Shown in pieces: positions 1 through 64,000 of a DNA stretch of 64,000 nucleotides. Origin of the DNA: a virus. The notes under the pieces are model-generated. The model was not told where the DNA came from, did not search any database, and worked only from the letters and a program-made list of their open reading frames with translations. The first letter of the stretch is position 1. Each line of letters begins with the position of its first letter. The DNA is taken from the IMG/VR virus record IMGVR_UViG_3300038301_000548, positions 96,001 through 160,000 of that record; one strand, 5' to 3'. A program made the position numbers and the translations under genes.

Positions 1-188
1 TAAGGGTAATCATAAACTGACTTAAACATCCCATGAGTGAAAGCTTTCACGTTTAACTGTGCTGTTCGGGCTGTATTAGTGTAAGCACCCGAAACGATCG
101 TTCCTGTTATTGGTATCGCTTCGTGCAGCAAAGTTCTACTGCTAGTTCTATCTGACTCTGCGAAGCTTTTAAAAAATGTATTAGCCAT
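1..188 (-). CDS. Virion structural protein, partial (runs off the window start)
   Basis: Hand-translated from ATG at 188 (GGAG RBS upstream): MANTFFKSFAESDRTSSRTLLHEAIPITGTIVSGAY...HGMFKSVYDYP. Open to the window edge and continues the tail operon. Not in the supplied ORF track. Confidence 0.7.
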   Translation of the reverse strand, partial: MANTFFKSFAESDRTSSRTLLHEAIPITGTIVSGAYTNTARTAQLNVKAFTHGMFKSVYDYP

Positions 189-205
189 TATGTTCTCCTA
201 AACTT

Positions 206-1261
206 TTAAACTTTCTTTATTATTCTTATTGGGACATCTATTGAATAACCAGTAGTGATGCCCACAACATTAATAAGAGTATCAATATAACGATAGTGAG
301 TTATCAAATCATCTTCTGCTCCAGCTGACGTAAGATTAATACTCGTCCCTGCTGACCCTATCTCTTTAAATAGTTGGTCACTCGCCTGAACATGCATCGA
401 AGTCCTAGGGTAAAATCTCAAAATAGAACCTAGTGGTCCTTCAAATTTTTCATTTATTTGAACTCGGGTTCTGTTATCGTCTGATCCAATTAGACCTGAG
501 CGGCGGCGTGAATCAGTAATCATGCTAATATGCTCGCCAGCTCGAGGAGCTGATTCTACACAGGTTGTTCCATCTCCTTGAGTTAGATAATATATTGCTA
601 TGCCGTCATCATCAATGAATTGGTTTGGTAGTCCTGTAGTTGTGGCTGGTACTCCGCCCTGAGGGCCTACTTGGTGCAGAGACAAAAGCCGGTGATCGCA
701 TCGAACTAGAAAAGCTGTTTCGACTAAATCATCTGGTAGTTGTGTTTTGAACGATATACCTCCGTCGTTTGAGTCTATGCCTTGGTCAATAGCTATGTGA
801 GAGTTTCCATCTCCGTTAATATTTGCGCCTTGGCCGCGGTAGACACCTTCCGCCAATGCCGGAAGGTTCTGATCTATTCCGTTCTTTTCGGTGTTTAAAT
901 CTGCTGATACCAAATAGCCATCAAAGTTAAAAGCATTAGCCTGCTTAGTTTTGTTCTCGCTGTCATAAGCGACTTTGAATATTGGCATATAAAGAATATT
1001 ATTTCTAGTCATGCTAATGAGTTTGCTTTTCATCATTGACGTATTATTTGTAAAAGCTTCCAATATCGGAGTTTGCATAATCTCAAGATCATAGAAAGCT
1101 GAGCCACTTGGGTGTGACCCGTTAAATATCTTATAATTAACCTCTTCATCACCTAGGGCGAATTTAACTATCTTAAAGTTACCTCTTGCTAACCTTTGAC
1201 GGCCGGCGTCAGTAAGGACAGCGTCTAATATAATATCGCCCGAATTATCTAAAAATGCCAT
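206..1261 (-). CDS. Putative tail/baseplate virion protein (351 aa), paralogue of 7765..8604
   Basis: N-terminus MAFLDNSGDIILDAVLTDAGRQRLARGNFKIVKFALGDEEVNY aligns by eye with MAFFDKKQEVIDIQLTQFGKNLLSRGSFKPVYYCFFDDDITY. RBS and ACTATTTA motif upstream; structural gene context. Confidence 0.6.
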   Translation of the reverse strand: MAFLDNSGDIILDAVLTDAGRQRLARGNFKIVKFALGDEEVNYKIFNGSHPSGSAFYDLEIMQTPILEAFTNNTSMMKSKLISMTRNNILYMPIFKVAYDSENKTKQANAFNFDGYLVSADLNTEKNGIDQNLPALAEGVYRGQGANINGDGNSHIAIDQGIDSNDGGISFKTQLPDDLVETAFLVRCDHRLLSLHQVGPQGGVPATTTGLPNQFIDDDGIAIYYLTQGDGTTCVESAPRAGEHISMITDSRRRSGLIGSDDNRTRVQINEKFEGPLGSILRFYPRTSMHVQASDQLFKEIGSAGTSINLTSAGAEDDLITHYRYIDTLINVVGITTGYSIDVPIRIIKKV

Positions 1262-1302
1262 TTAACTACTCCCTTAAGAAAAATCTTCACTAAAATCAAT
1301 AA

Positions 1303-1310
1303 TAAATAGT
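1303..1310 (-). promoter_or_regulatory. Candidate late promoter ACTATTTA
   Basis: The motif ACTA(A/T/C)TTA recurs in short intergenic gaps upstream of five minus-strand genes (1303, 23595, 62044, 63423, 63790). Confidence 0.5.
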
Positions 1311-1364
1311 GTTTTTTTAATAAATAAACCTTTTATATTTTAAAATAAACGCATGTACATTTGG

Positions 1365-4300
1365 TCAAGCGCTTTCATTATTGGGCAATTTCTTTGAGGT
1401 AAAACTTATATTAAAATCCACTGCTTTGCCAGTAGCTTTAGACTTAACTCTAATTTTAAACTTTTTGCCCCATATTAAATTTTCAGCGTCGGGGGTGTTA
1501 CCTAGTGACACCCTCTCTATATCCGGAGCTGATCTCTGAAATTCTATAGAATTTATTTTATCTTCTCTGAGGCCTAATTGTTCACGAACACGGTTGGGAA
1601 AGTTATCAGCTTCAATAGATTCTAAAACTTGTGAAAAATTAACAGTTGATTGTGAAAAATTTGGCTTAATGTGGATAAACCTTTCGAACTGTATGTTAGC
1701 TTTTCTTGGCTCTTGATACATTTCGTATGTATCCATTTCCATGAATATTCCGTTTTGGTAACTCACCATCCTGACGCGGTAGACTTCTGTTGGGTTTGAC
1801 ATACCCCCTGAATCGTGCGCGCGGAATGTGTAGTAGTAAAACTTATTTGGTTCAACTTCTAGTTTAAAAAGCCCGGTCTTTCCAGTCGCTGGTATTTTAT
1901 AGTTTAGGCCAAATTCAAAATCTCTGTAACTCTTTGGCTCGAAATCAATTTGAAATATCTCAAAGTGCTCAGGCAGGGAATCACTTCTGTATAAGAGGTT
2001 CTTGCCTTGGGATAGGGTTTCAGCTTTGTGCATTCTAGATATTTCTCTTCTGTCATCTCGCTTTATGATTATAGGCCGTTCTAATCTTTCTCCATAGTTT
2101 GTATCCATCAATATATTATATCGATCTTCGATTCCATTGAAGGGGAGAAAATTAACCTGTGGGGTGATAGGCGGCCTATCTTTGGTCGATACTTTTTTCT
2201 CGAAAAATGGGGCGCAGTTCAATAAGATCATTCTGTCCGATGTCACAGAGAGGTCAAAACAATTCCTAAAGGGGTTGATAGCGCTTTGAAATCGAGGGTT
2301 AGAAAAATAAAATTCAGATTCCTCTTCACTGTAGTTGTACTTGTTTCCTATCACCAGGTTCATAGTGAAAATTTTATAAACGTATTCTTGATTTGGAAGA
2401 ATCTGAGAGTCTATAAAATTAATTCTGTCAATAGAGTTGTTGTCCATCAACAAGAAAGTTTGTATTAACATTTCATTTTCTGTTGTCTGTGTTTCGCCGC
2501 TTTCTTGACTTTGGGTTACCCTCTTAGATATCCTATATTTCTCTATCTTATAGCCAATCGTTTCGGAGTATGCTTTTCTTCCATAAAGTATGTCTGCAAA
2601 AGATCTTTGCAACTCATGTTCGCGGCAGGCTAAATTTAATTGAGTTAAGAAGATTTGTGAGCTTATAGCTTCTTCTATTCTTAGTATCTCTGTGTTGTCC
2701 CAACCCGCGTAGTGCAGCGGGTAGTCTTCTATGTTTCTAGACTGAGGAGAGACATCAGCCTCTTCAGCTAACGTGTGGATTAGTTTGTCGAAGTTTTTGT
2801 ATATGGTAGTCGGAACATTGTTTCTAACTTTATCATTCCTAGTAAGGCTGACTGTGGGGTTATCATTAGTGCCAATAAATTCATCATCTAGAATTCGCGT
2901 TACGCGTTGGCCGTCGTCGATGGCATATGGAACTTGCGGATCTGGCAAGTCGTCTACTGGTGCTGGAGCTGGAGCTGGGCTCGGCTGTAACCTTTCGCCG
3001 CGAGCGTATCCTGGTGCAGGGACAGGGCCTGCAAAAGCGGCCCGGACTTCTGGGCTTAGGCGCGGATCGGCTGAAGTGCTATTAATCCTGAGATATTCTG
3101 CTAGGAAAGTACCGGGTGTAGGCGCTAGATACTCTAAAGCAATAATATCCATTCTATTGGACTGCAATATGCTACTAAGGTGGCCACCTTGGCGTGATTT
3201 AATTTTAATTTCTACATAATTTTCAGCCAATTTTCTAATATCTTTATTTACTTCTTCTAGGCGCGCTACTCGGTCGGAAGGAAACTTGTGAAACTGGCTT
3301 GAGCTGAATCCTAAATTGTTATTTTCCAAGTTCATATCTATGGCGTTTCGATATTCAGACATGACAGAATTAATCCAATTTTCTATGTTAGCTAATTCAT
3401 TAGGAATATCTGCAGGTCCATCAATATTGGGAATTCGCCTCTTGGTTATCGCTGCTTGATAAAACTCATACGCGCTTGGTATATTTAATTCATAGTCTAA
3501 ACCAGTGATAGGTTCAACATTTTGTATTTTTACTTCCAAGTCTGCGCTGTGGGATGGGGAAACAAGCACCCCGTCTAGTTCTTTTTCAAAAAAAGCCGCA
3601 GGTGTGATATAGGTGTAATCCAAAAACTCTTTATCAAAATCTATAGATCCTTGCGAGTAAAGCTCTGAAGACCTATCATTGAACTTCTGCTTAAAGTCTT
3701 CGTAATTTTCTGACCTCTTACCATGCATATAAACATCTAAAAATTGAAGCCTCGTTATATCAGAATTCGGAGGGATAAATTTAATTGGCGTCGCAGGAAT
3801 AGCCGGGTTCGATGATATTAAGTTTTCTGGAAAAATAAATCTGAATTTTTCTTTTATCTCTGATGAATTTCTAACTGGCGTCTTGCTGTAGAACGCTTCA
3901 TTTAGACGACCGTCGAGACGGATTATCCTAGTGTATGGCTCTACATTTGCGTTTCCTTCTCCTGGTATGTTATTGTCGCGATTTTGCTCAGGGCTGAAAA
4001 ACGCGTGGCGGTTTCGCGGGTCGCCAACTATTGAGTTTAATAGGTGCGGTGCTAGAGGGTTATCGGGCAGCCTGTGCCACATATTCGAGATGGCCATTCT
4101 AAATTTGTCAACTGTGTGCTTAATGCTTTCTGGCTGATAACTCAGCCAGTTGGATGCGTGATTCGGAGTATCATACCTATCACTGAGCGCTGTGATAGAG
4201 TCAAAGTTGGCAAAAGAACCGTTGAAAACTGTTGTGTAGTCTCTTGTGGCTGTAGAGAATTCTGGATTAACATCCCTAGACGGGGCATTTTCTTCTGAGT

Positions 4301-4511
4301 TCGCGGCGTTACGATATTCAGATCTCTGATGCGCTTCAGGAAACTCTTCTTCTTGTTGTCGTGGTTCAGCGGGGGTTTCCAAAGGCTGTGAACCTACTCC
4401 GTTGGCGTCGACGCAGCCGCCGTCGGCGCCCGGAACAAGTCCGTCTGGGCAGCCATTTTCTGCTTGTGGTTCCGGTAAATCTTCACACGGGTTTCTATCT
4501 ATGTTTGACAT
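1365..4511 (-). CDS. Large hypothetical virion protein (1048 aa)
   Basis: Long ORF with AAAGG RBS inside the tail operon. Cys-containing N-terminus, PAPAP linker, beta-rich C-terminal half. No family recognised. Confidence 0.6.
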   Translation of the reverse strand: MSNIDRNPCEDLPEPQAENGCPDGLVPGADGGCVDANGVGSQPLETPAEPRQQEEEFPEAHQRSEYRNAANSEENAPSRDVNPEFSTATRDYTTVFNGSFANFDSITALSDRYDTPNHASNWLSYQPESIKHTVDKFRMAISNMWHRLPDNPLAPHLLNSIVGDPRNRHAFFSPEQNRDNNIPGEGNANVEPYTRIIRLDGRLNEAFYSKTPVRNSSEIKEKFRFIFPENLISSNPAIPATPIKFIPPNSDITRLQFLDVYMHGKRSENYEDFKQKFNDRSSELYSQGSIDFDKEFLDYTYITPAAFFEKELDGVLVSPSHSADLEVKIQNVEPITGLDYELNIPSAYEFYQAAITKRRIPNIDGPADIPNELANIENWINSVMSEYRNAIDMNLENNNLGFSSSQFHKFPSDRVARLEEVNKDIRKLAENYVEIKIKSRQGGHLSSILQSNRMDIIALEYLAPTPGTFLAEYLRINSTSADPRLSPEVRAAFAGPVPAPGYARGERLQPSPAPAPAPVDDLPDPQVPYAIDDGQRVTRILDDEFIGTNDNPTVSLTRNDKVRNNVPTTIYKNFDKLIHTLAEEADVSPQSRNIEDYPLHYAGWDNTEILRIEEAISSQIFLTQLNLACREHELQRSFADILYGRKAYSETIGYKIEKYRISKRVTQSQESGETQTTENEMLIQTFLLMDNNSIDRINFIDSQILPNQEYVYKIFTMNLVIGNKYNYSEEESEFYFSNPRFQSAINPFRNCFDLSVTSDRMILLNCAPFFEKKVSTKDRPPITPQVNFLPFNGIEDRYNILMDTNYGERLERPIIIKRDDRREISRMHKAETLSQGKNLLYRSDSLPEHFEIFQIDFEPKSYRDFEFGLNYKIPATGKTGLFKLEVEPNKFYYYTFRAHDSGGMSNPTEVYRVRMVSYQNGIFMEMDTYEMYQEPRKANIQFERFIHIKPNFSQSTVNFSQVLESIEADNFPNRVREQLGLREDKINSIEFQRSAPDIERVSLGNTPDAENLIWGKKFKIRVKSKATGKAVDFNISFTSKKLPNNESA

Positions 4512-4528
4512 TTCTTTTTAATACCTTT

Positions 4529-7500
4529 CTACCTTGTGTATCCGCCGAGTCGTGAGCCGATACTAGATTTAATTTGCCCTAGGCGCCCGGACACTTCAGC
4601 GTGATCATTGTCGGCTTGTTTGTCTATTACGATGCTGTTTACCAGCTGCGCGCCGCCAGTAGAGTCGGTTGTCACTTTTTTAATGATTATGCTAGTTGAA
4701 GAATCAGAACGCTTTGAGGTACCATCCAACCCACTAGTGCCGTCATACCTATGTTCGGTAACAACTGTTCCGACTCCAGCATGATTACTTTTGTAATTCC
4801 TAGTATTCTTAGCGCTTTTCTCCTGTGAGCTGTTCGAAGACGTGACCCTATCCCTGTATGTGGTTTTGTTCCTGGCTCGGGAATTAAGCTTGCCTGATGT
4901 CATTGTGAACATGACTGCCTTATACAAGGATCCCATTGCCTTCTTGGTTAGGAACATATCTTTGAATTTCTCTTCCATTTGATTCTCAAATTCCTTCCCG
5001 TCTTTTGCAGTGATTATTGAGTTGAAAACAGAAGTTTGCAAATCAGCATCCAATACTTCTCCTTTGAGTTTGGACTCGGCTGCATCGCTCTGTGAGATAT
5101 TCGTTACCTTTGAGAGAACAGAGCCAAAAGTGGCGCCGGAGTTGTAAAGTAACTCATCAAACTCTCTTAAGGAGATTTCTCCGGGGCGAGACTGGTAATG
5201 TCCAGTGCCCGTCTTAACTGCCTCAACAGCAGCAGCAACCTTTGAAGCCGCCACAGCGCTTCCGGCTGGGTCGTTCAAGTCTATGCCAGCGATGTGCCTC
5301 CTATTGAATGTGGGAGGAGGAAGTGGCGCGCCTGGAAAAAGATCTATGAGCCCGGGTTCGGAAACAATCTGGTCTGCAGAGAGAATAAAAAATTCACTTG
5401 GGATCCTAACAGTAGAATCTGGTAGAAGCTGTATTGAGCCGCGGCCAATATTATTTAAGATATCCGGATTTAGTGGAGGTGAAGCTTCAAATAAAACTTT
5501 AAATTTTGACGACGCGTCCACGCGTGAATTTGTTCTTGACTTGATTCGAATATAGCGATTTGGATATTCTGAGTTTTTTGATACATTCTTTTTTGCGCTA
5601 CCCAGGCTTAAGCTTCGGTGTCGTGCAAGAGTTGTTTCCCCAAAAATACCAGTCATGTTTTCATCTGCATCTTTTTCAAAAATCATTTCGCGGAAGCGCT
5701 CCTGTAGTCGCAGGCACAAGTTTAGAAAAAATGTCATATTATCTAGTGTTCCTGTTGCTGGCATGAGTGCGTGAGTAAAATCCTCTATTGGTCTCGAAGC
5801 CCCTTTCTTTGTGAGAGTGTACACTACCATGTTGTATAGTTCTGATAAATATCGAACTACATTGAAAAACTCGATGCGCCGGCCTCCGGGTGATGTGGCT
5901 GCTTTATATTCTGGAGTAAAATCATTTAAATGAAAGTTATAATTACCTTGAGCTTCTACTTCTGTATTTGGATCCGAAAATTGGTTTCCTATAAAGTACC
6001 CCGAGTGAGCAGGGTCTAAATAAGGTTGCGAAGCTTGTTTTATAAGATTTGAGAATTTGTCTATGTGTGCGCGGAAATCATCATGTAGCATTATTAAATA
6101 TAGTCTAATTCCATCTTCGGTTTCTATTTCCATACTATATTCAAATTTTCCAAAAGAATGGCTGCTGAATAAGTCGTAGTCTTTTAAACTGAAAGATTTC
6201 TTAACGCCATGGGGAGAATTTATTCTATCATCTATGATCTCTAAAGAAGCTACATCGTCAATTTGGTAAAGCTGTGACTCACCTGTATATTGGTTGTCTA
6301 AGTTAAGAGATGTTAGATATTTCTCTACCTGGTCTGTATCATAATTTTCGAAAGCACTAGTTGTAGCTCTGTTATTGCCGACTGCGTCGTTAGTGATTCT
6401 TTTTCTGTGAGCTTTCATTTGCCAGATAAAAGAGTAACCTAGAACTTGGTCAATAAATTGCTGGGATAAAGCCTGATTGGCAACGCCCGTCGGATTGTTT
6501 ACTTCCTCTCTATGGAAATCGAGTAGATACCCAAACTTAGAATTTGATCTTATTAGTTGCTCAAAGTTTAACAGAAACACACTAAGATAGTGGCCGCGGC
6601 CGGCGTCCCCACCAGGAACAATTGAGAATAAGTCTTCCGGGTCTACTGAGCAATCAAAGAGATTGGGGTTTTGGTTTTTTTGAGAATTTATTACTAACTC
6701 TTTAAGCACTCTATTATCTAATTTTGATATTTTTGCATACCTGGCTCGAGGATCAGCAAGCAGAGAGATGCCAGTGTCAGACAAGAGATTACTTAGCAGA
6801 TCTGGGCCTAATGTCAGGTTCCCATATGGTGATGCCGACCTACTCTCGTTTCCAAAGAATCCGGATTGCGATGAAGTGTATCCATCAAACTCGAAACTGA
6901 TGCTCCTTTCTATGAAAAAGTTTGATGAAACTTTCGTATTTCGAACAGTTCTCATTGTTAATTGTGACCGGTCGCTCATATCATGCCCGAAAGGACCTGT
7001 CATCCAACCTATGTAGCCGGATGGTCCGGGGGAGGCTGGGGAATGATAGTGTGTTGGGCCCGAATAGTACTCGCCTGATGACAGAGTGAATACTGATCTT
7101 GTTTTTGGGGCAACCAACCTGTTACCTTCTTTGACTAGGACCTGCTCATAAACTAGGGGCCCACCGATCTTGGTTAAGCTGCCAACAAATTCATGCATCA
7201 TAAAATCTTCACTTAAAGACTTTATATCAAGTTGACAGAACGCGAAGGCGTGTAAAGGAGCGTTAGAAGCTTCTGGTCGCTCCGGGTCAAAAACATCCTG
7301 TCGGCAGTCAACAGTTACATCAAAAGACATGTTATGCGATAAGTGGTTATCAGTTCCTATAATGTGAGGGATTTCGCCGGCAGTTAAAGGGTCTCGCGTG
7401 GCAGAGTCACTCTGGAGCAGCTCGAGCATATTGATTTTAGTGTGACCGTTTAGGCCATAACTTGGCCCCTTAAGAGTCATCTCCCAGTCGACTAGGCACC

Positions 7501-7765
7501 GGCGGTTTTGGGTTAAAAAATTAACCCTGTTCTGTGCATAGTATATATTTCTAGAAAAAATACCCGGGTCGCCTTGTAACAGAACTATATGAAAATCTAA
7601 ATATTTTATTAAATTTATGCCGGCTATGCCATTCCAAGAAGAAAAATCAAAACTTGCTGGGCGTTTTAATGAGCACTTGAAGCTTACTTTTCTGTTATCT
7701 ACAAAAATCTTATTTATTGTAAACTTAGGTATAACCTCCTGAAGGTAAGACTCTCGGACGGGCAT
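4529..7765 (-). CDS. Large hypothetical virion protein (1078 aa)
   Basis: Long ORF translationally coupled (TAATG) to the upstream gene. No family recognised. Confidence 0.6.
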   Translation of the reverse strand: MPVRESYLQEVIPKFTINKIFVDNRKVSFKCSLKRPASFDFSSWNGIAGINLIKYLDFHIVLLQGDPGIFSRNIYYAQNRVNFLTQNRRCLVDWEMTLKGPSYGLNGHTKINMLELLQSDSATRDPLTAGEIPHIIGTDNHLSHNMSFDVTVDCRQDVFDPERPEASNAPLHAFAFCQLDIKSLSEDFMMHEFVGSLTKIGGPLVYEQVLVKEGNRLVAPKTRSVFTLSSGEYYSGPTHYHSPASPGPSGYIGWMTGPFGHDMSDRSQLTMRTVRNTKVSSNFFIERSISFEFDGYTSSQSGFFGNESRSASPYGNLTLGPDLLSNLLSDTGISLLADPRARYAKISKLDNRVLKELVINSQKNQNPNLFDCSVDPEDLFSIVPGGDAGRGHYLSVFLLNFEQLIRSNSKFGYLLDFHREEVNNPTGVANQALSQQFIDQVLGYSFIWQMKAHRKRITNDAVGNNRATTSAFENYDTDQVEKYLTSLNLDNQYTGESQLYQIDDVASLEIIDDRINSPHGVKKSFSLKDYDLFSSHSFGKFEYSMEIETEDGIRLYLIMLHDDFRAHIDKFSNLIKQASQPYLDPAHSGYFIGNQFSDPNTEVEAQGNYNFHLNDFTPEYKAATSPGGRRIEFFNVVRYLSELYNMVVYTLTKKGASRPIEDFTHALMPATGTLDNMTFFLNLCLRLQERFREMIFEKDADENMTGIFGETTLARHRSLSLGSAKKNVSKNSEYPNRYIRIKSRTNSRVDASSKFKVLFEASPPLNPDILNNIGRGSIQLLPDSTVRIPSEFFILSADQIVSEPGLIDLFPGAPLPPPTFNRRHIAGIDLNDPAGSAVAASKVAAAVEAVKTGTGHYQSRPGEISLREFDELLYNSGATFGSVLSKVTNISQSDAAESKLKGEVLDADLQTSVFNSIITAKDGKEFENQMEEKFKDMFLTKKAMGSLYKAVMFTMTSGKLNSRARNKTTYRDRVTSSNSSQEKSAKNTRNYKSNHAGVGTVVTEHRYDGTSGLDGTSKRSDSSTSIIIKKVTTDSTGGAQLVNSIVIDKQADNDHAEVSGRLGQIKSSIGSRLGGYTR

Positions 7766-8604
7766 TACTCAGTCCTCCTTCTTTCGGTGGTGCGGCGGTT
7801 TTCTGATGATTCTCTTATGCCTCTGTTAATCTCTCCATCGACGAGTATATCAAAATATTTAAATATCTTCTCTTCTGTGTCAAGGTTTACTAGGTGTTTG
7901 TCAGTACCTGATTCTACAATCTCAAAAACCTCCACTTCAAATTGGTTCACTGCATGGGATGAATTTAGTTCTGTCACATCTAAAATTATATCTTCGCGCT
8001 CGACGGTGATTTTTGAATCGTTCAAGAACCGTATTTCGTCAGAAGTAAGATCTATATAATATTCAGAATCAACTGCAAAAAACTCTATGTCATTTTCTTG
8101 AGAGTCATCCCTCTTTAAGGTATAACTAGCTGAAAAATTTAACTGTGGTATACTTTTAGTTATGCCTTTCGATGTTGTGGAATTTGATGAGCTTGTTATT
8201 TTACACTGTAACGCGTCGATTTGCAACTGAGGAGCCAACTGAGAAGAGAGAATGGTATTCTGCAGTTGGTATTTGAGCATTTTTTCAGAGTTTTCTATGT
8301 CTTGTGTTCTTTTTATCTCATTAAATACCACGGCTTCGCCGGTTTCAATCATTTCCGTTAGTTGATCATAGGTCTCTTCTAGGGACGTGACTGAATACTG
8401 AGTGCGAGGCCTTTGAGCTTCTTTCAGTCTTTCTTGTGACCTGTTTTGTTTTTCTAAAATATTTGCAGCTGATGCATTGTAAGTAATATCATCGTCGAAG
8501 AAACAATAATAGACTGGTTTGAAGCTCCCTCTGGACAAAAGATTCTTACCAAATTGCGTTAGTTGTATGTCTATAACTTCTTGTTTTTTATCAAAAAAAG
8601 CCAT
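7765..8604 (-). CDS. Putative tail/baseplate virion protein (279 aa), paralogue of 206..1261
   Basis: Shares the N-terminal MAFxD...D..LT..G...L.RG.F...(F)..D..I.Y pattern; GAGG RBS. Confidence 0.6.
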   Translation of the reverse strand: MAFFDKKQEVIDIQLTQFGKNLLSRGSFKPVYYCFFDDDITYNASAANILEKQNRSQERLKEAQRPRTQYSVTSLEETYDQLTEMIETGEAVVFNEIKRTQDIENSEKMLKYQLQNTILSSQLAPQLQIDALQCKITSSSNSTTSKGITKSIPQLNFSASYTLKRDDSQENDIEFFAVDSEYYIDLTSDEIRFLNDSKITVEREDIILDVTELNSSHAVNQFEVEVFEIVESGTDKHLVNLDTEEKIFKYFDILVDGEINRGIRESSENRRTTERRRTE

Positions 8605-8623
8605 TAGATTTCCTCTTTTTTTA

Positions 8624-11600
8624 TCATTCTATGTAATTGTATAGGTCTATTTTAGCGTCTAACTTAACTAGTTCTACGAAGGAAAAGTAATCATATGGCC
8701 AGTTAAACTGCAGTTTAGAGTGCGCAAGATCATTCAGCCCGGGTAAATCCTTAGGAATTCCTGCAGGATTCCTAGAGTTTTTACTTTCTCTTAAGTATTC
8801 AATCGGGCTTCTGAAATTAGACTCTCGAGGATCAATTGAACGCTGTCGTATTTTCTCTAAGTTAGCTATGCCCCGTTGCTTAACTTTGAAAACTAACCAC
8901 CTAGTCTTATTTTTATCACCGATTGGGGAGAACAAGTTGTCAGTATTGTGTACAGGGCTCAAAGTTCTGCCATTTAGTTTTTCTGTGTTGAGATAGTGAC
9001 TAACATAGGATACATCATTGTGCGGCGTTATTCTTCCTTCAAATTCTTTATTCGGATAAGAGTACCTGGGCTTTGCTGTGCTACTGCTTGACGACGGGTA
9101 GAGATTTTGCCAAACATTAGCTAAGTCACTAGAATCCATTGAGGCTTTAAACTGGAAGAAATACATCATATATGGGTCAGTGCCTGATACAAGAAAATCC
9201 AGTTGAGGTGGTAGTATATACTCATCCATCATAAACAACTGATATTCTATAGCGTTAACAGGGGAGTCAGACATATAAGTTTGAGATTTTACTTCGTATC
9301 TTCTTAGCAGTTCTCTGTATTCTTCTAAGGTGCTGATGTGACTTGATATTGTCATCAAATCAAGTTCTCTTTTTATTTTATCAACATTGTCTCTCGCTTG
9401 CACATAGTAAGATCCCGGTGTTCTAGCAAAGTTAACAAATCTAACCTCGTTTTCAGACTCCTCATCTATAACATAAGGTATCGCTACAATTGCTTCCTTG
9501 AGAAGTTTCTTGTCTTCTAGAGCACCAAGCTTTCTTCTGTATTCATTGACTTTTGGAATAGCTTTTGTGCGAGATACAGTGTCTTCAGAATTGAACCCTA
9601 AAAGCTCTGCAAGACCGGGTTGGCCGTCTGCAGAAGGGACATCCTCTACTTTCAGGTAGTACCCCTTGGCTGAAGCAGGGCCGACGCTTGGAATCTTAGC
9701 ACCCTTTTGATGCCAGATCCCAGTGGAGGAAGTCAAGTACGGAGTGGTAGTTTTGCCTAGGCTTTGGGTATAGTAAGAATCCCAATACCGAGTCTTCCAT
9801 GGTGAGCCGGTTACAAAGTTGACAGAATTTGTTGACAGGTCCAAAGCAGAAGACGTCACGTTGGTAAAGTCTAATACCGGTGTTTCCCACTTTGTTTGTA
9901 TTACCCATCTTGAGAATCGATTATTCGCGTCGACCTGTTGAGTTGACTCAACATTTATATGCTCTGGATCTTCTACATTTGAAAGTAAGCCATCTCCAGA
10001 AAGGACCAGATTCATATTGTCAGTTTCTAATTCCACGCACATACCTAGGTTCAATGAGGCTGAAAGAGCCATGGCGTGCTTATAGTTTGTATTAGTTGTC
10101 GCATTATTTGGAACTGTGTGAAAATTATAATACTCAAAAGAGCAGCTAGATATTATCTCTTTTGCAAGATAGTCTCTGCTTTCGGTTGGAGTAAATGTTA
10201 TTTCCACATACGGGTCAGAATCCGGATCTAGAAAAGGAGGCACGTAAGGTGCATAGCCGTGGCTATGTAGGTTGCTCACCGTCGACTTGGTATAAGACTC
10301 TGATCCTACAGTGGCGGCGCCGCCGAATTGAGCTTCTTCTTCTACAATCAAATTCTCTAATGCATTATTCCCATATTCTATTGAGGTTCCCGAGTCTGCT
10401 CCCGGGGCGTCGTTGGTTTGAATCCTTATCTTGGCGCCGGTCCGGGTAACATCAAATGTTGTGGGCAGAAAAGTACCACCGTGAGCTGCAAGAAAAGCCG
10501 CCGCAAGATTATCTGCAGAAACACCATTCACGTTTATATACCTTTGGCTGTCACTTTGATGGCCTCCGGGGCTGAATGAAGCTGCACTACTATAAAAAAC
10601 ATAATCAACAACCTCATAGGGAGCGCCCAAACCAGCATCTTTTAGAGTAATGACCGGCATACTACCTGAGGCTGTTACACTGTCTAGATTAAAATTGGCA
10701 TTGGCGCCCGGGTTTTTAAAAGTTATTTCTACAAAATCACTTGTTGCTGATGAATTTGGTGTATACTTAACAAAATTAACTCCTGTGCCAGTATCATCAA
10801 CGGGTGGACCAAAAGCAGAATGGCGGTCATACATTACCGTATCTACATTTGTCAATCTTACTTTCATTTTGTTGACTGTTTCTTTTTGGAAAAATTGTTT
10901 TATTGGCTTAGATATAGCCGTTGATAGGTGCCCATCTTTCAAAAAGAAGTTGACGGTTTCTGCGGCAAAATTTTGCATGGCTAAAGTATAAGGCAGCATC
11001 TGCCTAGAAAAGTTCTCTGCGGTATTGTTCACATCTAAGCCCAGGTTTCTTGCCATGGCGTTGCGGTTTAAGGCGCCAAAAACAGCTGGGCGTTCTATTA
11101 CTCTATTCCAAAAAGAGTTGCCATATAATAAACTAGCACTCGGATGAGCTTCATTATCATAAATTGCAACCCTATGTATATTGACTGGGTTGAGTAAATC
11201 TTCAAATTCAATTCTATGGTGGATACTGCCTGAAAGTCTAGGGAGACCTCGGTCGGTGGTAGAATTTATCAAAGATCCAGTAACTGACGTAGTGCTTGGA
11301 ATCCCAAAAGTCACATGCTTTCTAACGATGTAGTTTGAAGGCGTGTTCTCCTGTGCTTGACTGAAGTCTGTTGCAAAAATTGGATAGTCTACAGCTGTGC
11401 CGGCCTTGATCGAGTTGAATAGTATGCCTGGGCCTGTGAAACATTTTTCTGCGCTATATCTCGCTGCTTTCGTTCTAAGGTTCAAGTACTTGTCAGCTTC
11501 ATCTCTCGAAATAGGGCCGTTGGGCAAGTACCTTATTGATAGGTCTTCCACATCTAGATAGTTTCTATTAAACATCTCTGCCAATTCCAAAGAGCGCTCA

Positions 11601-14600
11601 GCTGGGTAGAAGCCTCTGTATGGTAAGAATTTCATCGCTGCCTTGCATTTAAGAGTCAGACGCGTGGCCGTCAAGTCGTTCTCGTCAATTACTTCCTCTT
11701 GAACTAGTGAAAAATACTTTAGAAAATCACTATTCGAATAGGTCTTAAAGAATTGGCCATCGACGGAAATCTCTGCTGGAGAAGTATGGTTGACTGCCCC
11801 CGTTAAACTTAGGAAATCGTTTCCAAGGCTTGGGTACTCTCGGGCGCCAGATAGAACGTCTTCTACAAACTGGCTGATTCTAAACTCAGGAATTATTGAG
11901 TGGTCCTGTGCTATCAGCCTTATTGAATCAAAAGCATAATCTTTATAAGAATCGTAAAAAGGGCCTATCGTATTATCAGCTGCTTCCCACTTTGCCTCTC
12001 CAGCTAAATAAGTGTGCACACCATGAATTTGAGGTATTCTCCTGTTATATACTGTTGCGAAAGGAGGCGTCCCATATAGACCATTATAGCCCATAGCAAA
12101 AGTGCTAAAGTCATTTTGCAATATACCTTCGCCGCGGGTACCCTGGTCTCTACTGGCTAAGGCTGCAGAACCAGAAATAAAATAAGAGTTATTAACATTT
12201 GTTGGTTTTGCAGCAAAGTCCTTTCGAGAATCTAGTGGCCAAGTGCTAGCAGTTATATAGGCCGTAACGTCCAGTGTGCTATCATTGTCTGACTCTACAT
12301 CAACTGCATCGTATAACCCATAAAAAGACTTTTTATAATCGAGTTTGTTGTGGGATATAAAAGCTGGGAACGCAGTAACCTTTGTTGCAGTCAGCAGATT
12401 GTCGTTTCCAGACTTTTTATGCACAATATTTCCAGATAGTATTATGTTTCTACTATCCCTATTTGAGTTCCAAGACCAAAAATTGAAATTCTGCCTCTCT
12501 CGTGCGTCTTTCGTATAAGTGTTAACTTCTCTAGGGTATATCTTCTCTATATAATTAACCTCTATCAACTTTCGTTCTAAATTAGAGTTCTCTTCTATTA
12601 AAGTATTTAGAAAGTCCAAACTCTTGTGATCCACTCTTTCTTTAAACTTTATATCTCTTACCAGTTCCTCATTCGCAAAACAGCTAATATCGTTTTGGAA
12701 ACTTTCTTTGTAGCTGACGTGTCCAAAATAAATAAAAGGATTATTAATTTGGCCGGGTTGCATTTCGCGCTCACTGAGGTGTCCAGGGTGAGATATTGAT
12801 TCGTAATAGTAAGAATCTAAATTCCAAGAATTTTCTCTTAAAGTTTGCGTTAACTTCTTGGTTGCTTCCCGAATTTTAAAAAACTCTGGCATGCGTGGAT
12901 CGATGCCGCGGCCGAACTCAAAATCCTTAGAATCTCCCACGTTTCCGCGAGGAGCTTCGTGGCCGTGGATTGTTACTGTTATGGGTCGGAAGCGGTTTGT
13001 AACCATAATTTCTTTATAATTTTTTGTGATTCTGCTTTTCTGTACTTGACCAACAGAGTCTAGGCGGCGCGCCCGGTGATAAGCATCCTCAAAAGAGGTT
13101 CCTAATTTGTTCCATGAATATCCCTTGTTCATGCTTGGAGTCTCTGATGACTTTATTATAGAGCTTTCGCCGATGCCGGAATTCCCAACAAAAACTCTTG
13201 AAATTGTATTGGATTTTCGATGGGCTCTAGTGATTGGATGTTCATACCCTCTTATCTGTTTCCAGGAGGGCCAACCATAAGGACCCTGACGATGATGTAT
13301 CAGTGCGTTGAGAACAGCTGCAACACCGTAAGGGTTTACAGTATCTTCAGTGGCGTCGCCATGGGAATTGTTTATCGTTTCATTAACGTAGTTTGTTTCC
13401 ACTAATCCTAGGCCTGTGGTGGGTTTGTTGTACCATGTTAGTGAGTTATAACCTGCAGAATTTGAATTTAGGTCTATTGGTTCGTAAATAATTGTATTCA
13501 AGCCAACAAAATCTACCGGGATGAAATTCCCTAGAGTATGAAAACTTGAATGTAGTGCTGCGCCAAAGCTATGCCCAAAGGAAGAACCACCAACAACAGA
13601 GGTGTGGCTCCCAAGTGTACTTGCCGTGGCAAACAATATTGCCTCTTTTGACTTTAAGTAGCTACTAGCATCTGGTGCTGGCACTGAAAAGTTATGCTGG
13701 TGGCCTAGGCCTGAATTCTTGTTGACAAAATCAAATTTATCATTCGTTGCGCTAGATATAATCCAAGAATATCCAAAATCATTTTGTGGTATAGGGTGCT
13801 GAATAAAAGTGTTATCCGGTCTGGACATCTCTCCGGATGATCCAGTATAATAGAAGTAGTTCCGGTTAGTCATGTGAACAGAAGCCTGAGTAGAGGACCC
13901 GGATCTTATCCCGAACTGCTTAGAATGTTCTTTTTCCAACAAAGCTAATGGTTGCCGGACAGATAAGTTTCGATAATTGATTGAATTGTATATTGAGTAC
14001 TCTTCTGATTCCTTATCTCTTCCGTAAGCTGCTTGGGTTTCTGGTGCGCCAGGAGAAGAGAATCGATTTACAATAATATGCTCGGACCTAGGTCGCGTGG
14101 GTACCTTGTAATCTACTATATCCAAAAGCTGATTTGCGGTCTTTGGTGTTATAACCAGGCTACCTGTGTCTGCAATCATGCGGTTGTTTAAATTTCTTCC
14201 GCTTGTTAGAACTATCTCATAATTCTTATCATAATTTCCCAAAGATTTTCTGTTTATATCAGTTTTAATATTTCTTATGTTATAAAAAGCGTTCGGACCT
14301 CGAGTGAAGACCGACTTTACACCAGTATGCTGTTTAAGGGTGAATTTAGTATTTGAAGCAGTAAGTATGAAAGCTTCGGGGCGTTCTTTATCTATAGTGC
14401 CTAGCTTGACATTCCGATGGGGCATGCCTCCGACGTTTTCTCTTATAAACGGACTTTGTAAAGATGGAGAGTGATCATCATGCAAATTAGTGATTGATAA
14501 ATTATCTTTAAAATTTGAGAAATCCGTGCCGGCTGATGAGCTGTAAAAAGTGAAGGGCATCATGAGATCGGAATCCATATCTAAGTATCCGTCTGTGCCT

Positions 14601-17600
14601 TCTGTATTCACTTTCGCTGTATATATCTTTTCTTGCTGTGGGTCTAATACATCATCACACTTTTTAAATTCATAGATATCTTCCTTATTTAAGGTTATTT
14701 CTTTTCCAGAGTTTATTATTTTGTATAAATCTCTATTTTTATTAGAATTTCTGTTTGATCCCTGATCCAACACCCTGTTTCGATCGACAGTCAGTCGATA
14801 AGGCCTTGTAAGCTTTCTTATTGCATAGGTAGATCCACTAACTACGGTGTTCATGCGAGTTCTTAAGGTTTCCCTAACTGGGTCCGTAGTTGCTGAGACC
14901 TTAATCTCTTTGTCTCTCTCCGCCCTGTCAGACCACCAAAGGCAATTATTTTCTTGCTGGTGTGTGGTTGACGTTGTTCCTGTGCCACCAGAGAATCCAA
15001 CAAGAGCCAACAGCCCGGAGTTAATTGTACTGGAGATTGTTACATTTCCTGCAGACCCTAGGGTTGCTTGAGTTAGTGATAAGGCGCCGGCTCCACCGGT
15101 TGGACCAGCGATAGAGATAGATCCGTTATGGCCGGCAGCGCTGAGGATTGCCGTCTTAAGCTCCGTTGCGTATGCGTCCTTATTGAACCCGGTGATTTGC
15201 ACTCTTATTCTACCAGAGCCGTCGACTGTTGCAGTAGCTCCGTCCGAGTCGTCATCAAAAATGTAGATCTTCTCTAAGCCGGCTGCGTCTGTGATGGTAA
15301 CAGTTCCTGCATCATAATTAGAAGTAGAAGACCCAATACAAGTTATTGTGGCGGTCGCGGCGGCAAGGGTACCAGTTGTTGTCGTCTCTTTTAGTGGAGC
15401 ATGGCCATGTTCCCAGTCATAAAGGAGTTCGTTTATTGCGAGTATATTACCTTCAATCTTTGGGTCCTTAAACTCAAACACAGGAGACTTGTGTTGATAC
15501 TTGCTTCTTTCAAAAGCATGACTCTCAACCACATCTTCAAGCCCCAACTTCATCGCGGATGTTGCGGGTTGGAGTTTCTCTAGCATCTTGCCCAATGAAG
15601 AGTCTATCCATTTGTAGTACTCTACAAACTTATCTAAATCTATATCGTTTTCCACCTGGGAAAAGAACCGATCTCGAAGCTTTTCCAGGCTCTTATACTG
15701 TTGCCGATATTTATAGACTGGTTCACCTACAAGATTGTTAAACTCTTTTACGCCGGCTAGCATTTTAATCATCTCTCTAGATATGACCTGATACATGCTC
15801 TTTTCATAAGTGAACAGATAGGTTATTGGCCTAGAATCAAGCTGAAACACTTCTATTTCGTGGTCTTTAATTTCTATCTTAGACCTGGAGTGCATATTAT
15901 CAATCGGTAGGTATCTTACAGATGTTAGATGTTCTTGATCTATATTTGGTAACCCTGTAGAAATCGTGGAGGTTATTGCAGGGTATTTATAACCTACGAT
16001 GGATCCAAGACTCTCCACAGAAGAGGCTGATCCTGATGAAGCATCGATAATCGATACCTTATTTGATGAGAAAGTGCTATCCTCAAACTGCCAATTTAAG
16101 ATTAAAGTATCTTTTCTATCTCTATTGGCTCCTCTGTTGTCTCTTTTGCCGTAAAAGCTATATAGACGGCCGGTCGATTGAACTCCCTTTGCATGCTCCC
16201 TTAGCTCTTCAGTCTCCAAATAGTCATCCCACGCAGTGAGGTTTACAACTTTTGCATCTGAAATATTTAATAGTGACCCTGTAATATTAGTTCTTCGTGC
16301 GCCGGCATATAAACTTTTCTTGCCCTGCATGAAACTATCATATTGTGCTTTGGTTAATGATTCAGAAAGTTCAAAATTTGAAGTCAAGACATCCAGATCA
16401 TATCGATAGCCTGCAAATTCTATTTTATACGTGTTGGAAATATTGTTATCAAAGTCACTTAATGGCATTCCAGAGTTTTCTGATAATCTTACTGATAGGT
16501 GCCACGGTGTATCGTCATACACTCCCCTAAAATAGGGAGTCTTAATTTCAGTAAACAACCCTGCAGATGAAGATAGACTAAAATAACTGCCTTCTCGATC
16601 AGTTCCTGATTTAATCGTCTTAACCGAGAGGCCCGAATTGTTGGGCGAAGATAAGAAAAGCTCTTGGTCACTAACTTGATTGGTACCGAAAATGGAAGAT
16701 GTCAAGGCTGTATTTTCTACTTTTGTGACTTTCGGGAAAATAAAATTTCCTTCTAGGGTGAAAGACGTAGAATCATTCTTTCCTTCTATGTAATTTTTTT
16801 CCTCAGAAGTTGTTGCTGTTTGATGCAGAGTCACTCCAGTGTTTGAGCCTGTGAAAGAGAGAGACTTCACTTTAATAGCTGAGTATACTGGTTCGTTTTT
16901 TATCTCTTTTTCTATGTTGTTGATATATGTGTTTGGCGATATTAAGTCTTCATCAACCCCAAAACACCTAATAAGGTTTCTAAAAGCCGCGCGGGTGCCC
17001 TTTGTTGTGTATATATTGCTAAGATTATTATAGACTGAACTCAATATTTGTTCTTTTACTATTTCTGCTTTTGAATATATTAATTTTGGAAGACCAGTGG
17101 CGTATTCATCGTGTGTATTAGTTCCTAAATTGTTAAAATATTCGGAAGTGTTTACCTTATCGATGATTGGCAGCTCACCAACATCCCAGCCCCGGGCTGC
17201 TAGATTTTGAAATGAAAATTTTCGTTGAGATAAACCATCATAATTGTTCGTGAAATCTTGGGGGGCACCAAGAATGGAAGAAAAATTTGATTTATAATTA
17301 TCAGATGAAGTCTCATAGGGCTGTGGAAGATAAGTTGTTAGTCCTATTTGAGATACTCCCTTAATTAAGAGCCTTATATCATCAAACTTTGACGCGATGG
17401 CCTGTAGTAATATGGAGAAATTACTATCTAAATTACTACTGCCTTCTGGAATGTCAAAGGCCCATTGTGGAACAGTATGAAATAGCGAAGAATTATTATA
17501 TTTATCATGTGTTTTTGCGATCTTTTTAAGTTCTAATAATCTACTCTTCACTAGAGGAGAATTGCCATTGATAATGGGGTCTCCTACTTCCCTGTTATGG

Positions 17601-18916
17601 GTTATTGAAGGTGATGCCTTTGTTATCGCGGATTCGGTAGATCTAGAAGTGTCCCTATATCCTATGAATTCACCGTTGTTCAGGCGGCCTGAATAGTCAA
17701 CTACTACTGAATCAGTATTTGATAGGCCAGTAACTGACTCGTTAAACTTATAGTAAAGCCCTAGGACACTGTCAATTGACTCACTGTCGGTCGCGCCGAC
17801 TGTCGGCCGGTCGAAATAGTCGTTTATTTGTTTGGATGTGCGCTTTTGTTTCCAAATTCGAACATCATCCAGAGACCCGCTGAACTGGCCATACCCTTCA
17901 GTAGCACCGACGGAGCCGAAGTCCATACCTAGAGCACCGATTGCTCCTCTAAAATGACTGTCGACGGCGCCGAATGTTCCGAAAGTTTCTGTCGAAAAGC
18001 CTTTGGTGTCAGAGTGAAGGCCATCAATATATAATTCGCATTTCAAGACGTCGGCTTCTACCCCGAAAGAGAATGCATAATGATGCCAAGTGTTGTCTAG
18101 GACAGCTGCGCGGGCTTCATCGGAGATACCGATTAGTTTTCTAGCTATACCCCCTGAACCGGACAGATAAGTCACACTAAAAGCGCCGTCCTGTTCCGAA
18201 TCTAAAGAGACTTGCATTCTGCCATATGAGTTTGATGATTCGCCTGCTGTATCAGTAAATACATCGACAACAACTTCCCTCTTTGTCTTGTCCGTTGGAT
18301 AGTCATCTTTCTTCATCCAAAACTCTATTGTGTTTCCGGTCGATGGATCTATCTTTAGGCTGCTTTCCCGGTTCGAGTGGGAGTCAATCACTGTTCCGAC
18401 ATAAGGGCCACCTGAAAATTTAATATATTCTGGTGTTGAACTCTTCGCGTATTTCCCTTTTGTATCACTGACAATGCCCCAGCCGTTGCTACTAAATGCT
18501 GCAGAGCCGGTGGCCATGGGGTATTGCCTTTGAAGTATTGCCAGGTCGATAGCGGAAGCTGACAAGGCCCATTGCACTCTTTCATAGTTTGAGCCGTCAT
18601 ACGGATAGGAATTATAAATATAAGAAAATGAATTTTCATAATATTTTTCAGCGCTTCCGTAAACCGCGAAAGACGCAGGGTTATGAATATCAATCGGTGG
18701 AATTGCTCTTCTTAAGAACTGAGCATATGATTCCGCGTGCTGGGATGATTCTATATCATTCGCCTGTCCTGGCGTGTCGGACGATATCAGTTGATATCCT
18801 TCCTGGAAAGGCTCTTGTCCGACTACTACAAACTCTTGTAATTGCTCCTTGAGCAGTGAGACTTTTGAATTCTCTGGCTGCCTAGGGAGGTAAGGGTACT
18901 TATTGTTATCTGTCAT
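8624..18916 (-). CDS. Giant virion structural protein (3430 aa) with an N-terminal LamG/concanavalin-A-like domain and two inserted Ala/Gly/Thr-rich modules
   Basis: LamG signature TIEFWMK...WHHYAFSF...LYIDG...FSGSLDDVRIW...YYKFNE, and a second degenerate LamG-like stretch (WHLSVRL...LTAWDDYL...WQFE). Lies downstream of the baseplate wedge genes. Confidence 0.75.
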   Translation of the reverse strand: MTDNNKYPYLPRQPENSKVSLLKEQLQEFVVVGQEPFQEGYQLISSDTPGQANDIESSQHAESYAQFLRRAIPPIDIHNPASFAVYGSAEKYYENSFSYIYNSYPYDGSNYERVQWALSASAIDLAILQRQYPMATGSAAFSSNGWGIVSDTKGKYAKSSTPEYIKFSGGPYVGTVIDSHSNRESSLKIDPSTGNTIEFWMKKDDYPTDKTKREVVVDVFTDTAGESSNSYGRMQVSLDSEQDGAFSVTYLSGSGGIARKLIGISDEARAAVLDNTWHHYAFSFGVEADVLKCELYIDGLHSDTKGFSTETFGTFGAVDSHFRGAIGALGMDFGSVGATEGYGQFSGSLDDVRIWKQKRTSKQINDYFDRPTVGATDSESIDSVLGLYYKFNESVTGLSNTDSVVVDYSGRLNNGEFIGYRDTSRSTESAITKASPSITHNREVGDPIINGNSPLVKSRLLELKKIAKTHDKYNNSSLFHTVPQWAFDIPEGSSNLDSNFSILLQAIASKFDDIRLLIKGVSQIGLTTYLPQPYETSSDNYKSNFSSILGAPQDFTNNYDGLSQRKFSFQNLAARGWDVGELPIIDKVNTSEYFNNLGTNTHDEYATGLPKLIYSKAEIVKEQILSSVYNNLSNIYTTKGTRAAFRNLIRCFGVDEDLISPNTYINNIEKEIKNEPVYSAIKVKSLSFTGSNTGVTLHQTATTSEEKNYIEGKNDSTSFTLEGNFIFPKVTKVENTALTSSIFGTNQVSDQELFLSSPNNSGLSVKTIKSGTDREGSYFSLSSSAGLFTEIKTPYFRGVYDDTPWHLSVRLSENSGMPLSDFDNNISNTYKIEFAGYRYDLDVLTSNFELSESLTKAQYDSFMQGKKSLYAGARRTNITGSLLNISDAKVVNLTAWDDYLETEELREHAKGVQSTGRLYSFYGKRDNRGANRDRKDTLILNWQFEDSTFSSNKVSIIDASSGSASSVESLGSIVGYKYPAITSTISTGLPNIDQEHLTSVRYLPIDNMHSRSKIEIKDHEIEVFQLDSRPITYLFTYEKSMYQVISREMIKMLAGVKEFNNLVGEPVYKYRQQYKSLEKLRDRFFSQVENDIDLDKFVEYYKWIDSSLGKMLEKLQPATSAMKLGLEDVVESHAFERSKYQHKSPVFEFKDPKIEGNILAINELLYDWEHGHAPLKETTTTGTLAAATATITCIGSSTSNYDAGTVTITDAAGLEKIYIFDDDSDGATATVDGSGRIRVQITGFNKDAYATELKTAILSAAGHNGSISIAGPTGGAGALSLTQATLGSAGNVTISSTINSGLLALVGFSGGTGTTSTTHQQENNCLWWSDRAERDKEIKVSATTDPVRETLRTRMNTVVSGSTYAIRKLTRPYRLTVDRNRVLDQGSNRNSNKNRDLYKIINSGKEITLNKEDIYEFKKCDDVLDPQQEKIYTAKVNTEGTDGYLDMDSDLMMPFTFYSSSAGTDFSNFKDNLSITNLHDDHSPSLQSPFIRENVGGMPHRNVKLGTIDKERPEAFILTASNTKFTLKQHTGVKSVFTRGPNAFYNIRNIKTDINRKSLGNYDKNYEIVLTSGRNLNNRMIADTGSLVITPKTANQLLDIVDYKVPTRPRSEHIIVNRFSSPGAPETQAAYGRDKESEEYSIYNSINYRNLSVRQPLALLEKEHSKQFGIRSGSSTQASVHMTNRNYFYYTGSSGEMSRPDNTFIQHPIPQNDFGYSWIISSATNDKFDFVNKNSGLGHQHNFSVPAPDASSYLKSKEAILFATASTLGSHTSVVGGSSFGHSFGAALHSSFHTLGNFIPVDFVGLNTIIYEPIDLNSNSAGYNSLTWYNKPTTGLGLVETNYVNETINNSHGDATEDTVNPYGVAAVLNALIHHRQGPYGWPSWKQIRGYEHPITRAHRKSNTISRVFVGNSGIGESSIIKSSETPSMNKGYSWNKLGTSFEDAYHRARRLDSVGQVQKSRITKNYKEIMVTNRFRPITVTIHGHEAPRGNVGDSKDFEFGRGIDPRMPEFFKIREATKKLTQTLRENSWNLDSYYYESISHPGHLSEREMQPGQINNPFIYFGHVSYKESFQNDISCFANEELVRDIKFKERVDHKSLDFLNTLIEENSNLERKLIEVNYIEKIYPREVNTYTKDARERQNFNFWSWNSNRDSRNIILSGNIVHKKSGNDNLLTATKVTAFPAFISHNKLDYKKSFYGLYDAVDVESDNDSTLDVTAYITASTWPLDSRKDFAAKPTNVNNSYFISGSAALASRDQGTRGEGILQNDFSTFAMGYNGLYGTPPFATVYNRRIPQIHGVHTYLAGEAKWEAADNTIGPFYDSYKDYAFDSIRLIAQDHSIIPEFRISQFVEDVLSGAREYPSLGNDFLSLTGAVNHTSPAEISVDGQFFKTYSNSDFLKYFSLVQEEVIDENDLTATRLTLKCKAAMKFLPYRGFYPAERSLELAEMFNRNYLDVEDLSIRYLPNGPISRDEADKYLNLRTKAARYSAEKCFTGPGILFNSIKAGTAVDYPIFATDFSQAQENTPSNYIVRKHVTFGIPSTTSVTGSLINSTTDRGLPRLSGSIHHRIEFEDLLNPVNIHRVAIYDNEAHPSASLLYGNSFWNRVIERPAVFGALNRNAMARNLGLDVNNTAENFSRQMLPYTLAMQNFAAETVNFFLKDGHLSTAISKPIKQFFQKETVNKMKVRLTNVDTVMYDRHSAFGPPVDDTGTGVNFVKYTPNSSATSDFVEITFKNPGANANFNLDSVTASGSMPVITLKDAGLGAPYEVVDYVFYSSAASFSPGGHQSDSQRYINVNGVSADNLAAAFLAAHGGTFLPTTFDVTRTGAKIRIQTNDAPGADSGTSIEYGNNALENLIVEEEAQFGGAATVGSESYTKSTVSNLHSHGYAPYVPPFLDPDSDPYVEITFTPTESRDYLAKEIISSCSFEYYNFHTVPNNATTNTNYKHAMALSASLNLGMCVELETDNMNLVLSGDGLLSNVEDPEHINVESTQQVDANNRFSRWVIQTKWETPVLDFTNVTSSALDLSTNSVNFVTGSPWKTRYWDSYYTQSLGKTTTPYLTSSTGIWHQKGAKIPSVGPASAKGYYLKVEDVPSADGQPGLAELLGFNSEDTVSRTKAIPKVNEYRRKLGALEDKKLLKEAIVAIPYVIDEESENEVRFVNFARTPGSYYVQARDNVDKIKRELDLMTISSHISTLEEYRELLRRYEVKSQTYMSDSPVNAIEYQLFMMDEYILPPQLDFLVSGTDPYMMYFFQFKASMDSSDLANVWQNLYPSSSSSTAKPRYSYPNKEFEGRITPHNDVSYVSHYLNTEKLNGRTLSPVHNTDNLFSPIGDKNKTRWLVFKVKQRGIANLEKIRQRSIDPRESNFRSPIEYLRESKNSRNPAGIPKDLPGLNDLAHSKLQFNWPYDYFSFVELVKLDAKIDLYNYIE

Positions 18917-21150
18917 GGGCTAACTCTAAATCTAAATTTCTCTGGTTGTTCTATATAATCTGATCCGTCTTTTAGCAGGAATGAGATTTCATATGCGTTA
19001 TTTGGCTCAAGTAATGTCATATCCAAATCGAAGAAAGAACCCTGGTTATCGTATGAGACTGAAGAATAACTAGGTGTTGAGCCGGTTGAGTATGATACTA
19101 CCTCATAATTGTCATAAACTTTAGTTATTTTATAGAATAAGTCTCTTATGTTGTTGATTGGAGCAGACTTTGAAGCTTTAGTGTAGATGTTTGGCTGCCA
19201 ATTCTTGTCTCTCGTGTAAATCCTAAAAGTTGTCCTCTCGTCTTTCAGATAAGAATCTTTCAAATTTGTTATATTAAGATTATAAGACGGCATCTCGTAA
19301 GAATTGTCATGAGACTCATTATAAATAGTGAAACCAGAACCGGTGGTCAAGGTAGTCGCGACGCCGGCAATCGACTTAGCCCAGACGTCGTAAACAAATG
19401 TCTGTGAACCGGTGTATGCAAATGAGGCTTTATACACTCCTGTTGCGTGCTTACTGGCTGTGATGTGTCGGACGCTTGCTGGCAAGACACCTCCCGCATT
19501 AGGTACCAACTTTTCCCCGGCGCTAGTTGGTGATGGCACGGTATGAAGAGAGACGACCAAATTTGACCCAATATTTGGCAAGTCGTAAAATGAACCTCTT
19601 CTTTTGTTATACAGAAATATTGTATTTAAATTTTCTGCAGCAGGAGCGAGTGAGCTAGACTTTGCTATATAGTTCCTATCGTCTTTTATAGAATCATCCC
19701 ACTGAGCTTCGAGTGCTGGTCTACGAAGGTATTCGTGAGACCCTCTTGCTAAAAACTTTTTTGTATAATATGAACTTTGTTTCGATCCGTTTTCATATTC
19801 TTCTGCTAGTTTGACCACCATTCCATAATTAGGCATTCCAGTACCAGAAGTAAAGTTGACTATAGTTGCTCCGTCGTCGCCGGTGGGAATATTTGATGAA
19901 ATATTAGTATTTCCATGAAGCCCAGTGGCGGATTGTGTCATATTAAGGACTGTTGTATTAGTGCTAGTCACTATCTTTAATTTAAAATCTAAATCAACCC
20001 TGTCTTTTAAGATTGTAGCTGTGGCCGTAGAGTTGGCACCTATACCTAAGTACCAGGTGTTGCCTAGTGAATATGCAGAAGTCCCATTTGTCTTAAAAAC
20101 ATACTTAAACTCCTGACCTTCATGGGAGCGTATGGTCAGAGTAGGATCATCTAACCCACCTGCAAAAGCAGATAAGGTATTTGAATTTCCAAGCGATTCT
20201 GTGTTTGCTTGGCCGTTTCCTTTTATTCCAGAGACGGCATGTGTAAATGTTACAGTTGCGCTGCTTGCATCTATAGGCGCCGCAGTGATCTTATCTTTAG
20301 TTGTTGAGTTAGCCGCATTAACAGAGATAGCAATTGCTTGCCCCAGCTTCGCCACGGTATTAGCATCACTTATTCCGATGATATTGTTCCCCGATGAAGC
20401 AATATTTGTTCCGTTATTAGTAGTAAAAGTATGCGAAACGCCATCGGCATCCTTTAAGATGAGCTTAGCATCATTAGCCAGGTTTGTGGTGTTGTTGACC
20501 AAAATCGTCGCAGTCGGGGCTTTCTTAAGCGAGTTTTCAAATCCAGAACCGAAAGTCACACTGCCGGCAGCTGCAACGATTGAATCTCCGCCCTTATAAT
20601 ATTTGATCCATTCTTCTACTAGGCCAGTGACATCGATGTTCAGATCTTCTGTTCCCTCGGATAAAAACTGAGTGTGCTCCATCGGAATACTAGAAGTTAT
20701 ATATGTAGATTTCCCGTAGTCTGAACCTGTGCTGTGCCATACATTTCCTGTAGATGCTGTCAACCAATTGCTAGGTTCTGTGTTCAGGTAGCTCTCCATG
20801 TCTAGGCCGTCACCTTCAGTCCAGCTACGTAATACAGGGTGGGCTACGATTTGATAATCTTCAGGAGTTGTTTGGCCGTGTTCGGAATTGAAAAACCTTA
20901 ACTTAAAACTCACAGAACCACTTTCGGGTAAAATGGAACTATCTCTGTCTTTCGAGATAGATTCTACTGGAAATTCAGATAAAATCCGAGTCATCTCGAG
21001 TGAAGAACTGCTGGCCTGGCCGTATATCGAAAACAATTCTAAGATGTCCGAGGCGCCCATATTTGAATTAAAGGACCTAGATGTCAAGTTTTCTCTAAAA
21101 GCTGCAGAAATTGTATTATCTTTTGTTGCAATATATCTTTTTATACTCAT
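18913..21150 (-). CDS. Virion/baseplate-associated protein (745 aa), DNRLRE/disaggregatase-like core with nested inserted modules
   Basis: KDNTIS...HPVLRSWTEGDG...W..TG.D...IDVT.LVEEW...NYGMVVKL...RPALEAQWDD pattern, interrupted by Ala/Thr/Gly-rich beta modules. Confidence 0.55.
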   Translation of the reverse strand: MSIKRYIATKDNTISAAFRENLTSRSFNSNMGASDILELFSIYGQASSSSLEMTRILSEFPVESISKDRDSSILPESGSVSFKLRFFNSEHGQTTPEDYQIVAHPVLRSWTEGDGLDMESYLNTEPSNWLTASTGNVWHSTGSDYGKSTYITSSIPMEHTQFLSEGTEDLNIDVTGLVEEWIKYYKGGDSIVAAAGSVTFGSGFENSLKKAPTATILVNNTTNLANDAKLILKDADGVSHTFTTNNGTNIASSGNNIIGISDANTVAKLGQAIAISVNAANSTTKDKITAAPIDASSATVTFTHAVSGIKGNGQANTESLGNSNTLSAFAGGLDDPTLTIRSHEGQEFKYVFKTNGTSAYSLGNTWYLGIGANSTATATILKDRVDLDFKLKIVTSTNTTVLNMTQSATGLHGNTNISSNIPTGDDGATIVNFTSGTGMPNYGMVVKLAEEYENGSKQSSYYTKKFLARGSHEYLRRPALEAQWDDSIKDDRNYIAKSSSLAPAAENLNTIFLYNKRRGSFYDLPNIGSNLVVSLHTVPSPTSAGEKLVPNAGGVLPASVRHITASKHATGVYKASFAYTGSQTFVYDVWAKSIAGVATTLTTGSGFTIYNESHDNSYEMPSYNLNITNLKDSYLKDERTTFRIYTRDKNWQPNIYTKASKSAPINNIRDLFYKITKVYDNYEVVSYSTGSTPSYSSVSYDNQGSFFDLDMTLLEPNNAYEISFLLKDGSDYIEQPEKFRFRVSP

Positions 21151-21151
21151 T

Positions 21152-22984
21152 TTAAGCTATCCCTACTGTCCCCGATATATCATCTAGGTATTTTATTTCC
21201 CATATGGAATTTTTTGGTATATAAATGTAACTATCATTTGGGTGTTGGTTTCCCAATACATCGTATGAATAGCTGCTATAGTTTCCGGATGATAGATTCT
21301 TAACCTTAACTCCGTTGCGTGGTGGGACTCTGACTATCTCTGGCATTGCATTCAATATCCTTTGCACCTCAGAAATGTAAAAGTACTCTCCAATGTCAGG
21401 GGGTATAACCATAAGTTCCTCATACACTCTCCTCTTAAGAGTGGAGAGAAAGGTTTGCGGGTTTACGTTGGGCTTTATAACTACATTAATTTCTAGACCA
21501 AGATTAATTATATTTGCGTCGAAAAGGTCGATGCTATCTGATATCATCCTCACTGCGTTTAACCATGTTTTCACGTTTTGCTTAATCAGGGAAGAGCAAG
21601 GTTCGAAGTCACCCCTTGCAGACTCTCCTATCAAATATATATTCAAGTTTCTTCTTAGGTCATTTGTGTCTGTTACCACCGAAGCCCTTCTGACTGCACC
21701 ATAAGATTTGGGCATTGCATATATAGAAGATACATAGTCCTGTTTAGTAACAGCGCGACCTTGACTAGAGTACCTACCTAGGTGTCTCTTTTTCAGTTCT
21801 TCCGTAGTCGGGACGCTAATTCTGCCATTTATGGGTTTTTCATTAACTACTTGCAGATTGTCTCTTACAAACTTCATATCTGCTGCAGACATTAGATGTT
21901 CATTTTTAAACTTCAAGTTTGCTTCTAACATTTCGTTGACAGTGCCGACTGCAGCATTAGAATTCGATGTTGTATTGCTTTTATATGTTATAGTTAATAC
22001 AGTGTTACTGGGTGCTACACCCAGAGAATCTGATGATATCAGACTTAACGCGTCTTGTTTTGGACTCGCAACATAAGGTAGTCCTGGTCTACTAAGTATA
22101 ACGCTGCTGGGATCTGCGATCGAATTAGTTGTGAGGTTTGCTTCGGATCCATGTCCAAAAGAAATATAAGACCTTTCTAGTTCACGTTCGACGATAAACC
22201 TCCTTGGGACAGGTTTGGGCTTCATTATGGAAGGTGAAGTCGAATCTTGGTTTTCTGGGTCTATTATTGGAGAATATACAACATCTTGTGTCAAGTGATC
22301 AACTTTTGTCCACTCTCTTCCTTTATCGTCAACACAACTGACCACAGACAAGACTGAAGAGTCAGGAATCACCAGCTTTCGAAATCTAACGTGGTCGCCG
22401 ATTTCGATAGTGAACTTTTTTTCCACACCAGATTCGACATCTACTAAAGTCTTTAATAGAAACCAATCTATTTTGGAACCGTCTGCAGATAATATATGGC
22501 CTACAACTTTAGAGTTGTTCTCGCTTAGCACAGTATCTGTAATTGTGGTATATTCATTGCCCCCCGATGATCCACATCTAGATTTGGCTCGGAGCGTGAC
22601 TTCTCCCAGTGGATCTAGTCCAGTACCATGTGTATTTGCTCTTCTGTAAGACAGAATTGTACATTCGCCAAAAGTCGGAGTCTCAGGTTGGACACTGTCT
22701 GAATTTGGAGCAAGAGTTTGGTAGTGGCTTACGAAAGAGGCCGGTTCGATACAAGAGGCTGCATTAGATTCATTTGCGGCATGATCTATATAGTGATGAA
22801 GCTGGTCACCCACCATGCTGACTAGGTCTAACATCAAGGCCCCAAAGGATGATTGATTAAAGTCTTGATATGTATTTGGGTAATATCTTTTTATATAAGT
22901 CTTCAGCTCGTCTTTGATTTCTCTAAAGCTTCTAGTCGTATAGTCAATTTCTACTTGGTCGCGAGAAGGTCTGTTTCCTGACAT
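21152..22984 (-). CDS. Baseplate wedge subunit (T4 gp6 / baseplate-J-like)
   Basis: DYTTRSFREIKDEL...YPNTYQDFNQSSFGALMLDLVSMVGDQL N-terminus and QGRAVTKQDY...MPKSYGAV motif. Adjacent to gp25. Confidence 0.85.
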   Translation of the reverse strand: MSGNRPSRDQVEIDYTTRSFREIKDELKTYIKRYYPNTYQDFNQSSFGALMLDLVSMVGDQLHHYIDHAANESNAASCIEPASFVSHYQTLAPNSDSVQPETPTFGECTILSYRRANTHGTGLDPLGEVTLRAKSRCGSSGGNEYTTITDTVLSENNSKVVGHILSADGSKIDWFLLKTLVDVESGVEKKFTIEIGDHVRFRKLVIPDSSVLSVVSCVDDKGREWTKVDHLTQDVVYSPIIDPENQDSTSPSIMKPKPVPRRFIVERELERSYISFGHGSEANLTTNSIADPSSVILSRPGLPYVASPKQDALSLISSDSLGVAPSNTVLTITYKSNTTSNSNAAVGTVNEMLEANLKFKNEHLMSAADMKFVRDNLQVVNEKPINGRISVPTTEELKKRHLGRYSSQGRAVTKQDYVSSIYAMPKSYGAVRRASVVTDTNDLRRNLNIYLIGESARGDFEPCSSLIKQNVKTWLNAVRMISDSIDLFDANIINLGLEINVVIKPNVNPQTFLSTLKRRVYEELMVIPPDIGEYFYISEVQRILNAMPEIVRVPPRNGVKVKNLSSGNYSSYSYDVLGNQHPNDSYIYIPKNSIWEIKYLDDISGTVGIA

Positions 22985-23071
22985 ATTTTGTACACTCTCT
23001 TGTTTTATTATTCGGATTTAATTATTTCTAATACAATAACTATATCTTTATTGTTAAAAAAATAATTTTTA

Positions 23072-23575
23072 CTACGTCGCAAAGGGAAAATGCCTTAAAG
23101 AGTTGCTTAATTTTGTGATGTTTTGAATATCTCGAGCTGATCGATCTGTTAGAACATCCTTTATAGTTTTCATGAGTTTGTCTACTACAAACAACACAGA
23201 AATCATTCTAGGAAAAAAGTTTATACTAAAATTTATATTCAACACAGCTATATTCTCGTCCATATTTTCTTCATCTGATATAAATTGAGCTTCATTAATT
23301 ACAATATCTGGTAAATACTTTCTCACTTGTTTTTCTAACCTGGTTCTAAATTCCCCTAATTCTGGGGAGTTATAAGTCTCGAACAAATACCTATCTAGAC
23401 CTACTCCTAAGTCTGGATTCATTGGCCATTCGCCTGGGTTAGTTCTTAAAAGAAATATAAAATCTTGTATTATTGATTCTCTCAAATCTTTCACTGGCTG
23501 GTACGGGCCATGGTTTGGCGAAATTGTTAATGGCCATCGTGGCTGTATTTGTGGTTCACCTATGTTAGTCGACAT
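23072..23575 (-). CDS. Baseplate wedge protein, GPW/gp25 family
   Basis: SIIQDFIFLLRTNPGEWPMNPDLGVGLDRYLFE matches the gp25 family consensus (LL.T.PGER.M.P.FG..L..YLFE). Confidence 0.9.
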   Translation of the reverse strand: MSTNIGEPQIQPRWPLTISPNHGPYQPVKDLRESIIQDFIFLLRTNPGEWPMNPDLGVGLDRYLFETYNSPELGEFRTRLEKQVRKYLPDIVINEAQFISDEENMDENIAVLNINFSINFFPRMISVLFVVDKLMKTIKDVLTDRSARDIQNITKLSNSLRHFPFAT

Positions 23576-23594
23576 TAGTCTTTATCTCCCTCTC

Positions 23595-23602
23595 TAAATA
23601 GT
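23595..23602 (-). promoter_or_regulatory. Candidate late promoter ACTATTTA
   Basis: In the 53-nt gap upstream of gp25, followed by a GGGAG RBS. Confidence 0.5.
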
Positions 23603-23628
23603 GGTGCACCAATATATTTGAAAAGAGA

Positions 23629-26600
23629 TTATTCAAAATCTTCAGGATTAGGCATTTGACCGAAAGGAGAGGGGAGAGGAGAACGGCAAACCCTCTCCTC
23701 CATATGCTCTGGAGTGTATAATGCTGGGGCTTCATCGTCGCAGGCGCCGGATCGTTGGCGCATCTTCTTTTCGCCGGGCAATTGGTATGTTGATAATGCC
23801 AAAATAGTAAAAGGAGACAGTGGGTGTCCGTAGCGGTCAGCGTTCCATGGTTTCAAGCCTTCGTCAGGCCATTGTGACTCATGGTCCATACAAGGCACGC
23901 CGAATGCAAACACGCCGTCCATCAAAGCGACAGGGCCTTTATACAAATAGCCTACTGCCCTCTCCAGGGTCCTCTTCATGGGCTTTGTGTCGCCATCGAA
24001 GAGTGAGTCGACTGAATACCATATGTCTCGACCGGTGGAGACGATCACTGTTGAATATTTGCCTTTCTCACCCTCGGCGTTCCTTTGGAGGCCGGCGCTC
24101 ATGAGTGACTTATCAGCTGAGACTGTTCTGATACCATCCCAAGAAAGGTTCTCTATGTTACAGTTTTCCCAATGAGTCTTCATTTCTTTGTAAGCTGGGT
24201 CTATAGTGCTGGCAATGCCTCGGAAAAGCGCCGAAGGGAAATACTTTATGAGATCTTTCAACATATCTTTAAAGTTATCAAAGAATTCCCTAGGAATAGC
24301 CAGGTCAAAACAATCTAGGTTTTCTGGATTTGATATTGGATTATCTGTTAGAGACTTCATAGCTTCCGCTTGGCTGTGATTATTCAAGAATTCATTTCTT
24401 TCTTTGGCATTCAGTCCGGACATCTTAGTCAAGAATGCTAAATTATGTTTTGGGGTTTGTAAAATACTAGGCATAGTGCTGTATCCAGACAACAAAGAAG
24501 TTGCGTACACTGTGCTTATAGCTTGAAATCTTTTTACAGGCAAAACATACTGTAGAAGCGCTTTTGTTTCTGGTTTTCTAAGGAGCCTTTCTGATATTCC
24601 TCTCTGCCTTAGATGGTACTTCTCCTTGAACGAACTCAATGGCCAGCAATTGATCATCACTTCCCCTAGGGGAGAAATGTCTAAACGCTCTTCGCCTAAT
24701 GGAACTGAAAGAAAGTTGTCCATTCTTCCGGTTCGCAACTCCTCTGAGGGTTTTCTGAGGATTGTTGATCTAGACAGATCTGTTATCTCCGAAGCCGCGG
24801 CGCCGGGGCTATGGTTGTTTATTGGGATATTGGATACAAACCTGCAGATCTGCTCAACTGTTGAGGTTCTCATCAAGCCCTGCTTAACTCCCAACAAAGC
24901 TTTATCAAACACAGCTGATGAGATAGCTTGATCAATGCCAGTGGAGCCGTTGAGTGCGGCCATGTATGTGTCTTTAATATTGATCACAGTGCCTGCAGAT
25001 ATTGGCAGGCTGTGAATAGTGTTAGCAGGCAAGCCTGGTATAGCTACGGGGGATGTATACAGCAGCTTTAGTATAGCTTTATTATACTGTTCTTTTAGCT
25101 GTAGCGGACTCATAGCTGTGTCAAGATCAGTGTCAGTAATTTGTTTATCTAGTAAGTACTTGTTAAAAGACTTCGTCAGCGGAGTATAGTCAGTGTTGCC
25201 AGGGGTAAAAACAAATTTATACATCTCGTAATCCATCTTAAGTAGGATATCTTCTGGGCGGCCGGCGAAAACGGAAGTCATCTCCTCTTCTTCATAAAGC
25301 ACCATGTTGCGCATGTGAGCAGCTCGGACATTCTCCGCGAAACTATCAAGGTTGTCCTCTGCTTGGCCGTCAAAAGAATTATTATACCCTTCCAGCGCTG
25401 CTTGCCAGGTGTTATGCGGATTTGGATTGCGGGGATCGTGAAGCCTAGACTCGGCGGTCACAAAGTCCAAAGGATCGAATTGTCGAGGCGCAAATTCGCG
25501 TTGATTCAGAAAAGCTAGAATACCGATAGGGCCAGTTCCGAAATTGCCATTAAAATTAAGCCCTAGGGCGCCAAAACGGTCGTTGCACACTTCGTTGTGA
25601 AATAGGATAGTTGTTCTTATGAGCCACTCAATGCCGCCGCGGTTTCCGAGTAGATTCGAAAAGCGTCCGTTTTCTCGGACATTGTAACCTAGATCGGACC
25701 ATGGGATCCACTCCTCCATATCTCTTGGCTTTATCGCCATTTGAGCTGCTTCTACGTGGCTGTCCGATCCGGCTAAACGATGGACAACACGGCCGTTGCC
25801 GTCGCCATGCATAATACTTATTTCTCTCTTGTTTGCGCGGTCTTTCCAGTCACCATTGAATGAATTAGTATCATTATAGCCGGGTATTTGGGTCACTCTG
25901 AAGCGAAACATTTGCGAATTCTGGCGATCGCTGGGATTGCCCCAGAAGTCTGTACCGGTACTGTGGCTCATATTAATGCATAACATAAAAAAGAGCTTTC
26001 TAAATTCGTCACTATGGGGGCCTAGGCCTTGATCGCCGGGGTCCTTAACCTTTGAGAAGGTCTGGCTCGTGTCAATCCAGCACAGCATAATATGCATATA
26101 ATACAAACAGGCCAGGGCCCAAGGAACTTTCTGGCGGACGACAGCCAGACCTGCACCATCCTCTTGTTGGTTGGCCGGCACACGGTTCCAAAATTTTTGA
26201 TTGGCGCCTTGGTCGCGATTGACATTTTGCACCAAAAGATCTGCTGAAATATCATATTGAGCCATGGCGGCAAAAGCAGCTATAGTATCCTCTGGGGATA
26301 GGTTTGAATCTTTTATCTTTTGGTATACCTTTATCATAAGGTTTAATGCATATGGTGCCACTGGGTTTGTAAACTTTGTTTCTCCATATAAGATATTGCA
26401 CTCTGACCTTATTGAGTACATATATCTTCTTGCTACCATCACCCCTATTCCTGTGAGGAACTGCATTATCAAGTCGAATGCCTCATCCACCTGCACTTGC
26501 TTTATAATCTTTGAGTTTTGAGCTTTAATTCTGTAAACTGCTGTGTATATGTTATCTATTGGCGCGTCCTCTGATGTAGGTACTATAAAATCTTCGACTT

Positions 26601-29600
26601 CGTCTGCTGCTTCTGCTGCTTGGCCCATTTGTATCAGCCGCCTTATGACTTCAGCATTCTTTTTATTACGAAAAAAAGCAGGATAACTGTATAGGCTATC
26701 GAGGTTTTCGCTACCGAAATGAGTATTTTCGGCGCCGGGTCGAGAGGTCTTATTCAGTGTGTGCTTAATTACCGACCTAATAAAAATCGATACGTCTGCC
26801 ATACTGAGGCGACCATCGGAATAGTACAAAGTATTGTTGTTTTTATTGTGAAACGGCATCTTAATAGTCGGGATTCTATTATAATTTACTAGATATTCGC
26901 CGGCGCCGTCGTTCAATAATCCAGATACAGGGCCCTGAGGAGGTTGAATTAGTTTCCCGTCGTCGGCATACCCCTCCAAGCCGGGGATGTCACTAGGTTT
27001 GAAATCACCAGTTGCGTAGCGAGGTATAAGAGTTTGGTTTTCACCTCGAAAATAATAGTCTATGGTGTTTATGCTTTCCGCCATGGCGCGCCGGGTGTCG
27101 ACCAGGTTACCTGGTGAGAGGTCTGGGGTGAGTCTGTATTTTTTGTCCACCCGGGAAAAACTAAAAAAGTTATGATTGCGCGCAATAGAATATGGCATAG
27201 ACATGCCGGCAGGAGCCGAGAGCGGGCATATTAAAGAATTAACGTTATTAAAGCCACAAACGTCCGGATTGATGAGTTTGCGCCTTGGTGTGGTCTGAGC
27301 GTCTAAATGTTCGATGTTGCCGGGGAGTCCGCTTTCAAGGGCGACAGTAGGAAGCAAGGCCTGAGACCAGGATGGTAAAAACCCTGTTGTAAACATATCG
27401 GTAGCAGCCATGCTATTGGGCGAGACGATTGTTACATCAAGGGCGATGTCATCTCTGCTCCTAGTGGCGAGGGTGAGCCCAAGTGGTGCAGTTTGAGTGA
27501 ATGCCAAATCTGGTAAATTAGCGTTTCCTTCAAACATCATATTTATCGCCTCTTGAGACGTGGCTTTTAATGTTCTATCTTCTATGTTGGTTGGAATAAT
27601 ATTTGTTGTAAGATTTCCTGGTAAATTTAGATTTTCACCTTGCTCTTGGGTTAATGGCGATACAGTCTGTGCTGTCAAGTACCCCCAAAGGGAGTCTGGT
27701 CTCTTCTCTCTAAGGAAGGAGTTTAAGACCCCCTTGATCGCCGTGAGAGATTGGAAAAAGGTGCCTGTTGAGGTTCTGGGGTTACTGAGATTATAATCTT
27801 TCTCAAGCAAATAGAACCCAGTTGGATTTATCCCACTTCGGCGTATCAGGTTTCCTCGCGATGAAAATAGCCGATCTAACTCTGCTTTAGAGTTATAGTT
27901 TGGATTGTTTGCGGCCGAAGGGTCCGTATCATTTTCAAAAACCTTAGAGTATATCCTTTCGATAGAGCAGAACTGTACTCGACTGGTTGGGTTTAGTGCA
28001 GAGCTTCTATAAATTTTTTGCATGCCTTGCTGTGTTCTATCAAAAAAGTCTAAAGAGAAGTCGGGAAATCGCCCTGTCCACTCTCTCTGTCTGTCAGCTC
28101 CTGGAGCAGCAGCAGCAGCAAGGATCTTGTTATCGAGAGAAGTTATTCTGTGCGGGTTATCATCATCATCTGCAGATAAGGCCTGAACGAAGCCGTTGTG
28201 AAGGTTGGTAAAGTCAGTCATGATATCCCTTATAGCTACATTAAGTTTGCCTATGTTTGACTGTATCGCGCCTATGCGGGAAAGTCCTTGTGTAGTTATG
28301 GATGTTGACTTCTTAAGGTCTTCTAAGTATTCTGGAAGGACCACTTTGCAATAGACTTCTGAAGGTCTTGATTGGCCAGAGATATACACTCGTGTCACCA
28401 ATATTCTTAGGGGTATAGGATATATGTTTGGAGGTAATAATTTATGTTTTTTAGCTCTGAGATCCAGGCGGCCGTTGGCCCGGGCTTCAAAGAACTCGGG
28501 TACCTCATGCAGAATCTTACATGTTTCACCCCGGGGGTCTTCTGAATCTAGGCGCGCGGCGCCTAGATTCATGGGGTCCCCACCGCCGATTGGTTGAAAA
28601 CTCCAAGATTCATTCTGGGCTCTCCTGAGCCAGTGGAGCATACTAGCTTCGACGTTAGTACGCTGAAAAGGACAATCTTCTTCTCTATAGTTCTCATTAG
28701 CTGTCTCTGTTCCGCGGGCGTTTGAGTTCGCTGACGGGTTCGCTATAAGCCATGGCGCGGTAAGAGCTATATTCGACAATTTATCGATGCCCATGGGCCG
28801 TATAATGTACGGACCCAAGGGCAAGCCGTCTATGTCTAGACGATTGTCGGGGACCGGGCGCTGGTCGGATCTTCTCATAAAGAATGTGCGGCTGTTCTGA
28901 ACCAGGGCCGGGTCGAGCATTGTGTTGTTATCATTCTCACCTGTTCCGATTAGATGGCCATCGGAGTCATACCCGTCTACCTCGTCATACAGTAGCTGCA
29001 ATGTGTTTTCGTGGAAATCCCCAAAAAGATTAGAAGTCTCTTGTTCCGGGATAAAATGCAACACTGCTGGGTCAAATGTATCCCCTATTGTGAATGAGCC
29101 ATGGAGGCCTGCCAAGATAGACGCGTCACCAGAGAATTCGTAAACCGTCTCGACCCAATGTTCTTCTCTTGTTGCTTGATCCCGGGGACTCATCAAGGGC
29201 GTCTCAAAGGCCGCGCGGGCGGTGTCAAAACTTTGCTCGTCTTCAAACTCTCCTAGCTTGTTTTCAAAAATTCTTTGCCGGTGGGGCGCGGCGGGATGGC
29301 GCATATGAACAAGCTGGTCTCGTGTTAAGTCAAAAATGTTATTATCATCGACAGGGAGTGTTCTTCCGAGAAGATCTCTTTGGACCCCTAAGGTCGCAGC
29401 TTGACTATCTTTGCCAATTGGAAAAGTCAAACCGTGCGGGATCCCATAAGCTCTCAGCATTGAGCCGTTAATTTGGTCGACGCGGGCTTGCCCGTTAGCA
29501 AACTTAATGTTCAACTCGTCTATGTTGGTGAATTCAATATTCTCATAATGCTGAGTCGAGGGTCCGGATTGAAAATCATGTTTAAGGTTTTCAGATATAT

Positions 29601-32600
29601 ACTCAAGATATTCTTTTGAATTCTCAGAGGCTTCTAGCAGAATATCAGACATTTTGGAAGATTGTTCAAGCGTTGTAAATGCGCCCGGGTCGCCGATATA
29701 CCTTAATCCTAATTCATGGTACATCTTCATAAGATCTTTGCCATCTTGAGCTATTATATAATAAGAGTCTTCAGAGTCGCCGTGAGTTATTGAGTTGGAG
29801 CATGCGCTTCGCAAGGCCGCGGCTGGCTGGTCGCCTGGAAAGCTTATGCTGCCATTCAACATCTCATGGAATTCAGAAAGAGAAGTATCACCCAGTGCGC
29901 CTTCAAAGAAGCTGCCAAAGCCGTGGCTTATAAAATCTTTGTTAAATTTTACGATTCTTCTAGTCTTCTTGATAAATCTGGTAGGGGTTCTATCTATTGC
30001 ATAAGGATACCCGTCGACTGTTTGGACGTCTGTATTGCGTTGGCGGCCGCCTGTGGCACTATCAGGATCCTCATCATAGTCATAAAGGCCCTGCATGTGT
30101 TTTATATATTTATCCAAGTCATCTTCATTCAAGGCACCGTTTATTGCTCCCAAGAAGTCGTCGATATGAAAGATCTCTTCTCTTTTATCTATCGTGCTAT
30201 CTGCGTCATATTCTTCAACAGAAGAACCCTGAGCACTGCCTGGGATAGCTGGTGTTTCTTTAAAATCATAATTTTCAATATTTGGATGTGAAACATTTTG
30301 CAAGCGACCTAAAGAGTCTTTAATATTTAATTTTTGTGGAATCCTGTTTTCTACATCGGTAAATAATTCCGGGTTGTCATCAATATTAGCTGTAGTGAAG
30401 GCTTCTATTATCTCCCTAGTCGGAAGAATCAAAGTCTCAAGAGCAGCTAGCGGACCAGTAACCCTTAGACCGTGTTCAATATGGAAAAACGGATCATTAC
30501 CATTTACATGATTAAGTGCTGTGCGTACCGAACCAAGACCAGAGTTGCTGTTTTCGATTTCTGGGTTTATTATTACATTATTTGTATCCCTTAAGGGGTG
30601 CTGCCACCAAAAATACTCAGGGCGCTCGAAATTTCTAAGATCTTCGGGCGGCTCTACAATCACTTCTCCGACGTCATTAATAAAAACGCCGGCTTCGATA
30701 TCAACTGGGTCCCCGTCGATCGATATCATAGTCCTGGAAACTTCTGATTGCGGTATAAAATAGCTCGTAAACCATTTATAGTAATCTAGATTCGGATTAT
30801 TGTTATATACATTTTTAGATAAGTCTTGCATTTTCATTGATTGCTGCTGGACTAGTCTTTTTAACGCGATATATGGGGCTTGTATACCGGTAATTCTTGA
30901 AATTATAGGCTTCCACTCATCCCTAATCGACGGGATTCTTTCTATTTCGTGCTTTATGAATTCGTAAATAAACTCTTTCATCAAGGGTTCATCATAAACA
31001 CCTTCAAAATCCCAAACAGAATATGCTAGGGATCCCTTCAATAACAACTCCACCAAACAAATTCTAACAAACCCAATCATGCAAACGTTCTGTATTGCTT
31101 TCTCTATCGGGCCGAGGTCGTCATAATCGACATTTTCAAATGAATTCTCTGGCCTAGACATTTCTGCTCTGAGCTGACGGCCAATTTCATCCGTTATGAG
31201 TTTTTCGAATGACAAGGTTCCAAGCTGAGATACACTATATCTGTTTTTATAACAATCCTCTATCTCGTTGTAAAAAACCTGGCCAGCGACTCGTCGGCGG
31301 AATGAGTCAAAATAACCATCCTCATCGTAAACTCTTGAATTTCTTAGCGAATAAAAAACTTGCTCAAAGATACCTTCTAAAAATTCTGGGTATTGTTTAT
31401 GATATAAATTATCTCTGATTTCCCCGTCAATTGTTAATTTATCAAACTCTTCCTGTATTTCATCGGCGCGCTCGGCGGCGGGCAGCTCATACCTTTGCGC
31501 CATTGAAGTTAGAGATTTCAAATGCATTCTTGCAAATATTTCTCTCCTAGTATAAACCCCGGGAGGGATATTTTGATAGTTAGTAAATACGTGAGTGGCC
31601 ACTGTGCTGCCACGATCGTGTGAAGCTTCAATATAAGTCACTTGCCTGTCCGAGTCGGCCCTGACAGTTATCAGATTGGCGTCCTGGATCTCATTATCTG
31701 GACCCACTATTGAATCACAAAACCGGAAAACTTTTGGATTTTCTGCACTTGTATCGCGGAATAGGTTGTCGCCATATAATGTTATAGTATATGGATCGTA
31801 TTTCTTTTGATCCAGTGAGTTCTCTGGGAGAGCGCTCGTTTTTGATTTAAATTCATACAAAGAGATCGACGGACCCGGGACGCCGAGCGCGCTCTTGAAA
31901 TCTATCGTTAACTTTCTAACGTCGGGCCCATCGATGAATCGGTTGTTTTGATCGACAGCCGGTGCATCAAAATAAATCCCCTGTGTTGGATGAGTTAGCG
32001 GATTTAGACCTCTCGCGGCGATGTCACGGAGTTCGGCGGAAGTCTCCTTACTAGCGCTTAATACATCTTTTATTATTTCAAGGTGCGATTCATGTGGTAT
32101 AGGTGTTGAAACATTTGGCAAGTATGTCGACAAGATACCTTGCAACTCCATAAGCCTATCTTGCAGCACCTGTTGTAAATAACTGACTTGGGATCCTGGT
32201 TCCAGCTCTTCTGCGCTTTCGGCGTTCGCGAGGAGCTTATAATTATTGACAAAGTGATAGGGTACACCAGACTCATATACCAAGTAATTGCTGCCAAAAT
32301 TAAACAAACCTAGGTTTGCCTGGTCTGCGTGCGCGGTGGAGTCGATTTGCGCAAGGGTGTCCTCAGCTTGTTCACCTGACGTGATATACTTGTTCGTAAT
32401 ATTGTTTGATTCATCTTTTTCAAAAAAACTATTGCGGCTAAAACCTATTGGCCTTGGATACAGACGTGTCTCTTTGGAATTACCGGCGCGAGACCTCTCA
32501 TCGTAGGTTGCTTCGCGGTAGGGGGCTAGTGCTTCTTCTGCTGGCCAGAGTTGATGCTGTGGTTTTGCCGAAGCTGGGACATTATGGATTGGATGAGCCG

Positions 32601-35600
32601 CATTAGCCGCATTTTGATATTTAAAAAGTTTAAGGATTCTCTTATCGCTGGTCTCATATTTTTTTGTCTCGTATATTTGGTGTAAAATATGGATTTGCTT
32701 TTGCAAAGAATCGATCGAATTAGCTCCGCCGGATGCTTCGTCTCTAATAACTTGAAGCAGTCTAAAATTCTCTAGTATGGTTTCTACTGTTATGTTAGCT
32801 GCATCGTCGAAGTCTTCGTCTTCTGGTGTTGGTAATTTAAACCCATCTAGATAATAAGCTGGACCATATGCACTCAATGAGGAAACATAAGACATCTTTG
32901 TTGGCTCGAACATGTCCTTTATTGATTTAATTGCTTGGTCATTTAGATTCTTTGGTAACTGATTTACTATCGCGTCAGGGTTTGACATGTCTAGTAACGG
33001 AGGGATAATTGCATTCAGGCCCTGTTCCGATAGCAGTTCAAAGGCGCGAGCCTGAGACATCAATTGATCTTTAGCTTCGTCTAGAACCCGGTTGATTTCT
33101 TCTTCAGATGCGTCGTTGGCTAGCAAGCTTCTTCTTAGGTCAGATATGGCAGTCGCAGTGTCTTCGCATGTTGTTGCTGTTGTTAGCCAGTCAGTACCTG
33201 ACAGTGCTTCGCAAAAGCCATCCGGCATGAACGTGCCGATATGGTCATATAGTTGCATAATAGATTCTTCATCGTCTAATTGATCCAAACCCATTGATCT
33301 AGCTATCGAGGTTAACATTGCTATTGTAGCTGGATCTAATGGGTCACCTTGTAGTAAACGACACAATTCTCGGTTTGTTAAAACTACTCCTGATCGTTCT
33401 ATAAAGTCGGGCGCCAAATCTGCGTTCTTCTGGTCTAGGCCTAAATCAACGAGGCCTCGAGCCATAGCATTCTGGACTACGGAGGTTGAAGAACTAGCTT
33501 CCCCATATAATTGATCTCTTAAGATCTCTTCACACCATGGTATTCTTAAGAAATCTATGATTGTTCTTGCAAGAGTACATAAGAATCGTCCAATGATCTT
33601 ACCTAGCTTATCCCAAAGAAATTTCCAGGCTCCGGCCCACCATCTAAATATGCTAAAATCTGGCCAATCCGGATAACTAAAGTTAGGTATGCTGAGATTG
33701 AACGCTGGGATCTTTAGACACTTTAAGAAATCACATAAGAGAGCCCCGGGAGATACTCTGTCAATAAATTCTGAAAAGACCTTTGGGACAGTACATGCAT
33801 TACCGAGCATTTTTAAATGCTCGTCTTGACCAAAGACGCTATCTAAATTTGTAAAATCTTTTGATGTGGTTCTTTCATCATACCACTCTTTGAAAGGCGC
33901 CTTGATGTTTTGATCGGTCCAAATCTGCAAGGCGTCATATGTCTTTGCGATTCCATCAAGACCTGGAGTGTACCTCTTTAAATATGCTAGGCCCTTCTTT
34001 CCCAAGTCGAGGTCACTGCAAAGCTCAGAGTTTGAAAGATCGAAGAAATTTAACCATGAGCCCATGGCCAAGCCACCTGACATACGATACAGTTGAGAGA
34101 GATAGATTGACGTCATAGGCCTTGTTAGTGCAGGCGCCTGAGCTTTAAGGTCACTATACTTTCCTTTGATGCCGCGGCCCTTTCGACTTTCAAAAATTAT
34201 ATTTTTGCCGGCTTGGATCGATTCAATCTGGCCAGTATTCGCTGAAAATATAATTTTAATGTTGTTGGGGTATTTCCATCTCCAGTTTGATGCTGCGCCG
34301 TCAGCGTCGGCGCCGCCCTGAATTGCATCAAAACCACTAAGCTCCTGCGCATATGGAATCTCGGACACCAGGCCTGCTAGTGTGTCATCACCAAACTCAA
34401 AATCTGAACTTTGAGGCAGTTTTTTCTTGATATAATTTTTTAACTGCAGCAGACCATCTTCTAACTTTGTCGCCTCTAAGTTGCCATCGTAATTGCTGGA
34501 AAATCTTATTTTGTCTTCTTTGCACGAAGCGAAAGCTTCTCTTATATCTTTGGCCGAGATATCGACGCGATCTTTTATCTCGCGATAAGTCATATAAATT
34601 TCAACGTAACGTCGATTGCCAAATTTCTTGTTATATGCCCATTCACTAAACGCGTCTAATGGCGTCTTAAGTAGACTGGTTCCTACTTTTAACACACTAT
34701 TGCTAAACTCGTCTTGTGAGCCAGAAAAGTCTCCTAGGTTTATTGGGCCCAGGTTTACATTTGCGTTACCAAAAACGCCCAGATCAACGCTGGTATTTGC
34801 AGTTTCAGCACGGTTTTGGAGTTCGGCAGCTGCAGTCTGTGACTCTCTTAAAGCCCGGGCAATTTCCCTTCTTCTTTTAGCGGCTAAAGCCCTGTATTCT
34901 TCATACCTCCTCTCTTGCTGGTCTTCTGTAAGAGGTGCATCGTTGCATGAGTCAGTTGGATTAGATGGCTCTTGTATTACCGGTGCTAAGGCACCTTGGC
35001 TATTTTGGCTTTCCGAAATTCTTAATTGGCTTTCTAGGATTCCATTATCTTCTGTGATCTGTGCCAGCTTCGCTCTATTTATAAGGAATTTAGCCCTATA
35101 TTTGTCGCCTGGGCGGAGGGACGGAAACCTAAATTCTACAAACTTTATTAATGGCTCTGCTGTGTTTATACTCAGCATGAGGCCTCGGGAGTCGGGATCA
35201 GCGCTTTCGTATACTTCTATGTCAGTATAAGGTTGTATAGACTGGATTGTCTGCACGAGGTCTTCACTTAAATCTTGATATCCCGGAGACTCAAACTGCT
35301 CTAAAAAATTGTCTAGAAAAACATCAGGGGCTAGGAGCCATTCTCCGGATGATACATTCAGCTTTGGGAATATCTGTGATATTCTTTCTTTTGCGGGGGA
35401 TCCCGTAGGGCTATTGAGCCGGCTGGCTCCGTCTTGGCCTTGGATGGTATCATATTCACTCCCCACAACGGTGAATGCGTCTTGGAAAGATGCTGATTTT
35501 GGATCTAATTTAAATAATATTGGTTTGTTTAGATGAACAAGAAGACTATATAAAGCTTTCTGCTCCAACTCTCTTATCGCTTGTTGGTACTCTACTTTCT

Positions 35601-36840
35601 CATCCAGAGTAGCTGTTGGTGCTGGTCTGAATGGAGGCAAATTGCTTAAAGTAAAATCAGTCTTATAGAAGTACCCCATAACGGTGTTACTAATAACAAA
35701 TGGGTCTGGGTCTGTTAAGGGGTCTGGTTCACCAATTCGAGATACCGCATCTGCATAATCGCCTGAGGACATAGTTGAAACGCTTTCTGATTTTGGAAAA
35801 TTATTTGAGACCTCTAGGAAAGCAGAATACAAAACACTCTTCCTACTCCTCTCTATAAGTTCATACCTTAAAGCAGCGAAATGCCTGTGGGCCAAGTCCC
35901 TGTATTGATCGTTGATATTATTACCGTCTAGACCCAGATCGACCGGCTGCAGAGGGTTTAATACACTTAAAGATTCACTTGGGCGAGCGGTGGCGTTATA
36001 TTTCTCTAGCGAGGCTATGAAATTCGAACCATCAGGGCCGAGATAATCTTTAAAGCCGGCGGGGCCGGCGCCCTGATCATATGAATAATTTGGGTGGTTT
36101 GGTATGCCTGCGAGGCCTTGCTTATTGTTAATTCCTTGCGACGTTGCTAGATCTTGAGAAAGGGTGCCCTCTACCAAAGACTGGTGCAAAGTGCGAGGAA
36201 TAATATCGTGAGCAAGAGTTTCGTTTTGGAAAACATTCGGGTCATGGTAGTATGTTGTCGCTCCGACTCTTGTTCTTGGGCGCCAGCCATGGAGCACTGC
36301 TAAGGTGGCCTCACCCAGAGTACCAAACTCAGATTGGAAAAAAGTGTCTATAGCCTCAAGTTGATCTTGCGCTAATTGTAGTATTTGGCTCTCAGCTCTT
36401 CTTTCCCGCTCATCGTCAGTTAGGTAACCGTCGTCTTCGACGTCTTTGTTGGAGCTGAAAACTTTGTTATAAACTTTTGAAGGTATTCCATATTTTGAAA
36501 ATAAGTAGCTTAGTATGTAAAATTGGTTATCTAATTGGAATTTTGTAAGGTAGGCTTCCATTGTGGAATCAAATGTTGCCGCCTCTCTCAATGAGACTTC
36601 CTTCCCAGTCATACAGTCCAGCCAATGATTCTTGTTGTCGAACACATCGGGATTCGCTTCTTCGGGAGCAAGAAGCTCTACAGATCCGAGCGCTTTACGA
36701 ACTACTAGAATGTCGCGACCTTGGTCACCGGGGCGACGTGGACCAAAACTTATTTTTTCTGATTGTTCAGTATTAGAGCTTGGAGTCTCTAACTCTAATT
36801 TGTATGGCCTGGTTGCGCTATATCTTCTATTATTGCTCAT
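23629..36840 (-). CDS. Giant protein (4403 aa), probable virion/tail-associated, with a peptidoglycan-binding-like N-terminus
   Basis: Uninterrupted 13.2-kb ORF between the spike and gp25 genes. The N-terminal G.QGRDILVVRKAL...LTKFQ...GTLGEATL resembles a PG_binding_1 fold with an insertion. Confidence 0.7.
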   Translation of the reverse strand: MSNNRRYSATRPYKLELETPSSNTEQSEKISFGPRRPGDQGRDILVVRKALGSVELLAPEEANPDVFDNKNHWLDCMTGKEVSLREAATFDSTMEAYLTKFQLDNQFYILSYLFSKYGIPSKVYNKVFSSNKDVEDDGYLTDDERERRAESQILQLAQDQLEAIDTFFQSEFGTLGEATLAVLHGWRPRTRVGATTYYHDPNVFQNETLAHDIIPRTLHQSLVEGTLSQDLATSQGINNKQGLAGIPNHPNYSYDQGAGPAGFKDYLGPDGSNFIASLEKYNATARPSESLSVLNPLQPVDLGLDGNNINDQYRDLAHRHFAALRYELIERSRKSVLYSAFLEVSNNFPKSESVSTMSSGDYADAVSRIGEPDPLTDPDPFVISNTVMGYFYKTDFTLSNLPPFRPAPTATLDEKVEYQQAIRELEQKALYSLLVHLNKPILFKLDPKSASFQDAFTVVGSEYDTIQGQDGASRLNSPTGSPAKERISQIFPKLNVSSGEWLLAPDVFLDNFLEQFESPGYQDLSEDLVQTIQSIQPYTDIEVYESADPDSRGLMLSINTAEPLIKFVEFRFPSLRPGDKYRAKFLINRAKLAQITEDNGILESQLRISESQNSQGALAPVIQEPSNPTDSCNDAPLTEDQQERRYEEYRALAAKRRREIARALRESQTAAAELQNRAETANTSVDLGVFGNANVNLGPINLGDFSGSQDEFSNSVLKVGTSLLKTPLDAFSEWAYNKKFGNRRYVEIYMTYREIKDRVDISAKDIREAFASCKEDKIRFSSNYDGNLEATKLEDGLLQLKNYIKKKLPQSSDFEFGDDTLAGLVSEIPYAQELSGFDAIQGGADADGAASNWRWKYPNNIKIIFSANTGQIESIQAGKNIIFESRKGRGIKGKYSDLKAQAPALTRPMTSIYLSQLYRMSGGLAMGSWLNFFDLSNSELCSDLDLGKKGLAYLKRYTPGLDGIAKTYDALQIWTDQNIKAPFKEWYDERTTSKDFTNLDSVFGQDEHLKMLGNACTVPKVFSEFIDRVSPGALLCDFLKCLKIPAFNLSIPNFSYPDWPDFSIFRWWAGAWKFLWDKLGKIIGRFLCTLARTIIDFLRIPWCEEILRDQLYGEASSSTSVVQNAMARGLVDLGLDQKNADLAPDFIERSGVVLTNRELCRLLQGDPLDPATIAMLTSIARSMGLDQLDDEESIMQLYDHIGTFMPDGFCEALSGTDWLTTATTCEDTATAISDLRRSLLANDASEEEINRVLDEAKDQLMSQARAFELLSEQGLNAIIPPLLDMSNPDAIVNQLPKNLNDQAIKSIKDMFEPTKMSYVSSLSAYGPAYYLDGFKLPTPEDEDFDDAANITVETILENFRLLQVIRDEASGGANSIDSLQKQIHILHQIYETKKYETSDKRILKLFKYQNAANAAHPIHNVPASAKPQHQLWPAEEALAPYREATYDERSRAGNSKETRLYPRPIGFSRNSFFEKDESNNITNKYITSGEQAEDTLAQIDSTAHADQANLGLFNFGSNYLVYESGVPYHFVNNYKLLANAESAEELEPGSQVSYLQQVLQDRLMELQGILSTYLPNVSTPIPHESHLEIIKDVLSASKETSAELRDIAARGLNPLTHPTQGIYFDAPAVDQNNRFIDGPDVRKLTIDFKSALGVPGPSISLYEFKSKTSALPENSLDQKKYDPYTITLYGDNLFRDTSAENPKVFRFCDSIVGPDNEIQDANLITVRADSDRQVTYIEASHDRGSTVATHVFTNYQNIPPGVYTRREIFARMHLKSLTSMAQRYELPAAERADEIQEEFDKLTIDGEIRDNLYHKQYPEFLEGIFEQVFYSLRNSRVYDEDGYFDSFRRRVAGQVFYNEIEDCYKNRYSVSQLGTLSFEKLITDEIGRQLRAEMSRPENSFENVDYDDLGPIEKAIQNVCMIGFVRICLVELLLKGSLAYSVWDFEGVYDEPLMKEFIYEFIKHEIERIPSIRDEWKPIISRITGIQAPYIALKRLVQQQSMKMQDLSKNVYNNNPNLDYYKWFTSYFIPQSEVSRTMISIDGDPVDIEAGVFINDVGEVIVEPPEDLRNFERPEYFWWQHPLRDTNNVIINPEIENSNSGLGSVRTALNHVNGNDPFFHIEHGLRVTGPLAALETLILPTREIIEAFTTANIDDNPELFTDVENRIPQKLNIKDSLGRLQNVSHPNIENYDFKETPAIPGSAQGSSVEEYDADSTIDKREEIFHIDDFLGAINGALNEDDLDKYIKHMQGLYDYDEDPDSATGGRQRNTDVQTVDGYPYAIDRTPTRFIKKTRRIVKFNKDFISHGFGSFFEGALGDTSLSEFHEMLNGSISFPGDQPAAALRSACSNSITHGDSEDSYYIIAQDGKDLMKMYHELGLRYIGDPGAFTTLEQSSKMSDILLEASENSKEYLEYISENLKHDFQSGPSTQHYENIEFTNIDELNIKFANGQARVDQINGSMLRAYGIPHGLTFPIGKDSQAATLGVQRDLLGRTLPVDDNNIFDLTRDQLVHMRHPAAPHRQRIFENKLGEFEDEQSFDTARAAFETPLMSPRDQATREEHWVETVYEFSGDASILAGLHGSFTIGDTFDPAVLHFIPEQETSNLFGDFHENTLQLLYDEVDGYDSDGHLIGTGENDNNTMLDPALVQNSRTFFMRRSDQRPVPDNRLDIDGLPLGPYIIRPMGIDKLSNIALTAPWLIANPSANSNARGTETANENYREEDCPFQRTNVEASMLHWLRRAQNESWSFQPIGGGDPMNLGAARLDSEDPRGETCKILHEVPEFFEARANGRLDLRAKKHKLLPPNIYPIPLRILVTRVYISGQSRPSEVYCKVVLPEYLEDLKKSTSITTQGLSRIGAIQSNIGKLNVAIRDIMTDFTNLHNGFVQALSADDDDNPHRITSLDNKILAAAAAPGADRQREWTGRFPDFSLDFFDRTQQGMQKIYRSSALNPTSRVQFCSIERIYSKVFENDTDPSAANNPNYNSKAELDRLFSSRGNLIRRSGINPTGFYLLEKDYNLSNPRTSTGTFFQSLTAIKGVLNSFLREKRPDSLWGYLTAQTVSPLTQEQGENLNLPGNLTTNIIPTNIEDRTLKATSQEAINMMFEGNANLPDLAFTQTAPLGLTLATRSRDDIALDVTIVSPNSMAATDMFTTGFLPSWSQALLPTVALESGLPGNIEHLDAQTTPRRKLINPDVCGFNNVNSLICPLSAPAGMSMPYSIARNHNFFSFSRVDKKYRLTPDLSPGNLVDTRRAMAESINTIDYYFRGENQTLIPRYATGDFKPSDIPGLEGYADDGKLIQPPQGPVSGLLNDGAGEYLVNYNRIPTIKMPFHNKNNNTLYYSDGRLSMADVSIFIRSVIKHTLNKTSRPGAENTHFGSENLDSLYSYPAFFRNKKNAEVIRRLIQMGQAAEAADEVEDFIVPTSEDAPIDNIYTAVYRIKAQNSKIIKQVQVDEAFDLIMQFLTGIGVMVARRYMYSIRSECNILYGETKFTNPVAPYALNLMIKVYQKIKDSNLSPEDTIAAFAAMAQYDISADLLVQNVNRDQGANQKFWNRVPANQQEDGAGLAVVRQKVPWALACLYYMHIMLCWIDTSQTFSKVKDPGDQGLGPHSDEFRKLFFMLCINMSHSTGTDFWGNPSDRQNSQMFRFRVTQIPGYNDTNSFNGDWKDRANKREISIMHGDGNGRVVHRLAGSDSHVEAAQMAIKPRDMEEWIPWSDLGYNVRENGRFSNLLGNRGGIEWLIRTTILFHNEVCNDRFGALGLNFNGNFGTGPIGILAFLNQREFAPRQFDPLDFVTAESRLHDPRNPNPHNTWQAALEGYNNSFDGQAEDNLDSFAENVRAAHMRNMVLYEEEEMTSVFAGRPEDILLKMDYEMYKFVFTPGNTDYTPLTKSFNKYLLDKQITDTDLDTAMSPLQLKEQYNKAILKLLYTSPVAIPGLPANTIHSLPISAGTVINIKDTYMAALNGSTGIDQAISSAVFDKALLGVKQGLMRTSTVEQICRFVSNIPINNHSPGAAASEITDLSRSTILRKPSEELRTGRMDNFLSVPLGEERLDISPLGEVMINCWPLSSFKEKYHLRQRGISERLLRKPETKALLQYVLPVKRFQAISTVYATSLLSGYSTMPSILQTPKHNLAFLTKMSGLNAKERNEFLNNHSQAEAMKSLTDNPISNPENLDCFDLAIPREFFDNFKDMLKDLIKYFPSALFRGIASTIDPAYKEMKTHWENCNIENLSWDGIRTVSADKSLMSAGLQRNAEGEKGKYSTVIVSTGRDIWYSVDSLFDGDTKPMKRTLERAVGYLYKGPVALMDGVFAFGVPCMDHESQWPDEGLKPWNADRYGHPLSPFTILALSTYQLPGEKKMRQRSGACDDEAPALYTPEHMEERVCRSPLPSPFGQMPNPEDFE

Positions 36841-36860
36841 TTTTTTATAGTAAGTTCCGT

Positions 36861-38336
36861 TTAATTAACCGTATTATTGCGGCTATTGATGTACTTTGGG
36901 CCGCCGGGATCTAAATACTTCGTAGCATACAGACCTTTGTTTAGATCATTCATAAATAGTCCTAACCTAGTATTAATCAATAAGTCTAAAGTTGTTAATA
37001 TACCTTGTAGTGTTGCTTCGATACTCGGAGGAGTCGGCAGCAGTTCTGGCAATATATGGTAGTGGTTTGCTAAAATCTGATTAAAGTTCATTTGACTTGC
37101 GGCAAACGCATCAACGATGCCGCCTAATTTACTTATCAAGTCCACCATCTTTGTCAACCCCTCAACTAGATTATCCCCTAATACTAGTGGCTGTTGTGGT
37201 AATCTTTTTCCCGATTTATCACTACCATTCTCAGATATCAGGTGGATGCCGTTATTTTGTGTTATCCTATTGCCTTGCGAGTTAAACTTCTCATGGCGGC
37301 CGCCGGTAATGATCTTTATATCTTGTCGCGAATGGAGTCTAAGTTTATCCGCTTTCAACATTATCCCAGAACAAGGGTAAAGCTTTGTCTTCTTTTCCTG
37401 TTGTTGAGTGGCTGCATCAGGTGACTTAATGTTAAAATTATAATCTAAAGTTGTCATCTGTCCCATGTATATGCGAGCAGCGTCCATGCAGATTCCTGGG
37501 TGGTAGCCGCCTTTAAGTTGAACATTCTTAATCTCTGGTGTATTATGAGTGTTGAACATTGGGCCTGCGTTGATTGACCCTGAGTGCGAATCTTTATTAA
37601 TTGGAAATGGGGCCATTCTCCCTACAACCAAATCTAAACAGCCTGCTCCCATATGATCTGAATATCTAGATTCTATATTTCGCTTGTTTGAATTTACCGA
37701 ATATGAAAAGCCTGGATCATTTGTTCTTTCTCTTCCGAAGAAAATAGATGCGTTGTTATTAGTAGCTGACTTATTTAGTGTCTTTGCTGTCAGCACTATT
37801 TCTCCAGGCCTCAATATGTGGCCGGGTAATGGTTCTTCTAGAGTGCGGCCGCTTTTGCCATCATTGCCGCCAGGAAAATCTATATGGTTCCTTGGTAGGC
37901 CCTTGATCATCGATCTTTTTGGAGGATCAGACTGTGCAGATGCGGGGGTCCCTAGCGACATACTTTTAGGTTCCGGGTCGTCGGTATCGGCGGCGGATGA
38001 CTTAATTGGGTCTGGTATCAGACTATCCAGCTTGTTGGATTTCGTTGCCGATTCTACTGACAGGGTCTGGGGATCTGCTTCTTCAAGTACTCCTCGCAAT
38101 AGCCTCTGGCTCACATCAAACTTATGCTCAAACTGAGAATATTTTCCATAGACAGTGCTTGTAAAACGCTCCATAGCAGAACTATATGCTGCGCTTTCGG
38201 TATTACCAGATGCTTCGACAGATGTTGACTCATTATCAATTTCTACCGAAATTCTCACCTTATGTTTGCCGGTCTGTTTGTCGTACATTCGAGAGAATCT
38301 AGGAGCCTTTGTGATCGTTAGGCCGTTATACTTCAT
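36861..38336 (-). CDS. Putative baseplate hub/central spike protein (491 aa)
   Basis: C-terminal QPLVLGDNL...NHYH resembles the spike HxH metal-binding apex. NNASIFFGRE and LDLVVGR are beta-rich hub-like segments. Position next to baseplate genes. Confidence 0.55.
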   Translation of the reverse strand: MKYNGLTITKAPRFSRMYDKQTGKHKVRISVEIDNESTSVEASGNTESAAYSSAMERFTSTVYGKYSQFEHKFDVSQRLLRGVLEEADPQTLSVESATKSNKLDSLIPDPIKSSAADTDDPEPKSMSLGTPASAQSDPPKRSMIKGLPRNHIDFPGGNDGKSGRTLEEPLPGHILRPGEIVLTAKTLNKSATNNNASIFFGRERTNDPGFSYSVNSNKRNIESRYSDHMGAGCLDLVVGRMAPFPINKDSHSGSINAGPMFNTHNTPEIKNVQLKGGYHPGICMDAARIYMGQMTTLDYNFNIKSPDAATQQQEKKTKLYPCSGIMLKADKLRLHSRQDIKIITGGRHEKFNSQGNRITQNNGIHLISENGSDKSGKRLPQQPLVLGDNLVEGLTKMVDLISKLGGIVDAFAASQMNFNQILANHYHILPELLPTPPSIEATLQGILTTLDLLINTRLGLFMNDLNKGLYATKYLDPGGPKYINSRNNTVN

Positions 38337-38344
38337 TATAATCC

Positions 38345-38851
38345 TTATTTAATAATCCCATGAGAATAGTCGTACTCTCGGTCGAACTCAATCCGGACGG
38401 TAGTTAGCTTTCCTGGTTTTGTGCCGTCAATTTTTCTCTTGTAACCTTTTGGAAACCTAGAGATTCTTTTCAGAGTCATAGCTATATCACTTTTTTGATT
38501 ACCTTTTTTCTCACCGGGGGTATTGAGGAGATCTATGCCGGTCCGCGTGGGTTGGGGTAGTGGGGCACAAATCTCCTCGACGTAAACGATTACTTCAAAG
38601 ATAGTTGTGTTGGGATCCATATCATTACCCTCGGTTACTGCCTCAATAAAGTCCTGGTCAAAGCGTTTTTGAAAGTCTTTAAATTTAATCTCTGTTGTAT
38701 ATAATGCGAAACCCGTAAACGTCATTGTTTCATTAGCTCTACTGGCTTCTTGGATTTTGTTAAATACCATAGCGTCCAGGTTTTCTTTCTTGGTTGCAGG
38801 AGTCCCAGTGGTCGCCTTTGGTGCAGCCTTTTGTTTCGCGGTACCGCCCAT
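38345..38851 (-). CDS. Hypothetical protein (168 aa)
   Basis: ORF with GGAGG RBS, coupled to its neighbours. Confidence 0.6.
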   Translation of the reverse strand: MGGTAKQKAAPKATTGTPATKKENLDAMVFNKIQEASRANETMTFTGFALYTTEIKFKDFQKRFDQDFIEAVTEGNDMDPNTTIFEVIVYVEEICAPLPQPTRTGIDLLNTPGEKKGNQKSDIAMTLKRISRFPKGYKRKIDGTKPGKLTTVRIEFDREYDYSHGIIK

Positions 38852-39162
38852 CAGGAGACCTCCCCTTCCGGTGGCTGAATCTCTTGATTAATAAGATCGA
38901 ATATTTCTTGTTTATCCTCTTCTGTTATATTTTGGGAAACGGCAGAATCTTTTTGCACTAGTGCTGCTAGCTTGACTAACTGCTCATTTGATCTCTGAAG
39001 CGTTTCTAGATATTTAGCTGCAACCAGGCCGACTTCGCGGTGGCGATCGTCACTAGATTGCATATATTTCATAAGATTCATCAACAGAGTCTTAGTGGCG
39101 GCGCGGTCCTCAGTTATATTGCTCTTGGCCTGTTCTATAAAATTTTCTACTTTTTTAGACAT
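38851..39162 (-). CDS. Hypothetical helical protein (103 aa)
   Basis: ORF coupled (TGATG overlap) to the downstream gene. Confidence 0.6.
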   Translation of the reverse strand: MSKKVENFIEQAKSNITEDRAATKTLLMNLMKYMQSSDDRHREVGLVAAKYLETLQRSNEQLVKLAALVQKDSAVSQNITEEDKQEIFDLINQEIQPPEGEVS

Positions 39163-39190
39163 AATATAATTATATTTTAATAAAAAATAT

Positions 39191-39913
39191 TCACTCTTTA
39201 TCCCACTTGGTTTTAAAATTCCTGTATCTTTCTCTTAATTTATTTAAGTTATTTACAACTTGCTTTGTATTCAAGCCCGTAAGTTCTCTTAAATACAGGT
39301 ATACTGCTTTCTTGTTGAATATTTCGATATCGTCAATATTATGCAAGAGAACCTTTACTGCATCTAAAACTATTTTTTCATTCTTCTTAAGGTTTCCGTT
39401 ATCCCATCTATCCAAATTGTTTAATAAAGTATTCCAAAACTCCACTTCAATTCTTTGAGACAAGTACGAGTCAGTGCCATCTGTTGTGCCTAGTATATCT
39501 GGGCCTCCATTGTGGACCAAATTTTCAAAAGATACTTCTTTTTTTAATTTTTTAGAATTTGCTTTTACTTTGTGTATAAACCAATTTTTTGTTACCACTG
39601 AAAAGTAGGAGAAGGCCTTTGATCCCCTGTTCGGGTTGTACTTATTTAGTATGGTAGTTAGCCATACTTTACAGTCTTCCCTGAGTGAATCTATATTCGG
39701 AAGGATATTAAACTTATAAGTAAATACTATTTTATCAACCATTTCACTAAAGGCGGGTTGAATCAATGTCACATAGAGTCTTGTTCTTTCTACATTGCAG
39801 GTTATCTTGCAATATTCTACGATGGCGTTTTCGTGTGTTTTCGTAAAATAATTATTTTTTGTTCTTTTGCGACGCTTTCGCTTAAACATTACCGGCTTCT
39901 TGTCGGGGTCCAT
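39191..39913 (-). CDS. Phage sigma factor, T4 gp55-like (late transcription)
   Basis: NYFT...AIVEY...LREDCKVWLTTILNKYNPNRGSKAFSYFSVVTKNWF resembles the gp55/sigma region-2 motif (F.P.K...AF.YFT....N.F). Confidence 0.7.
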   Translation of the reverse strand: MDPDKKPVMFKRKRRKRTKNNYFTKTHENAIVEYCKITCNVERTRLYVTLIQPAFSEMVDKIVFTYKFNILPNIDSLREDCKVWLTTILNKYNPNRGSKAFSYFSVVTKNWFIHKVKANSKKLKKEVSFENLVHNGGPDILGTTDGTDSYLSQRIEVEFWNTLLNNLDRWDNGNLKKNEKIVLDAVKVLLHNIDDIEIFNKKAVYLYLRELTGLNTKQVVNNLNKLRERYRNFKTKWDKE

Positions 39914-40222
39914 CTAAATATCTCCGCCTTCAGATTCATTAATGTTTGATTCTACTGGATCTTCCTCCAATACTATATAATCTAAGGTATTGATCTTGTC
40001 TACAATTTCGCGGCCATGGGTAATTAAGTTCCCCAATGTGGGGTCACCGTAGAACATCTCCATTTCATGCACGCCATTTACATGAGAAACGTATTGTGAA
40101 ATAATATCAGCAGTAGCTCTGAAGTCTTCTTCGTTTGTTCTTGTTATCTTAATTAACCATCGGGTATACAAAAGAAAAGTTATGTTAAATATGAGGCTTA
40201 GTGATAGAATTATTTCTAGCAT
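39914..40222 (-). CDS. Small membrane-anchored protein (102 aa)
   Basis: N-terminal hydrophobic helix LEIILSLSLIFNITFLLY. Confidence 0.6.
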   Translation of the reverse strand: MLEIILSLSLIFNITFLLYTRWLIKITRTNEEDFRATADIISQYVSHVNGVHEMEMFYGDPTLGNLITHGREIVDKINTLDYIVLEEDPVESNINESEGGDI

Positions 40223-40476
40223 TATTGTTTTAGCTCCTTTTTGGCTTCTTCTTTTTGGTCCTTAAGGTCTTTCTTTGCGTCTTCTATGAAAGAATCGACA
40301 ACTGATCCTGTTTTGCGAGCTGTATCTTTCTCTTCTTTCTTTAATCGGAATTCCGGTATTTTTCTCAAGAAACCTAGCCGATGACATTTAATGCAAACTT
40401 CCTGTACAAAAAACATACCATGAGATACCTCAAAGTCTTGGTTGCATGCATCGCAAATATATGCGTATCGTGGCAT
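40222..40476 (-). CDS. FmdB-family zinc-ribbon protein
   Basis: MPRYAYICDACNQDFEV...CIKC, a CxxC-CxxC ribbon with the family's MP.Y.Y.C start. Confidence 0.8.
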   Translation of the reverse strand: MPRYAYICDACNQDFEVSHGMFFVQEVCIKCHRLGFLRKIPEFRLKKEEKDTARKTGSVVDSFIEDAKKDLKDQKEEAKKELKQ

Positions 40477-40479
40477 TGT

Positions 40480-40695
40480 TTAATCAGACCCTGTGGTGTT
40501 CTTTACTTCGTCTTGTGGTGGATCTTTTGTTTCTTTCAGTTTGAAGGTGGGAGGGTTCTTAACGGACAGTTGCTCGTTAGAATCGAGACTGAATTCGAAA
40601 GACTCTAAAGTTGGAACAATGTCTGTCTGTTCTAATAGTGATTTCTGAAGGGCCATCATCAGGGCGCCCATTGCTTGGTTCGATAATTTCATCAT
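40480..40695 (-). CDS. Hypothetical protein (~71 aa; start re-assigned)
   Basis: An AAGGAG RBS precedes ATGATG at 40695 (MMKLSNQAMGALMMALQKSL). The longer 111-aa call lacks an RBS and overlaps the upstream gene. Confidence 0.55.
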   Translation of the reverse strand: MMKLSNQAMGALMMALQKSLLEQTDIVPTLESFEFSLDSNEQLSVKNPPTFKLKETKDPPQDEVKNTTGSD

Positions 40696-40804
40696 TAACT
40701 CCTTAGTAATATTTTCTTTTATTTTTATGGCCATTTCTCTTTTTGCGCTATGGCTATAAAAGTTTGTATTTTTTGGAAACTTATCTAGTATTTCTAATAT
40801 AAGA

Positions 40805-41638
40805 TTATATAACACTTTCTAATACTTTTTCATATATAAATTCTGGTGGTGGGTGCCAACCGTATTTATCTAGAAACTCTACCTTAGTATTCAGTGGGTT
40901 CCAGGTGTTTTCATACCTATATTGTGACATTTCTCTAGAGCCCCAAACTAAATGAGAACACTCGCATAGGCTGGCTAAATGCATCGGACCAGAAGAAGGT
41001 CCGATGGCGATGCGGGCATCCGAAAGTAACTGGCATGTTTCTTTCAGCGAACAACCCCTAAAATCAGTGGTGCCAGGTAGAGCAAGCGACTCTGTGGTCG
41101 AGCCCACACAAGCAATACTAAAGTCATTTTCCAGTAGCCCAATTAAGGTTTTCCAATTTGCCAAGCTCCAGTTGTCCTGCTCTCTCAGGTTTCTATTCCT
41201 AGCATGAACAATGATGTCGTGCCTTTTACCCTTCCCCATTTCTGCTTTATAAGAAATGTACTCCGGAGTTACCTGAAATGGACCTACCTCTACGTTGTCG
41301 TTCCAATTCGTGTATGGTGGGGTGCCGATTCGGCGAGGGGGAAGCCAAGAGAACTTATTCTTTCTTTTTCCTAAAATTGTGAAAAGAAGTTGTCGGTCCA
41401 AAAACAGACCCTGTTTAAAGAAGGAGTCAGAAAGACCTGTGTCTGGTGGGTCATAGGCTATTATCTCTTCAGCGAAATCCTCGTATAATTGTTCCGATCC
41501 TGGTTTGCAAATTATTACTATTTTCAGGTTGTGTTGTTTCTTTATCGCTCTTAGGTAGCCCTGCCAAGCAAACAACTCCCATCCGAATTCGCCAACCCAT
41601 GGGCCTGCGACGATTGTCTTACCCATATAATCTGTCAT
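40805..41638 (-). CDS. Glycosyltransferase family 9-like (heptosyltransferase fold)
   Basis: DNWSLANWKTLI...IACVG...DFRGCSLKETCQLLSDARIAIGPSSGPMHLASL matches the GT9 C-terminal motif. Confidence 0.75.
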   Translation of the reverse strand: MTDYMGKTIVAGPWVGEFGWELFAWQGYLRAIKKQHNLKIVIICKPGSEQLYEDFAEEIIAYDPPDTGLSDSFFKQGLFLDRQLLFTILGKRKNKFSWLPPRRIGTPPYTNWNDNVEVGPFQVTPEYISYKAEMGKGKRHDIIVHARNRNLREQDNWSLANWKTLIGLLENDFSIACVGSTTESLALPGTTDFRGCSLKETCQLLSDARIAIGPSSGPMHLASLCECSHLVWGSREMSQYRYENTWNPLNTKVEFLDKYGWHPPPEFIYEKVLESVI

Positions 41639-42491
41639 AGTGTCCTACCAGTTTCTCTGCCCAGTGCTTCCTATTATATTTTTGCACTGTTTGGTTTCCT
41701 TTTTTCGCTATTTCTTCGCGAAGAGAATCATTTTCTAGAAAAAACTTAATCTTTTCGTTTAAATCTTGCGCATCGCGGTATATGACAAGGTCTTTTTGAT
41801 CTTCGAACATTTCATCTCTGCCTAGCCAATCGTTGGTAAGCAAGAAACCACCTGCGGCAAGAACCTTATATATACGATCGGAGGCGCCGCGGTCTGTACA
41901 AAAATTTAAATTAATCTTTGTTTTTGAGACACTTTCGGAATGTTGGGCGCCGAACGCGTTATTGATGACTACCAGTGGACTTTCTATTGATTCAATCCAT
42001 GTTTTCCTAGTTCCATAGACGTTACCGATAAACGATATATCATATTGTTTGTCAATCTGCTTCGGGTATTCGACCATTTCATCATACCCCTCACAAACGT
42101 GAAAAGATCTCTTATTTATGCCAAGTGCTTGGGATAAGACATTTTTCTTGTCACAGCAGAAAAAATCGACCAGAGAAGTTTTCTCTCTCATTTCGTCGTC
42201 ATAAGAGATCAGTGGGTCCATAAACCAAAGGCAGGTCTTTGAGTACTTTCTTGATTCCGCAAAAACATCGTATGAGACTTGGTTACATTTGCTGAATAAA
42301 ATTAAATCAAATTTACGTTCTTGAATTACCTCAAGCAGGTCGCGATCGCGGGCGCGTTGTCCGATTCTCGATGCCTTAATTCTATAATTATACCCCACAA
42401 CATGCTGGCCTAGGCGCTTCAAGCTTGCAATCTGGGAATTGTTTGTGGATTTTCCTATGTTGTCAAACACCCCTACAAAAAGAATTTTCAT
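41619..42491 (-). CDS. CgeB/YkvP-like glycosyltransferase (Glyco_trans_1_2)
   Basis: YDISFIGN...KINLNF...SDRIYKVLAAGGFLLTN...F...KDLVIY....L.EKIKFFL. Confidence 0.8.
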   Translation of the reverse strand: MKILFVGVFDNIGKSTNNSQIASLKRLGQHVVGYNYRIKASRIGQRARDRDLLEVIQERKFDLILFSKCNQVSYDVFAESRKYSKTCLWFMDPLISYDDEMREKTSLVDFFCCDKKNVLSQALGINKRSFHVCEGYDEMVEYPKQIDKQYDISFIGNVYGTRKTWIESIESPLVVINNAFGAQHSESVSKTKINLNFCTDRGASDRIYKVLAAGGFLLTNDWLGRDEMFEDQKDLVIYRDAQDLNEKIKFFLENDSLREEIAKKGNQTVQKYNRKHWAEKLVGHYDRLYG

Positions 42492-42498
42492 TTTTTAA

Positions 42499-43455
42499 TC
42501 ACCACCTAAAGTTCTTTTTATAAAACTTTACTATTTTTTGAATTTCTTGGTCGAAATCTCTCTCGGGCTTCCATCCTAAGTCGCGTATTTTCTTATCATC
42601 TAGTGCATATCTTACATCTTGGCCCTGGCGAACATGCTTCAGGTCGACATGATTCTGCCAACCTTTATCACTCAATATACCAAAAAAAGATTTATAAATT
42701 TTCTTAAAAGTTTCTTTGTTTTTTTGTTCAAAGCCCCCGGAAATATTGTAAATTTCATTAGTTTTGCCAGATTTTATAATTTTAATAATAGCGGATGCGG
42801 TATCATCAGCGTGTAGCCAATTTCTTATTGGTTCCCCTTTGTTGTGAAGTCTCAGTTTTTTATTACGAAGGAGATTCTTGACGGTTACTGGTATCAGCTT
42901 TTCTGGATATTGACCTTTCCCGTAGTTATTAGTTGGTCTAACTATAACATATTTAACTTGATAAGTTCTAGCCCAGGCCAAGACCAACATGTCGGCTGCA
43001 GCCTTCGAGGCAGAGTATGGATTTGAGGGGTTCAGTATGGTGTCTTCTTTGTGGTGGCCTTCTTTTATATCCCCATATACCTCGTCAGTACTGAAATGTA
43101 AAAGAATTGGAGGGTCAACTACGTTTTTTGGCTTCTTCTTTATAAGGTCTAATAAGTTTTTCACGCCTACCACGTTAGATTGTATGAAGTTATCACTGTT
43201 TACAATACTGTTCCCAACATGTGATTCGGCCGCTGTATTGATTACATAATCACAATCGGGGAGAAAATCTAAGTCTGCAATATCTTTTTTTATAAATTTA
43301 AAATTCTCATTTTTTTCAAACTTTGACAAAAATGGTAAATTTGCCGCATAAGTCAAACTGTCAATACCGTAAACTTTCCAGCCTAAATCTAGGCACCTTT
43401 TGGTTATATGTGAGCCTATTAATCCCAGGCAACCGGTTACAGTAACTAAAAACAT
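42499..43455 (-). CDS. rfbB: dTDP-glucose 4,6-dehydratase
   Basis: VTGCLGLIGSH, DSLTYA, NTAAESHV, STDEVYG, PSNPYSASKAA, NNYG..QYPEKLIP, RNWLHADD, RQGQDVRYALD. Confidence 0.92.
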   Translation of the reverse strand: MFLVTVTGCLGLIGSHITKRCLDLGWKVYGIDSLTYAANLPFLSKFEKNENFKFIKKDIADLDFLPDCDYVINTAAESHVGNSIVNSDNFIQSNVVGVKNLLDLIKKKPKNVVDPPILLHFSTDEVYGDIKEGHHKEDTILNPSNPYSASKAAADMLVLAWARTYQVKYVIVRPTNNYGKGQYPEKLIPVTVKNLLRNKKLRLHNKGEPIRNWLHADDTASAIIKIIKSGKTNEIYNISGGFEQKNKETFKKIYKSFFGILSDKGWQNHVDLKHVRQGQDVRYALDDKKIRDLGWKPERDFDQEIQKIVKFYKKNFRW

Positions 43456-44153
43456 TAGCTGTATACCTTTTTATAATCTGATTGCAGTTGGTGCAGTTTC
43501 GAGCCTATTCCCGACTCAAACACACCTCTGCCTGCATAATGTATGATGTGGGAATCGAACCTGTCTGGCATGCCGAACCATGGTTCGTTGAACATTGCCA
43601 TGTGGTTGTATTTATATGATAGTTGGCATACTTTAAATTTGTTCTTTTTTATGAGGTACCCCATGTGAGCGTCGTCATAGCCCCAGCCAACCCAATAATA
43701 GTTGTCAATCTTTCTATATATATCCCTGTGTTGCTTTGATGTTAAGAAGGTTCCAGTATTGATGTAACCTTCTCTCCAACCAATGTCGCCGTATTTTTGT
43801 TGCACTTGGTTGATAACGTCTTTTCTTACAGGCTCCCTAGAGCCAACATCTTCATAGATGCTACCTATACTATCTTCCGGAACCTCTTCGAATAAATTCG
43901 GACAAGATGGCAATAAAAGCATATCAGTGTCAAGGTGAAGAATTCTATCATATTTTTCATGCAATTCGTAGTGCTTCATTATCCGATAATGCCAACGGCC
44001 GTCGCCATCATGACAATCAGTGGTATGATCCAATACCATAAAATCGGCGCTGACTTTCGAGGCATAGTTTTTAAAAATGGGGTGAGTTATGTCACTAAAT
44101 GCTGCTACCCCTTCATCTGCTCGGGTAGTAATCAAAAGCTTACTCATAGCCAA
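43455..44153 (-). CDS. Glycosyltransferase family 8-like
   Basis: YDRILHLDTDML (DxD), YINTG, YNHM, HIIHYAG. Confidence 0.75.
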   Translation of the reverse strand: MAMSKLLITTRADEGVAAFSDITHPIFKNYASKVSADFMVLDHTTDCHDGDGRWHYRIMKHYELHEKYDRILHLDTDMLLLPSCPNLFEEVPEDSIGSIYEDVGSREPVRKDVINQVQQKYGDIGWREGYINTGTFLTSKQHRDIYRKIDNYYWVGWGYDDAHMGYLIKKNKFKVCQLSYKYNHMAMFNEPWFGMPDRFDSHIIHYAGRGVFESGIGSKLHQLQSDYKKVYS

Positions 44154-44826
44154 ACTCCTTAAGATACTTTTCTAGGTCGACAAATAAACTATCTAGATCC
44201 ATATCATGTTCCCTAAAAAAGCCGTCATATATATCTTCCCTGCGGCGGTAAAGGCCCACTTGTGTTGTATCTAGTTTTTTATATCTCTTTGCCTTATGTG
44301 ACACCCTGTATCTGCTTGTAAAATCTCTCATACTTTCCTCAAATGGTATACCTATAAAGTTGCAGATATCTCCTATCGTTTGGTCGAAGTGCTGTATGAC
44401 GTCCTCCATTTTCACTACCTTGAGTCGCGATGGGAATGTCTTCTTTATATGGAGGTAAATCTTGTGCATCCACTCGATATCCTCCAGGCAACCATCATAT
44501 GTTGCATCGTCGGCACATTCTTTTGGGCCGGAATCGTTGCCTGGTTGGCCTCTATATATTTTCGATAAGGCACAGTCTCTAAGGTCCCTTATAGTCCACA
44601 GGATTTTTAAATCTAGATCCGCGGTCAATAGTCTTGTGACCATTTCCATATTATCAATATAAACCGTGTCGCACTTGCTGAGATATTTCTTATACAGTGG
44701 GTCCGGCGACCTGAAGACTGTTTTGTCCTCTGCAGGGTTTGTGGCTACCAAAATTTTCGAGCCTCTTAGGATTTCTAGCAGCATGTTTGTGCCTGTTCTC
44801 CCGCAACTTAATATCAACACCTTCAC
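44140..44826 (-). CDS. Sulfotransferase domain protein
   Basis: 5'-PSB-like loop SCGRTGTNML, 3'-PB-like IRDLRDCALS, and VKMEDVI...IGDICNFIGIPF. Confidence 0.8.
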   Translation of the reverse strand: MKVLILSCGRTGTNMLLEILRGSKILVATNPAEDKTVFRSPDPLYKKYLSKCDTVYIDNMEMVTRLLTADLDLKILWTIRDLRDCALSKIYRGQPGNDSGPKECADDATYDGCLEDIEWMHKIYLHIKKTFPSRLKVVKMEDVIQHFDQTIGDICNFIGIPFEESMRDFTSRYRVSHKAKRYKKLDTTQVGLYRRREDIYDGFFREHDMDLDSLFVDLEKYLKEFGYE

Positions 44827-44830
44827 TATC

Positions 44831-45487
44831 TTACCTCCAAGCGTATATTTCTTTTCCAGGGTATTGTTCTACTGAAAATCCTAAATTTCGAAGCGTTTTT
44901 TTAACTTCTTGGTTTTTTTCGTCGTCATGCTCTTCGAATGATATTTGTTTTATTTGTTTTGCTGTCGACACTGTTAGGTTCTCAAGGACTTCATATTCGG
45001 CCCCTTCTATGTCCATTTTTAGAAAGTCTATGCTGCCTAGCGGCGCGAATCGGTCGATAATTTCTTGTATTGTTGTTGTTCCAACTTCATATTCATTGAT
45101 CAGGACGTCATCAGAAACCTTGTCCCTGTGGTTTCCATAAATATTATTCCATTGGTGGTATCTATTCGTTCCGTCTGATTTTAACTCTCCCACAAACTCA
45201 GTCATTATAACTTTTTCTTTGTTTTTTGGTGTTTGGCCAACTAATGCAAGATTTAATAATTTAAAATTACTAAACCCTTTCGAATCAATTACTTCGCAAT
45301 TTCGCAGTGATGGTTCGATTCCAACAACTTGCGTACTCTCCAAGCCGGCTATAGATCTCAGCCTTTGCACAAAGAGGCCCACATTGCAGCCAGCGTCAAT
45401 GATGACACTATCTTTATTTAAGCGAGATATGTCGCAAATATGGTTCAGGCCTTCGCCGAAATTAATTTTTTTCACTTTTCTCTCCAA
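44831..45487 (-). CDS. FkbM-family methyltransferase
   Basis: IIDAGCNVG.F, VGIEP, IDFLKMDIEGAEYEVL, QISFE.H. Confidence 0.88.
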   Translation of the reverse strand: MERKVKKINFGEGLNHICDISRLNKDSVIIDAGCNVGLFVQRLRSIAGLESTQVVGIEPSLRNCEVIDSKGFSNFKLLNLALVGQTPKNKEKVIMTEFVGELKSDGTNRYHQWNNIYGNHRDKVSDDVLINEYEVGTTTIQEIIDRFAPLGSIDFLKMDIEGAEYEVLENLTVSTAKQIKQISFEEHDDEKNQEVKKTLRNLGFSVEQYPGKEIYAWR

Positions 45488-45965
45488 AAATCATAAAAGA
45501 ATTATTTAAATCAACACCTGATTTGAATATCTTTCTGTAGCCTAAATTTAACATGAAATCTTTGATGATTTCAGGTGTAAAAATATTTTTATGTTTCTTG
45601 TTGTTCCATGGTCGCCAATATTTTTGACTATAATCTGGTAAGTATAAGAATAATACTCCTCCAGGTTTTAGCATTTTGTGCCAATATTCCATTACCTCAA
45701 TCCAATCTTTTATGTGCTCCAGGCAGTGACTAGAAAAAATATAATCTACATTCTTCATCGGTAAATTTTCGGCATGCCAATCATCTGGAAAATCTTTGTC
45801 TATAGGTATCGACCCAGAGAGGGCCCAATCCTTATTCTTGCAGCCAATATCATACCCTATACCAGCGCAGACCATAGACGCATACGCCGCGGCGAATCTG
45901 CTAGCATGCCCGGATGCTTGAAACGCAGGGTATTGTTGATCCTCAAACTTAATTGTCTTTATCAT
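45462..45965 (-). CDS. Class I SAM-dependent methyltransferase (type 11-like)
   Basis: GYDIGC, DYIFSSHCLEHI, LKPGGVLFLYLP. Confidence 0.85.
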   Translation of the reverse strand: MIKTIKFEDQQYPAFQASGHASRFAAAYASMVCAGIGYDIGCKNKDWALSGSIPIDKDFPDDWHAENLPMKNVDYIFSSHCLEHIKDWIEVMEYWHKMLKPGGVLFLYLPDYSQKYWRPWNNKKHKNIFTPEIIKDFMLNLGYRKIFKSGVDLNNSFMIFGEKSEKN

Positions 45966-46891
45966 TTATTTACTTTTGCTAATATTTTCTGCTCAACTAC
46001 CGGAATCAATTCCTTGCGATTGCAGCCTTGAAAATTTGTATTTTTGACAAAAATGGTCTCTGCATTATCGTTGACTGGGTTGAGGCATAGAAGATTTGTG
46101 CTGTGGTTAGGAAGGTAGTTGGTTACTAGGTGGATGGCCGGATGTGAGTAGGCGCCCATTACCCACATAGGACCAGTGTCTACTCCAAGTGTTACATTGG
46201 TAGCTAGGCATGCCTTTACTTGATCAAAAAAATTTAAATAAGTCATATTATTATAGCCTTCCTTATTTGATAGCACTGGGTCATCACTTTTTCCAAAATG
46301 AAAAACGTTAATTCCTGACTCGACAAGGAGAGAAATAAGACTAGACCACCAAGAGTTTTCAGGATTTCTCCCGGGGCCGGCGCCTTGGCCGAAGGGCCAT
46401 ATACCGACACTGTTTTCAAAAATTGATAAATCGCTATTTCTAGTTTTCGTATAGGTGTGGGCGGTGGGGTCGTCTAAGCCAACGTCGAACCATTTTTTCA
46501 ACTTTGGTTTCTTTTCACTACTAGACAGTGTTGAGTTTAAGTCTCCTATATCTATGCCCGCTACGAAGGCGGTCTCCTCTATAAAGGAAACTTTATTGTA
46601 CCAATAGCTATCCGAATGTGACCAGTCTTCAAACCTTGTTGTAATATCACAACTGGATCTGATTTTCTTATCTTCTTCCCCCATATCGTTCCAGTGGTCA
46701 GTGATTTTTATCCTATCTATAAGAGGATGGTTCAAGAATAAAGGCGCGGTGAAGGCACACTTTTTTTGTATGACCCAATACTTATAGCTCCCGGGGTATT
46801 TCTTCTCATAATATGTTAACAGAGGTAATCCAGCGATTAAATCTCCAATAAGGCCATAGCTCATTCCCCATATTTTGACTTGCTTGGTCAC
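45962..46891 (-). CDS. Glycosyltransferase family 9-like (heptosyltransferase fold)
   Basis: N-terminal GLIGDLIAGLPLL, PLFLNHPLIDRI, and C-terminal NVTLGVDTGPMWVMGAY (GT9 DSGPMH-like). Confidence 0.75.
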   Translation of the reverse strand: MTKQVKIWGMSYGLIGDLIAGLPLLTYYEKKYPGSYKYWVIQKKCAFTAPLFLNHPLIDRIKITDHWNDMGEEDKKIRSSCDITTRFEDWSHSDSYWYNKVSFIEETAFVAGIDIGDLNSTLSSSEKKPKLKKWFDVGLDDPTAHTYTKTRNSDLSIFENSVGIWPFGQGAGPGRNPENSWWSSLISLLVESGINVFHFGKSDDPVLSNKEGYNNMTYLNFFDQVKACLATNVTLGVDTGPMWVMGAYSHPAIHLVTNYLPNHSTNLLCLNPVNDNAETIFVKNTNFQGCNRKELIPVVEQKILAKVNK

Positions 46892-46898
46892 CTGTCGT

Positions 46899-47516
46899 TT
46901 ATCCTTGGACCGTTGAGGTGCCTGAAAATAATGGGAATTCTCTCAAGTCTCTATATTCTGGATATTCTGGAAGGTCTTTATTGTGATCAGGATAATTTTG
47001 CATCAACATTAGGCCGCGAGCGGCTTGCTCAGGGGTCATATATGCGTTCCACCCATTTATATCTATTTCGTCCTGGTGATACATGACTTCTGAACGGCCC
47101 TCATATCTTGATTTTTTTAGATATTTGGCTGCAGCGGGGTCGTCTGTTAGGATCATTCCACCTTTACCAATTTTTAAATGTTTCTTTATGTGAAAAGATA
47201 GACACATAAAAGTGCCTGGTATATACATGCCTGAAGTGAACCTCTTTGCAGCATCCCATATTGGATACGGCTCTAGTTGGTAAATACCCTTCCAGTGATA
47301 ATCTCTAAATTTTACTTTACCCCCTGCATTCATAATCGACTGCGGGACGGATAAATATGTCTTTGCTGGAATAGTTACTTCTTGCACCTTCAGATACTCA
47401 CAACACAACAACAATGCGTCAGTGCAGTTGTCTGTCGATATTGCATATTTAGAGCCACAATAGTCTGCCACTGTCTCTTCGAACATTTTTACTATTTTGT
47501 ATGGGTTATGTCTCAC
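46899..47516 (-). CDS. DegT/DnrJ/EryC1/StrS PLP aminotransferase, short form (205 aa)
   Basis: FEETVADYCGSKYA...NCTDAL, VTIPAKTY, WDAAKR, CLSFHIKKHL..GKGGMI (PLP lysine), GWNAYM. C-terminal small domain absent. Confidence 0.8.
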   Translation of the reverse strand: MRHNPYKIVKMFEETVADYCGSKYAISTDNCTDALLLCCEYLKVQEVTIPAKTYLSVPQSIMNAGGKVKFRDYHWKGIYQLEPYPIWDAAKRFTSGMYIPGTFMCLSFHIKKHLKIGKGGMILTDDPAAAKYLKKSRYEGRSEVMYHQDEIDINGWNAYMTPEQAARGLMLMQNYPDHNKDLPEYPEYRDLREFPLFSGTSTVQG

Positions 47517-47519
47517 TTT

Positions 47520-47897
47520 TTAATCTCCTTTTTCGATTCTATAGCTATCTGAATCGAAATGCTGGGTTGAAAACTCAAATAATTCCGTATCTTCCAAAGC
47601 AATCATCTGATGCCTCAAACCCCTATAAACGTGAAAGTTGTCCCCGGGGTTTAGGACCCTCTCTTTGGATTTTTCTACATTATCTTGTTCTGAATATTTC
47701 ACTAAAATCTTACCTGATTGTATATAAAACACTTCGTCTTTGAGTTTGTGATAGTGCCAGGAGCACCTCTTATCTTTTACAAAGTAAAGCAGCTTGCCAC
47801 AATATTCATCGCAGTTTACAATCCATTTTTCAAAGCCCCAACCTTTTGGGACAAACTTAATTTCCAAAGAATTGCTCATCACTAATTCCTCTATCAT
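47520..47897 (-). CDS. Cupin-fold sugar isomerase-like protein
   Basis: VPKGWG.E.WI...YCGKLL...SWHYHKLKDEVFYI.SG and H.....RHQM cupin metal motifs. True start probably MSNSL. Confidence 0.8.
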   Translation of the reverse strand: MIEELVMSNSLEIKFVPKGWGFEKWIVNCDEYCGKLLYFVKDKRCSWHYHKLKDEVFYIQSGKILVKYSEQDNVEKSKERVLNPGDNFHVYRGLRHQMIALEDTELFEFSTQHFDSDSYRIEKGD

Positions 47898-48180
47898 CTA
47901 TGTACAAATCACCTTGAGGTTTTCCAAGAAAAAGTGCATGATATTTCACCCCCCAGTTATCGAGTTGTTTTTTTGTAAATTCATAAAACTCTGCTATTGC
48001 CTGTGTTGTATTATTGTTATGCCGGCCCATTCCTCGAGCTGTCAAAAAGAAGATTTGATTACCTGAATCGAAAAGATTATTGATTAACTCAACCCTTTCT
48101 TTAAAAGGTTTAGCATTTTCATATTTTCCATCAGTGTTGCTGCAAATGGTGCCATCTATGTCAAAGACATAATTTTTCAA
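47857..48180 (-). CDS. Small HAD-superfamily phosphatase (capsule-biosynthesis phosphatase-like)
   Basis: FDIDGT motif I, LTARG motif II, GKP..D.YIDD motifs III/IV. Confidence 0.85.
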   Translation of the reverse strand: MKNYVFDIDGTICSNTDGKYENAKPFKERVELINNLFDSGNQIFFLTARGMGRHNNNTTQAIAEFYEFTKKQLDNWGVKYHALFLGKPQGDLYIDDRGISDEQFFGN

Positions 48181-48961
48181 TATCTCTCTCCTTTAGTGCA
48201 TAAGTTCCTGATTTGCTCACAACGTAAGAAGCTGCAATGTTAGCACACTTTATTGCTGAGTCTATATCTTTCTTGTTTCTAATATATTTATAAGATAAGA
48301 CTGCCAGAAAGGTGTCGCCGGCGCCGGATACGTCTGCTACTTGCTCTGTTCTTGTCGGATAGCTTCTGCCGTTCCAAGTAGCTCCGCGGGCGCCCTGGGT
48401 TATTATTAGCTGATGTTTGGGAAAGGGCTTTTTAAAATTAGACTGCTCCTTTTCATTAACTTTCACAATTGAACCCTCGTAACACATTATCTCTTTCTTT
48501 TTAGTATCGACAAAAATCGGGATTCCATGGGTTGCACAGGCTTCACATAACCACTTGGCTGTCGCAGGAGTGACAAATCCTTTATCATAGTCCGATATGA
48601 TCAGCAAATCATACCTGGAAATATTCTTTATTTCCTCACTCAACAGATTAACAGGCGATACTTTCTTCTTTTCACCTGAATCAAATCTCAGGATATGTTG
48701 GCCGGAGGCTTCATCTATAAATCTCTCTTTTATAATCTCTTCACTGTTTGTCAAGCAGTCTACTTTCACTTTCGAACCGAAAGCTTCTAGATTGTTTTTA
48801 ACGTTAATCACCATGCCACCCACTTCTTTGGTTGTTTTGTGTACCAATATTGGAATAGGTGCTTCTGGAGATAACCTGGTGCATGACCCATAGTGAAATC
48901 GGTCTAAGCATGAGTCACCTATTAGCAGTATTTTGCATAATTTTTGTGGTTGAGTATCCAT
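48161..48961 (-). CDS. hldA: D-glycero-D-manno-heptose-7-phosphate kinase-like (HldE/RfaE kinase domain, PfkB)
   Basis: LIGDSCLDRFHYGSCTRLSPEAPIP, GG..NV..NL, SDYDKG, FVDTK, VADVSGAGDT. Confidence 0.85.
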   Translation of the reverse strand: MDTQPQKLCKILLIGDSCLDRFHYGSCTRLSPEAPIPILVHKTTKEVGGMVINVKNNLEAFGSKVKVDCLTNSEEIIKERFIDEASGQHILRFDSGEKKKVSPVNLLSEEIKNISRYDLLIISDYDKGFVTPATAKWLCEACATHGIPIFVDTKKKEIMCYEGSIVKVNEKEQSNFKKPFPKHQLIITQGARGATWNGRSYPTRTEQVADVSGAGDTFLAVLSYKYIRNKKDIDSAIKCANIAASYVVSKSGTYALKERDIEKLCL

Positions 48962-49307
48962 CTATATAGCCAAATATAATAACTTTTCCAATCTCTTTTC
49001 CAACAACTTCGTGAGGTTTATAGTCTCCACCCTTAACAATAATATCTGGTTTTATCTTCTCTATTAGAGCTAGTGGTGTTGTTTCATCAAAGATATAAAC
49101 TTTTTTTACATATTTTAAAGATTCTAACATAAACTTTCTGTCTTTTTCAGAAAAATTAGGTCGTGAGGGTCCCTTGATAGCTTTCACACTATCATCACTA
49201 TTTATGCCCACCACTACATCCCCCATGGTGCTGCAAAATTTTAACAGCTCAAGGTGGCCGCGGTGCAAAATATCAAAACAACCATTTGTGAAAACTATTT
49301 TCTTCAT
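48915..49307 (-). CDS. hldC: Heptose-1-phosphate adenylyltransferase-like (HldE/RfaE domain II)
   Basis: VFTNGCFDILHRGH, VVGINSDDSV..IKG..RP, IKPDIIVKGGDY, GYSTT. Confidence 0.88.
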   Translation of the reverse strand: MKKIVFTNGCFDILHRGHLELLKFCSTMGDVVVGINSDDSVKAIKGPSRPNFSEKDRKFMLESLKYVKKVYIFDETTPLALIEKIKPDIIVKGGDYKPHEVVGKEIGKVIIFGYIDGYSTTKIMQNTANR

Positions 49308-50161
49308 TGGGGCTCGTTAGGGCATTGAGAAATGATTTGCGAAAACCTATCTAAAGCTAATTTTACATTATTCTCTACTCTAGATATGAGTTCTTTTCCG
49401 TTCAGATTAAACCATGGTTCATAAAACGCTCCTAACATTTTTGGAATAGTGATGAGCTTACAATTTACCATCTTAGCTTCAACAGCGAGCCGGCACATAG
49501 ATTCTAATACACCTGGAAAGAAAACGAGGCCATTGTATCTCGAGAGAGTTTCTATAAATTCATATGGGTCAGGTGATTTTATCAAGTCATATTCAATATT
49601 CTTACCTTTACAAAATTCAATCGCCATTTTGGTGTTCTTAATTGGGTTACTAGAGTCAACAATCGCAAATTTATTATTTTTAACTTTATTATTGTTTAGT
49701 TTTTTGATGAAATCTAACTTCGCGGTGCTCCACAAGCTACCAGATATTGATTCTAGATTATTTATTTTTAAATTTTTATGGATTATTTCTACTTGTTTCT
49801 GCCCCAAGCAGATGACTTTATATGCTTTTTTGTAGAATTCTCGGTTTAAGATGTGTTTTTCTGGTATTTCAAAATTGGGGAAGCGAGAGGGATCCCGAGT
49901 TGAGACATATTTGTGGTCGTGCTCGTAAATGATATATTTACTGTTGTTTTGTATAAAACTTTTTGACTCTTCGTCTAGCATGCAAAAATTAGAAATAACT
50001 AAATAATCAAATCTAGATAATTCTTCTATTATAATATCTTTCGAACTAATGCAGGTTACTTGAAATTCTTTTTCTAGGTGTGAAAGGAGAACAGAATCGT
50101 TTAGCTCGGCGCCGCCAAGAAGGTCCGAGTTAAAAAAATCAGCAATGAAGGCAACTTTCAC
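49304..50161 (-). CDS. Putative glycosyltransferase (GT-B-like, divergent)
   Basis: GGAEL, IIYEHD and F.PGVLESMCRLAVEAKMVNC (degenerate GT-B E-x7-E); operon context. Confidence 0.5.
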   Translation of the reverse strand: MKVAFIADFFNSDLLGGAELNDSVLLSHLEKEFQVTCISSKDIIIEELSRFDYLVISNFCMLDEESKSFIQNNSKYIIYEHDHKYVSTRDPSRFPNFEIPEKHILNREFYKKAYKVICLGQKQVEIIHKNLKINNLESISGSLWSTAKLDFIKKLNNNKVKNNKFAIVDSSNPIKNTKMAIEFCKGKNIEYDLIKSPDPYEFIETLSRYNGLVFFPGVLESMCRLAVEAKMVNCKLITIPKMLGAFYEPWFNLNGKELISRVENNVKLALDRFSQIISQCPNEPQ

Positions 50162-51444
50162 AAAATCTCAATCTCAGATAAGGCCGTGGCCCATTCTTGC
50201 TGCTTTGCTAGTTGTTCTTCTAGTTCTTTCGGTACCAGGGCGGCAGTCATTTGAGCTAATACATTTTCTTGCGAGTGTGTAGTTTGTAGACTTTCTTTTA
50301 GAACGTTGGCCCACTTCTTATACATTCCGTAATTTTTATAGACTTTCTCTATTTGCTGAGTGAACGACTTCTCCGTGGGTTCTGCCCATCTAGAACCCTC
50401 TTCGATCACTCCTTCCCATACAGCTTCTTTTGATACCTCCTGCAGGCTATAGTCCACCCTAGCAAATAACTTCTTCTGTTTTGTCTTACCATTTTCTTTA
50501 AAGTCTGCTGAAAGAAAATCTAAATGGCCGGACCAATCTGTCGCAATGATGGGCATGCCACTATAGGCTGCTTCAAAAACAGGTAGGCCATACCCTTCTC
50601 CGCGGGTGGTAGTCATATACGCCTTGATTTTTGGGTGAGTATACAGAGAGTGTACCTCGGCTTCGGTGAGGTCACCATGAAGTAGATAAATTTTGCAGCT
50701 TCGCGGACCTAACTCAGATAAGAGTGACTTAAGGTATGATTTCGTCTTCTCTCGGTCTAGTATGCTTGCTCTGGCGGTTGAAGTCTTAAGGACAAGGCCA
50801 ACGTTAGGGTTGTCTTTGAAATGCCCCACAAACCACTTTATTGAGCTTTCTATGTTCTTTCTGTGGCCTAGTAGGGCGACTGTGAGAAAATTAAATTCTG
50901 TTTCAAGGTTTAGACCAAGATCAGCTGGTTCGAAAGATTTTACAGGATAAGGCACCACCTCAACTGGGCAATTGCAGCTCACAACAGATTCGGTTTGTTT
51001 TGTCTTGTTAATAACCTCATAATTGGTGCTTCGAAAACCTGCCGCGGCATGTTCTGACGGGACGATAAGCTTATCTATACCCTTGTGTGTTTGAGACAAC
51101 CAGTTATAAGAAACTCTATCAGTCTCTATTCCAGCTGTGACGCACACAGAGTAATTAGCTTTTTTGTTAAACTCAGATGGTATGCCAACGTGGATTTGCA
51201 TATCGAATTGTTGGTCTATATTTTCAGCTTTGCACTTAGCCTCATTCATCAGGTATTTTTCGTTTGAGGCTTTCATGTCACCTAAATCTACCTGGTTTGC
51301 ATAAGTCCAACTGGTGAACCCCCACTCGAGCGCATTTGTGTAAATATCCGCGCCTGGTAGTTTTGCCAGTGATCGATAGACCAGCCGGGCATGTTCTCCA
51401 TATCCAGACCTAGTAAATATTGGTGCTTCTAGTAGGATTCTCAC
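50158..51444 (-). CDS. Glycosyltransferase family 4
   Basis: P..TRSGYGEHAR, RKNI, TTTRGEGYGLPVFEAAYSGMPIIATDWSGHLDF. Confidence 0.88.
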   Translation of the reverse strand: MRILLEAPIFTRSGYGEHARLVYRSLAKLPGADIYTNALEWGFTSWTYANQVDLGDMKASNEKYLMNEAKCKAENIDQQFDMQIHVGIPSEFNKKANYSVCVTAGIETDRVSYNWLSQTHKGIDKLIVPSEHAAAGFRSTNYEVINKTKQTESVVSCNCPVEVVPYPVKSFEPADLGLNLETEFNFLTVALLGHRKNIESSIKWFVGHFKDNPNVGLVLKTSTARASILDREKTKSYLKSLLSELGPRSCKIYLLHGDLTEAEVHSLYTHPKIKAYMTTTRGEGYGLPVFEAAYSGMPIIATDWSGHLDFLSADFKENGKTKQKKLFARVDYSLQEVSKEAVWEGVIEEGSRWAEPTEKSFTQQIEKVYKNYGMYKKWANVLKESLQTTHSQENVLAQMTAALVPKELEEQLAKQQEWATALSEIEIL

Positions 51445-52685
51445 AGTTCACAAATCTCCCAAGACTTATAGCCTTTCCTGTTCTCCCAAGAGCCGAATTC
51501 TTCGAAAACTTCTTTAAATGTTTTTTGCCAGAGTTTGGAGTAATTCTCAATACTATAATTGTTTAATACATGGCCGCGGCCTTTTTTACCCATCTCTGAT
51601 ACTTCTTCAGATGTCATATTAAAGAAGTCACGCATAGCAGACAGGAAGTCTTCCTTGTTACAACGATCTTCATATATATAAGGAACTTCTTGCGAACCGA
51701 TTATAGCCTTCGAGGCTGGTTCAATCCCAAAGCCAAACCATTCTTCACCATCAGTGACTTGTTCTTGGAGGCCTCCAGTCATATTTACTATGATGGGCGT
51801 TTCGCATGCCAGCGACTCCAGAGTAGCTAGGCCAAACCCTTCTGCATCTGATATATTTATTGTGCAATCTGCAATATTATATAACAAAGAAAGCTGATCA
51901 GGAGGCATCTTGGCAATAGATAGTATCACTTGGCCGTCTCGCAGATCTAGATTTTCGATTATTGCTTCAAGGTCTTGTCCGTTTGGGTCTTTGGGTTCAG
52001 TATGCATAATTAGGCACGCTTTGTCGTGGCCAACCTCATCAAGGAATTCTTTGAACCAATGTATTAGTGTTCCGGATTGTTTTCTTCGCGCGTTCCTATT
52101 ATTCCAGAAAAATACTTTCTTGCCTTCGCAGCCGGCTCGGTGAAGCAAGTGTATGTACTCTTCGAGAGGCCTTACTTTGAATACCTCGGTATCAACTGTG
52201 TGAGGAACTCTCACACACTTTACATCTGGTGATACGTTTCTTACAATATCATCTGTCAATTTACTTATTGTACACACAACATCATTTGAATCATAAAATG
52301 ATTTATTAAAATTTGGATAAGGGTAGTTGTCCCACACATGATAATAAATCATTGGTACGTTCTGTCTTATTTCATCTTCCATTTGCCATAGCCAGATATA
52401 GAATCGTGGATCAGTCATAAACCAAAGTGCGTCTGGTTTGTAATATTGTAGCATTTGTCTGATTATGGCAGGGTTTCCGTATCCATCGACTGGGTGGATC
52501 ACCCAGTCGTCCTCGTAAGGTTCAACTTTAAGGGGTCGGTAGTCTTCATGTTTAATTGCCCCAGCGAGACAGACAAAAGAGTACTCACCGGTTTTTAACA
52601 TTTCCTCTACCATATACCTAGTCTGAGTTCCTACTCCCGAGGGAGCTAATGGACTATCAGCTATAACTAAGATCTTTTTCTTCAT
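51441..52685 (-). CDS. Glycosyltransferase family 4
   Basis: DSPLAPSGVG, NRNARRKQ, SDAEGFGLATLESLACETPII...GGLQEQV. Confidence 0.88.
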   Translation of the reverse strand: MKKKILVIADSPLAPSGVGTQTRYMVEEMLKTGEYSFVCLAGAIKHEDYRPLKVEPYEDDWVIHPVDGYGNPAIIRQMLQYYKPDALWFMTDPRFYIWLWQMEDEIRQNVPMIYYHVWDNYPYPNFNKSFYDSNDVVCTISKLTDDIVRNVSPDVKCVRVPHTVDTEVFKVRPLEEYIHLLHRAGCEGKKVFFWNNRNARRKQSGTLIHWFKEFLDEVGHDKACLIMHTEPKDPNGQDLEAIIENLDLRDGQVILSIAKMPPDQLSLLYNIADCTINISDAEGFGLATLESLACETPIIVNMTGGLQEQVTDGEEWFGFGIEPASKAIIGSQEVPYIYEDRCNKEDFLSAMRDFFNMTSEEVSEMGKKGRGHVLNNYSIENYSKLWQKTFKEVFEEFGSWENRKGYKSWEICEL

Positions 52686-53470
52686 TTACAATGCTCTGTT
52701 TTATAAAATTTGCAATATTTGCAGGATAAGCGATTCTTTATCGCGACGCCTCTTTCAATATTTATAACAGACTTCTCAAGCAAACTTAAACAATTATTTG
52801 TTTTCTTTTCGGCGGAGGTGACTCTGTGTATTTCTATGTTTTCTTTTTTGGCAGTTCTCTTGAGTAGGCCAAAATAAGTCTCCACCATTTTTGGATCGAT
52901 ATTGTGTTTCTTTGCAAAGTAGTGTTTATACAAAGTTAATTGGTAGTTGATGATTTTATCCTGCTTTTTATGACTGCTCCAGCCCCATGAGCAAGTTTTC
53001 CAGTCTATCACATGAAATTTACCATCAGGAGTTTTTATTACTAAGTCTATAAAGCCCTTGAATTTCCTACCGTAAGAATCAAAATCGTCTATATTCTCCA
53101 TTAGCGCTTCTTCTACTGAAAACACTTCAAAGTCACCAAAGTGTTCTATTACTGCCGGCAGGAATTGAGTGCATAATAGGGGCGCTTGCTGGCGCATATC
53201 TGTTACTAGCTCTTTGTTTAGTTCTTTGTTTTCTTCCTTTATCTCTCTTAGACCTTCTAAGAAACTTTCCTCAAACACTGCCAAGGCGTCGACTGATGGA
53301 TCTACTATTTTCTCTTCACATGCTTTGTGAATAGCGGTACCAAATGCGGTATACTCGTTACTCGAAAAATGTGGCAATTCGTCGATGTATATTAGTTTAT
53401 GTTTATGCGTGCATTCATTCCAAATTTTAAATTCAGAATAACTGATCTTCTTCTCTTTGATTTCTCTCAA
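52682..53470 (-). CDS. PD-(D/E)XK nuclease, Cas4/AddB-like with a probable Fe-S cluster
   Basis: SYS....W.EC, FGTAIH, GFIDL...VIDWKT, QL..Y, and C-terminal CKYC.....C. Confidence 0.88.
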   Translation of the reverse strand: MREIKEKKISYSEFKIWNECTHKHKLIYIDELPHFSSNEYTAFGTAIHKACEEKIVDPSVDALAVFEESFLEGLREIKEENKELNKELVTDMRQQAPLLCTQFLPAVIEHFGDFEVFSVEEALMENIDDFDSYGRKFKGFIDLVIKTPDGKFHVIDWKTCSWGWSSHKKQDKIINYQLTLYKHYFAKKHNIDPKMVETYFGLLKRTAKKENIEIHRVTSAEKKTNNCLSLLEKSVINIERGVAIKNRLSCKYCKFYKTEHCK

Positions 53471-53487
53471 TTGTTTTCTTCTTTTTT

Positions 53488-53829
53488 TTAGTCTTTTACT
53501 AATTTAGAAATTCTGTTTCGAATCGAAGGTTTCTCATCTTGCGGAGTTTGGGGTTGTTTTTTTCTGGTAGCTGTTTTACGGGCTTGTTTTTTCTTTTCTA
53601 ATCTAAAAACCCATTGGCCAGTATGCGAGACTTTCTTGATATTCGAATTTCCAACTTTAACAAGAGGCTCTTCTATTACCTCTGCTATTTTGTATTCTTT
53701 ATTTAGTATATCAATTAATTTATCAGTTGTCAAGAGGATTACTGGATTTTTTGAATACCTCCTTACATTGCAGACTACCTTGACTTCTAACTTCTCTCCT
53801 ATTACTTTTTTTTCAATGCTCTGTATCAT
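53488..53829 (-). CDS. Hypothetical protein (113 aa)
   Basis: ORF with GAGG RBS, overlapping the upstream stop. Confidence 0.55.
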   Translation of the reverse strand: MIQSIEKKVIGEKLEVKVVCNVRRYSKNPVILLTTDKLIDILNKEYKIAEVIEEPLVKVGNSNIKKVSHTGQWVFRLEKKKQARKTATRKKQPQTPQDEKPSIRNRISKLVKD

Positions 53830-54499
53830 AGCTTACCTCTGTTAATCCATAAATCTTCTTGAAAAGCTCTGGTGATAGCCTTTGTAAATGCGCGCCTTCT
53901 TTGAGATGGTAATAGGCTTCGAAGCCATTTGCAAAATATTCTCTCAATGATGTTGCAGCATAGGGTGAATAGAAAAGGTTTGCAGTCATTATCGATAAAG
54001 CAGTATAACCAACATCTTGGTAGAGAAATTGATCAAATTCATAATCATATTCAACATCCAAGTACTTAATTAGGTCCATATCATGTCCCTCAGAACTCAA
54101 TATCGAAAACAAACTTTTTCTTTTTGCTATAAATTCTCTTTCCAGTTTACCATCAGAATAGATGTGCTCTGCTCTGATTTCTTCTACTGAATGTGCAATT
54201 TCGTGAACTAAATCATCTGTCATGTCTTCTAAGTCGTCTTGTTCGTTCGTTACAAATATACTAGAATTTTCATAACTTGCTTGTACTTCTCTGTCTTTAA
54301 GGAAATCAAATTGACCTACATAAATTGAATCCAGGTTACTAAGCAATTGCTTCGGTATTAGTTTTCCCACTTCAGATAAAACGTCTTGTATACTAAAGTC
54401 AGTCGTAGATATAGGATCTTTTATGAACACTTCTATATCGTTCCATACAAAATGTTTTTTATTTTTTTGCTTGTTTTTAATGAAGTTCTTTAGTGGCAT
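53813..54499 (-). CDS. Putative zinc metallopeptidase (HExxH...E, anthrax-LF-like gluzincin)
   Basis: LVHEIAH plus downstream SLREYFANGFE. Confidence 0.6.
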   Translation of the reverse strand: MPLKNFIKNKQKNKKHFVWNDIEVFIKDPISTTDFSIQDVLSEVGKLIPKQLLSNLDSIYVGQFDFLKDREVQASYENSSIFVTNEQDDLEDMTDDLVHEIAHSVEEIRAEHIYSDGKLEREFIAKRKSLFSILSSEGHDMDLIKYLDVEYDYEFDQFLYQDVGYTALSIMTANLFYSPYAATSLREYFANGFEAYYHLKEGAHLQRLSPELFKKIYGLTEVSYDTEH

Positions 54500-54746
54500 C
54501 TTCTTTTTTCTGATTCTTTACAAACTCGACATCGTTTAGAGCTTGGGTGTAGCCATTGATCCAGTTTTCTTCGGCCATGGCTATAATAAACTCTGGGAAT
54601 TCTTCTGCGAAGACCTCTGCTATGTGGGAGATAGTAACTTCTTCATTCTCCGGGTTTGTTTTGTTTCCGACAAAGTCAACAATGAGATCCTTCAATTTCG
54701 ACTCTTCTTTTCCGATTACTTGATCTTTGGTTTTTTCTATTTCCAT
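54477..54746 (-). CDS. Hypothetical protein (89 aa)
   Basis: ORF coupled between phoH and the HExxH gene. Confidence 0.55.
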   Translation of the reverse strand: MEIEKTKDQVIGKEESKLKDLIVDFVGNKTNPENEEVTISHIAEVFAEEFPEFIIAMAEENWINGYTQALNDVEFVKNQKKEDATKELH

Positions 54747-54748
54747 AA

Positions 54749-56053
54749 TTATAACTTTAAAGCGGCAATTGTTGCGACTTTTGACCTTTCTCCTTTCAAT
54801 AATGTTATGTGGCCAGTTATGCTTTCATCTTTAAGGCGTTCTACGACGTATGAGAGGCCATTGTTGGTTGCATCTATATACACGTTGTCAATCTGTTCAA
54901 TGTCCCCTGTAAGGACGATCTTAGTGCCTTCTCCGACGCGCGTTAAAACAGTCTTGATCTCGTGCTGTGTCATGTTTTGCACTTCATCGATGACAATGAA
55001 TGCGTTTGATATTGATCTTCCGCGGATGAATGTCATTGCTTCTATTTCTATTTGGCCTTTTTCTTGATACATGTCTAGGGTCATTCTATCATCTCCCATA
55101 AGAAATTGCAAGTTATCTTGTATGGGTGCTAGCCATGGTAGCATTTTTTCCTCTAGAGTACCTGGTAAGAAGCCAATATCTTTGCCCACTGGTTCAACGG
55201 GTTTGGTAACTACTATCTTCTTGTAGACCGGTTTTCCTCCGAGTGTCTGCTCCAAGCCTGCAGCGAGGGCCAGCAGGGTTTTACCTGAGCCGGCTTTACC
55301 AATAAGACTGACTACTGGTATCTGTGGATCCATTAAAAGATTTAAGGCAAACTGTTGCTCTTTGTTCCGGGGTTTTGTTTCCCATGCGGTCGACTTTAAA
55401 ACTTTTCTTAATGGTTCATTTTTACTAACAAACTTGGCTAGGGCTGACTTCTTAGGGTTTGAATTAGAAATCATCATGATGAATTGATGCGGACAGAAGG
55501 CATAACTCTCATCTAGATGAACGGGCTTATCTTCATAAAAGTTTTCTATGATCTGATCGTCGACCAACACTTCACACAATCCAGAATAAAGATCATCTGA
55601 TTTGGCAACAACTTTTTCAACCTGAAAATCCTCTGTGAGTATTCCGAGAGCATCACACTTGACTCTCATATTAATATCTCTAGATACTACAACAACTTTT
55701 CGGGATTTGTTTTCTTCCATTTCCGAAAGTGCTGTTGCTATAATTTGGTTGTCTGAATCTTCTAAATCTAGATCGTCTGGAAGACAAAGCGGATTATAAC
55801 TCCTAACTTTAATTATGCCTTTCCCCTTCTCTAGGCGGACTCCTCTTGCGAGATTTCCCTTACTTCGAAGTTGGTCCAATTTGCGAATAGTCGATCTGGC
55901 TTGCATTCCGACTGTGTCTTGCCTTTTTTTATGTTTGTCGATTTCGTCTAAAACTTTTAAAGGTATTAAGATATCGTTATTTGTAAATGATGTTATAGAT
56001 TCTGCGTCTGTAAGATATACGTTAGTATCTAAGACGTAAGTTTTTTTTGCCAA
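54749..56053 (-). CDS. phoH: PhoH-family ATPase with an N-terminal PIN domain (PhoH2/YlaK type)
   Basis: PIN: VLDTNV, LDEID, DNQII, SRDINMR. ATPase: RNKEQ, GKAGSGKTLL, IGFLPG, RGRS, DEVQN, GDIEQID. Confidence 0.92.
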   Translation of the reverse strand: MAKKTYVLDTNVYLTDAESITSFTNNDILIPLKVLDEIDKHKKRQDTVGMQARSTIRKLDQLRSKGNLARGVRLEKGKGIIKVRSYNPLCLPDDLDLEDSDNQIIATALSEMEENKSRKVVVVSRDINMRVKCDALGILTEDFQVEKVVAKSDDLYSGLCEVLVDDQIIENFYEDKPVHLDESYAFCPHQFIMMISNSNPKKSALAKFVSKNEPLRKVLKSTAWETKPRNKEQQFALNLLMDPQIPVVSLIGKAGSGKTLLALAAGLEQTLGGKPVYKKIVVTKPVEPVGKDIGFLPGTLEEKMLPWLAPIQDNLQFLMGDDRMTLDMYQEKGQIEIEAMTFIRGRSISNAFIVIDEVQNMTQHEIKTVLTRVGEGTKIVLTGDIEQIDNVYIDATNNGLSYVVERLKDESITGHITLLKGERSKVATIAALKL

Positions 56054-56096
56054 GATTGTTTTCCTTAATAGTGATAATATCCTATCATATTAAATA

Positions 56097-56276
56097 TTAT
56101 TTATTAAATGTTTTTGACCACGAGGTGGGCGCTTTTTTATAAAGCACCCGGTTATTATACTGAATAGTGGGTGATTGTGGCATTGATATATATAAATCAG
56201 CGGTTGCGGTTTCCGATACCGGTGGCAAAAAAGAAAATATGATAGTCGTCATAATCTCCATTAGATAATAATTCAT
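56097..56276 (-). CDS. Small hypothetical protein (~59 aa; start re-assigned)
   Basis: AGGAG RBS 5 nt before ATG at 56276; hydrophobic N-terminus. Confidence 0.4.
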   Translation of the reverse strand: MNYYLMEIMTTIIFSFLPPVSETATADLYISMPQSPTIQYNNRVLYKKAPTSWSKTFNK

Positions 56277-56291
56277 GAGATCTCCTATAGC

Positions 56292-56305
56292 TTTTGTTAA
56301 CAAAA
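56292..56305. promoter_or_regulatory. Perfect 14-bp palindrome TTTTGTTAACAAAA in a divergent intergenic region
   Basis: Sits between the only divergent gene pair in the window; operator-like. Confidence 0.3.
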
Positions 56306-56333
56306 AAGCTTTTTTATAGTATATTTATATTAT

Positions 56334-57098
56334 ATGCAGACAAAAATACTATTTTTATTGACTATTTCTCTCTTTTTAGCGCCGGCATGCACTTTATCTA
56401 AAAATAATGCATATATAAAGCCCCCAATTGACAACTTTGTAAAGGTGTTCAAAGAAGCAAAAATAAAAAAATGTAATAGAAAAACAAAGGTTTGCGAAGA
56501 GAAAACCTTCTACTCCACTGGTAGTGGGTTAATCATAGATCTAATTATGGGAGAGACTATTGTCTTGTCCGCGGGTCATGTTTGTTCTTCTGATTTTAAG
56601 TTTCCAGATGATAAAAAGTTTTCGTTTAGTCACCAGGAGATAATTCTCGGCTTAGACAGTAAGGGTCTTTTTCACCCGGCACATGTTATAATATCTGAAC
56701 AACAGTCAGCTAAAGATGGCACTGCAGACCTATGCGCTCTTTTTATCCCCACTATAGACTATAAGAATATCAAAACAAGAGTAAGGTTTGATCCAAAAAC
56801 CCCAAGGGCCGGCGATGAAGTGTACTATTTGGGTGCACCGTTTGGTGTTTTTCACCCCCCGACAGTTCCGATATTTAAAGGAATCTATAGTGGAGTAGTC
56901 TCCACAACCTCAGCGCTGGCGACTTTTCCAGTGGCGCCTGGATCCAGTGGAGGTGTAGTCTTAAACCTCTCAAATAAAATAGTGGGAGTCGTGTATGCTG
57001 TGCATCCTGGGTTAAATCAAATCTCTATGATCACTAACCATCAGAAGACAAGAGAGTTTCTTATTAAGGTTAAGAACCGCTTTAGAGTTAAAAAGTGA
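56334..57098 (+). CDS. Trypsin-like (S1) serine protease with signal peptide / possible lipobox
   Basis: Catalytic triad SAGHVC, ADLCAL, PGSSGG; hydrophobic N-terminus ending LAPAC. The only clear plus-strand gene. Confidence 0.88.
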   Translation: MQTKILFLLTISLFLAPACTLSKNNAYIKPPIDNFVKVFKEAKIKKCNRKTKVCEEKTFYSTGSGLIIDLIMGETIVLSAGHVCSSDFKFPDDKKFSFSHQEIILGLDSKGLFHPAHVIISEQQSAKDGTADLCALFIPTIDYKNIKTRVRFDPKTPRAGDEVYYLGAPFGVFHPPTVPIFKGIYSGVVSTTSALATFPVAPGSSGGVVLNLSNKIVGVVYAVHPGLNQISMITNHQKTREFLIKVKNRFRVKK

Positions 57099-57389
57099 TT
57101 AGTCTTCGACTGGGTGGTATTGAATATAGACTTTATAATTCATCGATATACCATCCATTCCCTGGCCAGGACCAGGGGCTGCCGCGGTGAAAAACACATT
57201 CTTTACTTTCTCGTGTTCCATTAAAGAAATTAACAAGTCCAAAGACATTATGTTTACTGTGAATCTATAGAAATTCTCGTCTAGGCCCTTATAAGGAAAG
57301 GACCTGTGGTCTGATATTCTTACAAATTCTTCTTTGTCTTCGAATGGTCTAATTATTTCTCTTGATTCTTCTAATGTGATTGCTCTCAA
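57099..57389 (-). CDS. Hypothetical protein (96 aa)
   Basis: TTG start 9 nt after GGAG; stop abuts the protease stop. Confidence 0.55.
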   Translation of the reverse strand: MRAITLEESREIIRPFEDKEEFVRISDHRSFPYKGLDENFYRFTVNIMSLDLLISLMEHEKVKNVFFTAAAPGPGQGMDGISMNYKVYIQYHPVED

Positions 57390-57411
57390 ATTTCATTTCT
57401 CCGCTTTGCCA

Positions 57412-58053
57412 TTAGATAAGCTCATCTACCAATCCGTATTCTAAGCACTTTTCGGCTTCCCACCAAATATCGTGTTTTAATAGATTATCCATCTCTCTCT
57501 TTGGTATCTTGGTATGTTCCCTGTAGATATCTTTTATTTTCTTCATTAGCATTTCTGAGTTTTTCATGTCATCTTGCATTTCTTGGAACTTACCCCACAT
57601 GAGACCTGAAAGTTGGTGAACCAACATGCATGCATTCTTATGCATAAAGCGGCGTTCTCCCACACAAGACATTAAAGTTGCTGCGGAGGCTGCGCAGCCA
57701 TCAATTACTGTGTGTACTGGAACTTTAGAGTTCTTTATATAATCTACTGCTGATAAGCCTGCAAAGACCGAACCGCCGTAACTGTTTATGTGAAGTTTGA
57801 TTGGGGGCGGTGCGTACTCAAGCGGCCCTGTCTTAGACAGCATTGAAATATTCATATTAAAAATGCCTTTATTAAGCTTTAATATCTTAGGTCGCGTTAC
57901 ACCGGAATAAAAGTAAATCCTATTATGACTAAAATCTACAATGTTGTGATCTTCTGACGCGTGGCCTTTGCTTTCAGACGCATAGTCATGAGGCGTCATA
58001 CCATCCTCTTCTTCTGGACCCTCTGTTGTGGATCCCCAAAAATAATCTCTCAA
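57412..58053 (-). CDS. clpP: ClpP-family protease
   Basis: LHINSYGGSV, AASAAT (Ser), MLVHQ (His), HDIW (Asp), EYGLVDE. Confidence 0.88.
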   Translation of the reverse strand: MRDYFWGSTTEGPEEEDGMTPHDYASESKGHASEDHNIVDFSHNRIYFYSGVTRPKILKLNKGIFNMNISMLSKTGPLEYAPPPIKLHINSYGGSVFAGLSAVDYIKNSKVPVHTVIDGCAASAATLMSCVGERRFMHKNACMLVHQLSGLMWGKFQEMQDDMKNSEMLMKKIKDIYREHTKIPKREMDNLLKHDIWWEAEKCLEYGLVDELI

Positions 58054-58054
58054 T

Positions 58055-58627
58055 TTATATCTCCCTCGAAAGTTTCTTTAATATTTGTTTTTTCTGCTCT
58101 TTATTAAACTTTTTTATATTCTTTATGCTAGTATATAATATTTCTATATATATGCCTTCATGGTCCCCCAGTAATGCCGCGGTGATTGTGAAACCATTGG
58201 CACCATTAGCCCAGTATGCTCTTGCTTCCTTTATGCCAGTTTTTATTGCATGGCACTTGGAAGAATAGATTAACTCGTTGATGATCGATGCATCGCGGTG
58301 GACTCGATGTTGTGGGGGTCCATACTTTTTTGTTAAAAATTTAAGAACTAAGTTATATCTTGCTAGACAATTAGAATCCGTAATTCCTCTTGGACCGAAG
58401 ATAAGTAAAGCCTTTGATAATTTATTGTTTGAGAAATAAAGCTGAACCTCTGTCTCCATCGACAAAAGAAGAGTTTTGTTTAGATAAGTCAAAGATCCTG
58501 ATTTTATTGAACCCGTATAGTATCTATAGCCCTCTACTTTAGGAGGTTTTGCGTGCTCTTTGCCCCAGTCTAAACCTAGAGGGCTATAAAACGTCGTAAT
58601 TATCAATAATGTTGCAATATTTATCAT
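58055..58627 (-). CDS. Secreted/periplasmic hypothetical protein (190 aa)
   Basis: Signal-peptide-like N-terminus followed by SPLGLDWG. Confidence 0.6.
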   Translation of the reverse strand: MINIATLLIITTFYSPLGLDWGKEHAKPPKVEGYRYYTGSIKSGSLTYLNKTLLLSMETEVQLYFSNNKLSKALLIFGPRGITDSNCLARYNLVLKFLTKKYGPPQHRVHRDASIINELIYSSKCHAIKTGIKEARAYWANGANGFTITAALLGDHEGIYIEILYTSIKNIKKFNKEQKKQILKKLSREI

Positions 58628-58645
58628 AATTTTTTATTAAGTTAG

Positions 58646-58719
58646 TGGGCCTCCGCGGACTTGAACCGCGAACCTGCCGGTTATGAGCCGGATGCTCTGA
58701 CCAATTGAGCTAGAGGCCC
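58646..58719 (-). tRNA. tRNA-Ile2 (anticodon CAU, lysidine substrate); CCA not encoded
   Basis: GGGCCTC-TA-GCTC AATTGGTCA GAGC-A-TCCGG CTCATAA CCGGC-AGGTT-CGCGG TTCAAGT CCGCG-GAGGCCC-A folds as a cloverleaf. Anticodon CAT at 58683-58685. Has C4:G69, C5:G68, C29:G41 and A73; lacks the initiator C1/A72 mismatch and the triple G:C anticodon stem. Confidence 0.93.
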
Positions 58720-58738
58720 CCACATGAACAATATACAC

Positions 58739-59344
58739 CTATTTAACATAAAGTTCAAGCAGTTTTTTTCGAATAGTTTTGCGAATTCCTGGATTTACTT
58801 TCAAAACGGCTGGTATGACGTTATGACGTATGTGATTTCTCATATGATTTGTGTGCTGGTTTGAAGGATCTTCAGTCCACGGAATGCTATGGTTCTCTGC
58901 GTATGATAGTATTGATTTTTTATCTGTCAAAAGAAAGGGCCTATATATATTTGGATCTCTTTTGTACGGAATAACTTTTCCATTTCCATGGAAACTAGAC
59001 ATAAGCCAAGTCTCTACACAGTCATCGAGGTGATGACAAGTAATAATAAAGTTACTGCGAAGCCTGTTGAAAAAAGCATATCTTTCATCCCTCCAGAATT
59101 CCTCAAGTGATCTTTTGCCTTTAAACCCCTTGATCTTACCAATAACTAGGTTTAAACTATGCTGAAATGCATAATTTTCTACAAAAGAAAGCGCTTCTTT
59201 TGAGTGAATGGTGTCGTGATCAAAATAAGCTAAGCTAACGTCTCTCTTGCCATGTGTAAGGAAATGAGAAACAACCATTGAATCGATTCCGCCGGAGCAT
59301 GCAATTGTTACCTTGTGTGGTATTTTTCCAATTATTCTTAACAT
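58739..59344 (-). CDS. tilS: tRNA(Ile)-lysidine synthetase, minimal catalytic-domain form (201 aa)
   Basis: PP-loop ACSGGIDS, EEFWRDERY, HHLDDCVET, RPFL, EDPSN, RNHIRH. Confidence 0.92.
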   Translation of the reverse strand: MLRIIGKIPHKVTIACSGGIDSMVVSHFLTHGKRDVSLAYFDHDTIHSKEALSFVENYAFQHSLNLVIGKIKGFKGKRSLEEFWRDERYAFFNRLRSNFIITCHHLDDCVETWLMSSFHGNGKVIPYKRDPNIYRPFLLTDKKSILSYAENHSIPWTEDPSNQHTNHMRNHIRHNVIPAVLKVNPGIRKTIRKKLLELYVK

Positions 59345-59350
59345 TTTAAA

Positions 59351-59379
59351 ATTATATCAAATAACTATAAAAATATCAA
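59351..59379 (-). promoter_or_regulatory. Sigma70-type promoter TTGATA-N17-TATAAT for a leaderless tilS-tRNA transcript
   Basis: -35 at 59374-59379, -10 at 59351-59356, exact 17-nt spacer. Predicted +1 falls on the A of the tilS ATG (59344); no SD sequence. Confidence 0.7.
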
Positions 59380-59382
59380 ATA

Positions 59383-60729
59383 CTATTTTCTCGTAGTTCT
59401 GGCGGCTACCTTGTCTAAGCCGCTTGTTGCAGTGTCGACTATATCAACAAAGGGGTTTCTCTCAGGGTAAAGGTCTTGACCAGGAGTGACTGCTTTCTTT
59501 TTTCCTTTAGATTTGATCCAAACTTTTGTATTTCTACTTTTCTTGAAAGACTTTAATAACTTCTTAGCCAAGGGGCGCCCCCTTTTCACAGACTCTGGGG
59601 CGAACACTCTGACATGTATATGGTTTTTATGATTACTTACCTTGCCATTAAGATTGATTTTGCCATTAGGTTTTCCTTTTGTTTTGGGCGCGCCCACATG
59701 CCACGAGGACTTTTCCCCAAAAAGGGTAGCAGCTACCTTCAGAGAACTATGTAGGGACTTATCTATGATAGTCATTTCGACTAGGCCAGACTTAGCAAGG
59801 CCCGCGATCAGTTTCCAAGTTCTTATTGGATCAAACGTACCTAGGAGAACTTTCAGCGCGGTGATTCGATCCGTCCAGTCTTTATCCGGGTAAGTTGTTA
59901 CTATGCTTTCTAGCTCTGCTCTGCCTATAAATTCCGGTGTTAAAGCTCTAGGAGGAGATGCTACTTTGAACCCTTCAACCATCTCATATCCAGGCATCAT
60001 ATAGAAACCTAAATCTCCATCTTGGCCGGTCTGATGGGATCCATGGCCGGCGACTTTGCGTCCTCCGTGGTAAGTGTTCCCGTAGATGTCAGTATGATGA
60101 GGGGCCACGCCTAAATCCTCTATCAGTAATTTAGATGTCTCTACTGGAATGATCTTTTCTTTTTTTAAAAAATCAATATACTTCTGGTCTTCATTCTCCA
60201 CGACGGACTGGCCAGGTTCTCCTAGGATATAGGCTAGCCATAATCTATCATACTCTTCCTGCTTGGTTGCGTGGACGTGTGCGATGCCTTTTTTTATTGT
60301 TTTTATTAGCTCGTTAGTTCCATAATGATTCTTCTTTCCATTGCCCTGCTTGTTTGCGCCTAGTTCCCAGCGCGGGTCTGTTCCTATGTGTTCTCCGTTA
60401 AGAAATAGGCCGTATGGAGCTGGCGCCCTGATTTTTATTTTTTTAGCAGTCTTTGTGCCGTCGTCATTTGTTATTGTTTTTGTTTTGTATTTTGGCTTTT
60501 TGCCGGTTCCGCGGAGACTCCCTATAACAGCTGATTTCTTTGTTTTTTCTGGCTCTGGTCGACGAATTGATTCTGGGGGCTCTAGGTCTTCCTCTGGAGG
60601 GTAGTCCACTGTGATTCCTCCCTCTAGACTATTATCCATAGACAGCCAGGGAGTTGCTTCTTGTTCTTGCAAGTTTGCTTCTTTTTCTTTGAAGCTTCTC
60701 CAATATTGTAATATTTCTGTCATCAACAT
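59383..60729 (-). CDS. Penicillin-insensitive murein endopeptidase (MepA/M74-like) with a long N-terminal extension
   Basis: LAS-type Zn motifs GHGSHQTGQDGDLGF and NHKNHIHVR; NHYGT.ELI..I upstream. Confidence 0.8.
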   Translation of the reverse strand: MLMTEILQYWRSFKEKEANLQEQEATPWLSMDNSLEGGITVDYPPEEDLEPPESIRRPEPEKTKKSAVIGSLRGTGKKPKYKTKTITNDDGTKTAKKIKIRAPAPYGLFLNGEHIGTDPRWELGANKQGNGKKNHYGTNELIKTIKKGIAHVHATKQEEYDRLWLAYILGEPGQSVVENEDQKYIDFLKKEKIIPVETSKLLIEDLGVAPHHTDIYGNTYHGGRKVAGHGSHQTGQDGDLGFYMMPGYEMVEGFKVASPPRALTPEFIGRAELESIVTTYPDKDWTDRITALKVLLGTFDPIRTWKLIAGLAKSGLVEMTIIDKSLHSSLKVAATLFGEKSSWHVGAPKTKGKPNGKINLNGKVSNHKNHIHVRVFAPESVKRGRPLAKKLLKSFKKSRNTKVWIKSKGKKKAVTPGQDLYPERNPFVDIVDTATSGLDKVAARTTRK

Positions 60730-60753
60730 TTTTTTTCTCCTTTGCTTCCTCAG

Positions 60754-61581
60754 TTACCTTACACGCAGGTTAGAAAAAGCAGATTCTCCCCCTGGGAGCC
60801 AATTACGATCAACATCGCCGGGGATGCCTTGAATGCTGCCAGAGCCAGTCCACTGCCATATTGACCAATCATTCCAATTTCCTAAACGATCTTTTTTAAT
60901 CCCTGACTTAAAGGCTTTTTGGCTATAGTAGGCATGCCATAATTCATACTCGTCCAAGCCAGTTGTATCCCTGTTCAAGTGATACTTCACCATGTTCCCT
61001 CCAGTATAAAGGATTGGCTTGGTGCCAAGCTTCTTCTCAGTTTGCCTTAGAAACGTCAAAACCCAGTCTCTTAGTGAGTTTGCGGTGTGGGTGCCGGCAG
61101 TTTCGAAGTCTAAAACTGGTCTCATACCACCAGTGAAAACTGGGCAGTTTTTTGCAAAATTCTCTATTTCCTTGTGGGGGTCATCATGCAGATCTGGTCT
61201 TGCGAAGTGATAGCCGCCGGCGGGTATATTGACTGACTTAGCTCCGGAGAAATGTGATTTAATTGTTTTCTGTACATGACTATTACCCTCTGTTGTTTTG
61301 ATCCAACAGAAATTAGCCAGGCCTGATTGTTTTAAGGTATTCCAATCTATATTCTTCTGATAGGCACTAATGTCTATCCCTGCGTAGATTTCTATTGCCA
61401 TGGAGGCTCGAGTTGCTGGTCCGACTTTAGAATCTATCGTAAGGCCATTTTCAGATTGGTATTGCTTTACTGCTTGTTTTGTTATGGGGCCAAAATCGCC
61501 GTCTGGTTCGAGATTCAAGACTTGCTGAATTCTCTTTACTTCTTGGCCTTTACTTCCTTCTTCATGAACCCAATATTTCAT
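60754..61581 (-). CDS. Endolysin: N-terminal PG-binding domain plus GH25 muramidase
   Basis: GSKGQEVKRIQ...DGDFGPIT..AVKQYQ...L.ID..VGPAT; then GIDISAYQ, IKTTEG, GGYHF, PVLDFE, WQWT...GIPGDVDRN. Confidence 0.92.
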   Translation of the reverse strand: MKYWVHEEGSKGQEVKRIQQVLNLEPDGDFGPITKQAVKQYQSENGLTIDSKVGPATRASMAIEIYAGIDISAYQKNIDWNTLKQSGLANFCWIKTTEGNSHVQKTIKSHFSGAKSVNIPAGGYHFARPDLHDDPHKEIENFAKNCPVFTGGMRPVLDFETAGTHTANSLRDWVLTFLRQTEKKLGTKPILYTGGNMVKYHLNRDTTGLDEYELWHAYYSQKAFKSGIKKDRLGNWNDWSIWQWTGSGSIQGIPGDVDRNWLPGGESAFSNLRVR

Positions 61582-61583
61582 AA

Positions 61584-62009
61584 TTACACTCGAGGAGATA
61601 ATCTATTTATCAGGTCCTGAATCTCACTATCGTCCATAGCTGATAGATTATTTTTTATGTTGGCTAACATTACCTCTACTTGCTCCAAGGCGCGGTTTCT
61701 GTCCAGTGGCATGGTTAGTTCTTCTTCTAATTGGCCGTGATCTCTTGCTTTATTTCCTGCGATGTATCGAGCTGCTGATGACATATAGTCTCCTGCCTTT
61801 GTGATCTTCGCTTCAAGCCACTCAGGTAAATCGTCTTCGTCAGTGACCAGGTCAAGTAGGACAGTCGTATCCGCTACTAGATGAGCTAGCGTGGTCCTAT
61901 GCATACGAGCCTCTTCACCATGGTGAGAATTCTTATACTTACCAGGACCGCTAGCACATGTGCTGGCTGCATATTCTGTTATTTTTAATTTTATTGTCTT
62001 GTTATTCAT
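61584..62009 (-). CDS. Conserved phage hypothetical protein (141 aa)
   Basis: DDLPEWLEAKITKAGDYM motif, typical of small proteins of large myoviruses; ACTAATTA motif upstream. Confidence 0.6.
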   Translation of the reverse strand: MNNKTIKLKITEYAASTCASGPGKYKNSHHGEEARMHRTTLAHLVADTTVLLDLVTDEDDLPEWLEAKITKAGDYMSSAARYIAGNKARDHGQLEEELTMPLDRNRALEQVEVMLANIKNNLSAMDDSEIQDLINRLSPRV

Positions 62010-62043
62010 GTAGGGTCCCCATAGATGGTCTAGCGATCTTAAT

Positions 62044-62051
62044 TAATTAGT
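62044..62051 (-). promoter_or_regulatory. Candidate late promoter ACTAATTA
   Basis: Fits ACTAnTTA; intergenic, upstream of the 141-aa / endolysin / MepA genes. Confidence 0.45.
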
Positions 62052-62085
62052 AAAATTTGACAACAAAAGTTTGAATTATTGAAAT

Positions 62086-62373
62086 TTAAAAAGAATTCCT
62101 CAAAAGATACAAGATAGGATCCCGAGATTTTTTCATATGTTCATTCTTTTCTTTTTCTCTTAGCTTGCGTAATATAACTTCTTCTTCTGATAATTTCTTG
62201 AAGATGGAGTCTTTGAAGGCAACGGTACCGTATGAGTCTTGGGGGATCTTAAAGTTGTAGATAATTCTCTTATTTCTCGTGTCGACTCTATCAAAAACAA
62301 AAGTTGTCCCGGGAGGGTAGTATTTACCTCGAGGAGAGACCCACCCTCTCTTAAGGGTAGCTTTAATTATCAT
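62086..62373 (-). CDS. Hypothetical protein (95 aa)
   Basis: ORF on the coding strand; no family recognised. Confidence 0.5.
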   Translation of the reverse strand: MIIKATLKRGWVSPRGKYYPPGTTFVFDRVDTRNKRIIYNFKIPQDSYGTVAFKDSIFKKLSEEEVILRKLREKEKNEHMKKSRDPILYLLRNSF

Positions 62374-62388
62374 GGAATCGATTTAGTA

Positions 62389-63417
62389 TCAAATACCAGC
62401 CCAGCTTTTGAATCTTGATAACATATTTGAATATATCGAACCCTCTTCTTTGTCCGGTTTACAACCTTTCGGATATAGGGGTTGACCATTTATCTTTTGA
62501 GCGCATGGAAGTTGGGCCCTTGCGTAAGCCATTAGTGCTGATTTCCACATTGACAACCCTCTAACTAACTCATCCTTATTTTCAATCTTTTTATGAAGAG
62601 CTGCGACGGAGTCAGAGTCTCCTTCTGATTCTGCTTTTTTTGTTTCTTCATAATAATCCTCTATGGAGAATTCTGATGTCTTCTTTATGTTTTCTATATT
62701 CTTGTTTACCACATCCTCAAATGTTAAATTAAACCTCTTCGCCTCTTCGTAGTATCCTCGAGCGTGGGCTTCGACTTCATGAGAACTCATATAATAGCTC
62801 AAATCTTTCCCGAGTTCAACTGTTTTCGAGCTGGCGGTGACAGCCTGGCGCGCATGAGTTAATTCATGAGCTAATGCTTCTGTAATTTTGATTCGGATGT
62901 TCTCTAGTTGTTTGCGGAAAAGAGCTACAGTACTTACTTCTAACTCATTGATTATAATTTTTATATTTAATTCTGTCCTTTCTAATGAATATTCAGAATT
63001 TGCATCAACAAATATTTGATCTTTTGAGCCAAAACTGCCGGCGACCACAAAAGGTCGCGAATCATGTTCGCTGCTTCTTAAAATTACCCTTAAATTAAAG
63101 ACCTCTATTGGGGATATTCCAACTTTTCTGTTGGAGCGTCGCTGGCGCCCTCGATAATCAGAAGATGAACCTGAGTACTCGTCAGGCAGGCCATCCTGAA
63201 AACCGTCTGCATAAGGGTCTTTTCCAAGTTTCCAACTCCAATTGTTATACTGGATATTAAAGGCTTCCCTTAGTGTGTCTTCTGGGTTTGAGTTCTTTGT
63301 TTTGTGGGTCAAAAGAGTCATGATAGCTCGCGACCATGTGGTGACTAGGCTTCGGACCTGGGTCTCGGTTATAATTTGCTCTTCAAACCCTTTCCAATTT
63401 TCCATTATAAGTTTCAT
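62389..63417 (-). CDS. Putative zincin metallopeptidase with an MKLIMENW leader (342 aa)
   Basis: LAHELTHARQ (HExxH) and downstream SHEVEAHARG. Confidence 0.6.
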   Translation of the reverse strand: MKLIMENWKGFEEQIITETQVRSLVTTWSRAIMTLLTHKTKNSNPEDTLREAFNIQYNNWSWKLGKDPYADGFQDGLPDEYSGSSSDYRGRQRRSNRKVGISPIEVFNLRVILRSSEHDSRPFVVAGSFGSKDQIFVDANSEYSLERTELNIKIIINELEVSTVALFRKQLENIRIKITEALAHELTHARQAVTASSKTVELGKDLSYYMSSHEVEAHARGYYEEAKRFNLTFEDVVNKNIENIKKTSEFSIEDYYEETKKAESEGDSDSVAALHKKIENKDELVRGLSMWKSALMAYARAQLPCAQKINGQPLYPKGCKPDKEEGSIYSNMLSRFKSWAGI

Positions 63418-63469
63418 AATATTAAATAGTTTCCAATATAAGAAAAGTTGGTGGAGGTGGCGGGAGTTA
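63392..63469 (-). repeat. Cassette head, copy A (tmRNA-type 3' end + late motif + first codons)
   Basis: TAACTCCCGCCACCTCCACCAACTTTTCTTATATTGGAAACTATTTAATATTATGAAACTTATAATGGAAAATTGG; near-identical to copy B. Confidence 0.85.
63449..63468 (-). ncRNA. tmRNA-type 3' terminal fragment (AACTCCCGC-CACCTCC-A-CCA), not a complete gene
   Basis: T-loop end, T-stem 3' strand CCCGC, acceptor strand CACCTCC with U70 (Ala identity element), A73 and CCA. No 5' half nearby. Confidence 0.65.
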
Positions 63470-63784
63470 TGCTAAATTTCTGTCTCCAAGATTGCCCTTT
63501 AGGCGCTGCAGCATTATATTAACAATCAGGAATTTTTCTAACTCTGGATTTCCGGAGGAATATTTTTTTGCTAATTCTTCTGGTGGGGTGGCGGAGGCTA
63601 TTTCTCCAGATTTCTGCATGGCGACCGTCACTTCGTATGCATCATCTAACCAATCAGGCGCGATGTCATGTTGGTCTTCCATCTCCTGCTGTGACCAACG
63701 GCGCCCAAGGTCGTATTTCTGCTGATCTGAATGCTCCTCTGTTACGAACTTTCTCCAGTTTTCCATTATAAGTTTATGTTTCAT
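63467..63784 (-). CDS. Small hypothetical protein with an MKHKLIMENW leader (105 aa)
   Basis: ORF whose TAA stop overlaps the tmRNA-like fragment. Confidence 0.7.
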   Translation of the reverse strand: MKHKLIMENWRKFVTEEHSDQQKYDLGRRWSQQEMEDQHDIAPDWLDDAYEVTVAMQKSGEIASATPPEELAKKYSSGNPELEKFLIVNIMLQRLKGNLGDRNLA

Positions 63785-63892
63785 AATAATAAGTAGTCCC
63801 CAAAATAAGAAAAGTTGGTGGACAAAAGGTATACAGCTAGAGCCAGGTGTATACCTTTTGTTACGGTGTGGATTTGGAGGTGGCGGGAGTTA
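63754..63892 (-). repeat. Cassette head, copy B, interrupted by a 56-nt hairpin-containing insert
   Basis: TAACTCCCGCCACCTCCA + insert + TCCACCAACTTTTCTTATTTTGGGGACTACTTATTATTATGAAACATAAACTTATAATGGAAAACTGG. Confidence 0.85.
63822..63861. terminator. 14-bp perfect inverted repeat with a 12-nt loop (possible bidirectional terminator)
   Basis: ACAAAAGGTATACA (63822-63835) / TGTATACCTTTTGT (63848-63861). Confidence 0.5.
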
Positions 63893-64000
63893 GTTGGCAC
63901 TTGTAATGCGGGGGTCGCTATATGTGTCTTTTATCTCATCTTCGGCCTTTTCAGCTGCATAATCTTTGCCTGATTTATCTGTTCCGGATGTTGAAATAAT
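63890..64000 (-). CDS. Partial CDS (C-terminus only; starts beyond the window)
   Basis: Hand translation ...IISTSGTDKSGKDYAAEKAEDEIKDTYSDPRITSAN*; its TAA stop overlaps the second tmRNA-like fragment. Confidence 0.6.
   Translation of the reverse strand: MISTSGTDKSGKDYAAEKAEDEIKDTYSDPRITSAN

Follow-up and report, generated by a model that had tools for sequence, protein, structure and literature searches.

Why would a phage encode a tRNA-modifying enzyme and, immediately behind it, a tRNA of the kind that this enzyme modifies? The question was raised by a tilS gene located just ahead of a CAU tRNA in the 64,000-nucleotide window analysed here, which covers positions 96001-160000 of a 190,698-bp IMG/VR virus record rated complete by CheckV. 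To our knowledge, AUA is the one bacterial sense codon whose reading hangs on a single essential tRNA modification. As established for the TilS family, formation of lysidine moves a CAU tRNA from methionine and AUG to isoleucine and AUA. The genome, that of an uncultured marine phage, has a GC content of 42%, carries 144 of its 149 long ORFs on the minus strand and, since a gp23-type capsid gene is present, belongs to a T4-like phage. A tRNA search of the whole genome found just three tRNAs: Lys-UUU, Arg-UCU and the Ile2-type CAU tRNA studied here. Close relatives of the phage occurred in two MAG bins, one assigned to Pelagibacter (a 116-kb contig) and one, implausibly, to Woesearchaeota; neither bin was accepted as good evidence for a host.

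We propose that the locus is a phage-borne AUA-decoding module composed of enzyme and substrate, a reading to which we give a probability of roughly 0.7. The tilS-tRNA pair itself is a real, conserved module, and its value is mainly that of a minimal system for TilS recognition. A globally abundant marine phage clade has packed TilS and its presumed substrate tRNA into about 700 bases, and a natural minimal TilS with its cognate tRNA offers a ready system for finding out which tRNA features the catalytic domain reads, a question that a 2025 study of the TilS domains posed as open (PMC11947777).

Layout, expression signals and codon demand

All the elements of the unit lie on the minus strand. 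A sigma70-like promoter, whose function we infer, occupies 59351..59379 and consists of a -35 box TTGATA (59379-59374), a 17-nt spacer, a TG and a -10 box TATAAT (59356-59351) that ends 6 nt from the tilS ATG. The tilS gene follows (58739..59344, with its TAG stop codon at 58739-58741) and encodes a protein of 201 amino acids, here called mini-TilS, which is predicted to comprise a PP-loop ATPase domain and the TilS-specific subdomain, without CTD1 and CTD2 (PF01171, TIGR02432, AF2/Foldseek). A 19-nt spacer (58720..58738) separates the tilS stop from the tRNA (58646..58719), confirming the distance given in the preliminary description of the locus. Further downstream, an ORF of 190 amino acids (58055..58627) starts 18 nt past the tRNA. 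This ORF gave no match in a Pfam search and is present in only 2 of 29 relatives; it is one of the variable elements inserted ahead of the ClpP-like gene and does not belong to the module. The ClpP-like protease gene (57412..58053; PF00574 at 3.6e-28) is the conserved downstream neighbour, and the order of the block is tilS - tRNA - (0-2 inserts) - clpP-like - orf96.

The promoter-like site upstream of tilS (TTGATA-17-TG-TATAAT) matches the consensus at 11 of 12 positions, and no terminator-like site was found on the minus strand between it and the tRNA. As a single match it is weak, the surrounding 3-kb region containing 12 promoter-like sites versus 7.0 +/- 2.8 in shuffled sequences. An equivalent site (TTGACA/TTGATA-17-TAnnnT, with 6-7 nt between its end and the ATG) recurred in about 8 of the 12 relatives examined. 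Other relatives had no such promoter, and in these tilS came directly after an upstream gene. A further promoter-like site, a weak one (minus strand, 58758-58730; TTGAAC-17-TATATT), overlaps the 3′ end of tilS and the spacer. TGnTATAnn or TATAAATA-like motifs were located 8-11 nt before the tRNA in relatives, and in some of them the element is the T4 late motif TATAAATA. Judging from these signals, a single promoter serving both tilS and the tRNA is plausible but not exclusive; the initial proposal that the two genes lie under one consensus sigma70 promoter is supported by the 11/12 site and by the absence of a terminator-like site between it and the tRNA. There is no Shine-Dalgarno sequence at tilS, so its mRNA may be leaderless; about half of the ORFs of the phage have one. 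The sole metatranscriptome with any of the stretch (7% of sampled words) contributed one 200-nt contig, at 60495-60694, within the gene upstream of tilS, and no coverage of tilS or the tRNA.

We then considered the demand for AUA. ATA was the commonest isoleucine codon of the phage: among the 3567 Ile codons of the 149 long ORFs it occurred 1367 times (38%), or at 25 per 1000 codons. Since third-position composition alone predicts 36.8%, the phage does not avoid ATA. In the gene for a trypsin-like protease (plus strand, 56334-57098), 10 of the 22 Ile codons were ATA, exactly the hand count from which heavy AUA use had originally been claimed, and the claim holds genome-wide. In contrast, the gp23-like major capsid gene had ATA at none of its 32 Ile codons, making it the top-ranked depleted codon (p = 1.6e-7); AAA was third (4/30) and AGG eighth (0/30), while AGA was not depleted. 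The codons read by the three phage tRNAs are AUA, AAA and AGA/AGG; of these, AUA, AAA and AGG are among those avoided by the capsid gene, taken to be the most highly expressed gene of the phage. This pattern is a fairly clean, though indirect, codon-supply signature, in which the host would serve AUA, AAA and AGG poorly and the phage tRNAs would compensate. It gives indirect support to the AUA bottleneck suggested in the preliminary description, and it adds detail to what is known of phage tRNA genes by setting the three tRNAs against the codons that the capsid gene avoids. Avoidance of ATA in the capsid gene counts against the proposal and can be taken in either of two ways: AUA is not turned into a fast codon by the module, or the codons of the capsid gene are just adapted to the host.

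In the mechanism that we propose, a probably early promoter of the sigma70 type would give rise to one transcript carrying the mini-TilS gene followed by the tRNA. Host RNase P and 3′-end enzymes would excise the tRNA, and the CCA-adding enzyme of the host would complete its 3′ end. Mini-TilS, probably as a homodimer, would then turn C34 of the neighbouring tRNA into lysidine, consuming ATP and lysine, as expected from its homology. The benefit would be extra AUA capacity, brought in together with the tRNAs that read AAA and AGA, for a phage that uses AUA at the neutral rate in a host that would be poor at reading it. Carriage of the enzyme together with the tRNA fits this scheme, because an unmodified CAU tRNA would behave as a Met tRNA; with its own enzyme, a surge of new tRNA would not be left unmodified.

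The same module could have been kept for another motive, namely AUA decoding independent of the host once host tRNA-Ile2 or TilS has been lost through RNA degradation, transcription shut-off or a tRNA-targeting defence, such as the anticodon nucleases named in the preliminary description, rather than for a codon mismatch. The tRNAs of a T4-like vibriophage are reported to sustain translation during host RNA degradation, and one tRNA(CAU) there bears k2C34 (reviewed in PMC13191261). In addition, carrying enzyme plus tRNA would be most sensible if host TilS were unreliable, and the sigma70-like promoter suggests early expression. However, the capsid-avoided codons AUA, AAA and AGG match the phage tRNAs, and this partial match (AGA is not depleted) is the classic mark of codon supply. 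The searches made, which were directed at other features, gave no hint of a nuclease acting on tRNA-Ile2. We consider loss of host functions an unlikely motive, albeit one that is compatible with codon supply and that is the least improbable of the alternatives considered here.

The CAU tRNA and its linkage to tilS

ARAGORN and Rfam (RF00005, 67.8 bits) detected a single CAU tRNA on the minus strand, at 58645/58646-58719, with the anticodon at 58685-58683 and C34 at 58685. It folds into a canonical cloverleaf of 74 nt up to the discriminator A73; the discriminator is followed by CTA, and the CCA is therefore not encoded. The acceptor stem is formed by G1:C72, G2:C71, G3:C70, C4:G69, C5:G68, U6:A67 and C7:G66, and the anticodon stem contains a U27-C43 mismatch and the pair C29:G41 within the run C29-G30-G31. 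Initiator tRNAs are marked by an unpaired 1:72, by A11:U24 and by a G29-G31 run (PMC1635315). The phage tRNA is not an initiator, since it has a paired G1:C72, C11:G24 and C29-G30-G31. G3 or A3 paired with C70 or U70 is found in tRNA-Ile(CAU) and is absent from Met and fMet tRNAs (Silva et al. 2006, PMC1635315), and Ile2 tRNAs often have C4:G69 and C5:G68 (PMC1635315); all three Ile2 pairs (G3:C70, C4:G69 and C5:G68) are present in the phage tRNA.

For comparison of the tRNA bodies (positions 8-65), we used 49 distinct CAU tRNAs, typed by their acceptor stems, from 26 bacterial genomes that represent two phyla. The phage tRNA had a mean identity of 0.72 with the Ile2 type, where the maximum was 0.81, against 0.655 with the Met type and 0.65 with the fMet type, and the Met-type references of this set had C or U at position 3. 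Similarly, the closest E. coli matches of the phage tRNA are annotated as tRNA-Ile. Among the 20 distinct tRNAs of the phage family, pair 3:70 was G:C in 14 and A:U in 5, C4:G69 was present in all 20 and C5:G68 in 19. Compensatory changes affected seven stem pairs (3:70, 6:67, 7:66, 29:41, 31:39, 50:64 and 51:63), indicating selection on the folded tRNA. By its sequence features, the phage tRNA is of the tRNA-Ile2 type, neither Met nor fMet, as the preliminary description had assumed.

The same description had regarded C4:G69, C5:G68 and C29:G41 as TilS determinants. The pairs are present; their role as determinants for an enzyme devoid of C-terminal domains did not hold. TilS of the E. coli type reads C4:G69 and C5:G68 through CTD2 (PMC11947777, PMC1635315), so these pairs cannot be determinants of the phage enzyme, which lacks CTD2, in the known way; it is more likely that they serve recognition by IleRS, rejection by MetRS or the TilS of the host. 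Pair 29:41 varied among relatives (C:G in 11, G:C in 4, U:A in 3 and A:U in 1). The missing CCA and the U27-C43 mismatch, to which a possible influence on recognition by host enzymes or nucleases had been ascribed, do exist in this tRNA. A special role was rejected for both, as they vary within the family: the CCA is encoded in 12 of 30 members, and position 27:43 is U-C, U:A, A:U or C-U.

The family alignment, used to scan viral contigs, retrieved 80 loci, which supplied the survey of tilS-tRNA adjacency proposed at the outset. All 29 contigs whose TilS was at least 61% identical to that of the phage had a CAU tRNA in the same orientation, beginning 18-31 nt past the tilS stop. These contigs comprised 21 distinct TilS and 20 distinct tRNA sequences. 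In the 29 loci, insertions were found on either flank of the pair, upstream of tilS and in the tRNA-clpP gap, and none separated tilS from the tRNA. Upstream of tilS the loci were variable; downstream, a ClpP-like gene was located in 26 of the 29, with 0-2 ORFs inserted after the tRNA. This adjacency goes far beyond what chance would produce, and inherited tilS-tRNA-clpP synteny explains part of its conservation in 29 of 29 loci. A more distant set consisted of 51 mini-TilS loci at 44-50% identity. In 45 of them there was no CAU tRNA within 2.5 kb, which makes the tight linkage specific to the present clade. The remaining six had seven CAU tRNAs within 300 nt, at offsets of -31, -87, -90, -152/-247, +70 and +280; the nearest tRNA was always a CAU tRNA, and all seven had G3:C70 or A3:U70. 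The tight tandem is a trait of this marine clade; over a wider range, mini-TilS and Ile2-type tRNAs are repeatedly associated in a looser way.

These data bear on an alternative in which the tRNA would be an elongator tRNA-Met, mini-TilS would act only on the tRNA-Ile2 of the host, and the adjacency would be an inherited gene order that does not couple the two. ARAGORN does label the tRNA as Met, a label derived from the anticodon, and synteny in 26 of 29 relatives means that the linkage could be passive. However, G3:C70 or A3:U70 is a pair that Met and fMet tRNAs lack (PMC1635315) and that the Met-type references do not form, and the tRNA body is nearer to the Ile2 type. Moreover, Ile2-type CAU tRNAs have been juxtaposed independently, in other arrangements, with distant mini-TilS genes, and the 18-31 nt spacer remained free of insertions while both flanks received them. 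We judge this alternative very unlikely.

The one-domain enzyme

The 201-aa ORF matched the PP-loop family PF01171 at 1.5e-33. The TIGR02432 model (lysidine_TilS_N) scored 122.9 bits, above its curated cut-off of 93.6, and was covered over positions 1-189 of 189. In contrast, the full-length TilS model NF007942 reached only 62 bits versus a cut-off of 606, the TtcA model gave a weak match (27 bits, cut-off 272) and PHROGs returned only a weak QueC-like match. The best sequence matches among solved structures were three TilS entries, of which the N-terminal catalytic domain alone was aligned; the alignment to A. aeolicus TilS spanned residues 25-226, through the TilS-specific subdomain. An AlphaFold (AF2) model built from 20 family sequences had a pLDDT of 85 and a pTM of 0.81. 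Foldseek placed TilS chains at ranks 1-6 (including 2e21, 1wy5, 2e89, 1ni5 and 3a2k), with TMq values of 0.78-0.85 and identities of 23-30%, and TtuA/NcsA thiolases ranked below them, with identities of 16-20%. In agreement with the original annotation of the gene, profile scores and predicted fold confirmed the phage enzyme as a putative TilS catalytic domain.

The PP-loop motif SGGxDS corresponds to S17-G18-G19-I20-D21-S22 of the phage protein. Residues S17 G18 G19 x D21, H104 H105 L106 x D108, E111 T112 and R135 P136 were invariant in 20 family members, as were D159, N162, R169 N170, R173 and both K193 and K194; as motifs, the invariant positions read HHLDDxxET, RPF, DxxN and RNxxR. The two lysines lie in a basic C-terminal helix, IRKTIRKK, which is specific to the clade. 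Neither a conserved cysteine triad nor a CxxC of the kind expected for an Fe-S cluster was found in the family, and C109 varied between C, V and A. Another PP-loop activity, be it that of a TtcA/TtuA-like thiolase or of a C34 modifier using an amine other than lysine, is highly improbable and was not borne out as a refutation of the TilS assignment, because, although PF01171 is generic, TtuA/NcsA are the next-best folds and TtcA matches weakly, the TilS equivalog-domain model was passed, the six best folds are all TilS, variable C109 and the lack of CxxC leave no Fe-S site (which, with the TilS-specific model, led us to reject the thiolase reading) and the partner tRNA has C34.

When all frames of the 190-kb genome were searched with the models of CTD1 and CTD2 (PF09179 and PF11734), no match at E <= 1 was obtained, and a split tilS gene was rejected on the grounds that no separately encoded C-terminal domain was found there. 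Mini-TilS is not a solitary case. An exhaustive phmmer search with E <= 1e-30 returned 188 clusters at the 50% identity level; of the best 150 of these 188, nearly all are 190-230 aa long. Marine metagenomes yielded more than 1000 protein clusters. True bacterial homologues from a like retrieval measured 281-465 aa. The members that we looked at were encoded on large phage-like contigs or in known jumbo phages (PA5oct and MIJ3), plus a 642-kb megaphage. By sequence, the one-domain mini-TilS proteins form a large clade.

When mini-TilS was modelled as a homodimer, it scored 0.62 versus 0.39 for the best control, with a contact agreement of at least 93% between runs and a partner pLDDT of 88. 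In calibration, 20 of 30 proteins with structures solved as pairs of one chain attained this mark, as did 1 of 23 with structures solved as single chains. The model suggests that mini-TilS is probably a homodimer; as the solved TilS structures are dimers, the result may reflect mere likeness to them.

TilS enzymes of Type II have CTD1 and those of Type I have CTD1 and CTD2, and we know of no characterised TilS that does not possess at least CTD1. Deletion of CTD2 from the B. cenocepacia enzyme causes a sharp drop in activity (PMC11947777). Taken together, these two points imply that a natural enzyme made of the N-terminal domain only might be weak, might require a partner or might be unable to separate tRNA-Ile2 from tRNA-Met. 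A more far-reaching version of our proposal is that the one-domain TilS has co-evolved with the adjacent tRNA, and that the two suffice as a pair in the absence of both domains by which cellular TilS discriminates between tRNAs, which we put forward as a speculative and rather improbable reading. Under it, the enzyme could pick its own tRNA by features of the anticodon arm alone. If so, the pair would define a minimal recognition set and answer how TilS can separate Ile2 from Met without the acceptor stem. Alternatively, the enzyme of such a pair may not discriminate, and the tRNA-Met and tRNA-fMet of the host may also be lysidinylated, in which case an aid to decoding would become a tool for reprogramming host translation.

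Relation to known systems

Several components of the AUA-decoding module that we favour have already been published: TilS has been annotated in phages since 2019, and phage tRNA-Ile2, lysidine on a phage tRNA and the concept of viral TilS serving AUA, from chloroviruses, are all known. Our literature search found no description of one-domain TilS as a class or of a conserved enzyme-tRNA tandem. The bacterial enzymes of Type II (A. aeolicus; 1WY5, 2E21 and 2E89) and Type I (E. coli, 1NI5; G. kaustophilus, 3A2K) share with mini-TilS the catalytic domain, the SGGxDS and HHxxDxxET motifs and the TilS-specific subdomain, and their solved dimers resemble the predicted phage homodimer. Unlike these bacterial proteins, mini-TilS bears the basic C-terminal helix and neither CTD1 nor CTD2.

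In the chloroviruses, TilS is present in 39 of 41 genomes; these AT-rich viruses of a GC-rich host use AUA 12-13 times more commonly than the host, their tRNAs read AU-rich codons, and the logic of TilS for AUA has already been proposed for them (bioRxiv 10.1101/2020.07.06.190819). They are likened to the present phage by description, not by sequence, and they differ from it in being viruses of eukaryotic algae with no tandem enzyme-tRNA unit described. T4-like phages carry a CAU tRNA with Ile2 signatures (Nolan et al. 2006, PMC1524935). Those phages and the vibriophage of PMC13191261 depend on the TilS of the host, whereas the present phage encodes the enzyme 19 nt upstream of the tRNA.

The group A pelagimyophages are marine, T4-like and probably part of the same wider clade. 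Their TilS was mentioned in one sentence, without the adjacent tRNA or the loss of domains (Zaragoza-Solas et al. 2020, PMC7029224), and the 42% GC of the present phage lies above the 30-35% filter of that study. Another described counterpart is the TilS of the Pseudomonas jumbo phages MIJ3 and PA5oct (Imam et al. 2019, PMC6892783), which has 203 aa, consists of the N-terminal domain only and is 43% identical to mini-TilS; that paper did not settle what the enzyme does and drew no link between it and a phage tRNA. PA5oct also has an Ile2-type tRNA among its CAU tRNAs, which are not adjacent to tilS but lie 7-10 kb from it in a tRNA cluster.

Promoter-like sequences at tilS and the tRNA

In the promoter-like site ahead of tilS (window 59344-59379, minus strand), the -10 box ended 6 nt upstream of the start codon and no Shine-Dalgarno (SD) sequence was present ahead of the ATG, which suggests that the tilS mRNA is leaderless. 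The spacing between this -10 box and the ATG was kept in 7 or 8 relatives (loci L003-L008 and L032). Such a layout, with a -10 box close to the ATG and no SD, applied to only 5 out of 149 ORFs of the phage, while about half of the ORFs carried an SD.

A further promoter-like motif was located ahead of the tRNA (window 58730-58758). It was the counterpart of a motif observed when the 25 nt preceding the tRNA were inspected in several relatives (L005, L007 and L016), where TGnTATAnn or the exact TATAAATA, the T4 late-promoter motif, lay 8-11 nt 5′ of the tRNA. Since the motif occupies this position, the tRNA may also be transcribed separately, possibly late in infection.

Mini-TilS and CAU tRNAs in other phages

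Pseudomonas phage PA5oct (MK797984.1) carried two CAU tRNAs (L026:1469-1545 and L026:1950-2026) whose bodies (positions 8-65) were identical and whose acceptor stems differed, CCCUCGG (C3:G70, Met-like) versus GGGACUU (G3:C70, Ile2-like). A one-domain TilS unable to read the acceptor stem should not distinguish them, which makes the pair a natural test case for mini-TilS discrimination.

At locus L221, 90 nt upstream of a mini-TilS 48% identical to the window protein, an 86-nt CAU tRNA (L221:2325-2410) had A3:U70 and a class II shape, its variable arm being long. The 642-kb megaphage LR756502.1 (tRNAs at L027:2434-2507 and L031:1485-1559) combined mini-TilS and a CAU tRNA bearing C4:G69 and C5:G68 with a tRNA-Ile of anticodon UAU, so that two routes for AUA reading are possible. 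Mini-TilS genes of 206-213 aa were also found on genome contigs L034, L037, L038 and L045, which had been assigned to MAGs of Halobacteriovorax, Flavobacteriales, Saccharibacteria and Marmoricola but are probably of phage origin and caught up in bacterial bins.

Neighbouring genes and codon bias

Relatives L007 and L016 presented tmRNA genes (L007:1384-1693 and L016:1124-1429; tag ANDD(I/V)EIFEDFALAA) 1.3-2 kb upstream of tilS, and ARAGORN detected no tmRNA in the 64,000-nt window. A 434-aa PIN-domain and PhoH fusion protein (window 54749-56053, minus strand) was encoded close to a ClpP-like protease gene and a trypsin-like protease gene (window 56334-57098), the latter on the opposite strand and among the few plus-strand genes.

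The gene for the gp23-like major capsid protein, which lies beyond the window (G000:C1:75127-77160 of the whole phage record), used ATA for none of its 32 Ile codons, AAA versus AAG for 4 versus 26 Lys codons, and no AGG. A second large ORF (34979-38413) showed the same bias (ATA 2/64). The codon bias of these two genes points to a host preferring G/C-ending codons.
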